This document shows positions 1-39,967 of a stretch of DNA of 39,967 nucleotides, piece after piece. The translations under genes were made by a program, and so were the position numbers. The stretch comes from Patescibacteria group bacterium. GTDB taxonomy: Bacteria > Patescibacteriota > Patescibacteriia > UBA9570 > JAHJKD01. Where the stretch lies: positions 1 through 39,967 of the forward strand of contig JBDRCS010000057.1 of NCBI GenBank assembly GCA_043821615.1, in the 5' to 3' direction. Every line of letters begins with the position of its first letter. Position 1 is the stretch's first letter. The notes below the pieces were generated by a model. It ran no database searches, was not told the origin of the DNA, and was given only the letters and a program-made list of their open reading frames with translations.

Positions 1-2332
1 TACCTGCCGGCGCCATAATTTTATCACGCACTTTTCCATTGACTTGTACCACCAATTCAATTTCATCATCTTTGGCAAGATCGGCATTGTATTCCGGCCA
101 GGCTTCTGAAAAAATTGATTCCATGTGGCCAAACCGTTCCCAAATTTCTTCACACAGGTGAGGTGCAAACGGTGCTAATAAAATTATAAATTTTTCTAAT
201 GCTTTTAAATCTAAAACTTTATTTTTTTCATCAATTGAGGATCTCCAATCAGGTTTACTATTTTCCCCATTAAAAAATATCATTAATTGAGCAATTGCTG
301 TATTAAATTTGAAGTTTTCAATATCGCTTGTTACCTTTTTTATAGTTTTATGGATTGATTTTGACTCGATTTTTTTATATTTTTTTTCATTCTCAATATT
401 ATCAATGCTTACCATCCATACTCTATCTAAAAATCTTTTTATTCCAATAATCGATTTCGGCTCCCAGGGTTTCACTTCTTCAAAAGCGCCCATAAACATT
501 TCATACATACGCATGGTATCGGCCCCATATTCATTAATGACCTCATCAGGATTCACAACATTACCTCTGGATTTACTCATCTTTTGGTGATCCTCACCCA
601 AAATCATGCCTTGGTTCCTCAATTTCTGAAAAGGTTCATCATGATCGACTTTGCTATCTATTTTAATATGGCCTAAATCTTTAAGAGCTTTATAAATAAA
701 GCGGGCGTAAATAAGATGCATGACAGCATGTTCGGCTCCACCCACATAAAGATCCACAGCCATCCATTTCTTTAAGAGTTCGTTGTCGACAAAAGCTTTA
801 TCATTTTTGGGGTCACAATATCTGAGGTAATACCAGGAGGAACAGACAAAAGTATCCATGGTATCAGACTCTCTTCTTACTCCCTCTTTGGCGCCACATT
901 TTGGACACTCAAGATCATGGAATGATTTACTGGAGGCAAGAGGTGATTCCCCTGTTGGTTTAAAATCTACGTCAGTAGGTAACTTAACTGGAAGCTGATC
1001 TTCTGGCACAGGAACTTCACCACATTTTTCACAATGAATAATTGGAATAGGTGTGCCCCAATATCTTTGACGAGAAATTAACCAGTCTCGCATTTTATAG
1101 TTTATAGTCAATTGTCCCTGGACTTTAGTAGTAATGTTTTTTTTGGCTTCTTGCCAATCTTGTCCATTAAATTCATCTGAGTTAACCATCTTGCCTTCTC
1201 CGATATAACACTCTTCATCAGATTGACCATTTTCTATAACTTTAATTATTTCAATATTAAATTTTTTGGCAAATTCCCAATCTCGTTCGTCATGAGCGGG
1301 TACGCACATGATGGCGCCGGTTCCATATGAGATTAGAACATAATCTGAGATGTAAATAGGAATCTCTTTATTATTGGCTGGGTTAATTGCTTTAAGCCCT
1401 TTAAGTTCTACGCCAGTTTTTTGTTTTTGAAGATCAGTTCTTTCTAGATCAGAGTTTTTCTGAGAAGTTTCTATATATTCTTCTACTTCATCCCAGTTTT
1501 CAATTTGGTTTTTTAATTTTTGAACCAATTCATGTTCCGGAGCAAAGACCATATAAGTGGCCCCGTATAAAGTATCAGGTCGGGTGGTGAATATTTTAAT
1601 GTTGAATTTTGAATTTTTAATTTTGAATTCGATGTCAGCGCCTTCAGAGCGGCCGATCCAATTTGATTGCATTAATTTGATTGGTTCGGGCCAGTCTATT
1701 TTTTCTAAGCCTTGCAATAAGTCTTCGGTGTAGTCGGTGATTTTAAAAAACCACTGCTCTAAATCTTTTTGAATAACTTCATTCTGGCAGCGCTCACACT
1801 TGCTATCAATGACCTGTTCATTGGCCAGCACAGTCTTGCATTCTTCGCACCAGTTCACGGCAGCCTTTTTCTTGTAGGCCAAACCTTTTTTATATAATTC
1901 TAGAAAAATCCATTGGGTCCATTTGTAATATTCGGGTGAGGAAGTATTGATTTCCCGATCCCAGTCATAGGAAAAGCCTAAAGACTTGATTTGTTTTTTA
2001 AAAGTATCGATGCTTTTTAATGTTGTTTCTTGAGGATGAACTCCGGATTTGATGGCAAAGTTTTCCGCGGGCAAGCCGAAAGCATCCCAGCCCATGGGGT
2101 GCAAAACTTCAAAGCCTTTCATTCTTTTATAGCGGGAAACGATGTCGGTGGCAGTGTAGCCCTCAGGATGGCCGACATGAAGGCCATGAGAGGAAGGATA
2201 AGGGAACATATCTAAACAATAGAATTTCTCTTTTGTGGATTTATCATCAGCTTTAAAAGCCCGGGTCTTTTCCCAGTGCTTTTGCCACTTTTTCTCGATT
2301 TTTTGGGGATTATACCTCGACAAGCTCGGCAT
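1..2332 (-). CDS. leuS: Leucyl-tRNA synthetase, C-terminus cut by window edge
   Basis: Absent from the ORF track because it runs off the window. My translation from the ATG at 2332..2330 gives MPSLSRYNPQKIEKKWQKHWEKTRAFKADDKSTKEKFYCLDMFPYPSSHGLHVGHPEGYTATDIVSRYKRMKGFEVLHPMGWDAFGLPAEN (HIGH-type HVGH, LeuS-typical PMGWDAFGLPAEN). KMSKS is encoded near 575-590. The frame is still open at position 2 (..ELVVQVNGKVRDKIMAPAG). Confidence 0.9.
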   Translation of the reverse strand, partial: MPSLSRYNPQKIEKKWQKHWEKTRAFKADDKSTKEKFYCLDMFPYPSSHGLHVGHPEGYTATDIVSRYKRMKGFEVLHPMGWDAFGLPAENFAIKSGVHPQETTLKSIDTFKKQIKSLGFSYDWDREINTSSPEYYKWTQWIFLELYKKGLAYKKKAAVNWCEECKTVLANEQVIDSKCERCQNEVIQKDLEQWFFKITDYTEDLLQGLEKIDWPEPIKLMQSNWIGRSEGADIEFKIKNSKFNIKIFTTRPDTLYGATYMVFAPEHELVQKLKNQIENWDEVEEYIETSQKNSDLERTDLQKQKTGVELKGLKAINPANNKEIPIYISDYVLISYGTGAIMCVPAHDERDWEFAKKFNIEIIKVIENGQSDEECYIGEGKMVNSDEFNGQDWQEAKKNITTKVQGQLTINYKMRDWLISRQRYWGTPIPIIHCEKCGEVPVPEDQLPVKLPTDVDFKPTGESPLASSKSFHDLECPKCGAKEGVRRESDTMDTFVCSSWYYLRYCDPKNDKAFVDNELLKKWMAVDLYVGGAEHAVMHLIYARFIYKALKDLGHIKIDSKVDHDEPFQKLRNQGMILGEDHQKMSKSRGNVVNPDEVINEYGADTMRMYEMFMGAFEEVKPWEPKSIIGIKRFLDRVWMVSIDNIENEKKYKKIESKSIHKTIKKVTSDIENFKFNTAIAQLMIFFNGENSKPDWRSSIDEKNKVLDLKALEKFIILLAPFAPHLCEEIWERFGHMESIFSEAWPEYNADLAKDDEIELVVQVNGKVRDKIMAPAG

Positions 2333-2504
2333 AAATTTATCTTTTTATTTAGTTATTAGTCTATATTAACATTTTGACTAGAATTAGCAAAATTTTGGAC
2401 TTTTTCACTATTTTTTTAGCTAGTATTAGCCAATTTTTTAAAAATAATCATTGACTTAACAAGGGGTAAATGATAGTCTATCTGGGTGTAAATTTTAAAT
2501 TTTT

Positions 2505-3863
2505 ATGGCAAAAACAACTTTTAAAAAACTATTGATTAACTTATTACTGGCCCTTATTGAGGGGTTGAGAAAATTAGGACATTATATAAAGGTTCTTCTA
2601 ATAACCATTACCAAACCAGTGGCATTTTTATGGAAAAAATTATTCCGGCCGCTAGTTATTAAGGTTTATAAATTTTATTTATTTGTAACTAATAAAATAA
2701 AAAGGGCCCTGGGTATTAATAAAAGATTAAATTTTTTATTTTCTAACCGTTATGTTGTACATGTTTCCATAGTTATCATGGCTTTAGTGGTGGCTTCTAC
2801 AAATATCGTTCAAGCTTCTGAGATAAGGCCGGAAGATTTTCAAACCAAAACAATTTTGCATGATATTGTTCAGCCGGAAATTGGCGATGATGAAGATATA
2901 GTAGAAACTTCAGAGAGCATTAAAAAATCAGATAAGCAATATGTAGACACTTCCACTTCCCTGGTTTCAAATATTCCTGTAATAGAAGAAGATGACAGCG
3001 TGCAAGGCAATCTGCTTATTTCTGAGGGTGGCGGTGCTTTGGTAAAAAGCAATATTTTAGACACCAAGCTTGGCTATACCACGGATATTAGAGAGCATGA
3101 AGTAAAAGAAGGAGAAACCGCTTCCATGATTGCTGAAGACTATGGAATTTCCCTGGCTACCTTGCAGTGGGCCAACGGCCTGGGATCATCTACCGTAATC
3201 AAGCCGGGTGAAAAATTAAAGATCCCTCCGGTTGACGGCGTGATCTATACCATTGAAAGCGGCGACACCTTGCTTGACGTTGTTTCCAAAAGAAAAGGTG
3301 ACATTGATAAAGTAAGGGAACTTAATGAAATCGGCGATGATGACCTGATTGCCGTTGGGACAACCATTATTATCCCGGACGGACAACCTTATACGCCTCC
3401 ACCTCCACCAACAACCAGCTCTTCCGGTTCAACTTCAGGGTCTTCCGGAACTACAGGTGGCTGGACCTCGGTATTCAACCCTTCAAATCAACCTTCAGCT
3501 CCGGCTGCCAGCGGCCAATTTGGCTGGCCTTCTGCTTCACATGATATTTCTCAATATTCCCGCTGGGGCCATATTGCAATTGATATCAGGGGACCCATGG
3601 GCACGGCAATTTATGCTTCTGCCGGCGGCGTAGCCACTTTGCATTCCGGCGGAGGCTATGGCAACTATATTATTGTTGACCATCAAAATGGCTGGTCCAC
3701 CTTATACGCCCATCTTTCCAGCTATGGCGTTTCCAATGGCCAGTATGTTTCCCAGGGACAATACATCGGCGGCGAAGGCTCAACCGGCTGGTCCACCGGC
3801 CCTCATCTGCACTTTGAGATAAGGCAGGGCGGTACAAAATATAATCCCTTGGATTTGTTGTAA
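2505..3863 (+). CDS. Membrane-anchored LysM-domain M23 family metallopeptidase
   Basis: N-terminal hydrophobic segments. Two LysM-like repeats (HEVKEGETASMIAEDYGISLATLQWANGL; YTIESGDTLLDVVSKRKGDIDKVRELNEI). P/S/T/G linker. C-terminal M23 motifs (GHIAIDI, GPHLHFEIRQGG). Confidence 0.85.
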   Translation: MAKTTFKKLLINLLLALIEGLRKLGHYIKVLLITITKPVAFLWKKLFRPLVIKVYKFYLFVTNKIKRALGINKRLNFLFSNRYVVHVSIVIMALVVASTNIVQASEIRPEDFQTKTILHDIVQPEIGDDEDIVETSESIKKSDKQYVDTSTSLVSNIPVIEEDDSVQGNLLISEGGGALVKSNILDTKLGYTTDIREHEVKEGETASMIAEDYGISLATLQWANGLGSSTVIKPGEKLKIPPVDGVIYTIESGDTLLDVVSKRKGDIDKVRELNEIGDDDLIAVGTTIIIPDGQPYTPPPPPTTSSSGSTSGSSGTTGGWTSVFNPSNQPSAPAASGQFGWPSASHDISQYSRWGHIAIDIRGPMGTAIYASAGGVATLHSGGGYGNYIIVDHQNGWSTLYAHLSSYGVSNGQYVSQGQYIGGEGSTGWSTGPHLHFEIRQGGTKYNPLDLL

Positions 3864-3867
3864 TAAA

Positions 3868-3891
3868 AGAGACGTGGCATGCCACGTCTCT
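3868..3891. terminator. Perfect 24-nt palindrome between convergent genes (bidirectional terminator candidate)
   Basis: AGAGACGTGGCA/TGCCACGTCTCT is an exact reverse complement. It is flanked by an A-run on the left and ACTTTTTT on the right, and sits between the stops at 3863 (+) and 3911 (-). Confidence 0.7.
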
Positions 3892-3910
3892 ACTTTTTTA
3901 TAGAAAAATT

Positions 3911-4294
3911 TTATTTGCTCATTGTCTTTTTAATCTTGTCTACAATTTCAGCGGTGGTGAAGTTGGCTTTTACCAAGTAATCATCTGCTCCAAGGGAGAG
4001 GCCTTTTTCTACTTTGGATTCCTGACCAAAATTGGAGAGAATAAGCACGGGCACTTTTGCCTGGGCTGATTTTTTATCAGCTTTGATCTTTTCCAAAAAT
4101 TCAAAACCATCCATGCCAGGAAGCATGATATCCAATAGAATAATATCAGGTACATTGGCTTTTACTTTTTCCAGAGCATTTTCTGCATCAGGAGAAAGCT
4201 CTATGCCAAAGCCTTCTTTTTCTAATTTGGTCGCTATTAGTTCGCTTAGAAAGCGATCATCCTCAACAATGAGGATATTTATTTTGTCTGCCAT
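3911..4294 (-). CDS. Stand-alone response-regulator receiver domain (CheY-like)
   Basis: 127 aa. Receiver signature ILIVEDD ... ILLDIMLPGMDG ... LILSN ... GADDYLVKA. No output domain. Confidence 0.85.
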   Translation of the reverse strand: MADKINILIVEDDRFLSELIATKLEKEGFGIELSPDAENALEKVKANVPDIILLDIMLPGMDGFEFLEKIKADKKSAQAKVPVLILSNFGQESKVEKGLSLGADDYLVKANFTTAEIVDKIKKTMSK

Positions 4295-4361
4295 ATGTTG
4301 ACTATTTAATGATTTATCAATATTGTTATATGTATTATAGCAAATTTTTTAAGTTTAAGCA

Positions 4362-5021
4362 ATGGGAAAACTTTATATTGTAGCAACGCCAATCGGTAAT
4401 TTGGAAGATATTACCATGAGAGCGATAAAAACCTTGAAAGATGTGGATATTATTGCCTGTGAAGACACCAGACAAACCTTAAAATTGCTTAATAAATATG
4501 AAATTAAAAATAAATTAGTAAGTTATCACCAACATTCAAATATTACTAAAATTGACTATTTGATCACTGAACTAATTGGAGGCAATGACATGGCCGTGGT
4601 AACAGATGCGGGAACTCCGGGAATTTCCGACCCTGGATCTGCTCTAATCCAAGAAGCAATTAAAAATAATATAGAAATTGTCTCTATACCCGGCCCTTCA
4701 GCTATTATTGCAGGCTTGGCTGGATCTGGAGTAGACACTTCAAAATTTACCTTCCTGGGCTTTATGCCTCACAAAAAAGGCAGGCAAACATTATTTGAGC
4801 AAATCAAAAAAGAAGAGCAGACCGTGGTTTTTTATGAATCCTGCCACAGAATACTAAAAACCCTGGAAGCGCTAAAAGATTGCGAGAAACAAATTGTTCT
4901 ATGCCGGGAGCTGACTAAAATTCATGAGGAATTTCTACGTGGAACAGCCGTTGAGCTTTTAAAAATTCTTGAGGACAATAAAGAGAAGCAGAAAGGTGAG
5001 TTTGTGGTTATTGTTTCTTAG
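4362..5021 (+). CDS. rsmI: 16S rRNA 2'-O-ribose C1402 methyltransferase RsmI-like (tetrapyrrole-methylase fold)
   Basis: GKLYIVATPIGNLEDITMRAIKTLKDVDIIACEDTR N-terminus and DAGTPGISDPG motif typical of RsmI. Confidence 0.8.
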   Translation: MGKLYIVATPIGNLEDITMRAIKTLKDVDIIACEDTRQTLKLLNKYEIKNKLVSYHQHSNITKIDYLITELIGGNDMAVVTDAGTPGISDPGSALIQEAIKNNIEIVSIPGPSAIIAGLAGSGVDTSKFTFLGFMPHKKGRQTLFEQIKKEEQTVVFYESCHRILKTLEALKDCEKQIVLCRELTKIHEEFLRGTAVELLKILEDNKEKQKGEFVVIVS

Positions 5022-5023
5022 CC

Positions 5024-6538
5024 TCACCCCCGATACTGTAGAGCTTCGGCTAAGTGATCTGATTTGATATGTTCTGATTTTCCCAGGTCTGCAATGGTGC
5101 GGGCCAATTTTAATATACGAAAATAGCCACGAGGAGATAGGTTTAATTTTTGAGAGGCGGTTTTTAGCAGGCCTTTAGAATTAACATCAAGCTGGCAATA
5201 TTTATCAATTTCTTTATTGTTCATTTCTGAATTAGTAAAGATGGCTATATTTTTAAAACGCTCTCTTTGGATGGCTCTGGCCTCTTCTACGCGAGCTCTG
5301 ATTGTGACTGAGTTTTCTGCAGTGGGCTCGGCGGAAAGCTTTTCAAATTTTATTCGCGGCACTTCAATGAACATGTCGATCCTGTCTAAAATTGGTCCGG
5401 AAACTTTTTTGTGGTAATTATTGACTTGAAGGGCAGTGCAAGTACATTCTTTTTGAGGATCGCCCAGATAGCCGCAGGGGCAAGGATTTTGAGCCGTGAC
5501 CAGGATAAAATTGGCAGGATAGGAAATGGTAGACTGGACGCGAGACACAGTTACCACCCTGTCTTCCAGGGGCTGGCGCAAAGCCTCGAGAACTGAGCGG
5601 GGAAATTCAGGAAACTCATCTAAAAATAGAACCCCGCGATGGGCCAAGGAAATCTCTCCGGGCTTGGGCACGCGGCCGCCCCCCACCAAAGAAGCTGTGG
5701 AAGAGGAATGATGCGGAGAACGAAAAGGCCTTTCTACCATTAATGGTTTTTTTTCTGAAAGTTGTTTGGCAACGCTATATATTCGCGTTACTTCCAGAAC
5801 TTCATCTAAATCCAGCCGCGGCATAATAGTGATCATGGTTTTACTGAGAATGGTTTTCCCGGAGCCAGGCGGACCGGTCATGGCCAGATTGTGCCCTCCG
5901 GAAGCGGCAATTTCCAGGGCGCGCTTGGCTGTTTCCTGGCCCCGGACGTTGCGCATATCAAGCCCGCCAAAATCTTCCTTGAATTTTAGATTTATTTTCT
6001 TTTTTAAAACGGGAATCTTTTTTTCACCGGTTAAATGACTGATCAGTTCCTTTAAATTATGGACGGGAAAAATATTTATATCCGGCACCAATGAGGCCTC
6101 CTCTGCATTTTGGCAGGGCAGGAATATATTTTTAATTTTTTTTTCTTTGGCCATGAGCACGATGGCAAGAGCTCCGGTAATGGGGCGGAGTTTGGCCTCC
6201 AGGGAAAGCTCACCAATAAATAGAGAATTGAAAAAATCTGTTTCCCCTAATTGTTCATTGGCCTTAAGAATGGCTAGGGCAATAGGCAGGTCATAGGCCG
6301 GCCCTTCCTTTTTAATATCAGCCGGGGCTAAATTAACCGTGACCCGGTATTCCGGAAAAGAAAACCCGATATTTTTAAGGGCGGTTCTCACCCGGTCACG
6401 AGATTCCTGAATGGCCGTGTCCGGCAGGCCCACAATAATAAAGCTAGGTAGGCCAAAAGAAATATCAGCCTCCACTTCAACTAATTCGCTTTCCAGGCCA
6501 ATAAGAGCCCCGGAGTATAATTTTGATGTCATACCCAA
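5024..6538 (-). CDS. comM: YifB/ComM family Mg-chelatase-like AAA+ ATPase
   Basis: 504 aa. N-terminal Lon-protease-like domain. Walker A GPPGSGKT, Walker B VLFLDEFPEF. C-terminal Mg-chelatase subunit ChlI-like tail. Confidence 0.9.
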   Translation of the reverse strand: MGMTSKLYSGALIGLESELVEVEADISFGLPSFIIVGLPDTAIQESRDRVRTALKNIGFSFPEYRVTVNLAPADIKKEGPAYDLPIALAILKANEQLGETDFFNSLFIGELSLEAKLRPITGALAIVLMAKEKKIKNIFLPCQNAEEASLVPDINIFPVHNLKELISHLTGEKKIPVLKKKINLKFKEDFGGLDMRNVRGQETAKRALEIAASGGHNLAMTGPPGSGKTILSKTMITIMPRLDLDEVLEVTRIYSVAKQLSEKKPLMVERPFRSPHHSSSTASLVGGGRVPKPGEISLAHRGVLFLDEFPEFPRSVLEALRQPLEDRVVTVSRVQSTISYPANFILVTAQNPCPCGYLGDPQKECTCTALQVNNYHKKVSGPILDRIDMFIEVPRIKFEKLSAEPTAENSVTIRARVEEARAIQRERFKNIAIFTNSEMNNKEIDKYCQLDVNSKGLLKTASQKLNLSPRGYFRILKLARTIADLGKSEHIKSDHLAEALQYRG

Positions 6539-6551
6539 CCCCCTTTTTGTG

Positions 6552-6624
6552 TTCCCCAGACTGAAGTCTGCTCGCTTCCCCAGACTGAAGTCTGGGGGCA
6601 GAAAGAAAGACTAAAGTCTTTCTT
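6552..6624. repeat. Tandem palindromes with core AGACT-N2-AGTCT (19-nt perfect direct repeat x2 plus a third hairpin)
   Basis: TTCCCCAGACTGAAGTCTG occurs at 6552-6570 and 6576-6594 with a 5-nt spacer. The second copy extends to CCCCAGACT GA AGTCTGGGG. A third palindrome AAGAAAGACT AA AGTCTTTCTT lies at 6603-6624. All are directly upstream of the comM start (6538). Confidence 0.8.
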
Positions 6625-6712
6625 GGTATTGTTTGTTGAAAAAATTTTCATTTTTTTGATTTTTTATATAATTAATGGCAGGGCTTTAGCCTGGGGACGG
6701 GGGGAGAGGAAC

Positions 6713-6738
6713 AAAAAAAACGTCCCACTGCTGGGACG
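6713..6738 (-). terminator. Rho-independent terminator after the RNHCP gene
   Basis: The minus strand reads CGTCCCA GCAG TGGGACG followed by TTTTTTTT, about 30 nt after the stop at 6771. Confidence 0.7.
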
Positions 6739-6770
6739 CCGAATCCTGATAGCTTCATAATAAACTATTA

Positions 6771-7085
6771 CTAACTTCTTGACAAGGCCTTGATGATTTT
6801 ATACAAATTTTCCCTGTTGTCTTCGGGTTGTAATTTATTTTTTCTTTCATGCCCGCACTTAATGCATTTCTGGACCAGGGTCTGCTCGCCGTCTATTAAT
6901 TCAACTCTAATTAATTTCATTAAGCCATTACAGGCTGATTCCCGATCTCCGGGATTTACATCTACATGAAGGGAATAAAAACATTCCGGGCAATGATTTG
7001 TAAAGCCGGTGCCCTTTACTTCATGACCACAATTCGCACAGATAAAGTCCTCAACTTTTTTTTGAAATTTTTTTCCTTGGTTCAT
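6771..7085 (-). CDS. RNHCP domain protein (Cys-rich zinc-ribbon-like)
   Basis: FTNHCPECFYSLHVD plus CANCGH and CIKCGH Cys pairs. I take the start at MNQGKK (ATG 7085) rather than the track start 7115. Overlaps the lspA 3' end by 35 nt. Confidence 0.65.
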   Translation of the reverse strand: MNQGKKFQKKVEDFICANCGHEVKGTGFTNHCPECFYSLHVDVNPGDRESACNGLMKLIRVELIDGEQTLVQKCIKCGHERKNKLQPEDNRENLYKIIKALSRS

Positions 7086-7518
7086 AAATAAAAATGTAAA
7101 ACATCCAAATAACAACCGCCACCACTATATAAATATCGGCTAAATTAAAAATCGACCAAAAGGGAACAGTAATAAAATCCACAACATAGCCATATTGAAT
7201 GCGATCAATAATATTTCCCACGGCCCCGGCAATGATGAACAAAATTAAAAAAAACTGAAAGAATTCTTTATTTTGATAGCTTTTAAATAACAAATAAGAC
7301 ATTAATCCTAAAACAATAATTGCAAAGGCAATAAATAAAAATGACTGTAAAGGCAGGCCAAAGGCAATGTTGGGATTGGCCTTAAACTGGAGAAACAACA
7401 AAGGCTCCCAAAAAATAAACCGGGAGCCATGATTGTGTTCAAAATAATATTTTGTAATTTGATCCAGAAACAAGGCAACGCCGGCAACAATCACCGCTAA
7501 AATATATTTACCTTTCAT
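7051..7518 (-). CDS. lspA: Lipoprotein signal peptidase II
   Basis: 155 aa, four hydrophobic segments, GNIIDRIQYGYVVDFI and FNLADIYI motifs. Confidence 0.85.
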   Translation of the reverse strand: MKGKYILAVIVAGVALFLDQITKYYFEHNHGSRFIFWEPLLFLQFKANPNIAFGLPLQSFLFIAFAIIVLGLMSYLLFKSYQNKEFFQFFLILFIIAGAVGNIIDRIQYGYVVDFITVPFWSIFNLADIYIVVAVVIWMFYIFIYEPRKKISKKS

Positions 7519-7896
7519 TTATTTTTGCATGCAATTTACGCAAGTCTTGGCAGTGGGATTGGCTTTGAGGCGGTCATCTGTAATTGATTCGTTACATTTT
7601 TCACAATAACCAAATTTTTCAGTATCAATTTTTTCAATAGCTTCTTCAATTTTTGTGAGATAGCTTTCCAGCTCGCCGGTGGAATCAACAATCACCGTGT
7701 AATCGGAAACTTCGGTGGGAGAATTGTCTTCCAACTCGGTGTAATAGTCATCACCATAGTTTGGAAAGCGTGGGGCAAAATCTCCCGGCACTTCTTCGCC
7801 AACATCCTTGTCAGAGATGACGCCTAAGGCTTTTTCGACGTCGGCTTTTTCCTTTTGTAACTCCTCCTTTAATTGAATTATTAGTTGTTCGTCCAT
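7519..7896 (-). CDS. DksA/TraR family C4 zinc-finger protein
   Basis: Acidic coiled-coil N-terminus and C-terminal CEKCNESITDDRLKANPTAKTCVNC (CxxC-N17-CxxC). Confidence 0.75.
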   Translation of the reverse strand: MDEQLIIQLKEELQKEKADVEKALGVISDKDVGEEVPGDFAPRFPNYGDDYYTELEDNSPTEVSDYTVIVDSTGELESYLTKIEEAIEKIDTEKFGYCEKCNESITDDRLKANPTAKTCVNCMQK

Positions 7897-7926
7897 AGTT
7901 TATAGTTATTAGTTTATAGTTAATAG

Positions 7927-7935
7927 ATTATAGCA
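7927..7935 (-). promoter_or_regulatory. Extended -10 (TGcTATAAT) upstream of the dksA-like gene
   Basis: The minus strand reads TTTTGCTATAATCTATT about 30 nt upstream of ATG 7896, immediately after the terminator at 7948-7975. Confidence 0.45.
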
Positions 7936-7947
7936 AAAAAGTTGGGC

Positions 7948-7975
7948 AAAAAAAAGAGGGGGCGATGAACGCCCC
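7948..7975 (-). terminator. Rho-independent terminator ending an ORF-poor transcription unit
   Basis: The minus strand reads GGGGCG TTCAT CGCCCC CTC TTTTTTTT. Confidence 0.7.
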
Positions 7976-8198
7976 AACTTTGTTATTCAAAATTTTTATA
8001 GGCATCATACGCCCCCAGTCGTCAGGATTCTATCTATGTCCACAAAATGTAGACAAAGTATCGATGTCCTGGCGATAACGGACTTTTTCTATTTACTAGG
8101 AGTCATAGAAAAACGTTGCTTCTCCACTGTGACGGCTGTCCCTCGATAGTCCGCAGACTATATAATTGAAGGCTGGCCAATGTAATTTTATTTTTGTT

Positions 8199-8309
8199 TT
8201 ATTTTCCTAGTTTACTAGCAGAGAAGAAAATACCACTAATTTTGGGTATTCCATCAAGAATTAGTAATATTTCCTTTTCTGCTATTTTTTTCAATGTACT
8301 TTTCCACAT
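8199..8309 (-). CDS. Candidate 36-aa small ORF (MWKSTLKKIAEKEILLILDGIPKISGIFFSASKLGK)
   Basis: My own translation; too short for the ORF track. The ATG lies about 5 nt downstream of the predicted start of the 8321-8349 promoter. No homology recognised. Confidence 0.25.
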   Translation of the reverse strand: MWKSTLKKIAEKEILLILDGIPKISGIFFSASKLGK

Positions 8310-8320
8310 TTGGTATAGTT

Positions 8321-8349
8321 AGTATAGCAAAAAGAATTGTAAAAGTCAA
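8321..8349 (-). promoter_or_regulatory. Sigma70-like promoter TTGACT-17-TATACT (minus strand)
   Basis: The minus strand reads TTGACT TTTACAATTCTTTTTGC TATACT. It lies downstream of the gmk terminator and drives the ORF-poor 8313-7950 region. Confidence 0.55.
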
Positions 8350-8356
8350 TAGTATA

Positions 8357-8384
8357 ACAAAAAATTGGCTAGCTTTAGCCAATT
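8357..8384 (-). terminator. Rho-independent terminator after gmk
   Basis: 9-bp perfect stem AATTGGCTA/TAGCCAATT with a 4-nt loop, followed by a T-run on the minus strand. Confidence 0.65.
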
Positions 8385-8448
8385 TCTTGCATATTTTTAT
8401 ACTGTTGATAAGTTTTTATTAATTCACACTTTATCCACAATATACAAA

Positions 8449-9006
8449 TTACTTATTGTTATCAATGATTTCTTTTACTTCTGTGGCGGCCTCGTCCAGC
8501 TTTCCTTCTTCATTTACCACTAAATAATCCCAATCTAAAAGGTTTTCCAGCTCTTTTCGGGCTGTTTCCAGCCTTTGTTTAATGACTTCTTTGGTATCTG
8601 TTTCCCTGTTTACAAGCCTTTTTTCAAGATATTCATAGGATGGAGGCATAATAAAGATGGAAATGGCCTCAGGCATCATTTTCTTGAAGGTACGAGCGCC
8701 CTGAGGATCTACTTTTACGACCACAACTTCGTTTTTTGACAGTTTGTCTTCTACTTCTTTTTTCGTAGAACCATAGTAATTACCATAAACCTTGGCCCAT
8801 TCTATCATTTCTTCCCCATCTATGACCTTTTTAAACTCTTCCTCGGAAATAAAGTGATAAGGATGCCCTTCGGACTCTCCAGCCCTGATTTCACGGGTTG
8901 AAGTGGTGATAACCTGGGCAAAATTCAATCCCTGATCTTTGGAACGATAGATCACAGAATCCTTGCCCGCGCCACTAGGCCCGGTAATAATAAATAATTT
9001 TCCCAT
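8449..9006 (-). CDS. gmk: Guanylate kinase
   Basis: 185 aa, P-loop GPSGAGKDS, TTSTREIRAGE, typical Gmk length. Confidence 0.9.
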   Translation of the reverse strand: MGKLFIITGPSGAGKDSVIYRSKDQGLNFAQVITTSTREIRAGESEGHPYHFISEEEFKKVIDGEEMIEWAKVYGNYYGSTKKEVEDKLSKNEVVVVKVDPQGARTFKKMMPEAISIFIMPPSYEYLEKRLVNRETDTKEVIKQRLETARKELENLLDWDYLVVNEEGKLDEAATEVKEIIDNNK

Positions 9007-9018
9007 ATAATATAATAA

Positions 9019-11187
9019 TTAATTATTGAATTTTTTCGGGGCGCCTGCTTCCTGATTTAGTAATGCTTTCATTGATAATTCGATGCGGCCTCTCATTTTA
9101 TCAACTTTCATTACTTTGACCTTTACCTTATCTCCAACTTTCAAATAATCAGAGACCTTTTCCACTCTTTCATTGCTGATGTTTGAGATATGAACCATGC
9201 CGTCAATTTTCGGAGTAAGCTGGACAATGGCCCCAATTTCGGCACCGGTATTTTTATCGGCAATTATTTTAATAACTTCTGATTCATATATTTCACCGGG
9301 CTCAACTTCCTTTAAGGTGTCTTCGATCATTTTTAGGCCCGCCTTCATGGCATCGCTGTCTTCACTGGTGACATAAACTGTGCCGTCATCTTCAATGTCT
9401 ATGCCAACGCCAGTTTCATCAATGATGCCATTGATAACTTTTCCGCCGGCGCCGATTAGATCGCCGATCTTTTCAGGATCAATGTGAAGGGTTTCAACGC
9501 GAGGAGCATAAGGAGACATTTCCTTGCTTGGTCCGGGAATGGCCTGGGCCACAACTTCTAAAATTTCCAGACGAGCTTTTTTGGCTTGCTCAAAAGCTTG
9601 TCTGCATTGCTCCAGGGAAATACCAGTGACATTACTGATATCAAGCTGGACAGCAGTGACGCCATTCTTGGTGCCGGCTACTTTGTAATCCATGTCGCCG
9701 GCATGATCTTCTACGCCTTGGATGTCTGTGATAATTTTATATTTATTCTTGGAATCGGAAAGATCTGACATAAGTCCGATGGCGATGCCGGCTACCGGGG
9801 CCTTAATGGGAACACCAGCGTGCATCAGGGCCATTGATCCGCAAGTGGCCGAACCTTGAGAGGATGAACCGTTGGAAGACAAAACTTCAGAAACAACGCG
9901 GATAGTATAAGGGAAATCTTTTTTATCAGGGATGACCGGCTCCAGAGCTTTTTCAGCCAAGGCACCATGACCAATGTCTCTTCGACCGGGACCGCGAATT
10001 GGGGAAACTTCACCTACAGAAAAGCCGGGGAAGTTATAGTGATGTATAAATGATTTAGTACCATCTATTTCCATTTGATCCATAATTTGTTCGGCACCGG
10101 GAGGAGCTAATGTGACAATGGATAAAATTTGAGTTTCACCTCTTTGAAATAGACCGGTTCCATGCACTCTGGGAAGGATGCCAACTTGGGCTGACAAATC
10201 TCTGATCTCATCTATTTTTCGACCATCAACACGTTCTTCTTTTTCAATTAAACGTTTTCTGGCTTCATCTGAATAAGTATGGTCTAAATAGTCCAAGGCA
10301 TAGCCAAATTCCTCTGAAGTTAGCGCATTTTTAAGTTTGTCTTTAACATTGTTTTCAGCTGTATCTCGATCCATTTTTGACTTGAGTCCAAATAATGAAT
10401 CCATATTTTCAGCAACAATTGGTTCAGCTTTTTTAATGGCTTCTTCTTTTACTTTTTGGTCTTCTTCTGAAAGATCAAAAGAAGAGGTTTCCATTTTTTC
10501 TTTACCAATTTCTTTCTGGATTTTTTCCAAAAATTCAACAACTGGTTTTAAATTTCCTAAACCGAATTCAATAGCACCTAAAACTTTTTCTTCTTCGGCC
10601 TGATTGCCTTCAATTTCCATCATGACAACTTCTTCGTTGCGTCCGGCTAAAGTAAGATTAAATAATGATTCTTCCCTTTGTTCGATGGTTGGGTTTAATA
10701 CATATTTCTCATTGATATAACCAACGGTACAGCCAGCTAACGGGCCTTTCCAAGGAATGTCGGAAATCATCAGAGCACCAGCCGCACCAATGAGGGCGAT
10801 GATGTCCTGATTTGTTTCTTTATCATAGGCAAGAACATTTACAACCACTTGAACATCATTTCTCATTTCCTGATTAAAAAGAGGGCGAAGTGACCGGTCG
10901 ATTACTCTACCGGTTAGGATGGCTTCATCTGACGGACGACCATCTCTTTTCATGAAACGAGAGCCGGAAATTTTTCCAGCAGCATAAAGATTTTCAACAT
11001 AGTCAACCATAAGAGGGAAATAATCGATACCGTCTCTTGTGTCTGAAGACATAACGGCAGTGACTAAAACAACGGTTTCGCCATATTGCATTTTTACAGA
11101 TGCATTGGTCAGGCCGGCTAACTGGCCGGTTTCGAAAGTGAGGGTTTTTCCTCCCCATTCGAGCTCATACTTTTTTGGTTCGTTCAT
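9019..11187 (-). CDS. pnp: Polyribonucleotide nucleotidyltransferase (PNPase)
   Basis: 722 aa. Duplicated RNase PH domains, then a KH domain (GGKVINGIIDETG) and a C-terminal S1 domain (GEIYESEVIKI..GMVHISNIS). Confidence 0.95.
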   Translation of the reverse strand: MNEPKKYELEWGGKTLTFETGQLAGLTNASVKMQYGETVVLVTAVMSSDTRDGIDYFPLMVDYVENLYAAGKISGSRFMKRDGRPSDEAILTGRVIDRSLRPLFNQEMRNDVQVVVNVLAYDKETNQDIIALIGAAGALMISDIPWKGPLAGCTVGYINEKYVLNPTIEQREESLFNLTLAGRNEEVVMMEIEGNQAEEEKVLGAIEFGLGNLKPVVEFLEKIQKEIGKEKMETSSFDLSEEDQKVKEEAIKKAEPIVAENMDSLFGLKSKMDRDTAENNVKDKLKNALTSEEFGYALDYLDHTYSDEARKRLIEKEERVDGRKIDEIRDLSAQVGILPRVHGTGLFQRGETQILSIVTLAPPGAEQIMDQMEIDGTKSFIHHYNFPGFSVGEVSPIRGPGRRDIGHGALAEKALEPVIPDKKDFPYTIRVVSEVLSSNGSSSQGSATCGSMALMHAGVPIKAPVAGIAIGLMSDLSDSKNKYKIITDIQGVEDHAGDMDYKVAGTKNGVTAVQLDISNVTGISLEQCRQAFEQAKKARLEILEVVAQAIPGPSKEMSPYAPRVETLHIDPEKIGDLIGAGGKVINGIIDETGVGIDIEDDGTVYVTSEDSDAMKAGLKMIEDTLKEVEPGEIYESEVIKIIADKNTGAEIGAIVQLTPKIDGMVHISNISNERVEKVSDYLKVGDKVKVKVMKVDKMRGRIELSMKALLNQEAGAPKKFNN

Positions 11188-11205
11188 AATGTTTTGTTCT
11201 GGTCA

Positions 11206-11241
11206 GCAGACTTCAGACTCGGGAAGAGTCTACATGTCTGC
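11206..11241 (-). promoter_or_regulatory. Nested hairpin in the pnp 5' leader
   Basis: Outer stem GCAGAC/GTCTGC and inner stem AGACTC-GGGAA-GAGTCT, ending 19 nt upstream of the pnp ATG (11187). Confidence 0.45.
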
Positions 11242-11258
11242 CGGCCATTTATTATTAA

Positions 11259-11822
11259 TTATTTATTAAAATTAAATATTTCGTCCACTTGCTCCAGAAA
11301 TTCTTCGCTGCCGCCGAAATTATAGAGCCATTCATCTTTTTCCAGGAGAATCATATATACAGGCGAGCCGTCTTTGTTGGAAGCACCAGTGATGAAGGTG
11401 GCGGGATAACCATCGATGGTAACATCTTCTTCTGAAGCAATATTCTGGCTTTCACGGACAATGCCTTCCATGTCTCCGGGCATTACCGTGAGATAATTAT
11501 CTTCCCCAAAATGGTATAAATAGGTATCGCCAATGAAATCCGGACCCACTTCATTATAGCCAACTAAAGTGAAGTCGAGAGATGGGGATAATAATTCTAG
11601 TTTTCCCTGTTTTTCAGCTTCTTCTTCTGTGAGATCGTCAATATCTTTATATTCTTCTTCTACTGCTTCATTAACATTTTTATTTACTTCATTGGGGTTA
11701 TATTCCACATCTTCGGACCAAAAAACAAAGTAAAATACCAGAATTATGCCAACAATAACCAGAAAGCCTATGAATAGCCATCCGGAATTGTCTGTTTGTA
11801 AGAATCTTTTTGTTTTGGACAT
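11259..11822 (-). CDS. Hypothetical membrane-anchored protein
   Basis: One N-terminal TM (WLFIGFLVIVGIILVFYFVFW) and an acidic linker. Start moved to ATG 11822 (MSKTKRF) because the track start at 11843 lies inside the rpsO terminator hairpin. Confidence 0.6.
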   Translation of the reverse strand: MSKTKRFLQTDNSGWLFIGFLVIVGIILVFYFVFWSEDVEYNPNEVNKNVNEAVEEEYKDIDDLTEEEAEKQGKLELLSPSLDFTLVGYNEVGPDFIGDTYLYHFGEDNYLTVMPGDMEGIVRESQNIASEEDVTIDGYPATFITGASNKDGSPVYMILLEKDEWLYNFGGSEEFLEQVDEIFNFNK

Positions 11823-11831
11823 GATATATAC

Positions 11832-11859
11832 AAAAAACCCCAAGAAAGGGGCTTTTTTT
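11832..11859 (-). terminator. Rho-independent terminator directly after rpsO
   Basis: The minus strand reads TAA AAAAAAG CCCC TTTCTT GGGG TTTTTT; the stem can extend through A:U and G:U pairs. Confidence 0.55.
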
Positions 11860-12133
11860 ATATGTTGGTATCTTTTAATTTCAAGGCAGCAATTATCTTT
11901 TCGTAAGATTTTAGGTCGTCTTTTTTCAAATATCGCATTAATCTGCGTCTTTGACCGACTTTTTTCAGCAAACCGCGACGAGAGGAGAAATCTTTCTTAT
12001 GTTCTCGTAAATGGCCAGTGAGATCTTCAATTTCAGCTGATAATAGCGCAATTTGCACTTGTGGGGAGCCAGTATCACCTTTGTGAGTGGCAAACTTTTG
12101 AATAACGTTGTCTTTTTGGGTCTTGGAAATCAT
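11858..12133 (-). CDS. rpsO: 30S ribosomal protein S15
   Basis: MISKTQKDNVIQKFATHKGDTGSPQVQIALLSAEIEDLTGHLREHKKDFSSRRGLLKKVGQRRRLMRYL is canonical S15. Start taken at ATG 12133 (91 aa). Confidence 0.9.
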   Translation of the reverse strand: MISKTQKDNVIQKFATHKGDTGSPQVQIALLSAEIEDLTGHLREHKKDFSSRRGLLKKVGQRRRLMRYLKKDDLKSYEKIIAALKLKDTNI

Positions 12134-12190
12134 AGTTTTCTTATGCGCGACACCCAAGAAAGCGCTAATGGCCTCAAACCGAGGTGTCGT
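12134..12190 (-). promoter_or_regulatory. Structured rpsO 5' leader (possible S15 autoregulatory element)
   Basis: 7-bp stem CGACACC (12148-12154) / GGTGTCG (12183-12189). It competes with a local CCTC/GAGG hairpin (12172-12184), so the two pairings exclude each other. Confidence 0.4.
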
Positions 12191-12300
12191 AGATTAATTT
12201 TTTAAATATTTTATGTAGTGAGGAGTATACCAATATATATAAAAATAGTCAATTTTAGAGGGCTCTATACTTAACTTGGTGGTGGAAAAGTTAGTTGTAG

Positions 12301-12632
12301 CCCCAATAGGGAGAGCCTTATACCTCGCATTTCAAAGGAATAAAAAGAACCCGGCGGAGAAGAGGTCTCGAGGCAGAACGTGGGAGTGAACTGCCTTGAT
12401 TCCAATTCTCCACCGGGTCAGCCAAGGTGCAGGTAAAACACCCTAGCTCTTCACGCCGGAGAGAGAGTCTAGCGCCTGAAAAAAGGCGCGGGCAAATGTC
12501 GGAACCTATGACTATCAGTCCCTGTCTTTGGCTCTCTACACAATCCGGCGTGGATTGTGCGGTGCCGGGAGAGGTGTCCCCCTCCCGGCGAAAAAAGAAG
12601 CGCTGGCTCGGGCTGAGCCTTGCTCCATTGGG
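12301..12632 (-). ncRNA. Unclassified GC-rich structured RNA candidate (about 330 nt)
   Basis: 38/60 GC in a hand-counted line versus 16-24/60 in host lines. Only overlapping nonsense ORFs on both strands. Perfect helices include GCCGGGAG/CTCCCGGC, CACAATCC/GGATTGTG and GCGCC/GGCGC. A 13-bp helix (12349-12361 with 12406-12418) has a G:U on the minus strand but a C:A mismatch on the plus strand. The ends pair as a closing helix (12623-12632 with 12301-12313). Confidence 0.45.
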
Positions 12633-12638
12633 AAACAA

Positions 12639-12665
12639 AGTATATTAATATGGTTTTTTTGTCAA
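12639..12665 (-). promoter_or_regulatory. Possible promoter for the GC-rich RNA (TTGACA-15-TATACT)
   Basis: The minus strand reads TTGACA AAAAAACCATATTAA TATACT. The 15-nt spacer is short, hence the low confidence. Confidence 0.35.
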
Positions 12666-12672
12666 TCTCTTT

Positions 12673-12715
12673 CCTCTCCCCCTGCCCCCCTCTCCCCTCC
12701 GGGAGAGGGGGAAAC
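12673..12715 (+). repeat. GC-rich hairpin repeat, copy 1 (REP-like)
   Basis: CCTCTCCCCCTGCCCCCCTCTCCCCTCCGGGAGAGGGGGAAAC. 38/43 identical to 37005-37047. Stem CCCCCTCTCCC/GGGAGAGGGGG. Confidence 0.8.
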
Positions 12716-12716
12716 C

Positions 12717-12745
12717 AAAAAAAGACCAAACAATAATGTTTGGTC
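12717..12745 (-). terminator. Rho-independent terminator after the 12770..13123 gene
   Basis: The minus strand reads GACCAAAC ATTATT GTTTGGTC TTTTTTT. Confidence 0.75.
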
Positions 12746-12769
12746 AATTTTATCTAAAATGTAAGTATA

Positions 12770-13123
12770 TTATTTAACAAAAGCCTGTAAAGCGCGTTGT
12801 TGGGCGGCGTTAATAGCGCGATTTCCAATTATTTTCCCGGCATTTTTACCGGTTTGTTTGATAAAATGCTGACCGGCTTTGGAGAAGCCTTTTTGGGCTA
12901 CAGAGGATTTTATGGCTTTTAGGATGTGGCCTGAAGCCAGAAATTCGCCCGCAATATAAAGGCCGCGGTCAACCAGCTTTAATTTTTGGCCAGCTAGGTT
13001 GTAGCCGACAATGGCATAGCCAATGCCGACAAAAGGCACTAATTCAGCACAAAAACTCGTTACTTTGGGAACTGTATCTAATTCGAGGAAAATTAAAATT
13101 TTTCTAAAATTTGATTGTTTCAT
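12770..13123 (-). CDS. Hypothetical protein (117 aa)
   Basis: Host-like composition, followed by a clean terminator. No motif recognised. Confidence 0.5.
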   Translation of the reverse strand: MKQSNFRKILIFLELDTVPKVTSFCAELVPFVGIGYAIVGYNLAGQKLKLVDRGLYIAGEFLASGHILKAIKSSVAQKGFSKAGQHFIKQTGKNAGKIIGNRAINAAQQRALQAFVK

Positions 13124-13153
13124 AGATGAGGTATTGTATAGGAAAATAGGGAT

Positions 13154-13182
13154 TTGTCAATGAGGTGAATGTGTCGTAAAAT
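13154..13182 (+). promoter_or_regulatory. Promoter TTGTCA-17-TAAAAT, 6 nt before the xer ATG (leaderless candidate)
   Basis: TTGTCA at 13154-13159, 17-nt spacer, TAAAAT at 13177-13182, ATG at 13189. Confidence 0.5.
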
Positions 13183-13188
13183 GTGTGT

Positions 13189-14109
13189 ATGGTCAATTTA
13201 AAAGATTTAAAAACTGAGTTTTTGGAATATTTGGAGATTGAGAGGAATCGGTCTCAGGCGACGATTAAGAACTATGATTTTTATCTGGAGCGTTTTTTGG
13301 AATGGTCGAAACTGACTGACCCGGCAAAAATTGATTTACCGGTTGTGAAAAATTACCGGCTTTACCTAAATAGAATGACTGATGAGAAAACTGGCGAGCC
13401 TCTAAAGAAGAATACGCAGAACTATCATGTGATCGCCCTAAGGAGCTTTTTAAAATACTTGGCCAAGCAAGACATTGAAACTTTGTCGGCCGATAAAATT
13501 GAATTGTCTAAACAACCTGACAGACAAGTGGAATTTTTGGAAGGAGCTGAGCTGGAGAAAATTTTAGAGGCTCCCCTGCAAATTAAAGGTCCGGAGATTA
13601 TTAAAAAAAGGGATAAGGCGATAATGGAATTATTATTTTCTACAGGATTGCGTGTATCAGAAATTGCCAAACTTCAAAAAGATGATATTAATTTAAAAAA
13701 AGAAGAATTTTCCGTAAGGGGAAAAGGCTCAAAAATTAGAGTGGTGTTTTTATCAGAGCAGGCGCGCTATTGGCTGGGTGAATATTTGAAGATGAAACAA
13801 ATGGATGTGTCGCCTTATATTTTTACAGCGCATGACAGAGCCCAAAAGGGCAGAGATGAAAAACCAATCACGCCACGCACCGTTGAACGCATCGTGGAAA
13901 AGTATGCCAAGGTAGCCGGGATCACAAAAAAAGTGACGCCCCATACTTTGCGCCACAGTTTTGCGACCGACCTTTTAGCATCCGGGGCGGACATCAGATC
14001 TGTCCAGGCCATGCTGGGGCATTCATCCATTACCACAACCCAAATATACACTCACATTACAGATAAACATCTGAAAGAGATTTACAAAAAATATCATAAT
14101 AAGAAATAA
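13189..14109 (+). CDS. Tyrosine recombinase, XerC/XerD family
   Basis: N-terminal SAM-like core-binding domain. C-terminal RVSEI ... HTLRHSFATDLLASGADIRSVQAMLGHSSITTTQIYTH (R..HxxR..Y catalytic set). Confidence 0.85.
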   Translation: MVNLKDLKTEFLEYLEIERNRSQATIKNYDFYLERFLEWSKLTDPAKIDLPVVKNYRLYLNRMTDEKTGEPLKKNTQNYHVIALRSFLKYLAKQDIETLSADKIELSKQPDRQVEFLEGAELEKILEAPLQIKGPEIIKKRDKAIMELLFSTGLRVSEIAKLQKDDINLKKEEFSVRGKGSKIRVVFLSEQARYWLGEYLKMKQMDVSPYIFTAHDRAQKGRDEKPITPRTVERIVEKYAKVAGITKKVTPHTLRHSFATDLLASGADIRSVQAMLGHSSITTTQIYTHITDKHLKEIYKKYHNKK

Positions 14110-15849
14110 TTATTTCTGTTTCTTCACTCTTAAAATTTTTGGACGAGGAGTAAGTTTGATATTGAATTTTCCGTCTGAGGCTTTAATTACGCTTTCTTTT
14201 TCAGTGGTGATCATACGCAACTGAGTGGCTTTGGACAGGGAAAGATTTACCCGAGCACTGCCATTGGTGTTCCAGATTGCATAAGTGGGCTTTCCTTTTT
14301 TTTTGAATTTATAATAATAGACCCCGCCTTTGGAGCTGGACTTTAAACCTCTAAGCCAGATATTACCACTGTCTTTACTGCCGTCCGGATTGTCATCAAT
14401 TACAAAGGATTGAAACTTAAGAGGACGATCAAGTTTGCCATTGGCATCACCGCCCCAATTGGAAGTATATTGAGCCAGATTGATGCGATAAGTCAGCCAG
14501 TCTGAAGGCAGGTTGCCGATATTATATTGAAAGGTTTCTCCATTTTTATCTTTAATTCTCATTCTTAGCTCGGTAGTAGAGTTTGAACCTTTGGCGCGGA
14601 ACTGGAGAACGCGCGATTTGAGAGGCAGGGTAATTTCTTTGGCAACCGGGGCATAGCAATTGGCATCGCTTTTTGTAAATTTATAATTTATTTTTATTTT
14701 ATTGCCACCCTCGCCAGTGATGGAACCGTTCGTATTGGTGGTGCCGGAAAATTCCCAGGTATTGGGCTTGGAAAAATCGTCCACCGTTTTACTGCTGATC
14801 AATTGCACGGACTTGAAGGTTGAATTTACCAAATAATTTGCAGTCCGGCTGTAGGCAGGGTAGGCAGTTTTTTGAGTCCAGTCATTATTCATGATGCCAA
14901 AATTTGATTCGATGTAATCTTCATTGGAAGAATCGTCCCTGAAGTCATACCAAAAACCCTTTTCCACTTTGGGAACAGCTAAAGCTAAAATAAACTCACG
15001 CATCAAAAAACTGGCCTGAGTTTTATCATAGACGCCGTCCGTATAAGTGGACCAGCCGAATTCCGTGAGCCAGACAGGCTTATTGGGAAAACCCTTGTCT
15101 TTCATTAGAGCTCTTAAATTGTAGAGGTCGGTTGTTAAAGAATTTAAACCAGTTACAGTTTGCTCCGGACTGTAATTAAAATTATCATCTTTTACTCGAT
15201 AAGGATGAACAGCAACTATATCAAAAGGAACGGTTTCATAATTGGCTTTTAAGTAATCGATCAAATTACCAAGATAGACCGTGTCTGTACCGGACATACC
15301 GCCAATAATTACTTTGGCGTCTGGATTGGCAGCTTTTATTTTGGTGTAGGCATCATATAGATAAACAGCATATTGCTGATAATCTGGTTCGGGCAGCCAG
15401 AAGCCTTCATGATTGGGCTCGTTCCAGATTTCCCAGTAATCAATGCTGTCTGCATAATGAGTGGCTACGTTGGAAACATAGTCTTTCCAGGCAATGGAAT
15501 TGGGTGGGTAGTAGTAATAATTCGAGGAACCAGGATTGGTGGAAGCCCAGGAGGAAGAATAGGTAAGTAAACCAAGAACATTAATGTTTTGGTTTTGATA
15601 ATTGGTCATAATGTTGTCGTACTGGGTCCAAGAATAAGTATTATCCGTCGGTTCCACCACGTCCCAATTAAATTGTTCGCGTGCCCATTTAACACCGGCA
15701 GAGGCGGCAAATTCCGTGGCTTCGTCCCAATTTTCATTAGTGATTCTTTCCCTGAGATGCATATTCATGCCAAAAGCATTAATTTTGGCTTCTGATAATA
15801 TTGGTAAAAGTAAAAAGAATAAAGAAGATATTAGTATTATTTTTTTCAT
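14110..15849 (-). CDS. Secreted clan GH-A (TIM-barrel, GH5/GH39-like) glycoside hydrolase with C-terminal extension
   Basis: Signal peptide MKKIILISSLFFLLLPILSEA. Acid/base motif YWEIWNEPN. Nucleophile motif VWLTEFGWS. C-terminal beta-rich region of about 230 aa (possible CBM). Confidence 0.7.
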   Translation of the reverse strand: MKKIILISSLFFLLLPILSEAKINAFGMNMHLRERITNENWDEATEFAASAGVKWAREQFNWDVVEPTDNTYSWTQYDNIMTNYQNQNINVLGLLTYSSSWASTNPGSSNYYYYPPNSIAWKDYVSNVATHYADSIDYWEIWNEPNHEGFWLPEPDYQQYAVYLYDAYTKIKAANPDAKVIIGGMSGTDTVYLGNLIDYLKANYETVPFDIVAVHPYRVKDDNFNYSPEQTVTGLNSLTTDLYNLRALMKDKGFPNKPVWLTEFGWSTYTDGVYDKTQASFLMREFILALAVPKVEKGFWYDFRDDSSNEDYIESNFGIMNNDWTQKTAYPAYSRTANYLVNSTFKSVQLISSKTVDDFSKPNTWEFSGTTNTNGSITGEGGNKIKINYKFTKSDANCYAPVAKEITLPLKSRVLQFRAKGSNSTTELRMRIKDKNGETFQYNIGNLPSDWLTYRINLAQYTSNWGGDANGKLDRPLKFQSFVIDDNPDGSKDSGNIWLRGLKSSSKGGVYYYKFKKKGKPTYAIWNTNGSARVNLSLSKATQLRMITTEKESVIKASDGKFNIKLTPRPKILRVKKQK

Positions 15850-15863
15850 ATTTTTATTTTTAA

Positions 15864-17285
15864 TTATTCAGGGAATTGTTTTTTGAGTTCGTCGGAGTCT
15901 AATTTTTCTGCTTTTTTTGCAATACCTTTCCTGATTTCAATAATGTCTATTTCTTTTAATTCGGGTTTTAATTCTAAGGCTCTTTTTTCTAGATAATCCA
16001 GAGTGTTTCTTTTGGGATCATCCAGGACTTCGTCTAATAATTTATTTAAGATTATGCCAACTTCGGGACCGGGTTTCAAGCCGAGTAATTCCATTATACC
16101 ATGGCCGTCTAAAACAAGCATGTTGGTGCTAATTGGATCTTTGTGAACCTCCACTATTCTTTCCTCTAGCTCCTGAAGCTTGTAGGGTTTGGCTTTAGGA
16201 CAGGCAGAACCTAAACGATCGCCTATTCTGAGATCAATGAGGTCTTGAAGATTGTCTTTGCCAATCCTCTTGAGCAAACGACGAACGCCTGCATCAGTAA
16301 TTTCACCAATATTATAATAGAACATATGGTTTTTAATGAGGTGAAAAACCCGGTCAGTATCTTTTTTAGAAAATTTAAGACGCTGCATGATTTTGCGGGC
16401 CAGTTTGGCCGAGACTATTTCATGATTGTGAAAAGTGGCGTTAAGGCCGTCGCCTTCCTTGGTTTGAGGCTTGCCAATGTCATGTAGAAGAGCAGCCAGT
16501 TTTACTAAAGGATCATTAGTGGGAGTAAACTGCATGGAAAGCAGGGCATGCATGTAAGCAGTATAGGGATGATGCTTGTTTTGAGTGAGACCGACATTAT
16601 TTTCCAGCTCCGGCAAAATGATTGCCTGGAGGCCGGACTCCTGAAGCAGCCACATGCCTTTGAAAGGGTCGTCTGAATCTATAATTTTCATTAGTTCATC
16701 ACGGATGCGCTCGCCAGAAACATGTTTGATTAATTCTTTTTGGTCTTGAATAGCTTGGAAAGTTTTTTCTTCTATAGAAAAGTTTAGCTGAGCTGCAAAA
16801 CGGATGGCGCGCATCATGCGAAGAGCGTCTTCGGCAAAGCGTTCTTCAGGATTTCCGACAGCTCTGATTAATTTATTTTCTAAATCTTGTTTGCCTTTAA
16901 ATAAATCTATGAGATCATTGCCGTCGTAAGCCAGAGCATTTATAGTAAAGTCTCTTCTCTTTAGGTCCTCTTCTAAAGAGACACCAAACTTTACTTCATC
17001 TGGGTGGCGCTTGTCTGTGTATTTGGCTTCAGAACGATAGGTGGTGATCTCCACTTCTTCACCGTCCAGATTTACGACTACGGTGCCAAAATTATTATTG
17101 TAATAACTATTAGTAAAGGCCTTTTCGATTTCTTCGGGCAGGGCAGAAGTGGTGATGTCCCAATCTTTGGGAGCTTTGCCAATTAAAAAATCGCGCAGGC
17201 AGCCGCCTACTATATAAGCCTCATAACCACCAGCTTTAAGCTGGTTAAGGGCGAATTCTATGTGTTGGGGTAATTTGATAATCAT
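15864..17285 (-). CDS. cca: CCA-adding tRNA nucleotidyltransferase with HD domain
   Basis: GGCLRDFLIGKAPKDWDITT polymerase-beta head, RDFTINAL, LLHDIGKP HD motif. Confidence 0.85.
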   Translation of the reverse strand: MIIKLPQHIEFALNQLKAGGYEAYIVGGCLRDFLIGKAPKDWDITTSALPEEIEKAFTNSYYNNNFGTVVVNLDGEEVEITTYRSEAKYTDKRHPDEVKFGVSLEEDLKRRDFTINALAYDGNDLIDLFKGKQDLENKLIRAVGNPEERFAEDALRMMRAIRFAAQLNFSIEEKTFQAIQDQKELIKHVSGERIRDELMKIIDSDDPFKGMWLLQESGLQAIILPELENNVGLTQNKHHPYTAYMHALLSMQFTPTNDPLVKLAALLHDIGKPQTKEGDGLNATFHNHEIVSAKLARKIMQRLKFSKKDTDRVFHLIKNHMFYYNIGEITDAGVRRLLKRIGKDNLQDLIDLRIGDRLGSACPKAKPYKLQELEERIVEVHKDPISTNMLVLDGHGIMELLGLKPGPEVGIILNKLLDEVLDDPKRNTLDYLEKRALELKPELKEIDIIEIRKGIAKKAEKLDSDELKKQFPE

Positions 17286-17414
17286 CTTCTTTTTTCCGGT
17301 CTCCCACCGGCATAAAGCCGGGGGATCCCTACAATTAGTAAATTTTGGGAACCGCCGGGTTTATCCGGGTTGGTTCACAAAATCATAGGTAAATAATACC
17401 ATACCAAATATGCA

Positions 17415-17443
17415 TTGACTATGTAAAGATTTTCTGGTAGATT
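17415..17443 (+). promoter_or_regulatory. Promoter TTGACT-17-TGgTAGATT for the tRNA-Arg unit
   Basis: TTGACT at 17415-17420, 17-nt spacer, TAGATT at 17438-17443 preceded by TGG. Confidence 0.55.
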
Positions 17444-17472
17444 ATTAGGGTTAATTTTATTTGAGCCCTCGT

Positions 17473-17580
17473 ATCTACTATGCCCTCGCAAAGCCTCGGG
17501 CTTCGTAGGATACTATCTATAATTACAATTTATTAGATAGCATTCTTCGAAGCTCTGATTCTTATCAGAGCGAAGTAGAT
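17473..17580 (+). repeat. tRNA-linked structured spacer element, copy A (upstream of tRNA-Arg)
   Basis: Shares ATCTACT..GCCCTC..GGGCTTCG.AGGAT..GAAGCTCTG..CAGAGCG.AGTA blocks with 18983-19101. Hairpins sit at the same positions and carry compensatory changes. Confidence 0.7.
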
Positions 17581-17652
17581 GCCCTCGTAGTTCAATGGAT
17601 AGAACAGCGGCCTTCTAAGCCGCGGATGTAGGTTCGATTCCTGCCGAGGGTA
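17581..17652 (+). tRNA. tRNA-Arg (anticodon TCT)
   Basis: Cloverleaf by hand. Acceptor GCCCTCG/CGAGGGT, D arm GTTC/GAAC, anticodon stem GCGGC/GCCGC with loop CTTCTAA, T arm GTAGG-TTCGATT-CCTGC, discriminator A. No encoded CCA. Confidence 0.9.
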
Positions 17653-17655
17653 CAT

Positions 17656-18849
17656 ATGCCAGAACAGGAAAAAAAGAATCCGTTAGTAGAATTACCGGAA
17701 GAGACCGGAAATTTCTTAAAATTCTTAAAAAGAAATTTAGATTCACCACGTCGTCCCGAAGAAGAAAATTTAACACCCGAAGTTATAGGGGCTAAAAGAT
17801 TATTAGAATCTATGAGTTCTTTTGGCATGTTAAAAGAAGGGGGAATAGACAGAGAAAGATACGCTGAATTAGTTGGGCAAATTACTGAATTAGAGAAATC
17901 ATTACCAGGAGATTCTCCCAGCTTAGCCGTAAAAGAAATGGGCGTGGCTATGCGCGGTGGAGATGCTGAAAAATATGCTGTCTTGCAAGATGAGCTGGAT
18001 GCAATCGATCAAGTGTTGGAAGAAAAATTAGGCTTAACACCAAAAGAAACTCATGCAATGGTGGGACGTGAAGATTTTCAAGAACATGCTACTAATTTAG
18101 AAGGCGATAGAAGCAGGGCTATGAAAGAAAGGCTATTAAAAATTGAAGATCGGTTCGAACCACAAAGAAAAGGCTGGATAAAAAGAGAAGTTTTTGAAGC
18201 AGATTCAGGTTTCCCAGAACACATAGATAAAATGTTGGAGAGATTAAAAGAAGGCGTGCCTAACCGAGAAGAAATTAGACCTTTGCCAGAAAAAGGAACT
18301 TTTGAATACATGGAAGATAGCAACCCAAAAAATCCTGAGGCACCGGTGGTTTGCTATGAAAGACAAATGGTAAAAACAGATAGAGATATTGTGAGCCCAG
18401 ATTTTTCATCTTGTGCTGGAGTTGTCCTTTATAAATTAGACGATGCCGGTAAACCAACTCAGGAAACTTTATTTACTCATCTACCGCCAATGACCTTTGG
18501 TGATGGAAAGCCCTCAAATTTTGATTCTTATACGCCTGATTTTTTCAAGGAACAATTTGGGGTTGATAATTTAGATGGCTATGAAGCTAAGGTTTTTACG
18601 GGTTTGAATATTCCTCCAGATAAAATTACAGATACTATTTCCCAGATGGGAGGTAATGTAAAAACAGTTGAGCAATTACCCCGTGATATGTATACAGGAT
18701 TGATTGATGCCAAAACAAAATCTATTGCTCTAATGGGAAATCCGGAATCGCCTATCAAATTAGGTGATATGGAATTATCCTATAGAACTCAGGAAGGAAA
18801 AGTACCAATTTATTCTACAGAAAAGCAAGTACCGGCTTTTATAGAATAA
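17656..18849 (+). CDS. Hypothetical 397-aa protein wedged into the tRNA cluster
   Basis: The ATG lies 4 nt after tRNA-Arg. GAGG from the tRNA acceptor 3' strand sits 6 nt upstream. Host-like composition. The C-terminal half carries SSCAGVVLY...THLPP, a Cys/His pattern reminiscent of CheD-type deamidases (weak). Confidence 0.6.
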   Translation: MPEQEKKNPLVELPEETGNFLKFLKRNLDSPRRPEEENLTPEVIGAKRLLESMSSFGMLKEGGIDRERYAELVGQITELEKSLPGDSPSLAVKEMGVAMRGGDAEKYAVLQDELDAIDQVLEEKLGLTPKETHAMVGREDFQEHATNLEGDRSRAMKERLLKIEDRFEPQRKGWIKREVFEADSGFPEHIDKMLERLKEGVPNREEIRPLPEKGTFEYMEDSNPKNPEAPVVCYERQMVKTDRDIVSPDFSSCAGVVLYKLDDAGKPTQETLFTHLPPMTFGDGKPSNFDSYTPDFFKEQFGVDNLDGYEAKVFTGLNIPPDKITDTISQMGGNVKTVEQLPRDMYTGLIDAKTKSIALMGNPESPIKLGDMELSYRTQEGKVPIYSTEKQVPAFIE

Positions 18850-18855
18850 AAAGGC

Positions 18856-18883
18856 TAGACAAATATCAAATTGCTGGTATAAT
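18856..18883 (+). promoter_or_regulatory. Promoter TAGACA-16-TGgTATAAT for tRNA-Met/His
   Basis: TAGACA at 18856-18861 and TATAAT at 18878-18883 preceded by TGG, about 25 nt before tRNA-Met. Confidence 0.55.
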
Positions 18884-18907
18884 TGCAAAAGTGTATTTTA
18901 ACAATAT

Positions 18908-18981
18908 GGCAGGGTAGCTCAGTTGGTTAGAGCGCGGGACTCATAAGCCCGAGGTCGAGAGTTCGAATCTCTCCCCTGTCA
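18908..18981 (+). tRNA. tRNA with CAT anticodon (elongator Met or Ile2)
   Basis: Acceptor GGCAGGG/CCCTGTC (one G:U). D arm GCTC/GAGC. Anticodon loop CTCATAA. T arm GAGAG-TTCGAAT-CTCTC. The paired 1:72 position argues against an initiator. A31:G39 is mismatched. Confidence 0.85.
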
Positions 18982-18982
18982 C

Positions 18983-19101
18983 ATCTACTTCGCCCTCACT
19001 TGCGTTCGGGCTTCGAAGGATGTTCCCAAAAAGATAGATTAATATTCTACAAATGTGGGAACCTCCTACGAAGCTCTGTCGCTAGACAGAGCGTAGTACG
19101 A
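18983..19101 (+). repeat. tRNA-linked structured spacer element, copy B (between tRNA-Met and tRNA-His)
   Basis: See copy A. Stem CTTCG/CGAAG versus CTATG/CGTAG. Stem GTTCCCA/TGGGAAC versus CTATCT/AGATAG. Stem CTAC-GAA-GCTCTGTC/GACAGAGC-GTAG versus CTTC-GAA-GCTCTGAT/ATCAGAGC-GAAG. Confidence 0.7.
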
Positions 19102-19175
19102 GGTGGTAGTAGCTCAATTGGTAGAGCACTCGATTGTGGTTCGAGCGGTTGCCGGTTCAAGTCCGGTCTACCACC
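19102..19175 (+). tRNA. tRNA-His (anticodon GTG) with encoded G-1
   Basis: An extra 5' G pairs with discriminator C. Acceptor GTGGTAG/CTACCAC. Anticodon stem CTCGA/TCGAG with loop TTGTGGT. T arm GCCGG-TTCAAGT-CCGGT. Confidence 0.9.
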
Positions 19176-19186
19176 CAAAGTTAGAA

Positions 19187-19212
19187 ACACCTGGAATTTC
19201 CAGGTGTTTTTT
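19187..19212 (+). terminator. Rho-independent terminator after tRNA-His
   Basis: ACACCTGG AATTT CCAGGTGT TTTTT. Confidence 0.8.
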
Positions 19213-19220
19213 GATATAAT
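19212..19220 (+). promoter_or_regulatory. Extended -10 TGaTATAAT, 6 nt before ATG 19227 (leaderless candidate)
   Basis: TATAAT at 19215-19220 preceded by TGA. The ATG of the GNAT gene is at 19227. Confidence 0.45.
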
Positions 19221-19226
19221 TTTATT

Positions 19227-19655
19227 ATGATTACAATAAGCCATGCTAAATTAAAAGATATTAAGGCTTGTATTAAAATTGATAAAAGCCTTAAAGAGAA
19301 AATTAATCGCCAGTTTCTTAAAGAAGCAATATTATCTAACAGAGTATTTATTGCCAAAGAAAAAAATGAAATAGCAGGATACTTAATATTTAATATTTTA
19401 TGGGGAGAGATTCCTTTTATTGAATTTATTAAAATTACTCCAGCTTATCAACGACAACTGATAGGAACTAACTTGATAAAAAAAATTGAAAATAAATTTA
19501 AAAAATTAGGTTTTAAATTTCTCTATAGTTCAACTTCGAGAAAAAATAAAAAATCAATAACTTTTCATAAAGCAACTGGTTTTAAAAAATGTGGCGATGT
19601 AGAATTAGATAAAGAAAAGGAAATATTTTTCAAGAAAAAAATAAATAAACAATGA
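19227..19655 (+). CDS. GNAT family N-acetyltransferase
   Basis: 142 aa. Motif-A-like YQRQLIGTNLIKKIENKFKKLGF. Overlaps the next gene by 4 nt (ATGA). Confidence 0.7.
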   Translation: MITISHAKLKDIKACIKIDKSLKEKINRQFLKEAILSNRVFIAKEKNEIAGYLIFNILWGEIPFIEFIKITPAYQRQLIGTNLIKKIENKFKKLGFKFLYSSTSRKNKKSITFHKATGFKKCGDVELDKEKEIFFKKKINKQ

Positions 19656-20035
19656 AAGTCCATCATTTAGCAATATCGATAAAAGATTTGGAAAAATCAG
19701 TCTCTTTTTATGCTAAATATTTTGATTTCAAGGATATCCAAAGATTTACCAAGACAGAATGGGAAGGAGAGGCGGCGATTCTTGATTTATATGGATTCAA
19801 ACTGGAAATTTTCCAATTTCACAATGCGATTGATAAAAAAGATGATTTATCAAATCTTGAAGTGATTGGCTTGAAACATATCAGCATTGAGGTTGATGAT
19901 GTTGAGAGTAAATATATAGAATTAAAGGAAAAGGGAATTGATATTGATAAACCTGAAAAAGGAACTACATGTGCCTGGTTTTGTTTTCTACGAGACCCAG
20001 ATGGCATTCCTATTGAATTATATGAATCTAAATAA
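19652..20035 (+). CDS. VOC/glyoxalase I family protein
   Basis: 127 aa. HLAISIKDLEKSVSFY ... LKHISIEVDD ... FLRDPDGIPIELYE, the paired beta-alpha-beta-beta-beta pattern. Confidence 0.75.
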   Translation: MKVHHLAISIKDLEKSVSFYAKYFDFKDIQRFTKTEWEGEAAILDLYGFKLEIFQFHNAIDKKDDLSNLEVIGLKHISIEVDDVESKYIELKEKGIDIDKPEKGTTCAWFCFLRDPDGIPIELYESK

Positions 20036-20058
20036 AATAATTAATAATTATTGAAAAT

Positions 20059-20532
20059 ATGGTAGATGTTGAAAAATATTTACAATCCCACGATATAAAA
20101 TATGCACCTCATAAACATCCTGCTGTTTTTACCTGCGATGAAGCAGAAAAGCATTGCGCAGATGTTCCAGGAATTCCTGGTAAGAATTTATTTTTGAAAA
20201 ATAAAGGGGGTAAGAGATATTTTTTAGTTGTCCTTCCTGCTTCTAAACGAGCTGATTTAAAAAAAATTGCTAAAATAGTTGGTGAGAGTAAAGTCAGCTT
20301 TGCTAATAGTGAAGCCTTGAAAGAAAAATTAGACCTAGAACCTGGCTCTGTTTCTCCTTTTGGATTATTAAATGATGTTCAGCATGAAGTGGAAGTATAT
20401 ATTGATAAAGATATATATGATGCGAATATAGTAAATTTTCATCCCAAACGTAATACTGCTTCTTTGGAATTAACAGGCGAGATGTTTCGTAAATATTTAA
20501 AAACAATAGAAAATAAAGTTCAAATAATCTAA
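20059..20532 (+). CDS. YbaK/ProX-type aminoacyl-tRNA trans-editing domain protein
   Basis: 157 aa. KNLFLKNKGGKRYFLVVL ... GSVSPFGL motif typical of the YbaK/prolyl-tRNA-synthetase-associated domain. Confidence 0.75.
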   Translation: MVDVEKYLQSHDIKYAPHKHPAVFTCDEAEKHCADVPGIPGKNLFLKNKGGKRYFLVVLPASKRADLKKIAKIVGESKVSFANSEALKEKLDLEPGSVSPFGLLNDVQHEVEVYIDKDIYDANIVNFHPKRNTASLELTGEMFRKYLKTIENKVQII

Positions 20533-20777
20533 TTAAGATTTATTTAAAACTGACAAATAAGGACAATTTGTCTGAAAATTATTTTGAACAAATACCAATT
20601 CTTGCCTAACCTCTTCCCAATTGATAGTTCTGAACACATCCACTATGCGACCCAATTAAAAGATCCCCTTTGTGGGAATTTTTTAATTGCCAAATGAAGA
20701 AGCCCACCGAGATTGCAGTCGACGAGACTTCTTCGGTGGGCTTGTGGGCCTGCTCGGATGAGCATGGCGTCCTCCTT

Positions 20778-21233
20778 TCAGTTGTGGTTCTGTGGCCAGA
20801 CTTGCTGGTGGAAGCTTATTCCCAGTCCGATGACAGCCAGCACGCAACCAGCGACCGTCATGCCAGTGACGATAGGCCAGCCTTGATCGCCGTGCCAGAA
20901 CACCTGAGCTGTGTCTGTCTGAGTTGCCCAGATGATGATCATGGCCATGTAGACACCAACGCCTGAAAGCAGAGCCTTGGTCTTGCGGGGCCACCAGCAG
21001 CGAGAGAAGACCAAACGTTCCTGGTCGCTACTTCGCTTGCTGGCAAAAACAGCGTCCATCCACATGGCTGCACCGATCAGGACCATGGCCAGGCAGCACA
21101 GGGCGGAACAGTTGTCCTGGTCATGAACGATGAGGCCGTTTGCCAGGAAGACAGAGAAGATGAAGAACAGAATACCGATGGACCAGTAAGGCAGAGCTGC
21201 CCACTGGGCTTCGATACTACGCTGTTGTTTCAC
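20778..21233 (-). CDS. GC-rich-island membrane protein (about 151 aa, four hydrophobic segments)
   Basis: GC-rich third codon positions. GGAG lies 6 nt upstream of GTG 21233 (the track start TTG 21245 overlaps this SD). Four TM-like runs. No family recognised. Confidence 0.6.
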   Translation of the reverse strand: MKQQRSIEAQWAALPYWSIGILFFIFSVFLANGLIVHDQDNCSALCCLAMVLIGAAMWMDAVFASKRSSDQERLVFSRCWWPRKTKALLSGVGVYMAMIIIWATQTDTAQVFWHGDQGWPIVTGMTVAGCVLAVIGLGISFHQQVWPQNHN

Positions 21234-21340
21234 GATGTACTCCAATTGTTGAAACGGGTTAATTTTTGAACCACGGCATTTTATATTATATTAATAAGGT
21301 AAAAAGTCAAGTATGGAAGGGTCCCCTTAGTGGGTATTTT

Positions 21341-21349
21341 TGTTATACT
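21341..21349 (+). promoter_or_regulatory. Extended -10 TGtTATACT, 6 nt before ATG 21356 (leaderless candidate)
   Basis: TATACT at 21344-21349 preceded by TGT. ATG at 21356. Confidence 0.45.
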
Positions 21350-21355
21350 TAATTT

Positions 21356-21775
21356 ATGGAAATTAAAAAAGTCCCGGAATGGGAAAATAAAGCTAAGGAA
21401 TATTTTAATTCAGGATATAATTGTTCTGAAAGTGTTTTTAAAACAATTTTAGAATACAAAGGAGAGAACACTAATGAAAATTTAAATATGGCTACTGGTT
21501 TTGGAGGAGGCATGGGTAGGACGGGCTATACTTGCGGAGTAGTAACCGGAGCTGTACTGGCTTTAAATTATTTTTATGGACGAAAAGGACCAGAGGAAGA
21601 TAAACTGGCTTGTTACGAAAAAGTAAATTTATTTATTGAAGAATATAATAAAAAATTCGGTGGGATAAATTGCACTAAATATGGATATGGGAAAAACTCC
21701 GAGCAAGAAGATTTTGATTGTGATGAATATGTAGGTTATGCTGTTAAAATTACCATTAATATTATTGAAAAATAA
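21356..21775 (+). CDS. C_GCAxxG_C_C family protein
   Basis: GYNCSESV ... GFGGGMGRTGYTCGVVTGA ... CTKY ... FDCDEY, the Cys pattern of the family. Confidence 0.8.
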   Translation: MEIKKVPEWENKAKEYFNSGYNCSESVFKTILEYKGENTNENLNMATGFGGGMGRTGYTCGVVTGAVLALNYFYGRKGPEEDKLACYEKVNLFIEEYNKKFGGINCTKYGYGKNSEQEDFDCDEYVGYAVKITINIIEK

Positions 21776-21793
21776 ATTCAATTTTTCTACAAT

Positions 21794-21821
21794 AAAAAAA
21801 TCCCTTAGCAGGGACTTTTTT
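21794..21821. terminator. Bidirectional terminator between convergent genes
   Basis: AAAAAAA TCCCT TAGC AGGGA CTTTTTT. Confidence 0.65.
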
Positions 21822-22425
21822 ATTTTTGAGATTTATATTCCTTACGCCACGAGCCTGGCTCTATTTCATCATAATGCTTTGATTGAAAAAATTCCTTGAA
21901 GGTTCTATCCCAATCCTCTTGACTCATGCCAGCATTAGATTCGGGATAATCTTCTGAACGCATAACTTCATGAATAACTGTGGCATTTTCTTGATTAGCA
22001 ATATCTTGGATAAAACGCAATAATCTCTGATAAATTTCTAAGCCAACACCTTTGAGATTTTCAGCTTGCTTTCCTTCACGGCGAGGCCCAGTGCGGCCAA
22101 TGCCTGTGCCCACATCAATTTCATTTTGAGCTGGTAAATAATCTAGCTCCATATAGGCCTGGGCCAATGGTTGATTTTCATGCCGCACATAAAATCTAAA
22201 TATTGTATGTTGGGGTTGTTTTTTTACGGTAGCAATAAATTCAATCTTCTCTCCATTATAATCAATGTTCTGCCGGGCAATTTCCTGATAATCAACGCCT
22301 GGTTCAAACTGTTCTTCCATGCCCTCTTGCCAATCCAAACCTTTCAAATCAAAAGTTTTTAATTCATTAATATTTTGATTCAGTTCTGGCGAAACTCTTT
22401 CTGGCATTTGTTTATTTTTATGCAT
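21820..22425 (-). CDS. Hypothetical protein (201 aa)
   Basis: Host-like composition. The segment GVGLEIYQRLLRFIQ faintly resembles an acetyltransferase motif A. No firm call. Confidence 0.5.
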   Translation of the reverse strand: MHKNKQMPERVSPELNQNINELKTFDLKGLDWQEGMEEQFEPGVDYQEIARQNIDYNGEKIEFIATVKKQPQHTIFRFYVRHENQPLAQAYMELDYLPAQNEIDVGTGIGRTGPRREGKQAENLKGVGLEIYQRLLRFIQDIANQENATVIHEVMRSEDYPESNAGMSQEDWDRTFKEFFQSKHYDEIEPGSWRKEYKSQK

Positions 22426-22683
22426 TTATTTTAATCTAATACATTGATTAAAGCAATTACTCTTAGCTATGGAGAGTAAACCCATTTTATGATATAAAAA
22501 TAAAAACGAAACTTTTTTTTGACAAAATTCTGGACAATAAAGAATTTGATAAATTATGTGGAAAAATTGCATCTGGAAATGCATCACAGGAGGAAATAAA
22601 AAAGGCGTTTGAATCAATGAATGAGGACATTGATAATTTTGGAAAAAAAGTAAAAGATCAACTGGAGGACTTAAACAAATAAA

Positions 22684-23931
22684 ATGACTGAAAAATTATT
22701 TCAACCCAGACCGGCCAACCAAGATGCTTCACGAAATAGAACTACTAATACAGAACAGGAAGCAACTGAGCAAGATATTGAAGCTTTAAGGCAATGTGTG
22801 GCAGAACTAAAAGAAACAGGGAATAAATTTGATAACGCTTTATGTCAATATCAAGAACTTTTACGTGCTCAAGAAAATATTGAGCTCACAATAGAACAAT
22901 TAGAACAGGCCGGGGCAAATGAACAAGAAGTTACTCGATTAAAAGCGAAAGCAACAAAATTGATGTGGGCTTCAATGAGATATCTCACTTCTGGAGCCAT
23001 GATAGGCACAGCTGCAGGTGCCACAACCTATACCTTTACAAAGGATCCTGGTTTGACTGCTTTAGTGGGAGCCGGCGGAGCTTTAGCCGGAGCAGTAATT
23101 GAAAACAAATTAAGAACGGCAGAAATAAAAGCAGATCGTTCTAAGCAATATTATAGAGGACATCCAGAGACTAAAGCTTTTATGGAAAAGAAAGACAGAG
23201 AAGCAGAAGCTCAAGCTAATGAAACCGAAAGATTAAATGAGGCTTATAAAAATATCCAAGCAAGGATAGCTGAGATTGAAACGGAGATAGATGATTTAGG
23301 AAGATCGGGATTTGCATCTTTAGAATTGACCCGAGAAGAGGAAATGCCACAAGCTGACAATAAAGAAGCAATCAAAGCAATAGCAGAAAAGCTTCAACAA
23401 CTTTCTATGGAATTTGATCAACTTTTAGTTGAATATTTCACTCTTACCAAAGTAGTAGAGGAGGCTGAACAAAATTTTCAAAATCAAAAACTATATCATG
23501 ATTTTAGAAATCTCCAAGTTACTGTAAATGTTTTAAGCAGAAAAGCTTTTGAATTGGCACGAAGATTCAACATGACTTTTGCAGTAGGTGGAATGCTTGG
23601 AATAGGGGCAGGCATGTTGGCTGCCATCAAAGGCTATGACCCAGTTTCAGCTGGAGTAGCGGGCGCTTCAGCAGGCGCTGCCTTTAATGAATTCTTTTTT
23701 GAGAGATGGGAAAGAAATATTGTTTATAATAATGTACCAAAACATACTCTTGATCACAGATACAGAACAGCAATGGATTTAGAGCTACAAAGATTTAAAG
23801 ATCCTCAATTGCAAATGGATAAAGAATTAATGGAACAAGCCAGAATTAATAGAGATAGCCTTCTAGAAGAACAAGCAAGATTAAATGATGAACTTGAGGA
23901 ATTTGTGAGAAGATATCCAATGAAAAAATAA
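22684..23931 (+). CDS. Coiled-coil protein with two glycine-zipper hydrophobic hairpins (internally duplicated)
   Basis: Two copies of [long heptad-like helix + Gly/Ala-rich hairpin]: SGAMIGTAAGATTYTFTKDPGLTALVGAGGALAGAVI and FAVGGMLGIGAGMLAAIKGYDPVSAGVAGASAGAAF. Confidence 0.65.
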   Translation: MTEKLFQPRPANQDASRNRTTNTEQEATEQDIEALRQCVAELKETGNKFDNALCQYQELLRAQENIELTIEQLEQAGANEQEVTRLKAKATKLMWASMRYLTSGAMIGTAAGATTYTFTKDPGLTALVGAGGALAGAVIENKLRTAEIKADRSKQYYRGHPETKAFMEKKDREAEAQANETERLNEAYKNIQARIAEIETEIDDLGRSGFASLELTREEEMPQADNKEAIKAIAEKLQQLSMEFDQLLVEYFTLTKVVEEAEQNFQNQKLYHDFRNLQVTVNVLSRKAFELARRFNMTFAVGGMLGIGAGMLAAIKGYDPVSAGVAGASAGAAFNEFFFERWERNIVYNNVPKHTLDHRYRTAMDLELQRFKDPQLQMDKELMEQARINRDSLLEEQARLNDELEEFVRRYPMKK

Positions 23932-23943
23932 CTAAAAATAAAT

Positions 23944-25815
23944 ATGGAAAAGTTTTTTAAGTTTGTGGAAAAAAATGAAACTTGGGTTGCTATTTTAATT
24001 TGTGTAGTATTTTTCTTTGTCTCTCTATTTTCAGTGGCAGGTTTTAACTGGTTAGATCAAAAAACTTCCGGTGATGCGCCAACCAGCGACGAAGTCTCTC
24101 ATATTACAGACGGGTATTATTATTTTCAGACCGGGCGCTACTTTATTAACCCGGAGCACCCACCCCTAACTAAAGACTTGTCAGCCTTACCTCTTTTAAT
24201 ATTGAATCCTGAATTTCCTGAGATAATGGGTGAATATGGCAACCCGGAAACCAAAGGAGAGCCAAAGTTCCCTTATGAAGAAGATGTGTATTTGGAGCTG
24301 GATGATGAAATGAACAACGGGCAATGGGAGCTGGGCCGGATATTCATGTATCACCCCAATAATGATCCGGATGTAATTACTTTTTGGTCACGCTTCTCTG
24401 TAATTTTCTTCAACTCTTTATTATTGTTCTTGTTATTTTTATCGCTCAAAAAGACCTGGAATGCCAAAGCTGGTTTGCTGAGTCTAATTTTAATTGCTGT
24501 TTCCCCTTTTATGATGGCGCATGCCTCTTTGGTGACTTTGGATTTTATGCCGAGCATGTTTCAGATGTTGGCATTTTGCTGGCTGGCAATATTTTTGAAA
24601 AATTGGTTGGGCAAGAAAAAGTTTATAATGGCATTTATATTAACAGTGTTGTGCTTTAGTGCGGCTATGCTGTCTAAGTTTTCGTTTGCTATGTTTTTGC
24701 CGGTGGCTATGGGAGTGGGCTTGATTGTGGTGTTGTTTAGAAAAAATAAATGGAAAGATATTTTAACATATATTGGCTTCATGGCTTTGCTGGGTGCATT
24801 GGTTATATTAATAATTGGACTTTTCTATTCTCCCCATGTGATTAATATGAGTGCTGAAGACATGGTTACTCAAGTGAATAATACTTATCCATCTGAAGGC
24901 TTGCCTGAATTTGGAAAAGATATAATGAATGGATTGGCGGAAACTAACTTTATTTTCTTTAAAGGATTAGTGGAATACGGTGTGGGAGTGGTAATGGTGC
25001 TGACCAGGATTGCCGATGCCTGGCAGACAATTTATTTTATGGGTGGAGTGTACGGCTCTGAAGGAGCGGGCCTACTCTACTTCCCGGTTTTGTTCTTCAC
25101 TAAACTCACTATTCCCTTTTTATTATTATTTTTATTAAGTATAGGTCTGGCTATTTTTGACTTATTCAAAAAGAAAAATAAACTTAAAAAGAAAATCTCA
25201 GAATATTTGAAAAATCCTTTGGCCTTTTTTCTGCTTTCTGCGGTGGGAGTGTACGGATTAATTACAGCTTTCTCTAGTTTTCAGATCGGTCTAAGGCATA
25301 TCATGCCTATGATTTTAGCCATAGCTTTATTAATGGCAAAACAGCTTTATAATTATTGGGATAAAAAATATATTCAGTATGGTTTTATTACAGCCTTAAT
25401 ATTTATGATCGGGTCTTGTGTCTGGGCGTTTCCTCATTATCTAGAATATTACAATCTTTTAGGAGGCGGCACAAAGAACGGCTATAAAATTGCGACAGAT
25501 TCTAATTATGATTGGGCTGGTCAGGATTTAAGGAGATTGGGCAACTGGATGGAGGATAATAATGTAGACACAATTTATACAGATATTTTCACTAATGTGC
25601 CGATTCAATATTATACAGGTGACGATCAAAAAGAATATCGCATTGGCTGGGATTGGACGCCACCAAAAGGAGCTTATATAGCAGTGTCTGCTAATCGGTT
25701 GCAAAATAATATTTATAGTGATGATATTCCTGAGGATCAAAAATATTCACTATGGGATGACTATTTAGTGGATAGAGTGGGAGAAACTATATTTATATAT
25801 CAGATTCCGGAATAA
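23944..25815 (+). CDS. GT-C fold (PMT_2/ArnT-like, GT39/83-type) membrane glycosyltransferase
   Basis: 623 aa, more than 10 TM segments. First-loop motif YFINPEHPPLTKDL. Soluble C-terminal domain. Confidence 0.7.
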   Translation: MEKFFKFVEKNETWVAILICVVFFFVSLFSVAGFNWLDQKTSGDAPTSDEVSHITDGYYYFQTGRYFINPEHPPLTKDLSALPLLILNPEFPEIMGEYGNPETKGEPKFPYEEDVYLELDDEMNNGQWELGRIFMYHPNNDPDVITFWSRFSVIFFNSLLLFLLFLSLKKTWNAKAGLLSLILIAVSPFMMAHASLVTLDFMPSMFQMLAFCWLAIFLKNWLGKKKFIMAFILTVLCFSAAMLSKFSFAMFLPVAMGVGLIVVLFRKNKWKDILTYIGFMALLGALVILIIGLFYSPHVINMSAEDMVTQVNNTYPSEGLPEFGKDIMNGLAETNFIFFKGLVEYGVGVVMVLTRIADAWQTIYFMGGVYGSEGAGLLYFPVLFFTKLTIPFLLLFLLSIGLAIFDLFKKKNKLKKKISEYLKNPLAFFLLSAVGVYGLITAFSSFQIGLRHIMPMILAIALLMAKQLYNYWDKKYIQYGFITALIFMIGSCVWAFPHYLEYYNLLGGGTKNGYKIATDSNYDWAGQDLRRLGNWMEDNNVDTIYTDIFTNVPIQYYTGDDQKEYRIGWDWTPPKGAYIAVSANRLQNNIYSDDIPEDQKYSLWDDYLVDRVGETIFIYQIPE

Positions 25816-25841
25816 ACTAATAAAAAAATCGTATTATTGTT

Positions 25842-25865
25842 AGGGGACGCAGATCTGCGTCCCCT
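25842..25865. terminator. Perfect 24-nt palindrome between convergent genes
   Basis: AGGGGACGCAGA/TCTGCGTCCCCT is an exact reverse complement. There is no adjacent U-tract, so terminator function is uncertain. Confidence 0.5.
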
Positions 25866-25898
25866 ACACCAAATAAATCCGATTTTTTTATTTGAGTT

Positions 25899-26255
25899 TT
25901 ATTCCTTTAGCCAGGCCCAAGCTTCTAATAATTGAGATTCTTCGAAATATTTATAATCACCATGAAAAATTAGCTTTACAAATTCTGCGCACATTTTTTC
26001 ATATTTTTTACTTCCAACAGCGGCCATTTTTATAATTTTATCTTTGTGAGCTTGCAACCATTGAAAGTCTTCTATCTCAGCTTTAAGCTCAGCTGAGGTA
26101 AAATCAGTAAAGTCAAAAAGGACATTAATTTTACCGTGTTCGGCAACAACCTGATTAACGCGTTCAATTAATTTGTCTTCGTCTTCTTTGGTGATGCGGC
26201 CAACAACCTTTACACCAACATTTTTACCGTTACTTTCTGTTAAGATGTCGTACAT
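25899..26255 (-). CDS. STAS/SpoIIAA-like (DUF3478-type) protein
   Basis: 118 aa. VGVKVVGRITKEDEDKL ... INVLFDFTDF ... KIIKMAAVG ... EAWAWL, the pattern of SpoIIAA-like STAS_2 proteins. Confidence 0.65.
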   Translation of the reverse strand: MYDILTESNGKNVGVKVVGRITKEDEDKLIERVNQVVAEHGKINVLFDFTDFTSAELKAEIEDFQWLQAHKDKIIKMAAVGSKKYEKMCAEFVKLIFHGDYKYFEESQLLEAWAWLKE

Positions 26256-26288
26256 AGTTTTTTTAGTTAATTGTTATTAGTTGATAGT

Positions 26289-28352
26289 TTATTGAACTTC
26301 TAAATAATCTGTACTTCTAATTTCTTTCATAGCTCCGTTTTGGACTTCGCCTTCTACAAGATCGTAACCCATAAGGGCAAAGATTCTGTCCAGGTAGAAA
26401 ATTGGTCGGGAATTGCCATACCAGTCTTCACAGGAATATTCACAATTATCATATTCATCGATGTCAAGATCAAGATCTCTCTCTTCTTCAGGAGGGGCAT
26501 CAAGAGAGCCCAGGTCTTTGAAGGAATTAGAATTTGTGTTTACTTCCAAAAACTTTACACCATTAGATTCTTCCCATAATTGTGAAACGCCCTCTCCGCT
26601 AGAGCGGGTAGGCAAGCCAAGCACGCCTTCAGCCGCAGAATAGAAGAAGCCATGGCTTCTGGTTTCCCCTTCTACAGCGTCAGCCATGGTATAGGTGTTG
26701 TCTTTGGTGGGATTATCGGAAAGAGCTACCCAATTAAATAATAAATCATTGCCTTTGCCTCCAATAACTACAGCGTTGTTGTTATCTAAAACTTCAATGC
26801 GATCTACAGTAGATCCAAGCTCTACTTCTTGAACTTTTTTATCTTTTTGAGTGTAGTTCATTACATAAACAGAATCGCCAGCATAGTTATCTTCCCACCA
26901 GAGATCACCAGAACCATAAAGAAGGTAATCACCTACATAACGATTTACTAAAGTGTAGCCATCAGGGACAGGCAGAACAAAATAATCATTTGTGTCTACT
27001 TTGCCAATTGAGGCCGTAAAATCTTCAAGGGGAATTTGAACAAAAGAAAGGTCAGAATCTGAATATTCGGCATTCCACATGGCATCGCCAAACCCTTCAT
27101 CCCGAACCATGACATTTAAATTATCCTCGGTTTCCTTAAAGGAGAATTGATCGATAGGGGCACCATAGGCCTGAACTGCCGTCACCTCACTAAGGTCAAG
27201 TGGCATGGCATAGATATGCGCATTGGGCTCACCTTTATTGGCATCATAATCATAGTAAAAATAATCATTGTCAGAAACCCAGACATAGACGGTTTCGGAA
27301 GAGACATAGAAATTTCTGGCATAGGGTCCCAATACAGCCTGGGCATTGCAATCGAAATCGTTTGAAGCTAAATCACAGCTAACAACAGTATGCAAAGTTG
27401 GATTCTCCACTTCTTGAATTGGCTTATAAATATCTTCCGGGCTGAGAATTTGTTTGCCCGGACCAACTTCACTGCCTGAAATCCATTTTTTAATTTCCGG
27501 CAGATGGGCATCGTATTCACCTGTATCGTAATCCCAGGTATTTAAATATAAGGGCATGTAAAAAATTAACTTTCCGTCAACAAGGCGGGAAGCGTAGTTG
27601 CGAGAAGAGTAATAATCATTTGAATCCATGAAGTAAGTGTTTTCATGAGTGATGGTGCCTTGGTCGTCAATTTTAAATAATCCAATTTCTGTGGCTTCCA
27701 TAGAATAGGAATAACCAATCACAATGATGTTGTCGTCGGAGATAAGCATTTCATCATAATAGGTGCCAAGAGTGGAGCCGGCAGGGTAAGCTTCTGACTT
27801 GAAAACAGGTTTTAATAAATCTTCGCCATTTTCTTTTAATTTAACCGTAAATAATCTTCCTCTTCTTAATATTACCAAATAGTCACCATAGGATTTTACA
27901 ATATCACCTTCGTCTACGCCCTGTTCCTGGACATTGGTGATACTTTCATCTTCAGGGGCTGCTCCCAAGCCTTCTGGTGAGCCGGCCATAAGAGGTGCTT
28001 CTTCGACAGAATCCATGGTAACATCGCCTAAACCAATGTCATCAATAAAACTACTGCCTTTTTCTTCAAGAGCAGATACAGGTCTGGCGGCGCTTTCAAA
28101 ATCTTCAAATTCCTTGTCTGTGAATTTTTCCATTTTAGAGGCCGGTTCCCATTCTATGGCGCCGTCTGAAACCTGGGGCATGTCCTGATATTCCTGATAA
28201 TAGACGTAGCCAAAATAGGCGGTAATACCCAAAACGGCAAATAATAGGAAAACGAGGATAATAAAAACCGTTAATATTATTTTTCCGGTTGTTGTCATAA
28301 TTTTTTGTTTAATACTTAATAACCTGGGGTACAGTGCCCCCGGGTTATTCAT
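26289..28352 (-). CDS. Membrane-anchored beta-propeller domain protein (COG4880/PF09826-like)
   Basis: TM anchor IILTVFIILVFLLFAVLGITAYFGYVYY. TNVQEQGVDEGDIVKSYGDYLVIL motif. Long beta-rich body. The start may instead be ATG 28298 (MTTTGK). Confidence 0.7.
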   Translation of the reverse strand: MNNPGALYPRLLSIKQKIMTTTGKIILTVFIILVFLLFAVLGITAYFGYVYYQEYQDMPQVSDGAIEWEPASKMEKFTDKEFEDFESAARPVSALEEKGSSFIDDIGLGDVTMDSVEEAPLMAGSPEGLGAAPEDESITNVQEQGVDEGDIVKSYGDYLVILRRGRLFTVKLKENGEDLLKPVFKSEAYPAGSTLGTYYDEMLISDDNIIVIGYSYSMEATEIGLFKIDDQGTITHENTYFMDSNDYYSSRNYASRLVDGKLIFYMPLYLNTWDYDTGEYDAHLPEIKKWISGSEVGPGKQILSPEDIYKPIQEVENPTLHTVVSCDLASNDFDCNAQAVLGPYARNFYVSSETVYVWVSDNDYFYYDYDANKGEPNAHIYAMPLDLSEVTAVQAYGAPIDQFSFKETEDNLNVMVRDEGFGDAMWNAEYSDSDLSFVQIPLEDFTASIGKVDTNDYFVLPVPDGYTLVNRYVGDYLLYGSGDLWWEDNYAGDSVYVMNYTQKDKKVQEVELGSTVDRIEVLDNNNAVVIGGKGNDLLFNWVALSDNPTKDNTYTMADAVEGETRSHGFFYSAAEGVLGLPTRSSGEGVSQLWEESNGVKFLEVNTNSNSFKDLGSLDAPPEEERDLDLDIDEYDNCEYSCEDWYGNSRPIFYLDRIFALMGYDLVEGEVQNGAMKEIRSTDYLEVQ

Positions 28353-28504
28353 CTATATGATAGCGATAACCGCGGAGCACCGCATCCGCGGTTATCCCCG
28401 TAGTTTATTTAACTACTTAAAAAGTATACCATTTTTTACTCAATTAAAAAACCGGGGCTCACTCACGTGGGATGCGAATGAGGTACCCGGTCTTGACGCC
28501 TCCT

Positions 28505-29326
28505 TCAGGGCGTCGGGTTGGGGTTGAGAGGGTACATGATGGAGTGCAGTTCTTCCATCATGATCGTGAACTCGCTCTTGTCCTGGCCTGCCGAGCTCTC
28601 CAGGTAGACTCCATCCTGCACCAGATAGTTCATCTTCTGGAGTTGGAGGCGGAAGTTGCGGGCGTAGAGTCGAATCTCGCGGTGCTGGCCGGAATCGGCA
28701 CAAGCGGCGGCGAGCTCGACCTCGTGCTCCAGTTCGAGCAGGAGCAGGATGGCCGAGTCCACTGGCGAGCCAGAGCTGGGAAGCAGGTTCCAGCTCTCAT
28801 CCAGCGTCTCGAGTTTGTCCTTGCTCAGAACGGGAAGGGCCTTGTCCAGGGCTGTGCGGACGACTCTTGCAGAGACCTCGTCCAGGGTCTGGCGATCCTC
28901 CAAGAGCTGCTGGGGGGTCTGGCGCTCGCTGATGCGGAGCTCGACCTCGGTGTCGAGGTAGGCCATAGCCACGTAGTAGCCAGCGAAGTTGATGGTGAGG
29001 CTGGTGATCAGCAGGAGCCAGATCATGGGGTGGGCCAGACGCTGGCGCGGCTGTTGGCGCTTGGGCGGAGGAGGCTGCATGGCCGGACGAACCGGAGGGG
29101 GGACGGCCAGAGGCGGAGTCGGCTCTTCGTCCTCGTCAGGTAGAGCCTCGACCACGGCTTCCACGGGAGTCGAGTCTTCACCAGTGATGCCCCGATAGGT
29201 GTGGGACTCACCAGAGTAGCCCGAAGCCGGGAGCGGATTGATTTCGTCGTAGGTAGCCTCCAGCTCATCCGGCAGTTTGCCCAGATCGTGCGGGAGACTG
29301 CTGGGATCCCTTGTTTCATTAGTCAT
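28505..29326 (-). CDS. GC-rich-island protein, 273 aa, Pro-rich N-terminus + single TM + helical C-domain
   Basis: Start MTNETRD at ATG 29326 with GAGGAG 7 nt upstream. TM HPMIWLLLITSLTINFAGYYVAMAYL. Strongly G/C-ending codons. No family recognised. Confidence 0.6.
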   Translation of the reverse strand: MTNETRDPSSLPHDLGKLPDELEATYDEINPLPASGYSGESHTYRGITGEDSTPVEAVVEALPDEDEEPTPPLAVPPPVRPAMQPPPPKRQQPRQRLAHPMIWLLLITSLTINFAGYYVAMAYLDTEVELRISERQTPQQLLEDRQTLDEVSARVVRTALDKALPVLSKDKLETLDESWNLLPSSGSPVDSAILLLLELEHEVELAAACADSGQHREIRLYARNFRLQLQKMNYLVQDGVYLESSAGQDKSEFTIMMEELHSIMYPLNPNPTP

Positions 29327-29354
29327 GGGTTTTCTCCTCGATTCTGAGATCCGC

Positions 29355-29528
29355 TCACTCGCGGCTCCAGAAGGGGTAGCGGGTGAGAAGCCAGAAGACC
29401 ACGGCCACACCAGCGAGGGTGGGCCAGATTCCGAAGAAGTGATAGACAGCCACCGAAGCGAAGGCGGCGAGAATGCTGATGCCGACCCAGTTGCCGGCCA
29501 TCTGCCAATTAAATACGATTCTTTTCAT
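29355..29528 (-). CDS. GC-rich-island small membrane protein (57 aa, two hydrophobic helices)
   Basis: My translation is MKRIVFNWQMAGNWVGISILAAFASVAVYHFFGIWPTLAGVAVVFWLLTRYPFWSRE. GGAGG lies 6 nt upstream of the ATG. The stop is 28 nt before the next gene. Too short for the ORF track. Confidence 0.45.
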   Translation of the reverse strand: MKRIVFNWQMAGNWVGISILAAFASVAVYHFFGIWPTLAGVAVVFWLLTRYPFWSRE

Positions 29529-29629
29529 CCCCGGCCTCCGTTTAGGGGCTTTGTTGTTTAATGTGCAATCCCGTGAAACAAATCACAGGACCCTCCTTGA
29601 TTGCAGAATATTAATGAAAATGAGCGGTT

Positions 29630-29658
29630 TTGTCAATTGGCAGAATAAAGATTATAAT
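29630..29658 (+). promoter_or_regulatory. Promoter TTGTCA-17-TATAAT
   Basis: TTGTCA at 29630-29635, 17-nt spacer, TATAAT at 29653-29658. ATG 29666 lies 7 nt downstream (leaderless candidate). Confidence 0.55.
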
Positions 29659-29665
29659 GAACGCT

Positions 29666-30046
29666 ATGACTAATGAAGAGCATATTAAAACTTGTTTGGA
29701 AATCTTTGACCGGGTCTGCCAGGTATTAAACTGTAAAGGATTTGACATCTTACCGATGCAGAGGAAGGCCTTAAAAAATCCCAAGTCCTGCACTTTGGGA
29801 TATATTAATTTTGCCAAAAAGAAAATCGTGATTGATGTGTTTACGCCGGCACGAGGCCAGCCCAAGGCCTATCCCAGCATAATGAGCACCCTGGCCCATG
29901 AAGTGGCCCATATTCAAAAACCCCCATATCGTTCCAGATACAGAGGCCATATGATTAACCGCCAGCATTACCCGGCTTTTTATAGGCAGGTTACAAGGAA
30001 TATTAAAAAGTTGAAGAAAGATAAGGAGCTTTCTAAATTTTTTTAA
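29666..30046 (+). CDS. HExxH zinc-metallopeptidase-like protein (SprT/DUF45-like)
   Basis: STLAHEVAHIQKPPY contains HEVAH. Small basic protein. Start ambiguous between 29657 and 29666; the track start at 29630 lies inside the promoter. Confidence 0.55.
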   Translation: MTNEEHIKTCLEIFDRVCQVLNCKGFDILPMQRKALKNPKSCTLGYINFAKKKIVIDVFTPARGQPKAYPSIMSTLAHEVAHIQKPPYRSRYRGHMINRQHYPAFYRQVTRNIKKLKKDKELSKFF

Positions 30047-30113
30047 GTCGGCTCGGCAGAAGCCTCGCCCTATTTGCCATCTAATAGCCCGAGCCTTCTG
30101 GCGAGGGTTCTTA

Positions 30114-31433
30114 TCATTTTCTTGGTATTTTCCGATACCATTTCCAAGCTTTTCTATTTTGAAAATTAAGATCCATGAGGCCAAAGTAGGCTTCATATTG
30201 ATCGCTTAAATCTCTATCTCGAGTTGTATATAATAATATATTTTGAACATATCCCCTTTCTAGTAAATAGGAAGTGGATTTTTTTAGATAATCACGCTGA
30301 GTGTTTTGGTTCACGCCGGCAGTGCCCAAAGAACAACCGATTTCTGTGACCCAGACTTTTTTCTTGCGCTTGCCTTTGAAGATTGTCTTTTCCAAAGTTT
30401 CCATGGCTTCGCGCTGAGCATTGTTGTTGCCATTAAGCACATATTCACCGCAATAATAGAGGTGAATATTTAAGGCGTCAAAATATTTATGGTATTCATA
30501 AAGATTGTCTATGTAATTAACTTTTGAAATATCAGCAATACCGCCGTTGAGAACTTTTGAGTTGGGATCATATTGCCTGATAATTTTGGAAGCGGATTTC
30601 AAAAGCGAGGCATATTCGGAAATTGTATTGGGCTTTAAATATTCATCTGAGTCCGGCTCGTTCCAGACTTCCCAGACATCCACATAATTGCGATAGCGGC
30701 GGACGGTGTAGCGGACATATTTTTTCCAGGCGCCGACTGAGGGCTTAGTGTAATCCTGGTTTTGATCGTAGGCCAGCATGCCCACGACGCGGATATTGTC
30801 ATCCTTGTATTCTTCCATAACCTTGTCATAGCGGGTAACCCAGCCGGACTGGTCAGCACCCATTATTAACTGGTGGGAGAAATGTTCCCGCGCCCACTTA
30901 GTTTTGGAATTTTCCAATTTGTTTTGATATTCGGCGTCATTGGCAGAATCTCCGGCCATGGTCTGATGAACATTTAGGCCGACTGTTCTCTTAGAAACCT
31001 TTTTCTTTTTAGTATTTTTAAAAAACTTTTTTAATTTTGGTTTTTGATATTTAACACCATAGGGATTAAATATTTTAATGGGAATGTCGGATTGAAATAA
31101 AACTGTTTCCCCTTCTTTAATAGATAAATAATAATCTCCATTCGGAGCTGTAGATTTATCAAAATAAAAAGTGGCGTTCACGGCTTCATTGTTGCCGGCC
31201 ACATTTACACCCTGAAAGTCGCCCAAATAAATATTCACATCATCATTAAAAATAAGGTCAGAAAAATTGTCCCCATAAATTGCCAGAGTGGAAGAATTCT
31301 CCTGAGTGCGCCTGGTAACAGAGATCCAGTCTGATGAAACTGAGGTTATTTCCGGGGCAGTGGCTCCAAATCCTAAAACAGGTAATAAAAGTAGAGAAAA
31401 TGATGAAATTAGATAAAAATAAGCTTTTTTCAT
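30114..31433 (-). CDS. Secreted clan GH-A glycoside hydrolase with N-terminal IPT/TIG-like domain
   Basis: Signal peptide. APEITSVSSDWISV..LAIYGDNFS (Ig-like). VWEVWNEPDSDEY (acid/base). VWVTEIGCS (nucleophile). Paralog of 14110..15849. Confidence 0.7.
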   Translation of the reverse strand: MKKAYFYLISSFSLLLLPVLGFGATAPEITSVSSDWISVTRRTQENSSTLAIYGDNFSDLIFNDDVNIYLGDFQGVNVAGNNEAVNATFYFDKSTAPNGDYYLSIKEGETVLFQSDIPIKIFNPYGVKYQKPKLKKFFKNTKKKKVSKRTVGLNVHQTMAGDSANDAEYQNKLENSKTKWAREHFSHQLIMGADQSGWVTRYDKVMEEYKDDNIRVVGMLAYDQNQDYTKPSVGAWKKYVRYTVRRYRNYVDVWEVWNEPDSDEYLKPNTISEYASLLKSASKIIRQYDPNSKVLNGGIADISKVNYIDNLYEYHKYFDALNIHLYYCGEYVLNGNNNAQREAMETLEKTIFKGKRKKKVWVTEIGCSLGTAGVNQNTQRDYLKKSTSYLLERGYVQNILLYTTRDRDLSDQYEAYFGLMDLNFQNRKAWKWYRKIPRK

Positions 31434-31523
31434 GGATTAGTAGTATAGCACATTGACATATTTTGTTAAAAGTACTAATATACTCTATTCTCCTAAAAAC
31501 CGGGGATTAAATAAATATTGAAT

Positions 31524-32657
31524 ATGGGATTAAAAACCGAAAAACAAATATTAGAAATTATTAAGCAGAGAGACAATATACTGGTCTGTCTGCCAAAAAA
31601 GCCCACTACCGATGCAATTGCCTCCGGACTGGGCATTTTTTCAGTATTGGAAAAACTGGGCAAAAGAGCAAAAGTCGTGGCTTCTGATTTTGTTTTGCCA
31701 AGTGATCATAATTTCCTACCAAAAAGCAAGGAAATTTACGCTGATCTTTCTTCTTTAAGAAAATTCATAATTACTGTGGACACGGCTGAAACTCAGCCGG
31801 AAAATTTGGAATACGACATTAAAGACAATCAATTAAATATTTATATCACTCCAAAGAACGGCTTTTATGAAGAAAGAGATGTAACCACCAGCTCAGGCAA
31901 CTTTGCTTTTGATTTAATTATTACGATTGACACGCCTGATTTAGACTCTCTGGGAGCTATTTACGATAATAATGCCGAATTTTTCTATCACACGCCAATC
32001 ATTAACATCGACCACAACCCAGCCAATGAACATTACGGCCAAATAAATTTAATAAATGTAACTGCGACCAGTGTTTCAGAAATTATTTTTGAACTTACTA
32101 ATGACTGGGGCGGAGAATATTTAGATGAATATATAGCCACAAATTTATTAACCGGCATTATTTCAAAAACCAAGAGCTTTAAAACCAATTCAGTTACGCC
32201 AAGATCCTTGGCTATTGCCTCTCACTTGATTTCTCAGGGGGCAAGACGGGACGATATTGTTAAAAATCTTTTTCAAAATAAGAGCCTGGCCACTTTGAAG
32301 CTCTGGGGCAAAGCCCTGGCAACCATTAAATCGGATTCGGAAAAGAAAATTGTCTGGTCTGTTTTAAGCCAGGATGACTTTCGGGAAGCCGGCGCCAAGG
32401 AAGGCGATTTGGACAAGGTAATAGACGAGCTGATTATTAATACTCCGGATGCGGAAAATGTGTTTATTGTATATGAAGATTATGCCGGATTTACCGAAGC
32501 TGTAATTGCCACAGCCCACTATATTGACGCTTTTAAGGTCTTTTCAGAATTTAAACCGACCGGAAACCAAGACTTTACTTATATAAAACTCACCGGAAAA
32601 ACCCGGGAAGAGGCAGAACAATTAATTTTAGGCAGATTAAAATCAGTAGTCAGGTAA
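31524..32657 (+). CDS. DHH/DHHA1 family phosphoesterase (NrnA-like), atypical DHN motif
   Basis: DAIASGLG, IITIDTPD and INIDHNPANEHYG (DHN in place of DHH). C-terminal DHHA1-like domain. Start taken at ATG 31524. Confidence 0.7.
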   Translation: MGLKTEKQILEIIKQRDNILVCLPKKPTTDAIASGLGIFSVLEKLGKRAKVVASDFVLPSDHNFLPKSKEIYADLSSLRKFIITVDTAETQPENLEYDIKDNQLNIYITPKNGFYEERDVTTSSGNFAFDLIITIDTPDLDSLGAIYDNNAEFFYHTPIINIDHNPANEHYGQINLINVTATSVSEIIFELTNDWGGEYLDEYIATNLLTGIISKTKSFKTNSVTPRSLAIASHLISQGARRDDIVKNLFQNKSLATLKLWGKALATIKSDSEKKIVWSVLSQDDFREAGAKEGDLDKVIDELIINTPDAENVFIVYEDYAGFTEAVIATAHYIDAFKVFSEFKPTGNQDFTYIKLTGKTREEAEQLILGRLKSVVR

Positions 32658-32666
32658 AAAGTTTTC

Positions 32667-32675
32667 TGGTATAAT
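32667..32675 (+). promoter_or_regulatory. Extended -10 TGgTATAAT, 6 nt before ATG 32682 (leaderless candidate)
   Basis: TATAAT at 32670-32675 preceded by TGG. The pilB/gspE ATG is at 32682. Confidence 0.5.
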
Positions 32676-32681
32676 ATTGCC

Positions 32682-34400
32682 ATGGCTACAGATGATTTAT
32701 TAAAATCTCCCCAAGAAAGAGACGATGCTCTTCAGGAAAAAATAAGGGAGATACAATTGAATAAGCTGGAAAAGATGACCAAGGAAAAAGCCGGTCAACT
32801 TTCCATGCAATATATTAATTTAAAGGGCTTTCCCATTGGCCCTGAAATTATTTCCTTGATTTCAGAGGAAAAAGCAAAAGAAGCAGAAGTGCTTTGTTTT
32901 TTTCATATGCAAAATCAAGTTCGGCTGGCTACTCCCAATCCTGACAACCCGGCAATTAATGACGTTGTTACCTCTCTGCAAAAATCTTTAAGAGGCCAAA
33001 AAATTGAATTATATCTAACTTCACAGCATAGCTTTGACCAAGCCATGAAGCTTTACGGCTCTGTCGCAAAAACCAGAAAAGTACAAATTGGAGTTAAAAT
33101 TACAGACGAACAATTAAAAGCCCTGCAGAATGAAGTTGCCAATTTTTCTGACCTGGAAAAAAAGATTCCAGAAAGTACCATGACCAATGCCTTTGCTATG
33201 ATTATTGCCAGCGCCATGAATGCCGGCTCATCTGATATTCATATTGAAGCTGAGGAAAATGACATTACAGTTCGTTTTAGAATTGACGGCATCCTGCAAG
33301 TAGTGGCTCGCCTGCCAAAAGACTTGTGGCACCGGCTAATTTCCCGCATCAAGGAATTATCCGGCCTGAAATTAAATGTAAGCGATGTTCCTCAGGATGG
33401 GCGAATTACTATCGATTCCAAGGCGGAAAAGATGGACATTCGTGTTTCCTGCCTGCCCACGACTTATGGCGAATCCGTGGTTATGCGTTTGTTGCGCTCC
33501 GGCTCCATTCAGCTTACTTTTGAAAAATTAGGACTAAGGCCAACTGTGTTTAAAAGACTGCAGGCAGAAATAGATAAACCAAACGGCATGATTGTGACAA
33601 CCGGTCCTACTGGTAGCGGTAAAACAACAACCTTGTATGCCATCTTGAACACCCTCAATAAGCCGGAAACAAAAATCATTACCCTGGAAAATCCGATTGA
33701 ATATAAATTAAAAGGTATTGCCCAGTCTCAGATTGACCATTCCAAAGACTACACCTTTTCCGCCGGTATCAGATCAATTTTAAGGCAAGACCCTGATATT
33801 ATTATGGTTGGTGAAATTAGAGATCTGGAAACTGCAGAAACGGCCGTGCAAGCTGCGTTGACCGGTCATTTATTGCTCTCCACTATTCATACCAATGATG
33901 CATCCGGATCCATACCAAGGTTTCTTTCCATGGGTGTGCCGCCATTTTTATTGGCGCCGGCCATTAATGCCGTGATTGGTCAGAGACTGGTGCGAACTAT
34001 TTGCCAGAAATGCAAAACTGAAGTTACGCCAGACTTTGAACTGCTGGAAAAAGCCAAACGAGGCCTTTCCATGATTCCGGAAAACTCCGGAGAAAAAGTG
34101 CCTGATCTGGAAAATCTAAAATTTTATAAAGGCAAAGGCTGTGCGGAATGCAATAATGCCGGCCTAAAAGGCAGAATCGGTATTTATGAAGTGTTTACGA
34201 TTAATCCGGAGATTGAGCAGGCAATTTTAGGCGGGGCCGTGAGTGAATATGAAATGAGAGACCTGACACATAAATCCGGCATGACAACCATGCTTCAAGA
34301 CGGCCTGCTAAAAGCTGCAGACGGCGTAACCACTTTGGAAGAAGTCTTTAAAGTGGCGGGCCAACAACTTGAAGACGCGCCGGATCTTAAAGCTTCTTAA
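32682..34400 (+). CDS. pilB: Type II secretion / type IV pilus assembly ATPase (GspE/PilB family)
   Basis: 572 aa. N-terminal GSPII_E-type domain. Walker A GPTGSGKTT. Asp box and Walker B IIMVGEIRD. His box. CxxC...CxxC zinc module (CQKC..CAEC). Confidence 0.9.
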   Translation: MATDDLLKSPQERDDALQEKIREIQLNKLEKMTKEKAGQLSMQYINLKGFPIGPEIISLISEEKAKEAEVLCFFHMQNQVRLATPNPDNPAINDVVTSLQKSLRGQKIELYLTSQHSFDQAMKLYGSVAKTRKVQIGVKITDEQLKALQNEVANFSDLEKKIPESTMTNAFAMIIASAMNAGSSDIHIEAEENDITVRFRIDGILQVVARLPKDLWHRLISRIKELSGLKLNVSDVPQDGRITIDSKAEKMDIRVSCLPTTYGESVVMRLLRSGSIQLTFEKLGLRPTVFKRLQAEIDKPNGMIVTTGPTGSGKTTTLYAILNTLNKPETKIITLENPIEYKLKGIAQSQIDHSKDYTFSAGIRSILRQDPDIIMVGEIRDLETAETAVQAALTGHLLLSTIHTNDASGSIPRFLSMGVPPFLLAPAINAVIGQRLVRTICQKCKTEVTPDFELLEKAKRGLSMIPENSGEKVPDLENLKFYKGKGCAECNNAGLKGRIGIYEVFTINPEIEQAILGGAVSEYEMRDLTHKSGMTTMLQDGLLKAADGVTTLEEVFKVAGQQLEDAPDLKAS

Positions 34401-37002
34401 TTTGATTATTCAGTTCTACTAATTCGTTTTGCTTTTCAGCCAGTCTTTCCTTGTCTTGAGACACTATATTATCTGGAGCGTTTTCCAGATATTTTTTATT
34501 AGAAAGTTTCTTTTCTAGGCCGATCAGATATTTTTCTAACTGATCTTTTTCCTTAGTTAGCTTAGCCTTTTCTTGTTCAAAATCTACTAACCCTTCTAAA
34601 TTAAGATCAATAAACTCTAAAGAAACTGTTCCTTCTTTCGGCAATTTTTCCACAAAATCAATGCTGCCTAAATTTATAATAAGTTCTTTGCCTTTATCGG
34701 AAATCTGTTTTGTGGGCTTAGCTTTTAATTTTTGCTGGGGCTTGATTTGATAATTTGCTCTTAGATTTCGGATATCAGTAATGGTGCCTTTGGCTTTATT
34801 AAATATTTTTACTTCTTCTTTGTGTTCATGTTTTTTAGATTCTGGCCAAGGTGCAATCATGAGAGTTTCTTTTTTATCTAGATTTTTCCAGATCTCTTCG
34901 GTAACAAAAGGAATGGCAGGGTGTAATAGTTTTAAAAGGCCTTCTAAGATGTAATATAAAATCTGGGATTTAGATTCAGTTTTTTCAAACTTGGAAATTT
35001 CTAGATACCAGTCTGCAAATTCGTGCCAGACAAACTCATAAATACGGTCATAAGCCCGGCCAAATTCAAAAGTGTCCAGATCTTTGGTGGTCTTGCTAAT
35101 AAGCTCGTCAAATAAATGGAGAATGGCTTTATCTGTAGTCGTTTCTGGTTTAGGATTACTATATTCTTTTGGCTTTTCATAAGTGGAGAAAATAAATCGA
35201 GAAACATTCCATAATTTATTTACGAAATTCCGGTAGCCGGCGATTTTTTCTTTGTAGAGCTTAATGTCATTGCCAGGCGAGGTGCCGATTAATAAGGAAA
35301 GCCGGAGAGAGTCGGTGCCAAAATCCTTAATCATATCCAGGGGATCAATAATGGTTTCCGGTTTTGATTTGGACATTTTTTCACCGGTGCGGGTGCGGAC
35401 CAAACCATGCAGGTAAACATTTTCAAATGGAACTTCTCCCATGGCATAAGTGGTCATTATGATCATGCGAGCCACCCAAAAGAAAAGAATGTCGTAACCG
35501 GTTTCCATAACCTGAGTTGGATGGAACTCTTTCAAATCACCAGTTTTTTCGGGTTTACCCGCCATAGTTTTAACGGAGGCGGGCCAACCTAAAGTAGAGA
35601 AGGTCCACATACCTGCAGAAAACCACGTGTCTAATGAATCTGACTCTTGAACATAATCCTCCCCAGGAGACTCAACTTGAACAACAGGATTTTCTTTTAC
35701 CAAATCTTCCTTTTTATACCAAACCGGCATGCGATGGCCAAACCAAATCTGGCGGGAAATACACCAGTCGCGCAAATTTTCCATCCAGTGAAAATATATT
35801 TTTTCAAATCTGTCGGGGATGATGTTTATTTCTTTATTTTTAACAACCTCCAGTGATTTTTCTTTAAGAGATTTATTTTTTAAGGATTTTATTTTTTTGT
35901 TGACGTCTATAAACCATTGCTTGCTCAAAAGCGGCTCGATAGCCGTGCCACAGCGATAGCAAATGGAGGTGGATTGCTGATAGTCTTCTTCTTTCTCTAA
36001 AAGTCCAGCTTCTTTTAAGTCTTTTAAGAAGGCTTGGCGCGCTTCTTTTACAGCAAGGCCGGCATATTTTCCCGCTTCGTCTGTCATCGTACCCTTTTCA
36101 TTAATAACCTGAATTTTCTCTAAGCCATATTTATCGGCCCAGGCATAATCTGTCTGAGAATGAGCAGGCGTCACACCAATGGCACCGGTTCCAAATTCCT
36201 GATCAACATCTTTATCTGCGAAAACCTTTACTTTTATCTTGTGGCCAGCTAAATCAACATCGATTTCTTGACCGACATATTTTTGATAGCGCTTGTCATC
36301 CGGATGCACAGCCAAGCCAGTGTCGCCCAGCTTGGTTTCCGGGCGAGAGGTAGCAATTACAAACGGTCCATATTTCATGTAATAAAGCTGGGCAGACTGG
36401 TCTTTGTGTTCGACTTCGTCGTCGGACAAAGTGGATTCACAATGCGGGCACCAGTTTACAATCCGATAACCCTGATAAACAAGCTCGTCTTCATACATTT
36501 TTACAAACATGGCTTGCACGGCTTTGGTAAGGCCTTCATCCATGGTAAATCTTTCACGAGACCAGTCGCAGGAAGAACCCATTTTTCTGATTTGGTTGCG
36601 GATGGTTTCTTGTGAGTCTTTTACATATTGGTTGACGCGTTCGATAAACTTTTCTTGGCCAAGGTCGTGCTTGGTTTTGCCTTCTTCTTTGAGCTGAGCC
36701 TCTACTTTGGCGTTTGAGGCAATGGCAGCATGGTCTGTGCCTGGCACCCAAAGAGCTTTTTCGCCCTTCATACGGTGATAGCGGATCATGAGGTCTTCCA
36801 AGGTTAAAAACATGGCATGGCCGATGTGGAGCTTGCCCGTGGCGTTGGGAGGGGGCATGGAAATTGTGAAAGTCTTTTTTCCTTTAAGACCTGCCTTGCC
36901 GGCAGGCAGGTTATCGGGATTAAAAAAACCAGAGTCTTCCCACTCTTTATAGATGTTGTCTTCTACTTTGGAAGCGTCGTATGCTTTGGGTAATTCTTTC
37001 AT
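34387..37002 (-). CDS. valS: Valyl-tRNA synthetase
   Basis: PPPNATGKLHIGHA (HIGH), KMSKSK, C-terminal coiled coil. Start taken at MKELPKAYD (ATG 37002), because the track extension MERGTGGED is translated from the GC hairpin repeat. The 3' end overlaps pilB by 14 nt (convergent). Confidence 0.95.
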   Translation of the reverse strand: MKELPKAYDASKVEDNIYKEWEDSGFFNPDNLPAGKAGLKGKKTFTISMPPPNATGKLHIGHAMFLTLEDLMIRYHRMKGEKALWVPGTDHAAIASNAKVEAQLKEEGKTKHDLGQEKFIERVNQYVKDSQETIRNQIRKMGSSCDWSRERFTMDEGLTKAVQAMFVKMYEDELVYQGYRIVNWCPHCESTLSDDEVEHKDQSAQLYYMKYGPFVIATSRPETKLGDTGLAVHPDDKRYQKYVGQEIDVDLAGHKIKVKVFADKDVDQEFGTGAIGVTPAHSQTDYAWADKYGLEKIQVINEKGTMTDEAGKYAGLAVKEARQAFLKDLKEAGLLEKEEDYQQSTSICYRCGTAIEPLLSKQWFIDVNKKIKSLKNKSLKEKSLEVVKNKEINIIPDRFEKIYFHWMENLRDWCISRQIWFGHRMPVWYKKEDLVKENPVVQVESPGEDYVQESDSLDTWFSAGMWTFSTLGWPASVKTMAGKPEKTGDLKEFHPTQVMETGYDILFFWVARMIIMTTYAMGEVPFENVYLHGLVRTRTGEKMSKSKPETIIDPLDMIKDFGTDSLRLSLLIGTSPGNDIKLYKEKIAGYRNFVNKLWNVSRFIFSTYEKPKEYSNPKPETTTDKAILHLFDELISKTTKDLDTFEFGRAYDRIYEFVWHEFADWYLEISKFEKTESKSQILYYILEGLLKLLHPAIPFVTEEIWKNLDKKETLMIAPWPESKKHEHKEEVKIFNKAKGTITDIRNLRANYQIKPQQKLKAKPTKQISDKGKELIINLGSIDFVEKLPKEGTVSLEFIDLNLEGLVDFEQEKAKLTKEKDQLEKYLIGLEKKLSNKKYLENAPDNIVSQDKERLAEKQNELVELNNQIKKL

Positions 37003-37004
37003 AT

Positions 37005-37047
37005 CCTCACCCCCTGTCCCCCTCTCCACTTCTGGAGAGGGGGAAAC
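37005..37047 (+). repeat. GC-rich hairpin repeat, copy 2 (REP-like)
   Basis: CCTCACCCCCTGTCCCCCTCTCCACTTCTGGAGAGGGGGAAAC. Stem CCCCCTCTCCA/TGGAGAGGGGG; relative to copy 1, the closing C:G pair has changed to A:T on both arms. Confidence 0.8.
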
Positions 37048-37058
37048 AAGAGTTATAT

Positions 37059-38039
37059 TTATCTATTATTTATTATTTTTATGTAAAAGCCTGCTCTCTT
37101 TTTATCATAATAAGACTGGTTTTGTCTATGAAACTCGGGATCTAGCACGGAAAGCCGAATTAATTTCCCAGCTTTCAGAACATAAGGATTAATGACTCTG
37201 ATTTTAGCTTTGATAAAAAAATCGTAATCATCCGGATTCTCTTTTATTTTTAAATCTTTCACTTGATTAAGACGATAGACAATAGAATCATTTTTAGACT
37301 CAACTAATTTATTATAAACTATTTCGTCGGTTGAAAAAAGGTCTTTAAAATCAATCACTTTCTCTATCAATCCGATTTTAATAGCCTCGGCAAAGATGTG
37401 GTAAAGCGCAGCCTGGTAAGGGTTGCCCCAGAGGCGGTCAGAAGCGTCCCGGAATTTTTCCGCAAATTTTTTGGCAATTGCCTGATGCTCAAAAGCAATG
37501 TCTTGTTCAAAGCGGGCCATGTCCTGAAAATATTCCTCCACCTCGGCTACTTTTAGAGCTTTGTCAGTCACCATGTCCCGGAAAAAATAATCTATTCTGT
37601 CCGCACATAAATCCGGCAAGTCGCGATCTAATAATTTATATTTGGAATGATTAAAAATGTCCTGCGAATTTATTTGATGGTTTTTTAAGATGGCCGGTAT
37701 CTCTGAATTGTTAATAATGGTTTCGTGAAATTCCTCGTGAAAAGGCACGCCACTTTCTCCGCCAAAGACAAAATCGATAACATGGGAAAAGGCCGTGTGC
37801 GGGACATCATGCAACAAGCCGGCGACTTGTTCTTCTAAAGTGGCATTGAGGTGGTTAAGAATATAGTAGACGCCCACCGAGTGCTCAAACCTGGTGGTAT
37901 CAAGGTGAGAGAAACGATAATAGCTGGCACCGTATTGATTCACCTCTTTTATCCTCTGCATGGGCGCGGATTCTAAAAGCTCCAGGATAACCGGTTCTGT
38001 GATTTTAAATTCGCCGTATATTTTGTCTTGGTATTTCAT
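37059..38039 (-). CDS. HD-domain phosphohydrolase (COG1078 / SAMHD1-like architecture)
   Basis: DKIYGEFKITEPVILELLESAPMQRIKEVNQYG ... TRFEHSVGVYYI ... LLHDVPHTAFSH ... DRIDYFFRD. Confidence 0.75.
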   Translation of the reverse strand: MKYQDKIYGEFKITEPVILELLESAPMQRIKEVNQYGASYYRFSHLDTTRFEHSVGVYYILNHLNATLEEQVAGLLHDVPHTAFSHVIDFVFGGESGVPFHEEFHETIINNSEIPAILKNHQINSQDIFNHSKYKLLDRDLPDLCADRIDYFFRDMVTDKALKVAEVEEYFQDMARFEQDIAFEHQAIAKKFAEKFRDASDRLWGNPYQAALYHIFAEAIKIGLIEKVIDFKDLFSTDEIVYNKLVESKNDSIVYRLNQVKDLKIKENPDDYDFFIKAKIRVINPYVLKAGKLIRLSVLDPEFHRQNQSYYDKKRAGFYIKIINNR

Positions 38040-38688
38040 AGGGAGATATTATATACCGAATTGAGCTTGTCTTCAAGTGATGTTTTTTATAATTATTAAA
38101 CGTATAATTTAATTTTTGATCAAATTGCTCTTCATCATCCATAATTTCTTTCCATGATTCATGACGCCAAATGCGTTGTCTTAATTTAATTATATTTAAT
38201 GTCTCTTGGGTTATGGACCGCGGGCAACACGGAGGCTGCCCGCTAACTGGATTTGAGGTTAGCCCCGGGCCTCTGTGCCCGGGGCGGGAATTTATAAACA
38301 TATTTTCATTTATTCGCGACGAGCACAGAGGCTCGCCGCTAACGTTATCTATTGGAAATTTTTTACAAAAACAATTTTTACCACAAACATATTCATAATC
38401 CAAATTTTCAATATTGTTTATATAAAATAACAATTGATTGGTTGAATAACTTTTCAAATCATGTTCAAAATTTTCAATATCAATCCCTTTAACGAATTTT
38501 ACCATTAAATTAAAATGGCAAGGCATAATTGAATATGAATAAATTTTAAAATCATACTTGGAATAATAATAAAATAAATAATCCTCGATTAAACTACTTA
38601 AAATGTAACTTGAAAAAATTGGGATTTTTTTATATGTCGAAAAAATTAAGTAATAAATTCGATTATTTTTTAATAAATATTTACTCAT
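38005..38688 (-). CDS. Divergent IS200/COG1943-type HUH (Y1) transposase-like protein, probably inactive
   Basis: IYSYSIMPCHFNLMV aligns with the family's MPNH(I/F)HLL motif, so HUH reads H-F-N here. The C-terminal QRIWRHESWKEIMDDEEQFDQKLNYTFNNYKKH resembles WQR.yYEHiiRne..l..i..Yi.nNP but lacks the Tyr. Start taken at MSKYLL (ATG 38688), downstream of the tsaD stop. Confidence 0.4.
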   Translation of the reverse strand: MSKYLLKNNRIYYLIFSTYKKIPIFSSYILSSLIEDYLFYYYSKYDFKIYSYSIMPCHFNLMVKFVKGIDIENFEHDLKSYSTNQLLFYINNIENLDYEYVCGKNCFCKKFPIDNVSGEPLCSSRINENMFINSRPGHRGPGLTSNPVSGQPPCCPRSITQETLNIIKLRQRIWRHESWKEIMDDEEQFDQKLNYTFNNYKKHHLKTSSIRYIISPYEIPRQNIRRI

Positions 38689-38758
38689 AAAATTAAAAAC
38701 GACCCATTGGTTTGGATCGCCGAATTTAAATAAAGAATAACAAAAATTATTTACATTG

Positions 38759-39739
38759 TCAAACAAGTTCCCAATTGGGATCGGCTTGAATTTTAAATAA
38801 ATTGGTGGCTTTTTTCTTGTAGGCGCCGGCGGCCGCAACCATGGCCGCGTTATCGGTGGTGAATTCCAGGTCCGGAATCAGGGTATTTTCAAAAGTTTCC
38901 CTAAATCTAGTACGCAGCCTTTGATTGGCAGAGACGCCGCCGGCCAGCAAAAAAGTCCGGGCATTATAATATTTTGACGCTTCTTTAGTTTTTTTAATTA
39001 AAACATCCACTATTGCCTCTTCCAGAGAGGCGGCAATGTCGGGCTGGCTATAATCTTTGAAGTTTGGCTCTTCATAGAGAAAAGCGGTTTTGAGGCCGGA
39101 AAAGGAAAAATCGTAGTTGCCGGAATCCAGCATAGGACGCGGAAAATCAATGACCGGCTTGCCCCGATTGGCGAGCTTGGAAATTTCCGGTCCGCCGGGA
39201 TAAGGCAGGCCCATTACTTTGGCGCATTTATCGAAACACTCGCCGGCCGCATCATCCTGGGTGGTGCCGATCAGCTGATACTCTCCCTGGCGGGAAAGCA
39301 AAACAATTTCAGTGTGACCGCCAGAGACAATCAGGCACAAGGCCGGGTATAGCACTTTTTTATTGGAGAGAAAGTTGGCCCCAATATGAGCCTCCATATG
39401 GTTGACCTTAAATATTGGCTTTTTCCATAATAGAGAAAGAGCCTTGGCTGTTTCCGTGCCCACTATTAACGAGGTAATAAGACCGGGGCCGGAGGCAATG
39501 GCGATCCGGTCCAGGTCTTCCCATTTTGTCTGCGCATCCCAAAGGGAGCCATTGATTACAGGAATAATATTTTTCACATGTTCACGCGCAGCCACTTCCG
39601 GGACTACGCCACCGGTTTCACGGTGAATGGATATTTGCGAGGAAACAATGTTTGATAAAACTGAAAAACGACCCTTTTCATGTTCCACAACTGAGGCGGA
39701 AGTTTCGTCACAGCTTGTTTCTATGCCAAGTATTTTCAT
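38759..39739 (-). CDS. tsaD: tRNA N6-adenosine threonylcarbamoyltransferase TsaD
   Basis: MKILGIETSCDETSASVV, HMEAHI, GGVSAN. Start taken at ATG 39739; the track's 62-aa extension is AT-rich junk. Confidence 0.9.
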   Translation of the reverse strand: MKILGIETSCDETSASVVEHEKGRFSVLSNIVSSQISIHRETGGVVPEVAAREHVKNIIPVINGSLWDAQTKWEDLDRIAIASGPGLITSLIVGTETAKALSLLWKKPIFKVNHMEAHIGANFLSNKKVLYPALCLIVSGGHTEIVLLSRQGEYQLIGTTQDDAAGECFDKCAKVMGLPYPGGPEISKLANRGKPVIDFPRPMLDSGNYDFSFSGLKTAFLYEEPNFKDYSQPDIAASLEEAIVDVLIKKTKEASKYYNARTFLLAGGVSANQRLRTRFRETFENTLIPDLEFTTDNAAMVAAAGAYKKKATNLFKIQADPNWELV

Positions 39740-39792
39740 ATTGGGTATATTAATTGATTTATTTGTTGTTGGCAATGTGATATTATAAGGAT

Positions 39793-39967
39793 ATGGATTT
39801 AGGCGCTTTAAAGAATAAATATGAAAAAGGAGAAAAGCTGACTGCGGGTGAGCGTTTTTTTCTAAAAAAGAACGGCGTTGATATTGAAGTGGAAGATACC
39901 AGTCCGGAATCAAAAGAAAAAACAATCGCAGCCGAAACAGAATCTTTTGAATTGGCCAATAAAAAAA
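39793..39967 (+). CDS. Partial ORF running off the right edge (hypothetical)
   Basis: My translation is MDLGALKNKYEKGEKLTAGERFFLKKNGVDIEVEDTSPESKEKTIAAETESFELANKK, open to the window end. TGaTATTAT ends 6 nt before the ATG. Confidence 0.35.
   Translation, partial: MDLGALKNKYEKGEKLTAGERFFLKKNGVDIEVEDTSPESKEKTIAAETESFELANKK

Follow-up and report, generated by a model that had tools for sequence, protein, structure and literature searches.

A GC-rich, hairpin-dense patch upstream of rpsO in a Patescibacteria bacterium: a candidate gene for a new structured RNA

The intergenic gap upstream of rpsO and pnp, in a 39,967-nt stretch of DNA that we refer to as a whole as the window, holds a GC-rich patch that on balance is probably the gene for an independently transcribed, stable, structured noncoding RNA of about 340 nt, encoded on the minus strand and belonging to a new, clade-specific family. 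The patch folds unusually well, has no credible ORF and falls into no known RNA family; its promoter and its site are conserved, and its counterparts in relatives show RNA-type conservation. Transcription, the RNA ends, the targets and the function of the RNA are what we infer.

The gap measures 636 nt (12134-12769), and the patch lies on the upstream side of rpsO, in the same minus-strand orientation as rpsO-pnp. A preliminary description, made from the sequence, had reported a GC-rich patch in an AT-rich gap before these genes, and we agree: GC content is 56.0% at 12301-12632, compared with 35.4% in the rest of the gap and 39.8% in the window, and the count of 38 G or C among the 60 positions of 12541-12600 was correct. 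The host is a groundwater Patescibacteria (CPR) bacterium, and the locus is present in assembly GCA_018814425.1. The surroundings of the patch are as follows.

11858..12133, minus strand: rpsO (S15), 91 aa, ATG at 12133 (Pfam PF00312, E 2e-32)
12224..12252, minus strand: rpsO promoter, TTGACT, 17 nt, TATACT, with TG (promoter scan)
12295..12633, minus strand: predicted structured RNA body, about 340 nt (from the fold and helix map; putative ends)
12639..12665, minus strand: promoter-like site, TTGACA (12665-12660), 15-nt spacer, TATACT (12644-12639) (sequence reading)
12672..12715, minus strand: one copy of a dispersed element made of a hairpin and a G-tract, abutting the -35 box on its upstream side
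12724..12745, minus strand: intrinsic terminator of the upstream 117-aa gene, 9-bp stem then U7 (terminator scan)

On the 3' side of rpsO there is a 194-aa ORF and then pnp, for which pnp domains were found. No defence or phage families were found for the neighbouring 117-aa and 194-aa proteins. An integron reading of the neighbouring recombinase was rejected, since it scores as XerC/XerD/XerA-like, far under integron-integrase cut-offs.

The folding energy of the patch is exceptional for this DNA. Its minus strand has a minimum free energy of -161.7 kcal/mol, compared with -115.3 +/- 5.3 in dinucleotide shuffles (z -8.76, 0/100), and the plus strand reaches a z of -4.02 in the same kind of shuffles. 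Among all 356-nt windows of the 40-kb window, the minus strand of the patch has the most negative GC-corrected folding energy. The predicted fold has the following parts, from 5' to 3' after the two closing helices.

12625-12633 with 12301-12309, minus strand: closing helix, 9 bp (pair probability 0.86)
12530-12536 with 12311-12317, minus strand: second closing helix, 7 bp (pair probability 0.82)
12564..12589, minus strand: 11-bp hairpin GCCGGGAGGGG-GACA-CCUCUCCCGGC (pair probability 1.00)
12538..12560, minus strand: 9-bp hairpin GCACAAUCC-ACGCC-GGAUUGUGU (pair probability 0.83)
12450..12529, minus strand: weakly paired central region, in a multibranch loop (low pair probabilities except for a 6-bp hairpin)
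12420..12448, minus strand: 11-bp hairpin AGCUAGGGUGU-UUUACCU-GCACCUUGGCU, three G:U pairs (pair probability 0.99)
12348..12419, minus strand: long hairpin (pair probabilities 0.97 and 1.00)
12272..12293, minus strand: 3' tail, a small hairpin UAACUU/AAGUUA with loop UUCCACCACC (pair probability 0.87)

The preliminary description had proposed an end-to-end closing helix, a 13-bp helix (12349-12361 with 12406-12418) and several perfect hairpins. All of the helices it named exist: the first is the 9-bp closing helix listed above, the second can be extended to 14 bp, and predicted hairpins of 11, 9, 11, 6 and 5 bp have pair probabilities of 0.83-1.00. In its 14-bp form (12406-12419 with 12348-12361, two G:U pairs) the second helix is the base of the long hairpin, which continues into a 6-bp upper stem, AGGCAG/CUGCCU, and the apical loop UUCACUCCCACGUU (12377-12390). 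The outer stem UUUUCGCCGG...CCGGC of the hairpin at 12564..12589 is common to the window and L168, the locus of a relative. Within the central region we found a 6-bp hairpin, GCGCCU/AGGCGC (12472-12489, pair probability 0.94), and a tract predicted to be single-stranded, CUCUCUCUCCGGCG. Because the sequence CUCUCUCCGGCG is almost a second copy of the 3' arm of the 11-bp hairpin, alternative pairing may be possible. The terminator scan found no U-run terminator after the 3' tail hairpin, and read-through into rpsO would therefore be possible.

Transcription would start from the TTGACA-15-TATACT promoter (12665-12639), with the first nucleotide of the RNA predicted, from the position of the -10 box, about 6-7 nt past it. 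This pair of hexamers had been pointed out directly upstream on the minus strand, and we confirmed it; its 15-nt spacer is non-canonical, and our promoter scan did not list the site because its range was 16-18 nt. In L161, the locus of the nearest species, a 35-nt block that spans the two hexamers with their 15-nt spacer shows 83% identity, and the promoter of unit 1 in the relative L002 also has 15-nt spacing. We assign the RNA to the minus strand on the basis of this conserved promoter, the terminators and the G:U excess in relatives (see below), and motifs shared on that strand. An earlier argument for the same strand was that the 13-bp helix has a G:U on the minus strand and a C:A on the plus strand; the pairs are as described but are not decisive, and interior G:U to A:C in the window RNA stands at 5:1 on the minus versus 9:2 on the plus strand. 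Metatranscriptomes X14, X17 and X18 from the same study have zero coverage of the organism, rpsO included. DNA runs X1-X3 contain the organism in full, and no RNA runs were found for L001.

The element that abuts the -35 box has the form CCCCCUCUCC-loop-GGAGAGGGGG-N-CAGGGGG[A/U]GAGG. A second copy in the window (37004-37047, 89% identical) ends 4 nt before the valS ATG, and others occur in L002, in L017 and in 16 IMG/VR contigs; the 44-nt element at 12672-12715 is thus multi-copy, in the manner of dispersed hairpin repeats.

GC-rich, ORF-less, hairpin-dense units with their own promoters are present in six species (the window, L161, L162, L168, L001 and L002), all of one small clade, recognisable by S15 of at least 78% identity and by an ORF of 194-201 aa separating rpsO from pnp, and the site is constant, between xerC (with or without the 117-aa gene) and rpsO. 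More distant CPR genomes have no such unit at the site. The bodies of the units turn over rapidly. Between the window and L161 the flanks are 82% and 91% identical, the latter over 12255-11686, and the body of about 500 nt between them is unalignable (global z -0.5); homology restarts exactly at the rpsO promoter, which is the downstream boundary of the variable segment. Global and local alignments of the body with those of the five relatives were no better than shuffles, blastn and nhmmer searches of the RNA against 168 loci matched the flanks only, and a covariance model (CM) of hairpin 4 from L001/L168 gave no match in the window and a weak one in L162 (E 0.37). Links in sequence between the window RNA and the RNAs of relatives are weak, the excess of k-mers in common having p ~0.01-0.04. 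Since the window RNA has no alignable homologue, its particular fold is without covariation support; the copies found, in all runs and contigs of the species, were 100% identical only.

Among the relatives, the bodies of L001 and L168 can be aligned, and all 50 predicted pairs are intact, with both partners changed in 7 of them and one partner in 10. These bodies are about 70% identical while their coding flanks reach only 71-72%, which argues that the bodies are under constraint. Interior G:U to A:C over all six units is 63:7 on the sense strand versus 49:21 on the antisense strand. Folding is likewise stronger in sense than in antisense for L161 (z -7.05 versus -3.4) and L001 (z -11.1 versus -7.7), and the relatives' units have U-run terminators on the sense (rpsO) strand. 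All SNPs between L162 and L163 lie outside the RNA region. Hairpin modules are common to L001, L162 and L168 in mosaic fashion, and L162 has AT-rich tandem repeats at the same site. We propose that the family would be limited to this clade and to the fixed site between xerC (with or without the 117-aa gene) and rpsO-pnp, and that it may evolve by wholesale replacement and reshuffling of hairpin modules, leaving bodies that cannot be aligned between close species. What would persist is the promoter, together with an architecture that is rich in GC and dense in hairpins and with a small number of single-stranded motifs, namely the UUCAC[U/C]CCC loop and CCACCA.

We next consider the other explanations. 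In the first, the RNA is not free-standing but serves the rpsO-pnp operon in cis, as a long 5' leader or 5' stabiliser. Transcription from the upstream promoter would continue through the folded domain into rpsO, and the domain might shield the mRNA from 5' decay or undergo processing, by RNase III for instance. The shared orientation and the lack of any intrinsic terminator from the RNA body to rpsO in the window are consistent with this, as are unit 2 of L168 and unit 2 of L002, which adjoin rpsO and also have no U-run terminators. However, rpsO has its own near-consensus promoter and its true leader, 12223-12134, is separately conserved (90-91% identical to L161), in L161 and L001 a strong terminator closes the unit directly ahead of the rpsO promoter, and the predicted 5'-3' closing helices suggest a discrete folded molecule. 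We therefore find a leader rather unlikely. An S15 autoregulatory leader was rejected because the patch is upstream of the rpsO promoter (12252-12224) and hence outside the rpsO 5' UTR.

Another explanation is that the patch, without any role as RNA, is an accumulation of selfish or neutral DNA, GC-rich and palindromic or hairpin-forming, at a recombination-prone intergenic site beside xerC, comparable to REP, BIME and MITE elements or to yeast mitochondrial GC clusters. It resembles such repeats in its clustered, perfect, GC-rich intergenic stems, and this explanation would also account for the extreme turnover between close species with conserved flanks, the mosaic hairpin modules and the tandem repeats of L162; furthermore, a truly dispersed hairpin element, with further copies in the window, among relatives and on viral contigs, adjoins the patch at its promoter. 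The body itself, in contrast, is single-copy: there is no second copy in the 40-kb window and no second contig at >=85% identity in the four metagenomes that hold the organism. A distant blastn search with the RNA against a phage database gave no match, and pattern scans of viral contigs with RNA-body motifs gave none or chance-level ones. The body also differs from REP/BIME/MITE-like repeats in having its own conserved promoter, directed into it, while terminators close the units of relatives; the excess of G:U over A:C is sense-strand-specific, covarying stems carry conserved loops, and the L001 and L168 bodies are constrained. Taken with these data, hairpin DNA without function seems unlikely to us.

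If the patch does encode a free-standing RNA, the most likely mode of action, though itself doubtful, is that of a trans-acting regulatory RNA whose C-rich loops pair with G-rich ribosome-binding regions. The window, L168, L162 and L001 each have one apical loop of the type RUUC...CCC (UUCAC[U/C]CCC); this C-rich loop is confined to the sense strand, and the stem that carries it differs in all four species. In the window RNA, C makes up 29% of the unpaired bases and G 11%; in the units of the five relatives the shares are 27-42% for C and 4-11% for G, and C is above G in all six units. CCACCA is found 7 times in the units of the six species versus 1.3 expected, although this and the other motif enrichments concern motifs picked after data inspection. 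Such C-rich, G-poor loops resemble the anti-Shine-Dalgarno tail of 16S rRNA, and might pair, in the manner of RNAIII, RsaE or RepG, with targets such as the GGGGGUGAGG element before valS. A 9-bp pairing of the window loop with GGGGGUGAG would be possible at the ribosome-binding site of valS (-15.4 kcal/mol), but it comes no higher than about 11th in the window, and the sites that outrank it are inside a coding region. We found no exact complement of >=13 nt to the RNA in the window, and nothing above chance.

We compare the patch RNA with Staphylococcus aureus RNAIII (RF00503), RsaE/RoxS and Helicobacter RepG in mode of working, with no claim of membership. Like these, it is predicted to be a stable, promoter-driven, multi-hairpin RNA of a few hundred nt, with C-rich, G-poor apical loops that might pair with G-rich ribosome-binding regions. 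RNAIII, too, changes rapidly in sequence from species to species but keeps its C-rich loops. Turnover of the patch body is far more extreme, since it has been replaced between flanks that are 82-91% identical, and the patch RNA further differs from RNAIII in host phylum (Patescibacteria), in having no sequence or CM similarity to it and in encoding no hld-like peptide.

A further reading, which we think distinctly unlikely, is that of a hypervariable locus under diversifying selection, with loops that mimic the anti-Shine-Dalgarno sequence and target the GGAGAGGGGG-N-CAGGGGGUGAGG element for translation control or as a decoy, possibly in conflict with phages. Bodies would be swapped or rebuilt hairpin by hairpin between species, and the target would be the hairpin-plus-SD element that is common to these bacteria and many viral contigs.

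Could the patch instead code for protein, as a small GC-rich cassette whose product is short or unusual? ORFs of 106, 92, 78 and 73 aa do overlap it, but they lie over one another in several frames and on both strands. None of them matches Pfam or has SD or ATG context or hydrophobic segments. A search of 5.8 billion proteins returned no homologue of the 106-aa ORF, whose TTG start precedes the point where transcription is predicted to begin; none of the ORFs is conserved in the relatives' syntenic units, and public gene callers leave the gap empty. A protein-coding cassette is therefore very improbable, in keeping with the preliminary description, which had seen only overlapping ORFs here. 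A type I toxin mRNA was also rejected, as the patch has no small hydrophobic ORF. Public gene calls on the units of relatives (a 178-aa product in L172 and a 32-aa product in L168) are spurious and call for correction.

Finally, we asked whether known RNA families match the patch, by searching Rfam on both strands, across the whole window at the gathering score and within 12100-12800 (701 nt) at E<=10. Only chance-level miRNA and sRNA matches were returned, together with a sub-threshold ylbH-leader (29 bits; gathering score 50) that falls on the dispersed element, off the RNA body; the loci of relatives gave nothing relevant. The patch is thus claimed by no known family, as had been proposed. 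The accompanying suggestion of RNase P RNA or tmRNA did not hold up. For RNase P RNA (RF00010/RF00011) there was no CM match at the gathering score or at E<=10. For tmRNA (RF00023 and permuted forms) there was none at E<=10, and ARAGORN found three tRNAs and zero tmRNA in the window. SRP RNA (RF00169/RF01854), 6S RNA (RF00013), and RF00503, RF01820 or related families likewise gave no match at E<=10. The P4 pseudoknot of RNase P RNA is made of the universally conserved CR-I and CR-V, in 5'-to-3' order. CR-I (GAGGAAAGUCCGGGC) is absent from the patch, and a CR-I-like match at 38948 was rejected because it is inside a coding region and has no Rfam match. CR-V (ACAGAACCCGGCUUA) has one 12/15 match, at 12344-12358 on the plus strand, which is at chance level (19/100 shuffles give >=2 matches) and in a region that forms a local 14-bp hairpin, not a P4 pseudoknot. 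The conservation expected of RNase P RNA failed as well, the body being unalignable with L161.

The patch RNA does resemble bacterial RNase P RNA in its size of about 340 nt, its P1-like 5'-3' closing helix, its multibranch layout and its GC enrichment, features of which size, closing helix and GC would suit tmRNA too, and 10/35 CPR RNase P RNAs came to light only at scores under the noise cut-off in one study (Lui et al., 2021; PMC8172020). Compared with RNase P RNA, including these diverged CPR forms, it lacks a model match, the P4 signature and conservation between close species. A highly diverged RNase P RNA, tmRNA, SRP RNA or 6S RNA missed by standard models is hardly credible, and what decides the matter is that the sequence is different in all six species and replaced between 82-91% identical flanks, as an essential housekeeping RNA would not be.

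The patch RNA also invites comparison with OLE, ROOL, GOLLD and raiA (all in Rfam) as a GC-rich, ornate, ORF-less RNA that stands out in an AT-rich genome through its composition and fold. These are large bacterial noncoding RNAs whose function is unknown or has only recently been glimpsed. Their sequence and structure are conserved across many genera and they are detected by CMs, whereas the patch RNA matches none of them; it is much smaller than OLE, ROOL and GOLLD, and hypervariable within one small clade.

Altogether, these data suggest that the tiny genomes of CPR/Patescibacteria keep dedicated GC-rich RNA genes that no catalogue explains. What is unusual in this one is that promoter and site are conserved while the RNA body is replaced between close species and a few loop motifs are kept. 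To our knowledge, no trans-acting regulatory RNA has been characterised in Patescibacteria. If transcript and targets are not confirmed, the patch would be another orphan structured RNA candidate; if they are, it would be an RNAIII-like regulatory RNA, linked to the hairpin-plus-SD element of viral contigs.

In minus-strand gene order, the GC-rich patch at 12301-12632 lies in a 636-nt gap between a 117-aa ORF and rpsO. The features of this locus, together with a second site near valS, are as follows:

13123-12770, minus strand: 117-aa ORF of unassigned function, first in the gene order
12745-12724, minus strand: terminator of the 117-aa ORF, with U7
12715-12672, minus strand: hairpin-plus-G-tract element, copy 1, directly upstream of the -35 box of the RNA
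12133-11858, minus strand: rpsO (Pfam S15, E 2e-32)
11259-11843, minus strand: 194-aa ORF between rpsO and pnp
11187-9019, minus strand: pnp
13183-14109, plus strand: XerC/XerD-like recombinase gene, divergent
37047-37004, minus strand: hairpin-plus-G-tract element, copy 2, 4 nt ahead of the start codon of valS

Across the clade, the ORF between rpsO and pnp is 194-201 aa long, with a hydrophobic N-terminal segment and no match to any family. GC content is 56% in 12301-12632, 35% in the remaining gap and 40% in the window; the preliminary description had correctly counted 38/60 GC at 12541-12600.

Against -115.3 +/- 5.3 kcal/mol in dinucleotide-shuffled sequences, the minus strand of the patch folded at -161.7 kcal/mol, a z of -8.76; z for the plus strand was -4.02. 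When folding energy was regressed on GC for every 356-nt window of the 40 kb, the minus strand of the patch was the strongest outlier, with the tRNA cluster second. The main helices were robust in the ensemble. The proposed end-to-end pairing was found as a 9-bp closing helix (probability 0.86), with a second one of 7 bp (0.82), and hairpins of 11, 9, 11, 14+6, 6 and 5 bp had pair probabilities of 0.83-1.00; the central ~70 nt paired weakly. In the long hairpin, CAAGGCAG pairs with CUGCCU to form a stem beneath the apical loop UUCACUCCCAC. A helix first described as 13 bp is in fact 14 bp, and its C:A on the plus strand is indeed a G:U on the minus strand. That position had been taken to argue for a minus-strand RNA, but G:U counts of the window RNA alone are uninformative in this respect (interior G:U to A:C of 5:1 on the minus strand and 9:2 on the plus strand).

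For comparison, 80 genome loci were gathered via PNPase, and 80 metagenome loci plus the nearest S15 clusters with contigs via S15. Across the whole protein collection, just four relatives of the 117-aa protein were present, and the clade is therefore small. Same-species contigs (L169-L171) were 100% identical over 1.4 kb, and four metagenomes carried the same sequence without variants or paralogous copies at >=85% identity. The nearest other species (L161, S15 93% identical) shares 82% identity over xerC and the 117-aa gene, 91% from the rpsO -35 box onward, and a 35-nt RNA-promoter block (83% identical, 15-nt spacer kept). The ~500 nt between these flanks could not be aligned (no blastn match, global z -0.5, local scores within the shuffle range), and neither could the body with L162, L168, L001 or L002, the other related species. 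In six of six species, exactly this site carries one or two units that are GC-rich, dense in hairpins and devoid of ORFs, each with its own TTGACA-type promoter. More distant CPR genomes (L174, L175, L177) had no unit there and only 190-230 nt upstream of rpsO. Judged by alignment, the body of the window RNA has turned over to an extreme degree between species, and its promoter and site are conserved.

The TTGACA/TATACT pair reported upstream on the minus strand is present with a 15-nt spacer; our promoter scan did not list it because it accepts spacers of 16-18 nt. In three unit promoters (window 12639-12665, L161 1356-1382, L002 1803-1829), this unusual spacing separates a mismatch-free TTGACA from a TATAAT-like -10, and those of L001, L162 and L168 have 17-nt spacers. 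If the RNA instead acted in cis, as a leader or stabiliser for rpsO-pnp, the lack of a terminator after it in the window would fit; however, a conserved promoter serves rpsO separately and terminators are present in the relatives, and we consider this role improbable. Window 12134-12255 (minus strand), which comprises the promoter of rpsO (TTGACT-17-TATACT with TG) and a 90-nt leader, is 90-91% identical to L161. Since a long-range stem, GACACC...GGGUGUC, encloses a CCUCGG...GAGG hairpin there, this leader is a candidate for S15 autoregulation, distinct from the structured RNA further upstream.

Several independent signals argue that the relatives' units are RNA genes. Folding was stronger in the rpsO sense than in antisense, relative to shuffles, in L161 (z -7.05 vs -3.38) and L001 (-11.1 vs -7.66), and a sense-strand hairpin followed by a U-run closes the units of L161 and L001 and unit 1 of both L168 and L002. 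L001 and L168 have three hairpins in common at ~70% identity, with protein-coding flanks at just 71-72%; none of the 50 predicted pairs was broken, with both bases altered in 7 and a single base (giving G:U) in 10. Interior G:U versus A:C 1x1 mismatches in helices of six units numbered 63:7 in sense and 49:21 in antisense, an asymmetry to be expected if selection acts on RNA rather than on palindromic DNA. The syntenic units of the relatives thus show RNA-type constraint. An accumulation of hairpin DNA, whether neutral or selfish, would agree with the body turnover and the adjoining repeat, but the promoter and loops are conserved, the body is single-copy and the G:U excess is strand-specific; we consider it slightly less probable still than a leader. 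In L162, an AT-rich stretch (1915-2085) that lies after the structured unit and before the promoter of rpsO contains a tandem duplication of ~60 nt (aatcaaggctaatcctcctaatcacggtcaatcccggtccc), together with a long AT-rich palindrome that yields spurious miRNA-family matches (mir-651, 42 bits).

The description of the patch as ORF-less held: its overlapping ORFs had no Pfam match, the longest (106 aa) had no homologue among 5.8 billion proteins, and public gene callers called no gene in the 636-nt gap. The window RNA has an unusually stable fold and no credible ORF, and a small protein gene is very unlikely. Public calls antisense to units at two other loci, L172 586-1122 (178 aa) and L168 2774-2872 (32 aa), have no Pfam match and are probably spurious ORFs.

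A diverged housekeeping RNA is the least likely reading. At gathering score, Rfam 15 found only three tRNAs in the whole window, and RNase P, tmRNA, SRP, 6S and large-ncRNA models gave no match at E<=10 on either strand of 12100-12800. The best match at that threshold, a sub-threshold ylbH-leader (29 bits vs 50), covers the terminator and repeat element upstream of the promoter, outside the RNA body. ARAGORN found no tmRNA, and RNase P CR-I and CR-V consensus matches were not above chance; a single 12/15 CR-V match is one arm of the 14-bp hairpin on the plus strand. The earlier suggestion of RNase P RNA or tmRNA is thus not borne out. Lui et al. 2021 (PMC8172020) show that relaxing the Infernal thresholds recovers even diverged RNase P RNAs of CPR bacteria, whereas the patch gave no such match even at E<=10.

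Does the window RNA belong with the relatives' units? There is no similarity overall, and k-mers are shared only modestly more often than expected (p about 0.01-0.04). On the minus strand it has a homologous promoter at the same site, with C exceeding G and, as in all other units, C-rich, G-poor unpaired bases. It shares with L168 the 12-mer GGAGCAAGGCUC and a stem, UUUUCGCCGG...CCGGC, and the apical loop of its long hairpin has related forms in L168 (CCAAGGCAGUU...AUUCACCCCCCCC...ACUGCCUUGG), L001 (AAUUCCCCCCCCUCCCC) and L162 (AUUCUUCCCCCCAC). Each of these species and the window has exactly one loop of this C-rich type, on the sense strand only, closed by varying stems (GGCAG/CUGCC, GAGAG/CUCUC, GAGAC/GUCUC, ACUGU/ACAGU). 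CCACCA, a motif picked after viewing the data, is enriched (7 observed vs 1.3 expected, 0/300 shuffles); in the window, L168 and L001 it sits close to the 3' end. The window was not reached by a covariance model built on the L001/L168 hairpin, which fits an inner-stem deletion but also leaves the homology putative. These specific minus-strand features link the window RNA and the relatives' units in a putative single family.

Transcription is predicted to start at about 12633 and may yield a discrete stable molecule, as the closing helices suggest, which would act through its conserved single-stranded C-rich loops. The loop UUCAC(U/C)CCC resembles the 16S rRNA 3' tail (AUCACCUCC) and is complementary to GGGGGUGAG, the core of the hairpin-plus-G-tract element. 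Predicted pairing with the valS site (-15.4 kcal/mol) ranks only about 11th in the window, with better sites inside an ORF; an anti-SD mimic, by analogy with RNAIII, RsaE or RepG, is therefore only a tentative possibility. The best complements, three GGGAGUG-containing sites within 550 nt (24706-25258, plus strand; -19 to -20 kcal/mol), fall inside a 623-aa ORF (23944-25815) and are probably a repeated peptide motif, not a target.

The dispersed 44-nt element has the form CCCCCUCUCC-loop-GGAGAGGGGG-N-CAGGGGG(U/A)GAGG and also occurs in L002 (1275-1347 and 1731-1803), L017 and L178-L193. Exact copies of its 23-nt core are present in 16 IMG/VR viral contigs, which differ widely in GC content and in some cases contain 2-3 copies. 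Its sole Rfam signal is the sub-threshold ylbH-leader (29 bits). Since an ATG often follows at 4-8 nt (valS in the window, a 125-aa gene in L002), it looks like a hairpin-plus-strong-SD module.

Altogether, the patch probably encodes a structured RNA, unclassified and clade-restricted, and we put the case for a real, new, fast-evolving RNA gene at slightly better than even. Its distinguishing trait would be that close species have different bodies in place of one another while the promoter in front stays conserved.

Follow-up and report, generated by a model that had tools for sequence, protein, structure and literature searches.

MITEs and the Rickettsia palindromic elements are small, non-coding sequences with inverted ends and a target duplication, tolerated in functional genes and mobilised in trans. 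REP/REPIN sequences are mobilised by RAYT Y1 transposases, and free-standing GIY-YIG homing endonucleases, of which the phage T4 Seg enzymes are an example, lie next to tRNA genes. Stable RNAs carry inserts as well. The intervening sequences (IVS) of 23S rRNA (helix 25 and helix 45; Salmonella, Coxiella, Leptospira and others) are, in published summaries, self-pairing inserts of about 100 nt or longer at the tips of stable-RNA helices, sporadic in distribution. Passages of two reports present them as presumed selfish elements that spread horizontally, and as removed by RNase III without religation (PMC11270868, PMC4990558). For CPR bacteria, the main text of Tsurumaki et al. 2024 reports many short (<200 bp), ORF-less, non-intron 23S inserts at sites 23IS2 and 23IS4 and suggests that they are IVS-like; the word 'tRNA' occurs 0 times in it, supplements aside (PMC11270868). 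Oddly extended RNase P RNA helices, which make the gene hard to detect, are also mentioned for CPR in a passage of PMC8172020.

Here we describe a family that shares features with several of these systems. The window, meaning the whole stretch of DNA that was analysed, comprises 39,967 nucleotides of contig JBDRCS010000057.1 from a Patescibacteria group bacterium (GCA_043821615.1; genome of 0.97 Mb, 75% complete). It holds two copies, elements A and B (Table 1), and a third lies 5' of tRNA-Gln on contig C11 of the same genome. The family is spread through the Patescibacteria (CPR) and nearly confined to positions in or against stable-RNA genes. We consider it probable that the three copies belong to a family of small non-coding, non-autonomous, REPIN/IVS-like mobile palindromes of about 100-105 nt, which are transcribed together with stable RNAs and lost in normal end processing. 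A literature search outside subscription journals and supplements returned no description of the family, or of elements flush with CPR tRNA ends.

Table 1. Positions of elements A and B and of adjoining features in the window
Feature	Position	Strand	Description and basis
Promoter-like site	17415..17443	+	TTGACT, 17-nt spacer, TAGATT, TG before -10; consensus scan
Duplicate of tRNA-Arg nt 1-9 (GCCCTCGTA)	17465..17473	+	directly 5' of element A
Element A, 108 nt	17473..17580	+	homology to B, folding, covariance model 87.4 bits
Element A, left hairpin	about 17473-17511	+	
Element A, middle hairpin	about 17512-17542	+	variable
Element A, right hairpin	about 17543-17580	+	
tRNA-Arg (tct)	17581..17653	+	ARAGORN + Rfam
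Promoter-like site	18856..18883	+	TAGACA, 16-nt spacer, TATAAT, TG; 11/12 matches; consensus scan
tRNA-Met (cat)	18908..18982	+	ARAGORN + Rfam
Element B, 119 nt	18983..19101	+	homology to A, folding, covariance model 87.3 bits
tRNA-His (gtg)	19102..19176	+	genome-encoded G-1 at 19102; body 19103-19176 (ARAGORN, Rfam)

A first-pass annotation of this DNA had placed the ends of both elements at tRNA 5' ends, and this holds at the level of single bases. Element A ends at base -1 of tRNA-Arg, since ARAGORN and Rfam put that tRNA at 17581-17653, and the last base of element B immediately precedes the G-1 of tRNA-His, which is base 19102 in the tRNA placement. B also starts one to two bases past the tRNA-Met discriminator and wholly occupies the Met-His spacer. 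Both elements are flush with mature tRNA ends. The promoter-like site at 17415-17443 is predicted to drive the upstream tRNA fragment, element A and tRNA-Arg as a single transcript; its TTGACT...TAGnTT box also aligns in two other genomes, L078 and G004. The site at 18856-18883 is the putative promoter of a unit made of tRNA-Met, element B and tRNA-His, so that tRNA-Met, as had been noted, has a promoter-like site of its own and no element 5' of it. An inverted repeat with a T-run lies 3' of tRNA-His, at about 19186-19212; read from the letters, and not listed by the consensus scan, it looks like a terminator. The 397-aa ORF at 17656-18849 was considered as a partner gene: it matched no Pfam family, and it is not tied to the element because an ORF with this start is also present in the element-free L078. 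Among DNA contigs from four runs, one related organism shows an interval of 195 nt, instead of 295 nt, from the CCA-enzyme gene to tRNA-Arg. The contigs of these runs are interrupted at the elements.

The relationship and the folding proposed for A and B are well borne out. The two are identical in 78% of the columns of a MAFFT alignment, which recovered the shared blocks listed earlier, and both fold far more stably than shuffles that preserve dinucleotides (z = -6.45 and z = -6.59; 0/200 shuffles as good). RNAalifold, run on two MAFFT alignments (17 and 60 copies), independently gives the three hairpins of the first-pass annotation, in tandem, as the family consensus: CTATG/CGTAG versus CTTCG/CGAAG, a variable middle hairpin and a bulged GCTCTG.. 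stem. Over the 60 copies this fold pairs 89.8% of the cells; shifting the partners by 1-3 columns lowers the figure to 33-44%. In 26 of the 28 pairs both sides have changed, and the observed values were reached by 0/500 shuffles; the covariation exceeds the controls. Even between copies at one tRNA (tRNA-Arg, window versus G004), the helices keep pairing through compensatory changes. The four-helix junction drawn in the first-pass annotation fared less well. Its terminal helix, ATCTACT/AGTAGAT, is perfect over 7 bp in A and part of the MFE fold there, and the junction may form in A as an alternative fold; as a family structure it was rejected on the 60-copy pairing counts, which three hairpins fit better. 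The terminal helix pairs in 77.9% of the cells, whereas the outer stems pair in 90.0% (left hairpin) and 89.6% (right hairpin), and alignment column 6 pairs with column 70 in 53/60 copies and with column 206 in 29/60.

The two outer arms also resemble each other. A left-arm profile matches the reverse strand of right arms (E = 7e-6, 0.007 and 0.022), the converse is also true, and the covariance model scores both strands at each copy. The apparent architecture is one of left and right arms that are mutual inverted copies, each a hairpin, with a variable AT-rich hairpin between them. CGWAG borders the right hairpin in nearly all of the 60 copies (CGWAG-stem-loop-stem-CGWAG). As described in passages of PMC3733652, REP/REPIN likewise have two inverted hairpin units in a doublet of about 100 nt, with compensatory changes in the stems; covariation backs both outer hairpins of the present family. 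The G(T/A)AG motif at the foot of the right hairpin may correspond to the GTAG tag of REP. Element A has GAAG, and B has GAAG at the 5' foot and GTAG at the 3' foot; GAAG is absent from the tag variants listed in that source (PMC3733652). Unlike REPINs, the elements are few, from 1 to about 7 per genome, lie inside stable-RNA transcription units instead of being extragenic, and have target duplications.

Rfam 15 at gathering threshold matched only the three tRNAs in the searched stretch and no element family. At E up to 10 over 17350-19250, the elements were overlapped solely by chance-level microRNA/sRNA matches far below the cut-offs. Further copies and conservation in relatives were found with covariance models. 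Model R1 detects the 3 copies of the window's genome, and 12 of 100 relatives have an R1 match as well. For model R2 the genomes with matches number 43 of 150 in the class sample (E <= 1e-3) and 29 of 150 in the phylum sample (E <= 1e-5), at up to about 7 places per genome. A pattern scan was unusable, as specific patterns matched at most 7/60 known copies and those matching 17/60 and 25/60 were unspecific. We classified 84 best-strand copies by host (class search at roughly E <=2e-5; 12 loci of the phylum search plus the G227 regions). By a crude test, copies within one genome resemble each other: 15 of 36 have their nearest neighbour there, and the other 21 are closest to a copy from another genome. 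Neither A nor one GC-rich family member matched phage records by blastn.

Among the 84 copies, 49 flank tRNAs, six lie at the 3' end of tmRNA, 11 are in RNase P RNA (nine at Rfam-found loci and two recognised by the adjacent GAGGAAAGUCC box alone), nine are in or beside 23S rRNA and one is upstream of 16S rRNA; eight have no assigned host. Across different genomes, more than 15 different tRNA species have the element 5' of them, while some copies fill inter-tRNA spacers and others abut tRNA 3' ends. The idea that copies always abut tRNA 5' ends is therefore refuted by those at tRNA and tmRNA 3' ends, in spacers, in RNase P RNA and in 23S rRNA. A tRNA-specific structured leader was likewise rejected: 35 of the 84 copies have no adjoining tRNA, some of the tRNA-linked ones are 3' or antisense, and the syntenic tRNA-Arg of L078 has no copy. 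Seven copies are within 23S rRNA (L012, L028, L030, L033, L065, L067 and L071), and that of L033 is in what we take, by the E. coli sequence, to be the helix-25 site. Unlike the 23S IVS, A and B adjoin tRNAs and are not in rRNA, although their relatives do lie in 23S rRNA, and the family extends to tRNA and tmRNA ends and to RNase P RNA. The 23S copies are probably among the short CPR inserts of PMC11270868, for which passages of that report, in contrast to what is found here, give no common structure, family definition or link with RNase P RNA.

In a set of 27 copies, the element precedes a tRNA, or a sequence resembling a tRNA 5' end, and lacks a tRNA immediately before it. All 27 have one orientation; the junctions at tRNA 5' ends fall exactly at +1. 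On the other side of the element, 20 of the 27 carry a flush copy of the first bases of the tRNA (>=9 nt, <=1 mismatch), in two the copy is displaced by 4 or 13 nt, in three it has 2-3 mismatches, and in two it is absent. The duplications at these tRNA 5' sites measure 9-14 nt, about the first 12 nt of the tRNA. In the remaining 39 copies of set 1 the flank matches are <=8 nt, except in L038, where 23-25 nt of the 3' end of tRNA-Leu are repeated past the element. The duplication at tRNA 5' ends is a further difference from the 23S IVS, and to our knowledge none of about 12 nt has been described for IVS.

A filled and an empty site can be compared at tRNA-Arg. L078, the closest relative by the adjacent CCA-adding enzyme (77% amino-acid identity), shares the promoter box, the leader and tRNA-Arg(tct) but not the element; its site is empty. 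The layout in the window and in G004 is GCCCTCGTAGTT, the element and GCCCTCGTAGTT again, the window having since lost 4 nt. On this comparison, the stretch at 17465..17473 would be the remnant of a 12-nt target duplication of which G004 still has 12 nt; base 17473 is common to the GCCCTCGTA duplicate and, with the bounds drawn in the first-pass annotation, to element A. At element B we looked for a target duplication and none is present; in G004 the Met-His spacer is an 18-nt hairpin where the window has B. Duplications are also absent for the copies inside RNase P RNA or 23S rRNA. A single insertion mechanism may not explain all sites, because B and the copies in RNase P RNA and 23S rRNA have no target duplication.

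The inverted termini and the target duplication (20 of the 27 flush, five displaced or degenerate) are those of a MITE. In contrast to MITEs and the Rickettsia palindromic elements, the junctions are mature RNA termini and insertion at tRNA 5' ends is orientation-specific. No transposase-coding parent with matching ends, and no autonomous partner, was found in the window's genome. Half-element profiles detected no split halves round a gene there and no arms elsewhere in it. Y1_Tnp homologues occur in 90 of the 150 class genomes, with 8 matches in the window's genome, where no Y1 gene flanked by element arms was seen. A Y1/RAYT transposase was rejected as the driver, as its presence is not associated with the element (29/43 element-positive versus 61/107 element-negative genomes), which is another difference from REPIN. 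G062, a genome in one contig listed as 100% complete, has element copies and neither RVT_1 nor Y1_Tnp. Four GIY-YIG ORFs of the window's genome end 4-17 nt 5' of tRNA genes. At two of the four loci, an exact 11- or 14-nt duplicate of the 5' end of the tRNA lies some 360 nt before it, and a third has a longer tRNA fragment (about nt 1-33, read by eye). These cassettes repeat the layout of fragment, insert and intact tRNA, which is a lead only to a connection with the element; unlike them, the element has no ORF, and it has no sequence similarity to them.

The first-pass annotation had left the choice between a leader or spacer RNA and a mobile element that targets tRNA 5' ends. It is supported in part, its target range having proved too narrow. 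Mobility is favoured because of the filled/empty tRNA-Arg pair, the duplications of about 12 nt and the more than 15 tRNA species concerned, and is better supported than a pre-tRNA leader. The inverted arms, the two orientations relative to the host RNA and the likeness of copies within a genome also speak for it. According to this reading, element A would be transcribed with tRNA-Arg from the 17415-17443 site as part of the precursor, and element B as the Met-His spacer. Each is predicted to fold on itself into three hairpins (in A optionally into the four-way junction), and the tRNA fold would therefore not be invaded. Ordinary end processing would discard the element, with RNase P cutting at 17580/17581 and 19101/19102 and 3' trimming of tRNA-Met freeing the other end of B; RNase P RNA and RNase III are both encoded in the genome. 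By analogy with the 23S IVS, copies at helix tips of RNase P RNA or 23S rRNA may be tolerated or cut out by RNase III. Spread at tRNA 5' ends would proceed by orientation-specific insertion at the +1 junction with duplication of about 12 nt, which is the pattern seen at these sites. Besides the lack of a partner gene, of a link with RVT_1 or Y1_Tnp and of duplications at some sites, and the 21 of 36 nearest neighbours in other genomes, two observations count against the mobile reading: exact abutment to mature RNA ends is unexpected for an ordinary DNA transposon, and compensatory changes at the same tRNA might just as well reflect a need of the host for the fold.

The latter point leads to the possibility, which we regard as unlikely, that the element is a host-adapted processing or insulator module, i.e. 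a structured leader, spacer or helix extension used by the cell. It could provide a defined entry site for RNase III or RNase P, or guard against misfolding of the precursor, and its spread would be the reuse of a useful module. The strong, phylum-wide compensatory conservation of all helices and the coincidence of the boundaries with mature RNA ends agree with such a function. So do the identical helix positions of RNase P RNA that carry the element in several families, and the presence in the window's genome of both RNase III (C89:10686-11081) and RNase P RNA (on C70). However, the distribution is sporadic (43/150 and 29/150 genomes), the tRNAs that carry the element differ between genomes, the closest relative L078 does without it at tRNA-Arg, and the RNase P RNA of the window's genome has no copy. 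Both orientations relative to the host RNA occur, as in the mirror-orientation copy in an RNase P RNA hairpin loop of L045 and the antisense copies that fill inter-tRNA spacers in L077; only the shape is therefore kept, not the RNA sequence. In the predicted fold of the whole transcript, moreover, the upstream GCCCTCGTA fragment rivals the true 5' strand for the 3' strand of the acceptor, which would look like a cost and not like design.

The exact junctions invite a different thought, which we hold to be rather improbable: that they are set by mature RNA ends and not by DNA sequence, the mobile module recognising or using processed stable-RNA termini. These would be tRNA +1, the 3' ends of tRNA and tmRNA, and the tips of helices in RNase P RNA and rRNA. 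Possible routes are an R-loop of the mature RNA, RNA-templated repair of a break, or ligation to RNase P or RNase Z products that are then copied into DNA. The corresponding variant of the mobile-element reading, with the element joined to processed RNA termini (e.g. its 3'-OH to the tRNA 5'-phosphate made by RNase P) and re-entering the genome through cDNA or RNA-templated repair, is in our view very unlikely. It would account for the junctions exactly at tRNA +1, for the strict orientation in all 27 tRNA 5' cases, and for the other junctions, which lie 0-3 nt from tRNA or tmRNA 3' ends, several starting with CCA. It would also suit the upstream tRNA fragments, which end in or next to tRNA loops (about nt 12, 21-23 and 33-35). 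Against it, a reverse transcriptase was rejected as the driver because RVT_1 is not associated with the element (13/43 element-positive versus 52/107 element-negative genomes) and G062 has none. The sole reverse transcriptase of the window's genome, on C11, looks like a DGR enzyme by gene order and repeats, RVT_1 being the only family tested. Both orientations occur at other sites, and the model requires several unobserved steps. A stable trans-acting small RNA of about 110 nt, released by RNase P and by 3' processing of the upstream tRNA and with the middle hairpin as its specificity region, is highly improbable. In its favour, two tRNA processing sites delimit B exactly, and the family keeps its structure with a middle hairpin that varies. 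Against it, a large number of copies lie within rRNA or RNase P RNA or run antisense to the host transcript, from which such an RNA would not be released, and the middle hairpin showed no conserved stretch of unpaired bases.

With mobile palindromes co-transcribed with stable RNAs as the preferred reading, one structured family links the short unexplained 23S inserts of CPR, as presented in passages of PMC11270868, with the extended RNase P RNA helices mentioned in PMC8172020. The same family also colonises tRNA and tmRNA flanks, and the searchable model R2 could improve the annotation of RNase P RNA, rRNA and tRNA in CPR genomes. The duplication of about 12 nt, the exact +1 junction and the filled/empty pair together make the movement of IVS-like elements open to experiment. 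Targeting of RNA termini, if true, would be a new gene-targeting mode for a bacterial element and would supply a way for rRNA intervening sequences to spread, a matter that has long lacked an explanation. The element seems to persist in the stable-RNA genes of these tiny groundwater bacteria because the cell trims it together with the RNA ends. The tRNA genes of reduced genomes would in this way be landing pads, at which inserts survive only if the gene is regenerated.

The genome carrying the window (G000; 0.97 Mb in 97 contigs, numbered C, 39% GC) is 75% complete. The nearest relatives of its CCA-adding enzyme belong to Patescibacteria group, Falkowbacteria, Parcubacteria and Paceibacterota, and the host organism is therefore a CPR bacterium. 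CCA is encoded in none of the three tRNAs of the window, and the CCA-adding enzyme gene adjoins them divergently. The 397-aa ORF has an ORF beginning at the matching position in L078, a relative without the element at tRNA-Arg, and is missing from G004, a relative with the element there, in which tRNA-Arg, tRNA-Met and tRNA-His are contiguous.

Features of the window and of other G000 contigs (window coordinates unless a contig is named)
Feature	Location	Strand	Remarks
CCA-adding enzyme gene	15864-17285	-	divergent neighbour of tRNA-Arg unit
Promoter-like site	17415-17443		predicted; precedes element A
Element A	17473-17580		last base is -1 of tRNA-Arg
tRNA-Arg(tct)	17581-17653		ARAGORN and Rfam agree
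397-aa ORF	17656-18849	+	begins 3 nt past tRNA-Arg; no Pfam family
Promoter-like site	18856-18883		predicted; precedes tRNA-Met
tRNA-Met(cat)	18908-18982		ARAGORN and Rfam agree
Element B	18983-19101		spans tRNA-Met 3' end to tRNA-His G-1
tRNA-His(gtg)	19103-19176		encoded G-1 at 19102; ARAGORN and Rfam agree
Y1_Tnp matches / GTAG palindromes	38332-38658; ~25840-25867; C96, C25, C44, C86, C78, C61	- (38332-38658)	
DGR-like cassette (L004, L020)	C11 ~17920-20460		0.4-2.9 kb downstream of tRNA-Gln copy
GIY-YIG ORF (L158)	C12:2714-3055		before tRNA-Trp
GIY-YIG ORF (L159)	C12:4227-4472		before tRNA-Tyr
GIY-YIG ORF (L160)	C40:950-1189		before tRNA-Leu(tag)
GIY-YIG ORF (L161)	C55:2734-2988		before tRNA-Ser(cga)

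Elements A and B are alike, as the first-pass annotation had claimed: they align with 78% column identity and contain the sequence blocks that it listed. Folding compared with dinucleotide shuffles gave z = -6.45 for A and -6.59 for B. Of the checks it had proposed, the Rfam scan matched neither element to a family, and the search for further copies found them both in G000 and in related genomes. Inspection of 130 nt of upstream sequence at each of the 44 G000 tRNAs revealed a third copy, which directly abuts tRNA-Gln(ctg) on C11, and a covariance model built from these three copies (R1) detected no other in this genome. R1 matched 12 of 100 relatives. A second model (R2), built from 17 copies, was run on samples of 150 other genomes of the class, of which 43 matched (E <= 1e-3), and 150 of the phylum, of which 29 matched (E <= 1e-5); a single one-contig genome, G227, has about seven places.

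Hosts were classified for the stronger R2 matches, 84 on their best strand (63 + 21), and checked with ARAGORN and Rfam. Beside tRNAs lie 49 copies, directly 5', directly 3' or end-to-end in inter-tRNA spacers; six directly follow the tmRNA 3' end, 11 are inside RNase P RNA (nine at Rfam-detected loci, two placed solely by the adjacent GAGGAAAGUCC box), nine are in or beside 23S rRNA, one is ~385 nt upstream of 16S rRNA, and eight have no assigned host gene. Copies are thus not always at tRNA 5' ends, and the element is not a tRNA-specific leader. In one RNase P RNA gene (L045), the Rfam alignment shows the element as a ~105-nt insert in a hairpin loop; this hairpin immediately precedes GUAAGGGUGAAAA and would be P12 by comparison with the E. 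coli RNA. A second copy in this gene sits directly before GAGGAAAGUCC, presumably the P3 position. A 23S rRNA gene holding two element copies (L033, genome G165) also has a group I intron (2074-2516; Rfam, 66.5 bits). By a crude identity measure, the nearest neighbour of 15 of 36 copies came from the same genome, which fits spread or gene conversion inside a genome. Many RNase P copies are closest to a copy at the equivalent site in another genome, which indicates vertical descent.

RNAfold predicts a four-way junction for A, the cloverleaf of the first-pass annotation, and in a 17-copy MAFFT alignment this fold pairs 85.6% of cells, with both-side changes in 18 of 27 pairs. RNAalifold on 17 and 60 copies, using MAFFT alignments not fitted to any structure, returned tandem hairpins instead. 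In the left hairpin, a pyrimidine-rich internal loop separates the outer stem from a short inner stem with a ~12-nt loop; the middle one is variable and AT-rich; in the right one, a purine-rich CGWAG/CGWAG internal loop lies between the outer stem and a 7-8-bp stem capped by a short loop. Over 60 copies, the three hairpins pair 89.8% of cells (33-44% in slid controls) with a covariation score of 0.555 and both-side changes in 26 of 28 pairs, a level reached by none of 500 shuffles, so the three hairpins and compensatory changes proposed earlier were correct. The four-way junction was rejected as the family fold, since on the same copies it is lower in both pairing (85.7%) and covariation (0.418), and its terminal helix, paired in 77.9% of cells, falls short of the outer stems of the left (90.0%) and right (89.6%) hairpins. 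It is an isomer open to A: either fold is possible where the outer stems are equal in sequence, as in A, and where they are unlike, as in L022 and L077, the hairpin array alone can form. The left-arm profile matches the reverse strand of right arms and vice versa; by these profiles each arm is an inverted copy of the other, and for this reason the models score both strands everywhere.

A repeat of the tRNA 5' end marks most copies that lie 5' of a tRNA and have no other tRNA directly upstream: 25 of 27 are preceded by a duplicate of the first nucleotides of the following tRNA. The duplicate is at least 9 nt (at most one mismatch), flush with the element and mostly ending at tRNA position 12 in 20 copies, is displaced by 4 or 13 nt in two and carries 2-3 mismatches in three; two copies have none. 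It is GCCCTCGTA (17465-17473) at A and 13 nt of tRNA-Gln at the C11 copy. All 27 have one orientation relative to the tRNA, the last element base abutting +1, a uniformity to be read with caution since most of the copies behind the models were of this type. For comparison within the data set, flank repeats of the other 39 copies in the first batch examined never exceed 8 nt, except at L038, where the pattern is mirrored: the element directly follows tRNA-Leu and precedes a repeat of its last 23-25 nt. Some loci have nested fragments, for example nt 1-12, element, nt 1-21 with a short GC-rich insert, and intact tRNA. Element B has no duplication; the Met-His spacer of G004 is an 18-nt hairpin, and on this comparison B has taken the place of such a hairpin. 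Within RNase P RNA and rRNA, too, the element replaces a helix tip, and the repeat is absent.

The clearest evidence for insertion is the filled/empty pair at tRNA-Arg. L078, the closest relative by CCA enzyme (77% identity), shares the divergent arrangement and the TTGACT...TAGnTT box with the window and has a near-identical tRNA-Arg(tct) behind a leader of similar length, but no element. In the window and in G004 the element stands between two copies of the 12-nt box, of which the upstream one in the window has lost 4 nt. In the predicted fold of the full pre-tRNA-Arg, the upstream fragment can displace the true 5' strand of the acceptor stem, a likely cost to the precursor. This cost, and a fragment of 9 nt in the window, 12 nt in G004 and mismatched at other loci, are compatible with a decaying scar.

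Some leftover tRNA 5' fragments are interrupted by a GC-rich palindrome of 19-20 nt (about CCTGCCTGCCGGCAGGCAGG) or by related CCTGCCCGCC motifs, on C40 upstream of tRNA-Leu(tag), at L050 (genome G126) and in tRNA leaders of C12 and C13; at L007 and L048, a matching sequence past the tRNA could pair with the palindrome across the whole tRNA. On C17 (1650-2060), two long, similar GC-rich leaders upstream of tRNA-Ile(gat) and tRNA-Phe(gaa), with the common pattern ...TGCCCGG...GGTTCA..GAACG.AGT...GAAACGCC, could represent a further structured spacer family at tRNA genes. Contigs with these GC-rich leaders have higher GC and may belong to a different organism that was binned with G000.

The search for a mobilising enzyme found no link with reverse transcriptase (RVT_1, in 13 of 43 element-positive versus 52 of 107 element-negative class genomes) or with Y1_Tnp (29 of 43 versus 61 of 107). 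G062, 100% complete in one contig, has element copies and lacks both. No half-elements flank a gene in G000, and phage records gave no match. The sole reverse transcriptase of G000, 333 aa, lies 2 kb from the C11 copy. Its size, a small adjacent ORF on the opposite strand and a pair of near-identical repeats suggest a diversity-generating retroelement (DGR); this ORF (137 aa) is a candidate Avd-like accessory protein, and the repeats are possible template and variable regions. G000 has eight Y1_Tnp (IS200/RAYT-like) matches and several perfect GTAG-stem-loop-stem-CTAC palindromes, among them GTAG AGACGCGA TTAA TCGCGTCT CTAC on C19, C25 and C50 and, in the window, one whose stem is GGGACGCA. 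The palindromes resemble classical REPs; in sequence they are unrelated to the element. A lead comes from four small GIY-YIG ORFs (Pfam E = 6e-12 to 2e-18), each of which stops 4-17 nt short of a tRNA gene. At Tyr and Ser, an exact repeat of 11 or 14 nt from the tRNA 5' end is present ~360 nt upstream of the tRNA, and at tRNA-Leu(tag) a longer fragment, ~nt 1-33 as read by eye, precedes the ORF. These cassettes and the element share one layout of fragment, insert and intact tRNA, and a process regenerating the tRNA gene after insertion seems common to both.

The sequence family, hosts, fold, flush junctions, duplications and empty site are demonstrated. We propose that one transcript carries A and tRNA-Arg and another carries tRNA-Met, B and tRNA-His. 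In these, the element would fold locally, be cut at its 3' boundary by RNase P (RNA gene on C70) and at its 5' boundary by tRNA 3' processing, and then be discarded. At helix tips of rRNA and RNase P RNA it may be either tolerated or cut out by RNase III, whose gene is on C89, by analogy with 23S intervening sequences, for which this is described in PMC11270868.

The nearest known kinds are 23S rRNA intervening sequences, short CPR rRNA-gene inserts, REP/REPIN doublets (PMC3733652) and MITEs. PMC11270868 describes short uncharacterised inserts in CPR rRNA genes, and a term search of that paper returned "tRNA" 0 times. No earlier account of the family was found in the literature covered, which excludes subscription journals and supplements. 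Apparently new are a single family with a common structure that spans tRNA, tmRNA, RNase P RNA and rRNA genes, junctions that fall exactly at the ends of mature RNAs, and the duplication of ~12 nt from the tRNA 5' end. The first-pass observation is borne out, and its reading as a pre-tRNA leader or spacer RNA or a small mobile element targeting tRNA 5' ends is partly supported: mobility stands as the better-supported reading, and tRNA specificity and the cloverleaf do not. The element is probably a selfish palindromic insert akin to known ones, with an interesting choice of targets. CPR RNase P RNAs with large helix extensions that needed manual refolding are reported in PMC8172020, and the element family may explain part of these.

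Follow-up and report, generated by a model that had tools for sequence, protein, structure and literature searches.

Layout of the Island

The stretch of DNA analysed here (the window, 39,967 nucleotides) has an overall GC content of 0.398 and carries a short GC-rich island between the 3′ end of a gene for a ybaK-like deacylase and the 5′ end of a C_GCAxxG gene. The island measures about 630–640 bp (approximately positions 20690–21321). GC content is 0.561 from 20692 to 21233, as compared to 0.314 on one side (20059–20663) and 0.306 on the other (21342–21900). The counts from which the original prediction had recognized the island are exact (38/60 G+C at 20821–20880 and 32/60 at 21001–21060), and its claim of G/C-ending codons is borne out by a GC3 of 0.68, against 0.18 in the ybaK-like gene, 0.20 in the C_GCAxxG gene, and 0.15–0.44 across 15 host genes. 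The surrounding stretch is unusually AT-rich and holds small accessory genes beside tRNA-Met and tRNA-His; no tRNA-derived att repeat was found for it. The neighbors are cellular genes (ybaK-like deacylase, C_GCAxxG, GNAT, glyoxalase, and tRNAs), and the host itself appears to be a groundwater bacterium of the Candidate Phyla Radiation (CPR, Patescibacteria).

The island contains only the reading frame for a protein that we call P0001 and a mini-ORF (Table 1). Both the minus-strand gene and the ribosome-binding motif GGAG six nucleotides before its GTG start lie where they had been predicted. This arrangement (GGAG-N6-8-GTG) recurs in six of the seven family loci checked, the exception being the locus L012. 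Upstream of the gene, a 5′ UTR of approximately 50 nt leads to a promoter-like sequence, by which the island gene appears to have its own sigma-70-like promoter. The −35 box of this element, CTTGACTTTT, is kept at the related locus L005, and homology between the window and L005 extends no further upstream. In metatranscriptomes from the same study, nothing but tRNA fragments and a single 234-nt piece of a neighboring gene was seen.

Table 1. Features of the Island and Its Borders (Positions in the Window)
Feature	Position	Strand	Description
Repeat copy 1	20653..20689	.	core 20664-20683; palindrome CAATTAAAAGATCCCC / GGGAATTTTTTAATTG; A-run, stem, loop, T-run
3′ hairpin and tail	20692..20743	-	11-bp stem AAGCCCACCGA / TCGGTGGGCTT (20743-20733 / 20710-20700)
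Mini-ORF	20765-20745	-	ATG CTC ATC CGA GCA GGC CCA, reading M-L-I-R-A-G-P
Shine-Dalgarno AAGGAGG	20777-20771	-	5 nt before mini-ORF
Gene for P0001	20778..21233	-	151 aa, GTG start, TGA stop; also predicted by gene caller
Shine-Dalgarno GGAG	21240..21243	-	6 nt before GTG start of P0001
5′ UTR start	21266..21281	-	AAATGCCGTGGTTCAA; conserved, L005 version AAATACCGTTGTTCAA
Promoter-like TTGACT-16-TAATAT	21283..21310	-	consensus scan
Repeat copy 2	21309..21350	+	core 21322-21341; hairpin via G.U pairs

Integrity of the Locus

A composition that changes as sharply as it does here would also be seen if a GC-rich fragment of another organism had been joined into an AT-rich contig during assembly. 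Apart from this change, nothing speaks for such a chimera. The read support that the original prediction had asked for at the junctions is available: the island and its junctions occur in seven independent sequencing runs. Junction-crossing contigs from five or more studies (2016–2025) show zero or one difference, and depth is uniform across both junctions. The contigs of runs X1 and X2 cover the full 3.1 kb, X3 covers 20273–21861, X6 20469–21375, and X5 20676–21714, while X4 and X7 cover the region in part. Since the junctions were recovered in seven independent runs, we consider the chimera refuted to our satisfaction and give it next to no weight.

In the reads and contigs of eight runs, we found no joint that skips the island, which is fixed in the sampled population. 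Every contig that encodes the exact flanking proteins carries the island and has the same spacing of 824 nt. The search for an empty site in relatives was equally without a hit: none of the relatives found keeps the ybaK-like and C_GCAxxG genes adjacent, and the genome contigs scanned with the ybaK-like protein contain only relatives of 31–38% identity and no empty site. Of the ybaK-like relatives, the two closest (81 and 73% identity) have different neighbors, and no P0001 gene lies beside their ybaK.

P0001 and Its Relatives

The four hydrophobic segments noted earlier in P0001 are borne out, and the suggested structure prediction (AlphaFold2) returned a four-helix bundle with a pLDDT of 85.7. 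We therefore describe P0001 as a predicted four-helix integral inner-membrane protein; by the positive-inside rule, both termini are predicted to lie inside. The sequence has no match in Pfam, NCBIfam, PHROGs, PADLOC, or the PDB, and tblastn against phage and plasmid collections gave no match. A comparison of the fold with the PDB and BFVD gave no convincing match either (best TM approximately 0.5, to V-ATPase c subunits, with E > 0.1).

RNA genes stand out by their high GC content in AT-rich genomes, and the 3′ end of the island is indeed strongly structured. Nevertheless, we consider it very improbable that the island is a structured noncoding RNA. Rfam gave no match at the gathering threshold or at E ≤ 1, the 151-codon frame is intact, and relatives with 27–47% amino-acid identity to P0001 align in register. 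Nucleotide identity between the window and L005 follows the pattern of a coding sequence, with 0.62, 0.72, and 0.40 at the first, second, and third codon positions. In a related contig, 16% of the bases differ from the window (24/147), and 12 of the 16 differences listed are at third codon positions. The register of the relatives and these third-position differences identify the P0001 gene as coding, and the confident model of a helical bundle also stands against an RNA.

Searches with phmmer against 1.84 billion cluster representatives and with a profile against 5.8 billion proteins delimit a family of no more than seven proteins. All of them are encoded on AT-rich contigs, one of which belongs to a Ca. 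Kerfeldbacteria genome. The searches revealed no member in GC-rich genomes, phages, or plasmids, and no donor lineage emerged among about 15 billion proteins. Among the neighboring genes compared, none is shared between family loci. Five of the six relatives (L008/9, L010, L011, L012, and L013) are, like P0001, markedly GC-richer than their contigs; the exception is L005, with a GC content of 0.45 for the gene against 0.46–0.47. A proposed comparison of codon usage with a second GC-rich island of the window (28447–29560) revealed a clear resemblance between the two islands (RSCU r = 0.59), as opposed to r = −0.07 with the host. Among the genes of the two islands and of L010, L011, and L013, r ranges from 0.5 to 0.76, with weaker values for L008 and L012 (0.28–0.55). 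Most family loci thus share a codon dialect unlike that of the host, and unrelated GC-rich islets with the same dialect occur in the host window and in other contigs. As for phages, P0001 has no match in PHROGs, BFVD, or INPHARED, and the protein of the second island is also without a match.

These data bear on the possibility that P0001 is a native, vertically inherited gene whose GC content is kept high by selection, for instance on mRNA stability or expression, with independent hairpins on either side and no insertion at all. GC-richness that recurs in a family seen solely in AT-rich hosts could indeed reflect selection on the gene itself: all seven members reside in AT-rich contigs with none found in a GC-rich genome, the trait recurs among proteins so anciently diverged that they share only 27–47% identity with P0001, constraint acts on the promoter, UTR, and 3′ hairpin, and the island is fixed throughout the eight runs. 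We nevertheless judge vertical inheritance improbable. The family is extremely rare and patchy, the loci have none of the compared neighbors in common, and the 81 and 73% identical ybaK-like relatives lack a family gene next to ybaK. Moreover, unrelated GC-rich islets use one codon dialect, which speaks for a common source instead of selection on a particular gene.

The 3′ Module

The long hairpin claimed to lie downstream of the gene is present, and its arms are complementary at 11 of 11 positions. It is followed by the tail CTTCTTCATTT (20702–20692). This tail (CUUCUUCAUUU) is not a clean U-run. The predicted fold of this 3′ region is stable (ΔG −39.7, z −3.9), and in it the CU-rich tail forms additional pairs with the Shine-Dalgarno sequence upstream. 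Stem arms and tail are the same in the window as at L005, even though the two proteins are only 47% identical. From its form and conservation, we infer that this hairpin may serve as the island gene's own terminator or attenuator. A scan of viral and JGI metagenome contigs with the hairpin arms returned only unrelated generic terminators that share the stem.

Between the P0001 gene and the hairpin lies the mini-ORF. Its proline codon ends one nucleotide before the 5′ arm of the hairpin; mechanically, the reading frame extends to 20643 (40 aa), with no in-frame conservation after the proline. Three versions of the peptide were compared: MLIRAGP in the window, MRVRAGP at L005, and MLHIRAGP at a second locus that is known only from 30-nt loose ends, was seen in the runs X1, X2, X3, X5, and X7, and is absent from the window. 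The mini-ORF can be summarized as M-x-(I/V)-R-A-G-P. Across these three sequences, the R-A-G-P codons carry four synonymous and no nonsynonymous changes.

The noncoding ends are better conserved than the reading frame in two subfamilies. Between the window and L005, identity is 75% in the 3′ module (85% over its first 52 nt) and 58% in the ORF, with 40% at third positions. Between L010 and L013, the 3′ hairpin is approximately 80% identical over the aligned core, with compensatory changes in 3 of 25 pairs, as compared to 54% at third positions. What follows the module differs: at L005, it is a gene for a 216-aa product with a signal-peptide-like N terminus; in the window, it is no more than another terminator and the ybaK-like gene in convergent orientation.

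The sequence R-A-G-P is a documented ribosome-arrest motif of the SecM type (PMC12992588, PMC10987492). Of the natural RAGP- or RAPP-containing sequences examined in E. coli and B. subtilis, the majority cause no stalling, and the residues ahead of the motif are important for arrest (PMC10987492). In the mini-ORFs described here, only three or four residues precede the motif, and there is no N-terminal region to contact the exit tunnel. Ribosome stalling at R-A-G-P is put forward as a hypothesis. According to this hypothesis, ribosomes finishing P0001 would reinitiate 12 nt downstream at the mini-ORF and would pause with glycine in the P site and proline in the A site. Since a ribosome in this position covers the 5′ arm of the hairpin, translation would modulate termination or read-through, or the stability of the 3′ end.

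The Flanking Repeats

The island had also been predicted to be bracketed by a direct repeat matching at 19 of about 21 positions. The repeat is indeed located there, with a somewhat lower identity: TCCCCTTTGTGGGAATTTTT (20664–20683) and TCCCCTTAGTGGGTATTTTT (21322–21341) agree at 18 of 20 positions, at 18 of 21 with one more base, and at 21 of 25 when extended to the left. This resemblance is nonrandom. With three mismatches allowed, the pattern occurs only at these two places in 40 kb, where 0.04 are expected; none of 300 shuffles of the border zones reached 18/20 (maximum 16); and only 2 of 342 comparisons between real intergenic regions reached 18, one of these two being the repeat pair itself.

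The original prediction had pointed out that each copy resembles a terminator. Copy 1 bears this out on both strands, whereas copy 2 does so weakly and on the plus strand only. Copy 1 is a complete palindrome of 16 + 16 nt with folding energies of −14.5 (plus strand, z −5.0) and −14.8 kcal/mol (minus strand, z −3.7). In form, it corresponds to an intrinsic terminator active in both directions, which would serve the ybaK-like gene (plus) as well as the island gene (minus). The corresponding values for copy 2 are −12.1 kcal/mol and z −1.6 on the plus strand and −6.7 kcal/mol and z −0.5 on the minus strand. This copy lies 11 nt upstream of the −35 box of the island. The start codon (ATG) of the C_GCAxxG gene is 14 nt away from it, and no plus-strand gene runs into it. 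Hairpins of this class (CCC, loop, GGG, T-run) occur at approximately 7 sites in the window, where about one is expected. The repeat belongs to this ordinary terminator class of the genome, and a third, similar hairpin follows the C_GCAxxG gene.

Could the cassette have landed in a terminator that separated the ybaK-like gene from the C_GCAxxG gene, so that the repeat of 20–25 nt is a duplicated target or an attL/attR pair? An insertion-linked duplication would give the same pattern, a statistically unusual pair that brackets the unit closely. The identity of 18/20 tops the 342 intergenic comparisons and was reached by no shuffle. Homology between the window and L005 extends from approximately 21312 (−35 box) to approximately 20692 (tail), stopping about 10 nt short of the inner edges of the copies, which lie 8–11 nt outside these limits; the claim of close bracketing stands. 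Copy 2 is oriented as a plus-strand terminator where no plus-strand gene ends, as would be the case for a displaced duplicate, and the window encodes an Xer-type tyrosine recombinase (13183–14109).

Other observations weigh against this reading. The outer arms of the two copies differ (CAATTA..TAATTG in copy 1 and AAGTAT..ATACTT in copy 2), and each is complementary to itself; neither copy resembles a hybrid of chromosome and element. Duplication by staggered cuts or crossover at att sites is not expected to leave complementary chromosome- and element-derived arms in both copies. A repeat of at least 20 nt far exceeds the usual transposon duplications, and the two cores differ at two positions. 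The unit itself holds no recombinase, transposase, or terminal inverted repeats; its ends, TAATTGCC... and ...GGAAGGG, are by eye not inverted copies, and a transposon was rejected accordingly, as were an integron and a dif module on their own defining features. No comparable repeats flank the six related loci or island 2. The recombinase of the window, the only tyrosine recombinase there, is of a generic kind that matches models of XerC, XerD, and XerA better than the integron integrase model (135 bits versus a cutoff of 265 bits for TIGR02249). Also, neither border has the attC core sequences of an integron cassette (R″ RYYYAAC and R′ GTTRRRY); the only matches, at approximately 20604–20610, lie outside the repeats.

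Because the copies are of a usual terminator type, have self-complementary arms of their own, and are without counterparts at the relatives, the reading as a target duplication or att pair is unproven and somewhat disfavored; we consider it unlikely, if deserving of real weight. We do not think that the flanking repeats are such a pair; they appear to be two terminator-type hairpins related to each other.

Origin of the Island

On balance, we lean toward the view that the island is a self-contained, monocistronic cassette from promoter to terminator that was acquired horizontally, and that the repeats are terminator hairpins. The boundaries of the cassette are defined by homology to L005, from the −35 box to the tail of the terminator. 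In between, promoter, UTR, GGAG-N6-GTG, and the P0001 gene would be followed by a 3′ module composed of Shine-Dalgarno sequence, seven-codon mini-ORF, 11-bp hairpin, and CU-rich tail. We infer transfer from the deviant composition and the patchy distribution of the family. The cassette would have entered this genome, or recent ancestors of it, from a GC-richer gene pool common to such bacteria, most plausibly through illegitimate or short-homology-assisted recombination beside an existing terminator.

As a compositional islet, the locus represents ordinary biology: another horizontally acquired ORFan gene. One thing that sets it apart is a rare family whose genes, GC-rich and sharply delimited, recur at unrelated positions in several CPR-like genomes of high AT content. 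Most of these genes share a codon dialect, and no donor emerged, which suggests a mobile gene pool not yet sampled or selection for GC-rich coding in these reduced genomes. A more ambitious reading would combine all these observations. CPR bacteria would then draw on a pool of tiny, self-contained, GC-rich membrane-protein cassettes that hop between unrelated sites; one subfamily would end in a new SecM-type R-A-G-P module of seven codons that is translationally coupled to the upstream gene and in which the paused ribosome masks the terminator, so that synthesis of the membrane protein is tied to termination or read-through; and the same genome would contain at least two copies of this module. 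In its entirety, we regard this scenario as speculative and rather doubtful.

Comparison with Known Systems

As a candidate RAGP arrest ORF, the mini-ORF appears to be the shortest so far, and it is positioned right against a terminator. It shares with the RAGP/RAPP peptides SecM, ApdA, ApdP, and YwcI (PMC10951299, PMC10951233, PMC10987492, PMC12992588) the R-A-G-P sequence, which would put glycine in the P site and proline in the A site. As in SecM-type arrest, the motif is kept through synonymous changes, the frame is free after the proline, and an RNA hairpin follows directly downstream. In contrast to these peptides, the motif occupies residues 4–7 with no tunnel-spanning N-terminal region before it, and the mini-ORF has no export or insertion signal for force sensing. 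Its place is also different: a gene precedes it and a terminator adjoins it, in place of the position upstream of secA, secDF, or yidC. If the mini-ORF truly stalls ribosomes, it would represent a minimal RAGP-type arrest system that operates without a tunnel-spanning peptide and, as far as we are aware, the first such element in CPR.

A short ORF on which a paused ribosome would decide the folding of a terminator is also the theme of leader-peptide attenuation (trp, tnaC, and erm/cat-type). In contrast to these leaders, the island mini-ORF resides at the 3′ end of a gene or between cistrons, and no gene follows it in the window. We found no alternative antiterminator hairpin in the 3′ module; the ribosome itself would mask the terminator arm.

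Integron cassettes (attC) and Xer/dif modules are likewise single-gene units between short, imperfectly palindromic sites. The island differs from them in having its own promoter, and its flanks show no resemblance to dif; they are terminators made of A-run, stem, and T-run.

A functional parallel may be the phage moron, defined as added DNA with its own promoter, its own terminator, and a different GC content (PMC3594210). Like morons such as HK97 gene 15, the island would be a single added gene with these three attributes, it sits between two unrelated genes, and it encodes a small membrane protein, as morons often do. Unlike morons, it has cellular neighbors with no prophage around it, no phage homolog was found, and the host is CPR-like. 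The island thus seems to work like a moron; because of its cellular neighbors and the lack of a match in PHROGs, BFVD, or phage genomes, we do not file it as one.

Finally, horizontal transfer and genomic islands are reported to be common in Patescibacteria from aquifers, with transfers mostly between Patescibacteria (PMC12455944). The islets described there resemble the island as compositionally deviant DNA in streamlined groundwater genomes. In contrast to these islets, the island is a single predicted transcription unit of 0.64 kb from an ORFan family, which recurs GC-rich at unrelated sites and retains conserved noncoding ends.

Composition and Integrity of the Island

The GC-rich stretch at ~20690-21321 (island 1) is an ORFan gene cassette that was probably acquired, a genetic unit of a known kind. 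Its GC content is 0.56 over positions 20692-21233, compared with 0.31 on either side and 0.40 in the whole window. The features that the original prediction had read from the sequence could be reproduced: G+C counts of 38 and 32 in two 60-nt lines, a minus-strand open reading frame with a GTG start and GGAG six nucleotides before it, four hydrophobic segments in the encoded protein (P0001), a hairpin on the 3' side, and a preference for codons ending in G or C (GC3 of 0.68, versus 0.15-0.44 in 15 host genes). The flanking direct repeat is also present, but its two copies agree at 18 of 20 positions (18 of 21; 21 of 25 when extended) instead of the claimed 19 of 21.

The same frame is a gene-caller product in public data. 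An ENA assembly contains the exact protein together with both junctions, and so do Logan assemblies made independently from other runs. Contigs from eight DNA runs, which sampled groundwater and biofilm in five studies (2016-2025), were placed on positions 19300-22400. Two of these contigs span the entire 3.1-kb segment with a single difference, further contigs cross one or both island borders, and no contig contains a joint that skips the island. Read depth is even across the borders. With these observations we can eliminate the possibility of a chimeric assembly, against which the original prediction had cautioned. Island 1 is fixed in the sampled population, with no empty site there.

The island lies in a stretch of small accessory-type genes that follows two tRNA genes and is much AT-richer than the rest of the window (see the table). 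Possibly this stretch is a variable region in its own right; a search for tRNA-derived direct repeats gave none. Two open reading frames without family assignment adjoin the C_GCAxxG gene. The longer one gives only sub-threshold Gly-zipper and TauE hints and, judged by eye, seems hydrophobic in its stretches rich in Ala and Gly. The sole sign of expression of the organism in the RNA runs is a metatranscriptome contig of 234 nt (run X17) that maps to this gene.

Coordinates of features in the window and on contigs that carry P0001 relatives (L005, L010, L013)
Feature	Contig	Position	Strand	Remarks
tRNA-Met	window	18908-18982
tRNA-His	window	19103-19176
Accessory-type genes	window	19227-21800		GNAT, glyoxalase, ybaK-like, C_GCAxxG; GC3 0.15-0.25 (rest of window 0.36-0.44)
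Flanking repeat, core of copy 1	window	20664-20683
Arms of 3' hairpin	window	20700-20710, 20733-20743
P0001 gene	window	20778..21233	minus	151 aa
Flanking repeat, core of copy 2	window	21322-21341
Third relative of flanking motif	window	21361-21385		first C_GCAxxG codons
201-aa ORF	window	21820-22425
415-aa ORF	window	22684-23931
Island 2	window	28447-29560		GC 0.61, GC3 0.76-0.77
Island 2 gene	window	29528..29355	minus	57-aa two-helix membrane protein, GGAGG site
Island 2 gene	window	29326..28505	minus	273 aa, Pro/acid-rich N-terminal part, one membrane helix, GGAGG site
CCCCAGACTGAAGTCTG/GGGGACGGGGGGAGAGGAA repeat set	window	6554-6597, ~11200-11230, 6730-6750, 12670-12720
Further GC-rich islet	L010	10700-11250
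Further GC-rich islet	L013	2747-3000
Further GC-rich islet	L005	1400-2050
Stop codon and long 3' hairpin	L010	8470-8552
Stop codon and long 3' hairpin	L013	2416-2498

P0001 and Its Relatives

P0001 has no match in Pfam, NCBIfam, PHROGs or PADLOC, and a sequence search of the PDB returned no relative. The confident AlphaFold2 model (pLDDT 85.7) describes a generic four-helix membrane bundle, a fold with no significant neighbour in PDB or BFVD. When 1.84 billion cluster representatives were searched exhaustively with phmmer, five real relatives with 29-47% identity emerged, and a profile search added one more. Since one relative comes from a Candidatus Kerfeldbacteria genome and most named relatives of the neighbouring ybaK-like protein belong to the CPR, we infer that the host belongs to CPR/Patescibacteria, with no finer placement. 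The P0001 frame is a genuine coding sequence. Its relatives can be aligned in register, and nucleotide identity between the window and L005 is 0.62/0.72/0.40 per codon position. A related low-depth contig from run X1 differs from the window by 16% (24 of 147 bases), and 12 of the 16 listed differences fall on third codon positions.

Five of the six relatives are GC-rich genes within AT-richer contigs (gene versus rest of contig: L008/L009, 0.59 and 0.32; L010, 0.63 and 0.45; L013, 0.61 and 0.50; L011, 0.63 and 0.54 with flanks of 0.38-0.45; L012, 0.52 and 0.41), the exception being L005 (0.45 and 0.46). Among the neighbouring genes compared, none is common to any two family loci. Relative synonymous codon usage correlates mutually among the GC-rich genes of island 1, island 2, L010, L011 and L013 (r 0.5-0.76), including the pair of islands that the original prediction had proposed to compare (r = 0.59). 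The correlation is weaker for the L008 and L012 genes (0.28-0.55) and near nil for the L005 gene. Codon usage is uncorrelated with that of the window host genes (r = -0.07 for island 1; -0.4 to +0.07 overall). Cluster-representative, profile, phage and plasmid searches found no family member in a GC-rich genome, phage or plasmid. A less likely alternative, compatible with this lack of a donor, is a native family with selection for GC-rich coding. Rarity, patchiness, non-synteny and the shared foreign codon dialect argue for acquisition of the P0001 gene from a common gene pool.

Three of the relative-bearing contigs contain further sharply bounded GC-rich islets, with ORFan genes that are mutually unrelated yet similar in codon dialect. 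The two genes of island 2 have no family match; a TGA stop is immediately followed by AGGAGG and then by a CCGGG...CCCGG hairpin with T6.

Extent of the Unit

The limits of the unit were set by aligning the window with L005, which encodes a 47% identical protein. The non-coding ends of these two loci are conserved. Upstream, they share CTTGACTTTT (-35), a -10 region, AAAT(G/A)CCGT(G/T)GTTCAA at the start of the UTR, and then GGAGTACA-N-CGTG. Identical downstream elements are TGA-AAGGAGGA-N5-ATG, the hairpin arms AAGCCCACCGA and TCGGTGGGCTT, and the tail CTTCTTC. Homology ends at ~21312 and ~20692, which suggests that the unit is a complete promoter-to-terminator cassette of ~630 bp. Identity amounts to 75% in the 3' module (85% in the first 52 nt), 58% in the open reading frame and 40% at third positions. 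In a second subfamily, L010 and L013 are 55% identical in protein, 54% at third positions and ~80% over the aligned core of the 3' hairpin, where 3 of 25 pairs are compensatory (changed on both sides with pairing kept). Selection acts on the non-coding ends of the unit. Past the stop codon, L010 and L013 have TAGGAGGA and a long hairpin (~-47 kcal/mol); these 3' regions contain no mini-ORF.

A Mini-ORF Encoding RAGP

Straight after the P0001 stop codon, AAGGAGG and 5 nt precede ATG CTC ATC CGA GCA GGC CCA (M-L-I-R-A-G-P), and the 5' arm of the hairpin starts 1 nt past the Pro codon. The L005 mini-ORF reads ATG CGT GTC CGA GCA GGA CCA. A further locus is represented by contigs from runs X1, X2, X3, X5 and X7 whose match to 20692-20745 includes six differences; the sequence at its loose end is ATG CTT CAC ATC AGA GCT GGC CCC A (M-L-H-I-R-A-G-P), with the extra codon in frame. 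Among these three sequences, one of them partial, all four changes in the R-A-G-P codons are synonymous (CGA>AGA, GCA>GCT, GGC>GGA, CCA>CCC). Past the Pro codon the reading frame is lost, the third locus carrying one extra base, and the long mechanical ORFs of 40 and 64 aa have nothing further in common. A small hairpin predicted to hide the AUG in the window is degraded in the other two loci without compensation. The synonymous-only changes and this uncompensated hairpin point to coding constraint, rather than RNA structure, as the better explanation of the pattern. Across 235 kb of retrieved loci, short ORFs that are preceded by an SD site and contain R-A-(G/P)-P turned up just at these loci and in one unrelated phage match.

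Outside the window, the contigs of this further locus, which holds a second copy of the mini-ORF and hairpin module, measure 6647 nt (X1), 5065 nt (X2) and 3299 nt (X3), with others in X5 and X7. This locus probably lies elsewhere in the same genome, because locus and window contig are covered to nearly equal depth in four of five runs (16.2/17.3, 10.4/10.3, 4.7/4.2 and 4.7/4.5; 58/26 in X2). The gene ahead of this second module has no alignment to P0001 at an identity of at least 80%.

RAGP forms the core of SecM's arrest sequence, as it does in B. subtilis YwcI, and proteomes avoid the motif (PMC12992588, PMC10987492). Most natural RAGP/RAPP sequences tested so far do not stall (PMC10987492). 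In the mini-ORF just 3-4 residues stand ahead of R-A-G-P. If a ribosome paused with Gly6 in the P site, it would cover ~15 nt downstream, that is, most of the 5' arm of the hairpin. By masking the terminator hairpin in this way, it could prevent termination or protect the 3' end, solely while the message is translated. In L005 the gene after the 3' module encodes a protein whose N terminus resembles a signal peptide; in the window the module is followed just by a bidirectional terminator (copy 1) and then by the convergent ybaK-like gene.

Origin of the Flanking Repeat

The resemblance between the two copies of the flanking repeat is not due to chance. With three mismatches allowed, the pattern matches just twice in 40 kb (0.04 expected), none of 300 border-zone shuffles reaches 18 of 20, and only two of 342 real intergenic comparisons reach 18, the island pair being one. 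This excess over chance favours the original proposal that the repeat is an insertion scar, a duplicated target or att site, as do the position of the copies 8-11 nt beyond the homology-defined unit and the orientation of copy 2 as a plus-strand terminator where no plus-strand gene ends. However, CCC-loop-GGG-T-run hairpins are the standard terminators of this genome (~7 sites in the window versus ~1 expected), and one of similar sequence directly follows the C_GCAxxG gene. The original prediction had itself regarded a generic terminator motif as an argument against the att reading. Copy 1 is a complete 16+16-nt palindrome with its right outer arm on the side of the supposed element, and its predicted fold is equally stable on either strand (-14.5 and -14.8 kcal/mol). 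Copy 2 has its own, different outer arms (AAGTAT/ATACTT) and folds on the plus strand only, via G.U pairs. If a staggered cut or an att crossover had made hybrid sites, internal complementarity would not be expected in both copies. Furthermore, no flanking repeat occurs at any of six related loci or at island 2, the unit contains no transposase, recombinase or terminal inverted repeats, no attC cores occur at its borders, and the sole recombinase in the window is of a generic Xer type. The closest ybaK relatives have other neighbours, and neither they nor the sampled population provided an empty site for comparison. We consider a duplicated target or att site rather unlikely.

The C_GCAxxG gene opens with codons (ATGGAAATTAAAAAAGTCCCGGAATGGGAAAAT) in which lies a third, weaker relative of the hairpin motif; over 27 nt, its complementarity to copy 1 reaches 81%. 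Elsewhere in the window, the palindromic repeat CCCCAGACTGAAGTCTG forms two inverted copies at 6554-6597 and has an 18/20 relative in the short stretch that precedes the PNPase gene; the G-rich motif GGGGACGGGGGGAGAGGAA recurs (17/20) in another intergenic region.

Comparison with Known Systems

The observation behind the original prediction is confirmed, and its interpretation as an insertion scar has only partial support. What deserves further attention is the recurring GC-rich family together with the RAGP module, on evidence that is thin. The 3' module of the island is similar to SecM/YwcI-type arrest peptides combined with leader-peptide attenuation, but it is minimal and located at the 3' end of the gene. 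Phage morons are single added genes with their own promoter and terminator and deviant GC content (PMC3594210). Island 1, with its predicted promoter and terminator, is alike in this architecture but differs in its cellular context, and for this reason we do not file it as a moron, even though it works like one. Small transferred islets have been described for aquifer Patescibacteria (PMC12455944); together with phage morons, these are the closest analogues of island 1.

Follow-up and report, generated by a model that had tools for sequence, protein, structure and literature searches.

A GC-rich, two-gene island in a Patescibacteria genome is best explained, with slightly better than even confidence, as a self-contained bicistronic accessory cassette that sits in a hypervariable hotspot, has long been resident there, and encodes an exposed surface module swapped by recombination. 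The island lies in the 39,967-nt stretch of DNA analysed here (the window), which belongs to a Patescibacteria lineage from Fennoscandian deep groundwater, directly upstream of a conserved gene encoding an HExxH-motif protein, the anchor of the hotspot. The cassette would comprise a sigma-70-type promoter, a ~70-nt hairpin leader, two genes led by Shine-Dalgarno (SD) sites and encoding proteins of 57 and 273 aa, and a putative terminator (see the table).

Composition changes abruptly at both ends of the island. GC content is 0.603 at positions 28461-29590 versus 0.392 in the remainder of the window, and 60-nt bins show a climb from 0.27 to 0.62 near 28460 and a drop near 29590; the hand counts from which the original prediction had read an abrupt jump proved exact when recomputed (38/60 at 28741-28800, 24/60 at 28201-28260, and 16/60 at 19261-19320). 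Among 1.1-kb segments compared by tetranucleotide L1 distance, the top outlier is 28326-29425 (z=10.9), the next unrelated segment reaching z=3.5. GC3 is 0.77 in the 273-aa gene and 0.76 in the 57-aa gene (z≈5-6) versus a mean of 0.35 in host genes (sd 0.085, maximum 0.49, n=29), and the claimed preponderance of codons ending in G or C amounts to 211/273 and 44/57 codons, respectively. Shadow ORFs are stacked on both strands, as had been described. Moreover, the foreign signature is found in nucleotides and amino acids alike, with GC1 and GC2 also elevated, Lys at 2.6% in the unit's proteins versus 8.6% in host genes, Arg exceeding Lys, and codon usage uncorrelated between unit and host (r≈0). 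Because both the coding DNA and the proteins carry this high-GC signature, the composition points to a high-GC gene pool, so the ultimate origin of the unit is probably horizontal. C-ending codon preferences are shared by all the GC-rich cassettes and are not diagnostic of a donor.

Both junctions are recovered at 99.8-99.9% identity in three other runs (L003, L135, and L136), which are independent DNA metagenomes, and are likewise present in an independent DNA metagenome of the sister strain L001. Because the junctions recur in independent DNA assemblies, the island is not a chimera, and the assembly artefact that the original prediction had itself raised as an objection is excluded.

Features of the GC-rich unit and its divergent neighbour promoter (window coordinates)
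Feature	Position	Strand	Remarks
Sigma-70-like promoter TTGACA-17-TAATAT (predicted)	29608..29636	-	10/12 matches; in AT-rich, host-like DNA
10-bp hairpin in ~70-nt 5' leader	29567..29592	-	MFE fold
Shine-Dalgarno GGAGG	29535..29539	-	6 nt ahead of the 57-aa gene's start codon (ATG)
57-aa two-TM hairpin protein (predicted)	29355..29528	-	GC3 0.76; two hydrophobic segments
Shine-Dalgarno GAGGAG	29334..29339	-	7 nt ahead of the 273-aa gene's start codon (ATG)
273-aa bitopic membrane protein (predicted), CDS including stop	28505..29326	-	GC1/2/3 = 0.68/0.41/0.77
Acidic Pro-rich tail, codons 1-99	29030..29326	-	Predicted disordered and cytoplasmic; pLDDT <50
Weakly hydrophobic TM helix, codons 100-123	28958..29029	-	Outer half differs between alleles
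Juxtamembrane segment LDTEVELRI(S/R)ERQTPQQL, codons 124-141	28904..28957	-	Conserved; last part alignable as DNA
Allele-variable helical-bundle domain, codons 142-273	28508..28903	-	Predicted extracellular; helices at pLDDT ~70-85 in both alleles
Putative terminator ACCGGG ... CCCGGT + T-run	28445..28491	-	Read from sequence; also the 3' compositional boundary
Promoter TTGTCA-17-TATAAT of the leaderless HExxH gene (predicted)	29630..29658	+	11/12 matches; divergent

The gene pair, its SD sites, and its 28-nt intergenic gap are as originally predicted, and the transcription unit is slightly larger than the span first given, extending from the promoter at 29636 to the putative terminator near 28445. 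The promoter scan returned 3 sites versus 0.7 expected in shuffles; both hexamers of the cassette promoter are kept in L001, with a rewritten spacer, and TTGACA is also retained in L125. The leader stem is conserved in L001, where a G-U pair is replaced by an A-U pair, and the corresponding leader position of L125 is occupied by a different hairpin. No Rfam family reaches its gathering score in the unit, and a SAM-II (SAM_alpha) riboswitch considered for the leader was rejected, its match (19.6 bits, gathering score 36, E=0.12 over the 1.4 kb searched) being taken as chance. The putative terminator segment is 98% conserved in L001; its 29-nt loop kept the consensus scan from calling it. SD-led genes are scarce in this genome: an SD core of at least 4 nt at 5-10 nt spacing precedes 4/34 ORFs in the window, namely both island genes, the GC-rich ORF 20778..21245, and ORF 17656..18849 (GAGG, 6 nt). 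A TATAAT-like hexamer 4-11 nt upstream of the start codon, the arrangement expected of leaderless mRNAs, is present in 10/30 host ORFs, and the description of the host as SD-poor and often leaderless-looking holds.

Judged by frame-specific conservation, the minus-strand reading is the coding one. When the variable regions of the two known alleles are compared, the sense frame aligns with 52 bits (E=2e-14), the shadow antisense frame with 31.6 bits, and the other frames give nothing. Over codons 1-99 compared with L001, dN/dS (pN/pS) is 0.27, versus a pN/pS of 0.91 for the rival antisense ORF. A 273-codon frame would be open by chance at this composition with a probability of 3e-4; the 57-aa ORF by itself is not significant (P(open)=0.19) and is intact in 5/5 copies. 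In L125, the homologue of the 273-aa gene lies on the same strand and starts with an SD and ATG of its own, and indels between alleles keep the reading frame. The claim that only the minus-strand reading is coherent is thus borne out by protein-level alignment specific to the sense frame and by the SD and ATG of both genes.

Hydropathy gives the 57-aa protein hydrophobic segments at residues ~14-31 and 31-48 with basic termini, which agrees with the two-helix membrane protein originally proposed, and its predicted topology is N-in/C-in. In the 273-aa protein, the tail has a net charge of -10 with a +4 basic patch directly before the TM, and a motif within it, ESHT[YH]R[GS]ITGE...EALPDE[DN]EE, is shared with L125. 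The Pro-rich N-terminus and the predicted C-terminal helical domain of the original description stand, and its single TM helix is retained in a qualified form, being weakly hydrophobic (Kyte-Doolittle 1.91 in a 15-residue window at residues 101-115, <1.6 with a 19-residue window); AF2 places a helix at residues 100-131. The charges around this helix are +4 before and -2 after, and the positive-inside rule is the sole basis on which such a weakly hydrophobic segment is predicted to be oriented N-in/C-out. AF2 models of the two alleles, built on 2-3 sequences and with mean pLDDT of 54-57, have matching helix patterns. Foldseek searches of PDB and BFVD with both models found nothing significant (best E=0.037, generic four-helix bundles), weak SLATT-like and MCP-like matches being set aside, and the best hit of a PDB sequence profile search had E=0.77.

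At least two deeply diverged types of the cassette exist, differing in the outer bundle, the outer half of the 273-aa TM, and TM2 of the 57-aa protein. In the C-terminal region, blastn aligns nothing between the window and L001 (allele protein P0002), and the proteins are colinear and 31% identical (E=2e-14). Codons 142-273 have dS 0.94 and dN 0.74 (pS 0.54 and pN 0.47 over ~130 codons), a tenfold rise in dS from 0.09 accompanied by a rise in dN; GC3 of this domain is 0.80 in the window and 0.86 in L001, and past it the 3' flank is again 98% identical. Assembly ERZ928008 holds both alleles, which places them in one sample. Among residues 1-141, 8/13 allele differences fall in TM residues 108-121, and in the 57-aa protein 5/6 amino-acid changes between allele types fall within residues 34-44 (TM2). 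These patterns fit co-variation of the two TM segments between the allele types, of which only two exist. The 57-aa gene has 7 non-synonymous versus 1 synonymous changes (pN/pS >1), an excess that fits such co-variation or, equally, relaxed constraint. Within our preferred explanation, the alleles are swapped by homologous recombination and not by local hypermutation, because dS and dN jump together, the 3' flank returns to 98% identity, and no reverse transcriptase or template repeat accompanies the region. A diversity-generating retroelement (DGR) was accordingly rejected: there is no reverse transcriptase among the Pfam-scanned ORFs, no template repeat of the variable region in the window, and synonymous sites are saturated.

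Taken as a surface module, the 273-aa protein would consist of a disordered, acidic, Pro-rich tail under purifying selection, a TM helix, a conserved juxtamembrane segment, and an outer bundle of ~130 aa, and it may form a membrane complex with the 57-aa protein through their TM helices. The exposed bundle would then serve as a strain-specific surface for recognition or evasion toward phage, host cells, or competitors, its polymorphism perhaps held by frequency-dependent selection, and the conserved tail would link the bundle to a partner in the cytoplasm.

Mapping the locus across relatives, we found that the HExxH gene is conserved with other cargo upstream. The island occupies this site in the window, L001-L003, L135, and L136; L125 has a homologue of the 273-aa gene without the 57-aa gene; L005, L129, L130, and L132 have a SpoIIAA-like gene; L126 and L127 have a GC-rich 92-aa orphan; and L128, L133, and L134 have other genes. 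A LOG/SLOG-family gene is part of the alternative cargo of L005. The presence of the island among relatives is patchy: both the window type and the L001 type carry it, L125 carries part, L005 and L126-L134 lack it and carry replacements, and it is also missing from 120 further CPR loci. As a separate observation, the first 22 nt of L003 are Illumina adapter. Metagenome scans with the HExxH protein gave no match, and those that used a DHH alignment brought up no more than distant relatives (at most 60-63% identity), which lack the locus. Neighbouring genes encode a beta-propeller protein, the HExxH protein, and a glycoside hydrolase carrying a signal or anchor at its N-terminus, and an M23/LysM peptidase gene lies 25 kb from the unit.

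The unit borders are free of integrase, tRNA, direct repeats, and IS, and no direct or inverted repeats beyond chance flank the unit; the nearest tRNAs are 9 kb off, an XerC/D-like gene 14 kb, and an IS200-like gene 9 kb away. An integron-like or repeat-bounded cassette was rejected, shared boundary repeats not being found. Contigs of 1.3-1.5 kb had suggested a small circular element or an abundant transcript, both of which were ruled out: these contigs are without terminal overlaps, enter the same AT-rich flanks, and come from low-coverage DNA metagenome runs.

The original prediction of a very recent acquisition is not supported by these relatives. The cassette is common to two strain types with 2-6% divergence between their flanks, and the GC-rich 273-aa gene is syntenic in L125, a relative both diverged and AT-rich, which, at least for this sub-clade, is a pattern that the original prediction had itself named as refuting it. 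Between the window and L125, dS is 1.06 for the island fragment (32 codons) and 1.03 for the HExxH flank. Because the L125 homologue sits at the same anchor with a dS of about 1 that equals its flank, the cassette is not a fresh arrival; by this measure it is an older resident, its stay in the sub-clade spanning roughly one synonymous substitution per site.

Such a residence sits uneasily with a GC3 of still 0.77-0.86 in a genome of GC3 0.35. Either selection, biased conversion, or re-import of alleles from an unsampled GC-rich pool may have kept GC3 high. A wider reading, which we regard as rather unlikely, is that GC-rich, SD-led orphan cassettes form a distinct and persistently maintained gene class in this leaderless, SD-less, AT-rich clade, their GC actively kept and the cassettes shuffled at fixed hotspots. 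Candidate members are the present pair, a 155-aa membrane protein (20778..21245), the 92-aa and 152-aa orphans of relatives, and the LOG gene. If this were true, GC would be kept by selection on mRNA or translation mode or by alleles being continually re-imported, through recombination, from a GC-rich intra-phylum pool, and these genes would constitute an exchangeable system of surface and accessory modules with its own translation-initiation regime.

Homologue searches returned nothing beyond the locus. Word-index searches with both proteins and an exhaustive HMMER scan with a profile, covering 1.84 billion representatives and 5.8e9 clusters, recovered the sister allele and nothing else; in total, ~15 billion proteins, among them those of the same groundwater samples, contain no homologue outside the locus. 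Neither protein has a match in Pfam, PHROG, NCBIfam, or PADLOC; GTDB (185,579 species genomes) and IMG/VR contain no homologue, and tblastn against 50,697 phage records and plasmids gave no match. Both proteins are thus strict orphans. With no homologue outside the locus, the high-GC host proposed as the donor is without evidence, and a relative among the Patescibacteria with a higher GC is no less plausible. GC rises to 0.60-0.67 in related loci, and a neighbouring GC-rich 92-aa cassette has moved between CPR lineages (dS 0.68 versus saturated flanks). Intra-phylum transfer is dominant in groundwater Patescibacteria (PMC12455944).

Several other explanations compete with a recombination-swapped surface module. 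The predicted N-in/TM/C-out arrangement of the 273-aa protein, together with a tail evolving at dN/dS 0.27 and keeping its motif as far as L125, would also suit a transmembrane signalling device of anti-sigma or ToxR/ToxS-like type, in which the bundle is a sensor, the tail binds a regulator, and the small membrane protein, whose gene is co-located, is a stabilising partner. The bundle also has a weak likeness to four-helix-bundle ligand-binding sensors such as the 4HB_MCP-type PcaY_PP, but these Foldseek matches are not significant (E=0.2-1.4, TM-score at most 0.33). Moreover, Pfam and NCBIfam identify no signalling domain, whether anti-sigma, zf-HC2, wHTH, or another, no gene for a sigma factor or regulator lies next to the unit, the tail is predicted to be disordered, and wholesale replacement of a sensor between co-occurring strains is rare, which together make a signalling device unlikely.

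A phage-derived "moron" or conflict module, acting in superinfection exclusion or abortive infection or as a holin-like or toxin-immunity membrane pair, is quite improbable in our estimation. It would account for the predicted autonomous promoter-genes-terminator unit, for a composition unlike the surroundings, for the small membrane proteins, for a hotspot whose alternative cargo includes the LOG/SLOG-family gene of L005, and for an allele diversity typical of conflict genes. However, PHROG, PADLOC, and Pfam give no match, tblastn found nothing in plasmids, IMG/VR, or the 50,697 phage records, the unit is not flanked by phage genes, an endolysin, or an integrase, the BFVD fold search was not significant, and the variable domain is not followed by a cognate variable gene.

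Decidedly improbable is a very recent acquisition of both genes straight from the high-GC host of an episymbiont. The extreme, unameliorated GC3 (0.76-0.86), the high-GC-type amino acids, the SD-led genes in an SD-poor genome, and the lack of the cassette in the closest reference MAG (L005) and further relatives all speak for it, but the cassette is common to two strain types, its L125 homologue lies at the HExxH anchor with a dS equal to the flank, and a recent donor sharing this habitat would be expected to appear among ~15 billion proteins, including those of the same groundwater, and 185,579 species genomes. Lastly, a non-coding feature, whether a chimeric assembly or a GC-rich insert or structured RNA with chance ORFs, is strongly disfavoured and scarcely worth entertaining: GC-rich DNA does give long chance ORFs in several frames, the 57-aa ORF combines P(open)=0.19 with pN/pS >1, and the leader has the sub-threshold SAM-II-like match (19.6 bits, E=0.12), but independent assemblies reproduce both junctions, protein conservation is frame specific across alleles saturated at the DNA level, an open 273-codon frame has a probability of 3e-4, no Rfam family reaches its gathering score, and allele indels preserve the frame.

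Patescibacteria rely on contact with other cells, and to our knowledge very few of their surface determinants have been described. Read as a surface module, the locus is a compact candidate for such a determinant, offering an orphan membrane complex, as we infer it, with a swapped exposed domain and a conserved cytoplasmic tail, the pattern expected at an interface with hosts, phages, or competitors. It is also a natural test case for the persistence of genes of foreign composition in reduced, leaderless genomes, since a GC3 near 0.8 seemingly held over about one synonymous substitution per site is not predicted by simple models of amelioration. Should both points fail, the locus would still be a well-documented, small, horizontally derived islet in a hotspot, a phenomenon already recognised in groundwater Patescibacteria.

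The islets, islands, and single transferred genes of groundwater Patescibacteria were exchanged mostly between Patescibacteria and mostly not recently, at 3.9-34.5% divergence (PMC12455944). The present unit resembles those islets in being accessory DNA of deviant composition that is patchily distributed among relatives (PMC12455944), but it is tiny (1.1 kb, two genes), its borders lack an integrase, tRNA, direct repeats, and IS, it has no identifiable donor, and it contains an allelic domain swapped, in our interpretation, by recombination. With phage morons it shares an own promoter and terminator, here predicted, deviant GC, and often small membrane proteins, but it lies outside any prophage, and no phage genes or homologues were found. 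ToxR/ToxS and RsgI/RskA-type anti-sigma systems are alike in their N-in/single-TM/C-out arrangement, here predicted, their Pro-rich sequence near the membrane, their variable extracytoplasmic domain, and their co-encoded small membrane protein; they differ in that the present pair has no DNA-binding or anti-sigma domain, no nearby cognate gene, and a tail predicted to be disordered.

DGR target genes are common in CPR. Like them, the 273-aa gene encodes a hypervariable C-terminus on a surface-type protein of a CPR bacterium, but about half of its sites differ, including synonymous ones, the changes are not adenine specific, and there is no reverse transcriptase or template repeat. As for class II holins and pinholins, the 57-aa protein is similarly small, with two TM helices and an N-in/C-in topology by prediction; holin-specific features were not found, with no adjacent endolysin or spanin and no match to a Pfam or PHROG holin family. 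Polymorphic surface, toxin, and recognition loci whose C-termini are replaced like cassettes, such as CdiA-CT/Rhs-CT and the variable regions of kin-recognition proteins, show the same sharp switch from a conserved N-terminal to a diverged C-terminal part with a conserved flank beyond, and their alleles likewise coexist in one population. In contrast to such loci, the present one lacks a domain for secretion or delivery and has no cognate immunity gene downstream: the stop codon is followed by conserved non-coding DNA and the putative terminator, the only co-varying partner is the upstream 57-aa protein, in TM2 alone, and the variable domain is a small predicted helical bundle carried on its own TM helix.

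We found that the cassette, a minus-strand 57-aa ORF followed by a 273-aa ORF (the large gene), is a real, independently assembled bicistronic unit of foreign composition that lies in a hotspot and encodes orphan membrane proteins, the large one with an allele-swapped C-terminal domain. GC is 0.603 in 28461-29590 versus 0.392 in the remainder of the window, with sharp edges; GC3 is 0.76-0.77 versus 0.35 ± 0.085 (maximum 0.49) in 29 host ORFs; and in a tetranucleotide distance scan of the window the cassette segment (z=10.9) stands far over all others. The abrupt jump described in the original prediction therefore holds, with all three of its hand GC counts exact. The strong SD sites (GGAGG at 6 nt for the 57-aa ORF, GAGGAG at 7 nt for the 273-aa ORF) and the 28-nt spacer between the ORFs are also as described, and so is a host that is SD-poor and often looks leaderless: a properly spaced SD core occurs in only 4/34 ORFs (the two cassette ORFs, the other GC-rich ORF and 17656..18849), and in 10/30 host ORFs a TATAAT-like hexamer ends 4-11 nt ahead of the start codon, as in leaderless mRNAs. 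With almost no SD among its host genes, this genome segment looks largely leaderless, and the host genes of L126, a relative's locus with the same HExxH anchor gene, show the same SD-poor, leaderless-like pattern.

The cassette is not an assembly artefact. Together with both AT-rich junctions it was assembled independently several times, in window-type copies and in sister-strain copies with the other C-terminal allele, and the earlier concern about chimeric junctions is not borne out, since both junctions recur in separately assembled contigs. SRR26275509 and SRR26275510 are listed as Aspo borehole DNA, sequenced on Illumina NovaSeq (PMC11484514, Table 1), and SRR2544004 is a metagenome deposit of an Aspo biofilm study (PMC5364579). 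The short length of the copy contigs (1.3-2.1 kb) raised the possibility of a small circular element or an abundant transcript. Both were rejected, as the contig ends do not overlap and the sequences run on into the same flanks. Positions 1-22 of L003, a Logan contig, are Illumina TruSeq adapter (CTACACGACGCTCTTCCGATCT), an artefact of the public assembly and not biology. The source organism belongs to the Patescibacteria; its PilB has its best matches, at 76-77% identity, in Patescibacteria MAGs, among them one from an Aspo 'modern marine' rock biofilm.

Features of the cassette, its products, its independent copies and neighboring elements (window coordinates unless residues are given)
Feature	Position	Strand	Description
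57-aa ORF	29355..29528	minus	GC3 0.76; G/C-ending codons 44/57
273-aa ORF (large gene)	28505..29326	minus	GC3 0.77; G/C-ending codons 211/273
Predicted cassette promoter	29636..29608	minus	TTGACA-17-TAATAT
Promoter of divergent HExxH gene		plus	TTGTCA-17-TATAAT; back to back with cassette promoter; gene apparently leaderless
Large protein, N-terminal part	residues 1-99		acidic (net charge -10), Pro-rich; predicted disordered
Large protein, basic patch			+4, directly before membrane segment
Large protein, predicted TM helix	residues 100-123		weakly hydrophobic
Large protein, juxtamembrane segment	residues 124-141		conserved
Large protein, predicted helical bundle	residues 142-273		pLDDT ~70-85
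Copy L003, SRR26275509	28387-29679		99.9% identity
Copy L135, SRR26275510	28691-30791		99.8% identity
Copy L136, ERZ928008	28117-29898		99.8% identity
Sister-strain copy L001, ERZ928008	28335-29851		93.7% + 98.4% in alignable parts
Sister-strain copy L002, SRR2544004	28368-29679		93.6% + 98.1% in alignable parts
Beta-propeller gene	26289-28352		687-aa membrane-anchored protein (PF09826), host-like GC; adjoins cassette
GC-rich mini-cassette	20643-21310	minus	TTGACT-17-TATAAT-like promoter, GGAG SD
Multi-TM orphan	20778..21245	minus	~150 aa; GC 0.556, GC3 0.68-0.69
IS200-like Y1 transposase ORF	38005-38838		AT-rich (GC 0.30); between HD-domain gene and tsaD

The best evidence that the minus-strand large gene codes is the protein-level colinearity of alleles that cannot be aligned as DNA. 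When the window is compared with L001, blastn does not align the final ~130 codons; as protein they are colinear at 31% identity (E=2e-14), and in a six-frame control the proposed frame scores 52 bits, the codon-complementary shadow frame 31.6 bits and the other frames nothing. Moreover, dN/dS is 0.27 over codons 1-99, pN/pS is 0.91 in the frame of the rival plus-strand ORF, the probability of 273 open codons is 3e-4 at cassette composition, and the homologue in L125, another relative's locus, is preceded by an SD of its own and opens with ATG, likewise on this strand. The minus strand thus proves to be the coherent coding strand, as first proposed. The coding case for the 57-aa ORF taken alone is weaker (P(open) 0.19; 7 non-synonymous vs 1 synonymous change); this ORF is intact in 5/5 copies, its SD is the best of the window, and it is predicted to form a clean two-helix hairpin.

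We infer that the two genes form an operon. In L001 both promoter hexamers are kept with a rewritten spacer, and the 10-bp hairpin of the ~70-nt leader is kept through a G-U to A-U change. A full-length SAM-II (SAM_alpha, RF00521) match in the leader (29519-29596, minus) was treated as chance: at 19.6 bits (E=0.12) it falls short of the gathering score, 36. A long-loop hairpin and T-run 3' of the large-gene stop codon form a putative terminator, beyond which the leader of the beta-propeller gene carries an extended -10 element and, just 3' of it, a perfect 12-bp GC-rich hairpin (28365-28396, GATAACCGCGGA/TCCGCGGTTATC), identical in L001. The charge distribution of the large protein predicts an N-in/C-out topology, and its helix pattern is the same in models of either allele. 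The 273-aa gene opens with 12 nt (ATGACTAATGAA, MTNE; 29315-29326) that recur unchanged, as an inverted repeat, 340 nt away at 29666-29677, where the divergent HExxH gene apparently has its leaderless start. Unlike the GC-rich remainder of the gene, these four codons are AT-rich; the repeat may have arisen by chance or may reflect how this 5' end came about. At 29189-29197 (codons 44 and 46), copies otherwise 99.8% identical (L135, L136) have two non-synonymous differences in a conserved cytoplasmic motif, ESHTYRGITGE vs ESHTHRSITGE, which reads ESHTHRGITGE in L125.

Between the two strain types, dS is 0.09 in large-gene codons 1-141, 0.21 in the flanking HExxH gene and 0.94 (dN 0.74) in the variable C-terminal domain, past which the 3' flank is back to 98% identity. 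Because synonymous sites in this domain are as diverged as non-synonymous ones, the pattern points either to an old balanced polymorphism or to homologous recombination that brought in a long-diverged allele; it is neither local positive selection nor DGR-type mutagenesis, and neither a reverse transcriptase nor a template repeat is present. Both allele types occur in one assembly, ERZ928008. The remaining differences cluster, with 8/13 changes in residues 1-141 of the large protein at 108-121, the outer half of the TM helix, and 5/6 amino-acid changes in the 57-aa protein at residues 34-44 (loop and TM2), suggesting, from two allele types only, that the two proteins may touch within the outer leaflet of the membrane and that the whole exposed face may be what is exchanged.

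The HExxH gene is the conserved anchor of the hotspot, and its upstream content varies among relatives. The window and L001 types have the beta-propeller gene and the cassette; L125 (HExxH 91% aa, 78% nt to the window) has only the large-gene homologue, with an N-terminus that differs from the window's and is shorter, and no 57-aa gene; L005, L129, L130 and L132 (HExxH 78-83% to the window) have a SpoIIAA-like gene abutting HExxH; L126 and L127 have a different GC-rich, SD-led 92-aa orphan; and L128, L133 and L134 have unrelated genes. The beta-propeller gene is absent from L005 and other relatives, as is the cassette, and is therefore part of the same variable region. The L125 fragment reads MADKKSDYIEESHTHRGITGEGATPADAVEALPDENEE... 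and has a clear motif in common with window large-protein residues 40-68. Since dS between the window and L125 is 1.06 for this fragment (32 codons) and 1.03 for the adjacent HExxH gene, the simplest reading of this small sample is that the large gene was likely already in the common ancestor of both lineages. Thus, the original prediction stands in its observations (composition, SD sites, coding genes) and not in its "very recent" acquisition: a diverged relative has the gene at the syntenic position, an outcome that the prediction itself had named as evidence against recency, making older residence likely rather than proven.

The cassette proteins form a new family, at present unique to one groundwater lineage. 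A word-index search of 5.8 billion clusters and an exhaustive profile scan of 1.84 billion representatives returned the sister allele only, profile searches of Pfam, PHROGs, NCBIfam, PADLOC and PDB and tblastn against phages and plasmids gave no match, nor did IMG/VR or 185,579 GTDB species genomes, and Foldseek against PDB and BFVD gave generic helical bundles only, none significant. We prefer a reading in which the two proteins would form a TM-mediated complex. Its exposed bundle would serve as a surface for strain-specific recognition or evasion, with frequency-dependent selection acting on it, and the conserved tail would link the bundle to a cytoplasmic partner. Alternatively, the large protein and its 57-aa partner could be a bitopic sensor, or the cassette a phage-type exclusion or conflict module; for both, positive evidence ends at general architecture. 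This is equally true of a fresh transfer from a host cell, which also fits poorly with the L125 homologue. A swapped surface module, as in the preferred reading, would be of interest in an organism that relies on cell contact for its way of life.

There are other GC-rich elements in the window and in relatives. The mini-cassette is of the same design as the two-gene cassette, with AAGGAGG and a hairpin directly after the stop codon of its orphan, whose product has no Pfam, PHROG, NCBIfam or PADLOC match and no tblastn match in the fetched CPR loci. L005 601-1966 holds a GC-rich, SD-led LOG-family (PF03641) gene and a 92-aa orphan, past the SpoIIAA-like gene and amid SD-less host genes; L126 has the same 92-aa orphan (1376-1654, GC3 0.87) and, SD-led among SD-less host genes, a 152-aa orphan (10225-10683, GC3 0.84). 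The latter occupies the HD-domain-gene/tsaD gap in place of the IS200-like ORF, so that a second variable site may exist here. Across 1.68 Mb of related CPR loci there is about one sharply GC-rich 600-bp segment per 70 kb; some of these may be RNA genes. A 44-nt GC-rich palindrome, TCCTC.CCCCTG.CCCCCTCTCC...GGAGAGGGGGAAAC, is repeated at gene ends (12672-12715 and 37004-37047, 89% identical) and may be a REP-like terminator element.

The amino acids of the cassette are also of high-GC type (Lys at 2.6%, host genes at 8.6%; more Arg than Lys), with GC1 and GC2 likewise raised; the family therefore evolved long in a GC-rich background. GC3 of both alleles is still 0.80-0.86 against the genome's own 0.35, at an apparent residence of dS≈1, and this persistence of GC-richness and SD-led initiation in a leaderless AT-rich genome is a second point of interest. 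The 92-aa cassette has dS≈0.68 between L005 (659-937) and L126 (1376-1654) while the flanking HExxH, GH and DHH genes are saturated (pS 0.74-0.88), and thus passed between these two CPR lineages once they had separated. Given this transfer, the related loci of the wider clade that reach GC 0.60-0.67 (0.50 in L126) and the published intra-phylum transfers, a GC-richer Patescibacteria relative is at least as plausible a donor as a host cell. In that published work, groundwater Patescibacteria received most of their transferred genes from within the Patescibacteria, and not recently (PMC12455944). The cassette is of a kind already known in this phylum, a small islet of horizontal origin at a hotspot.
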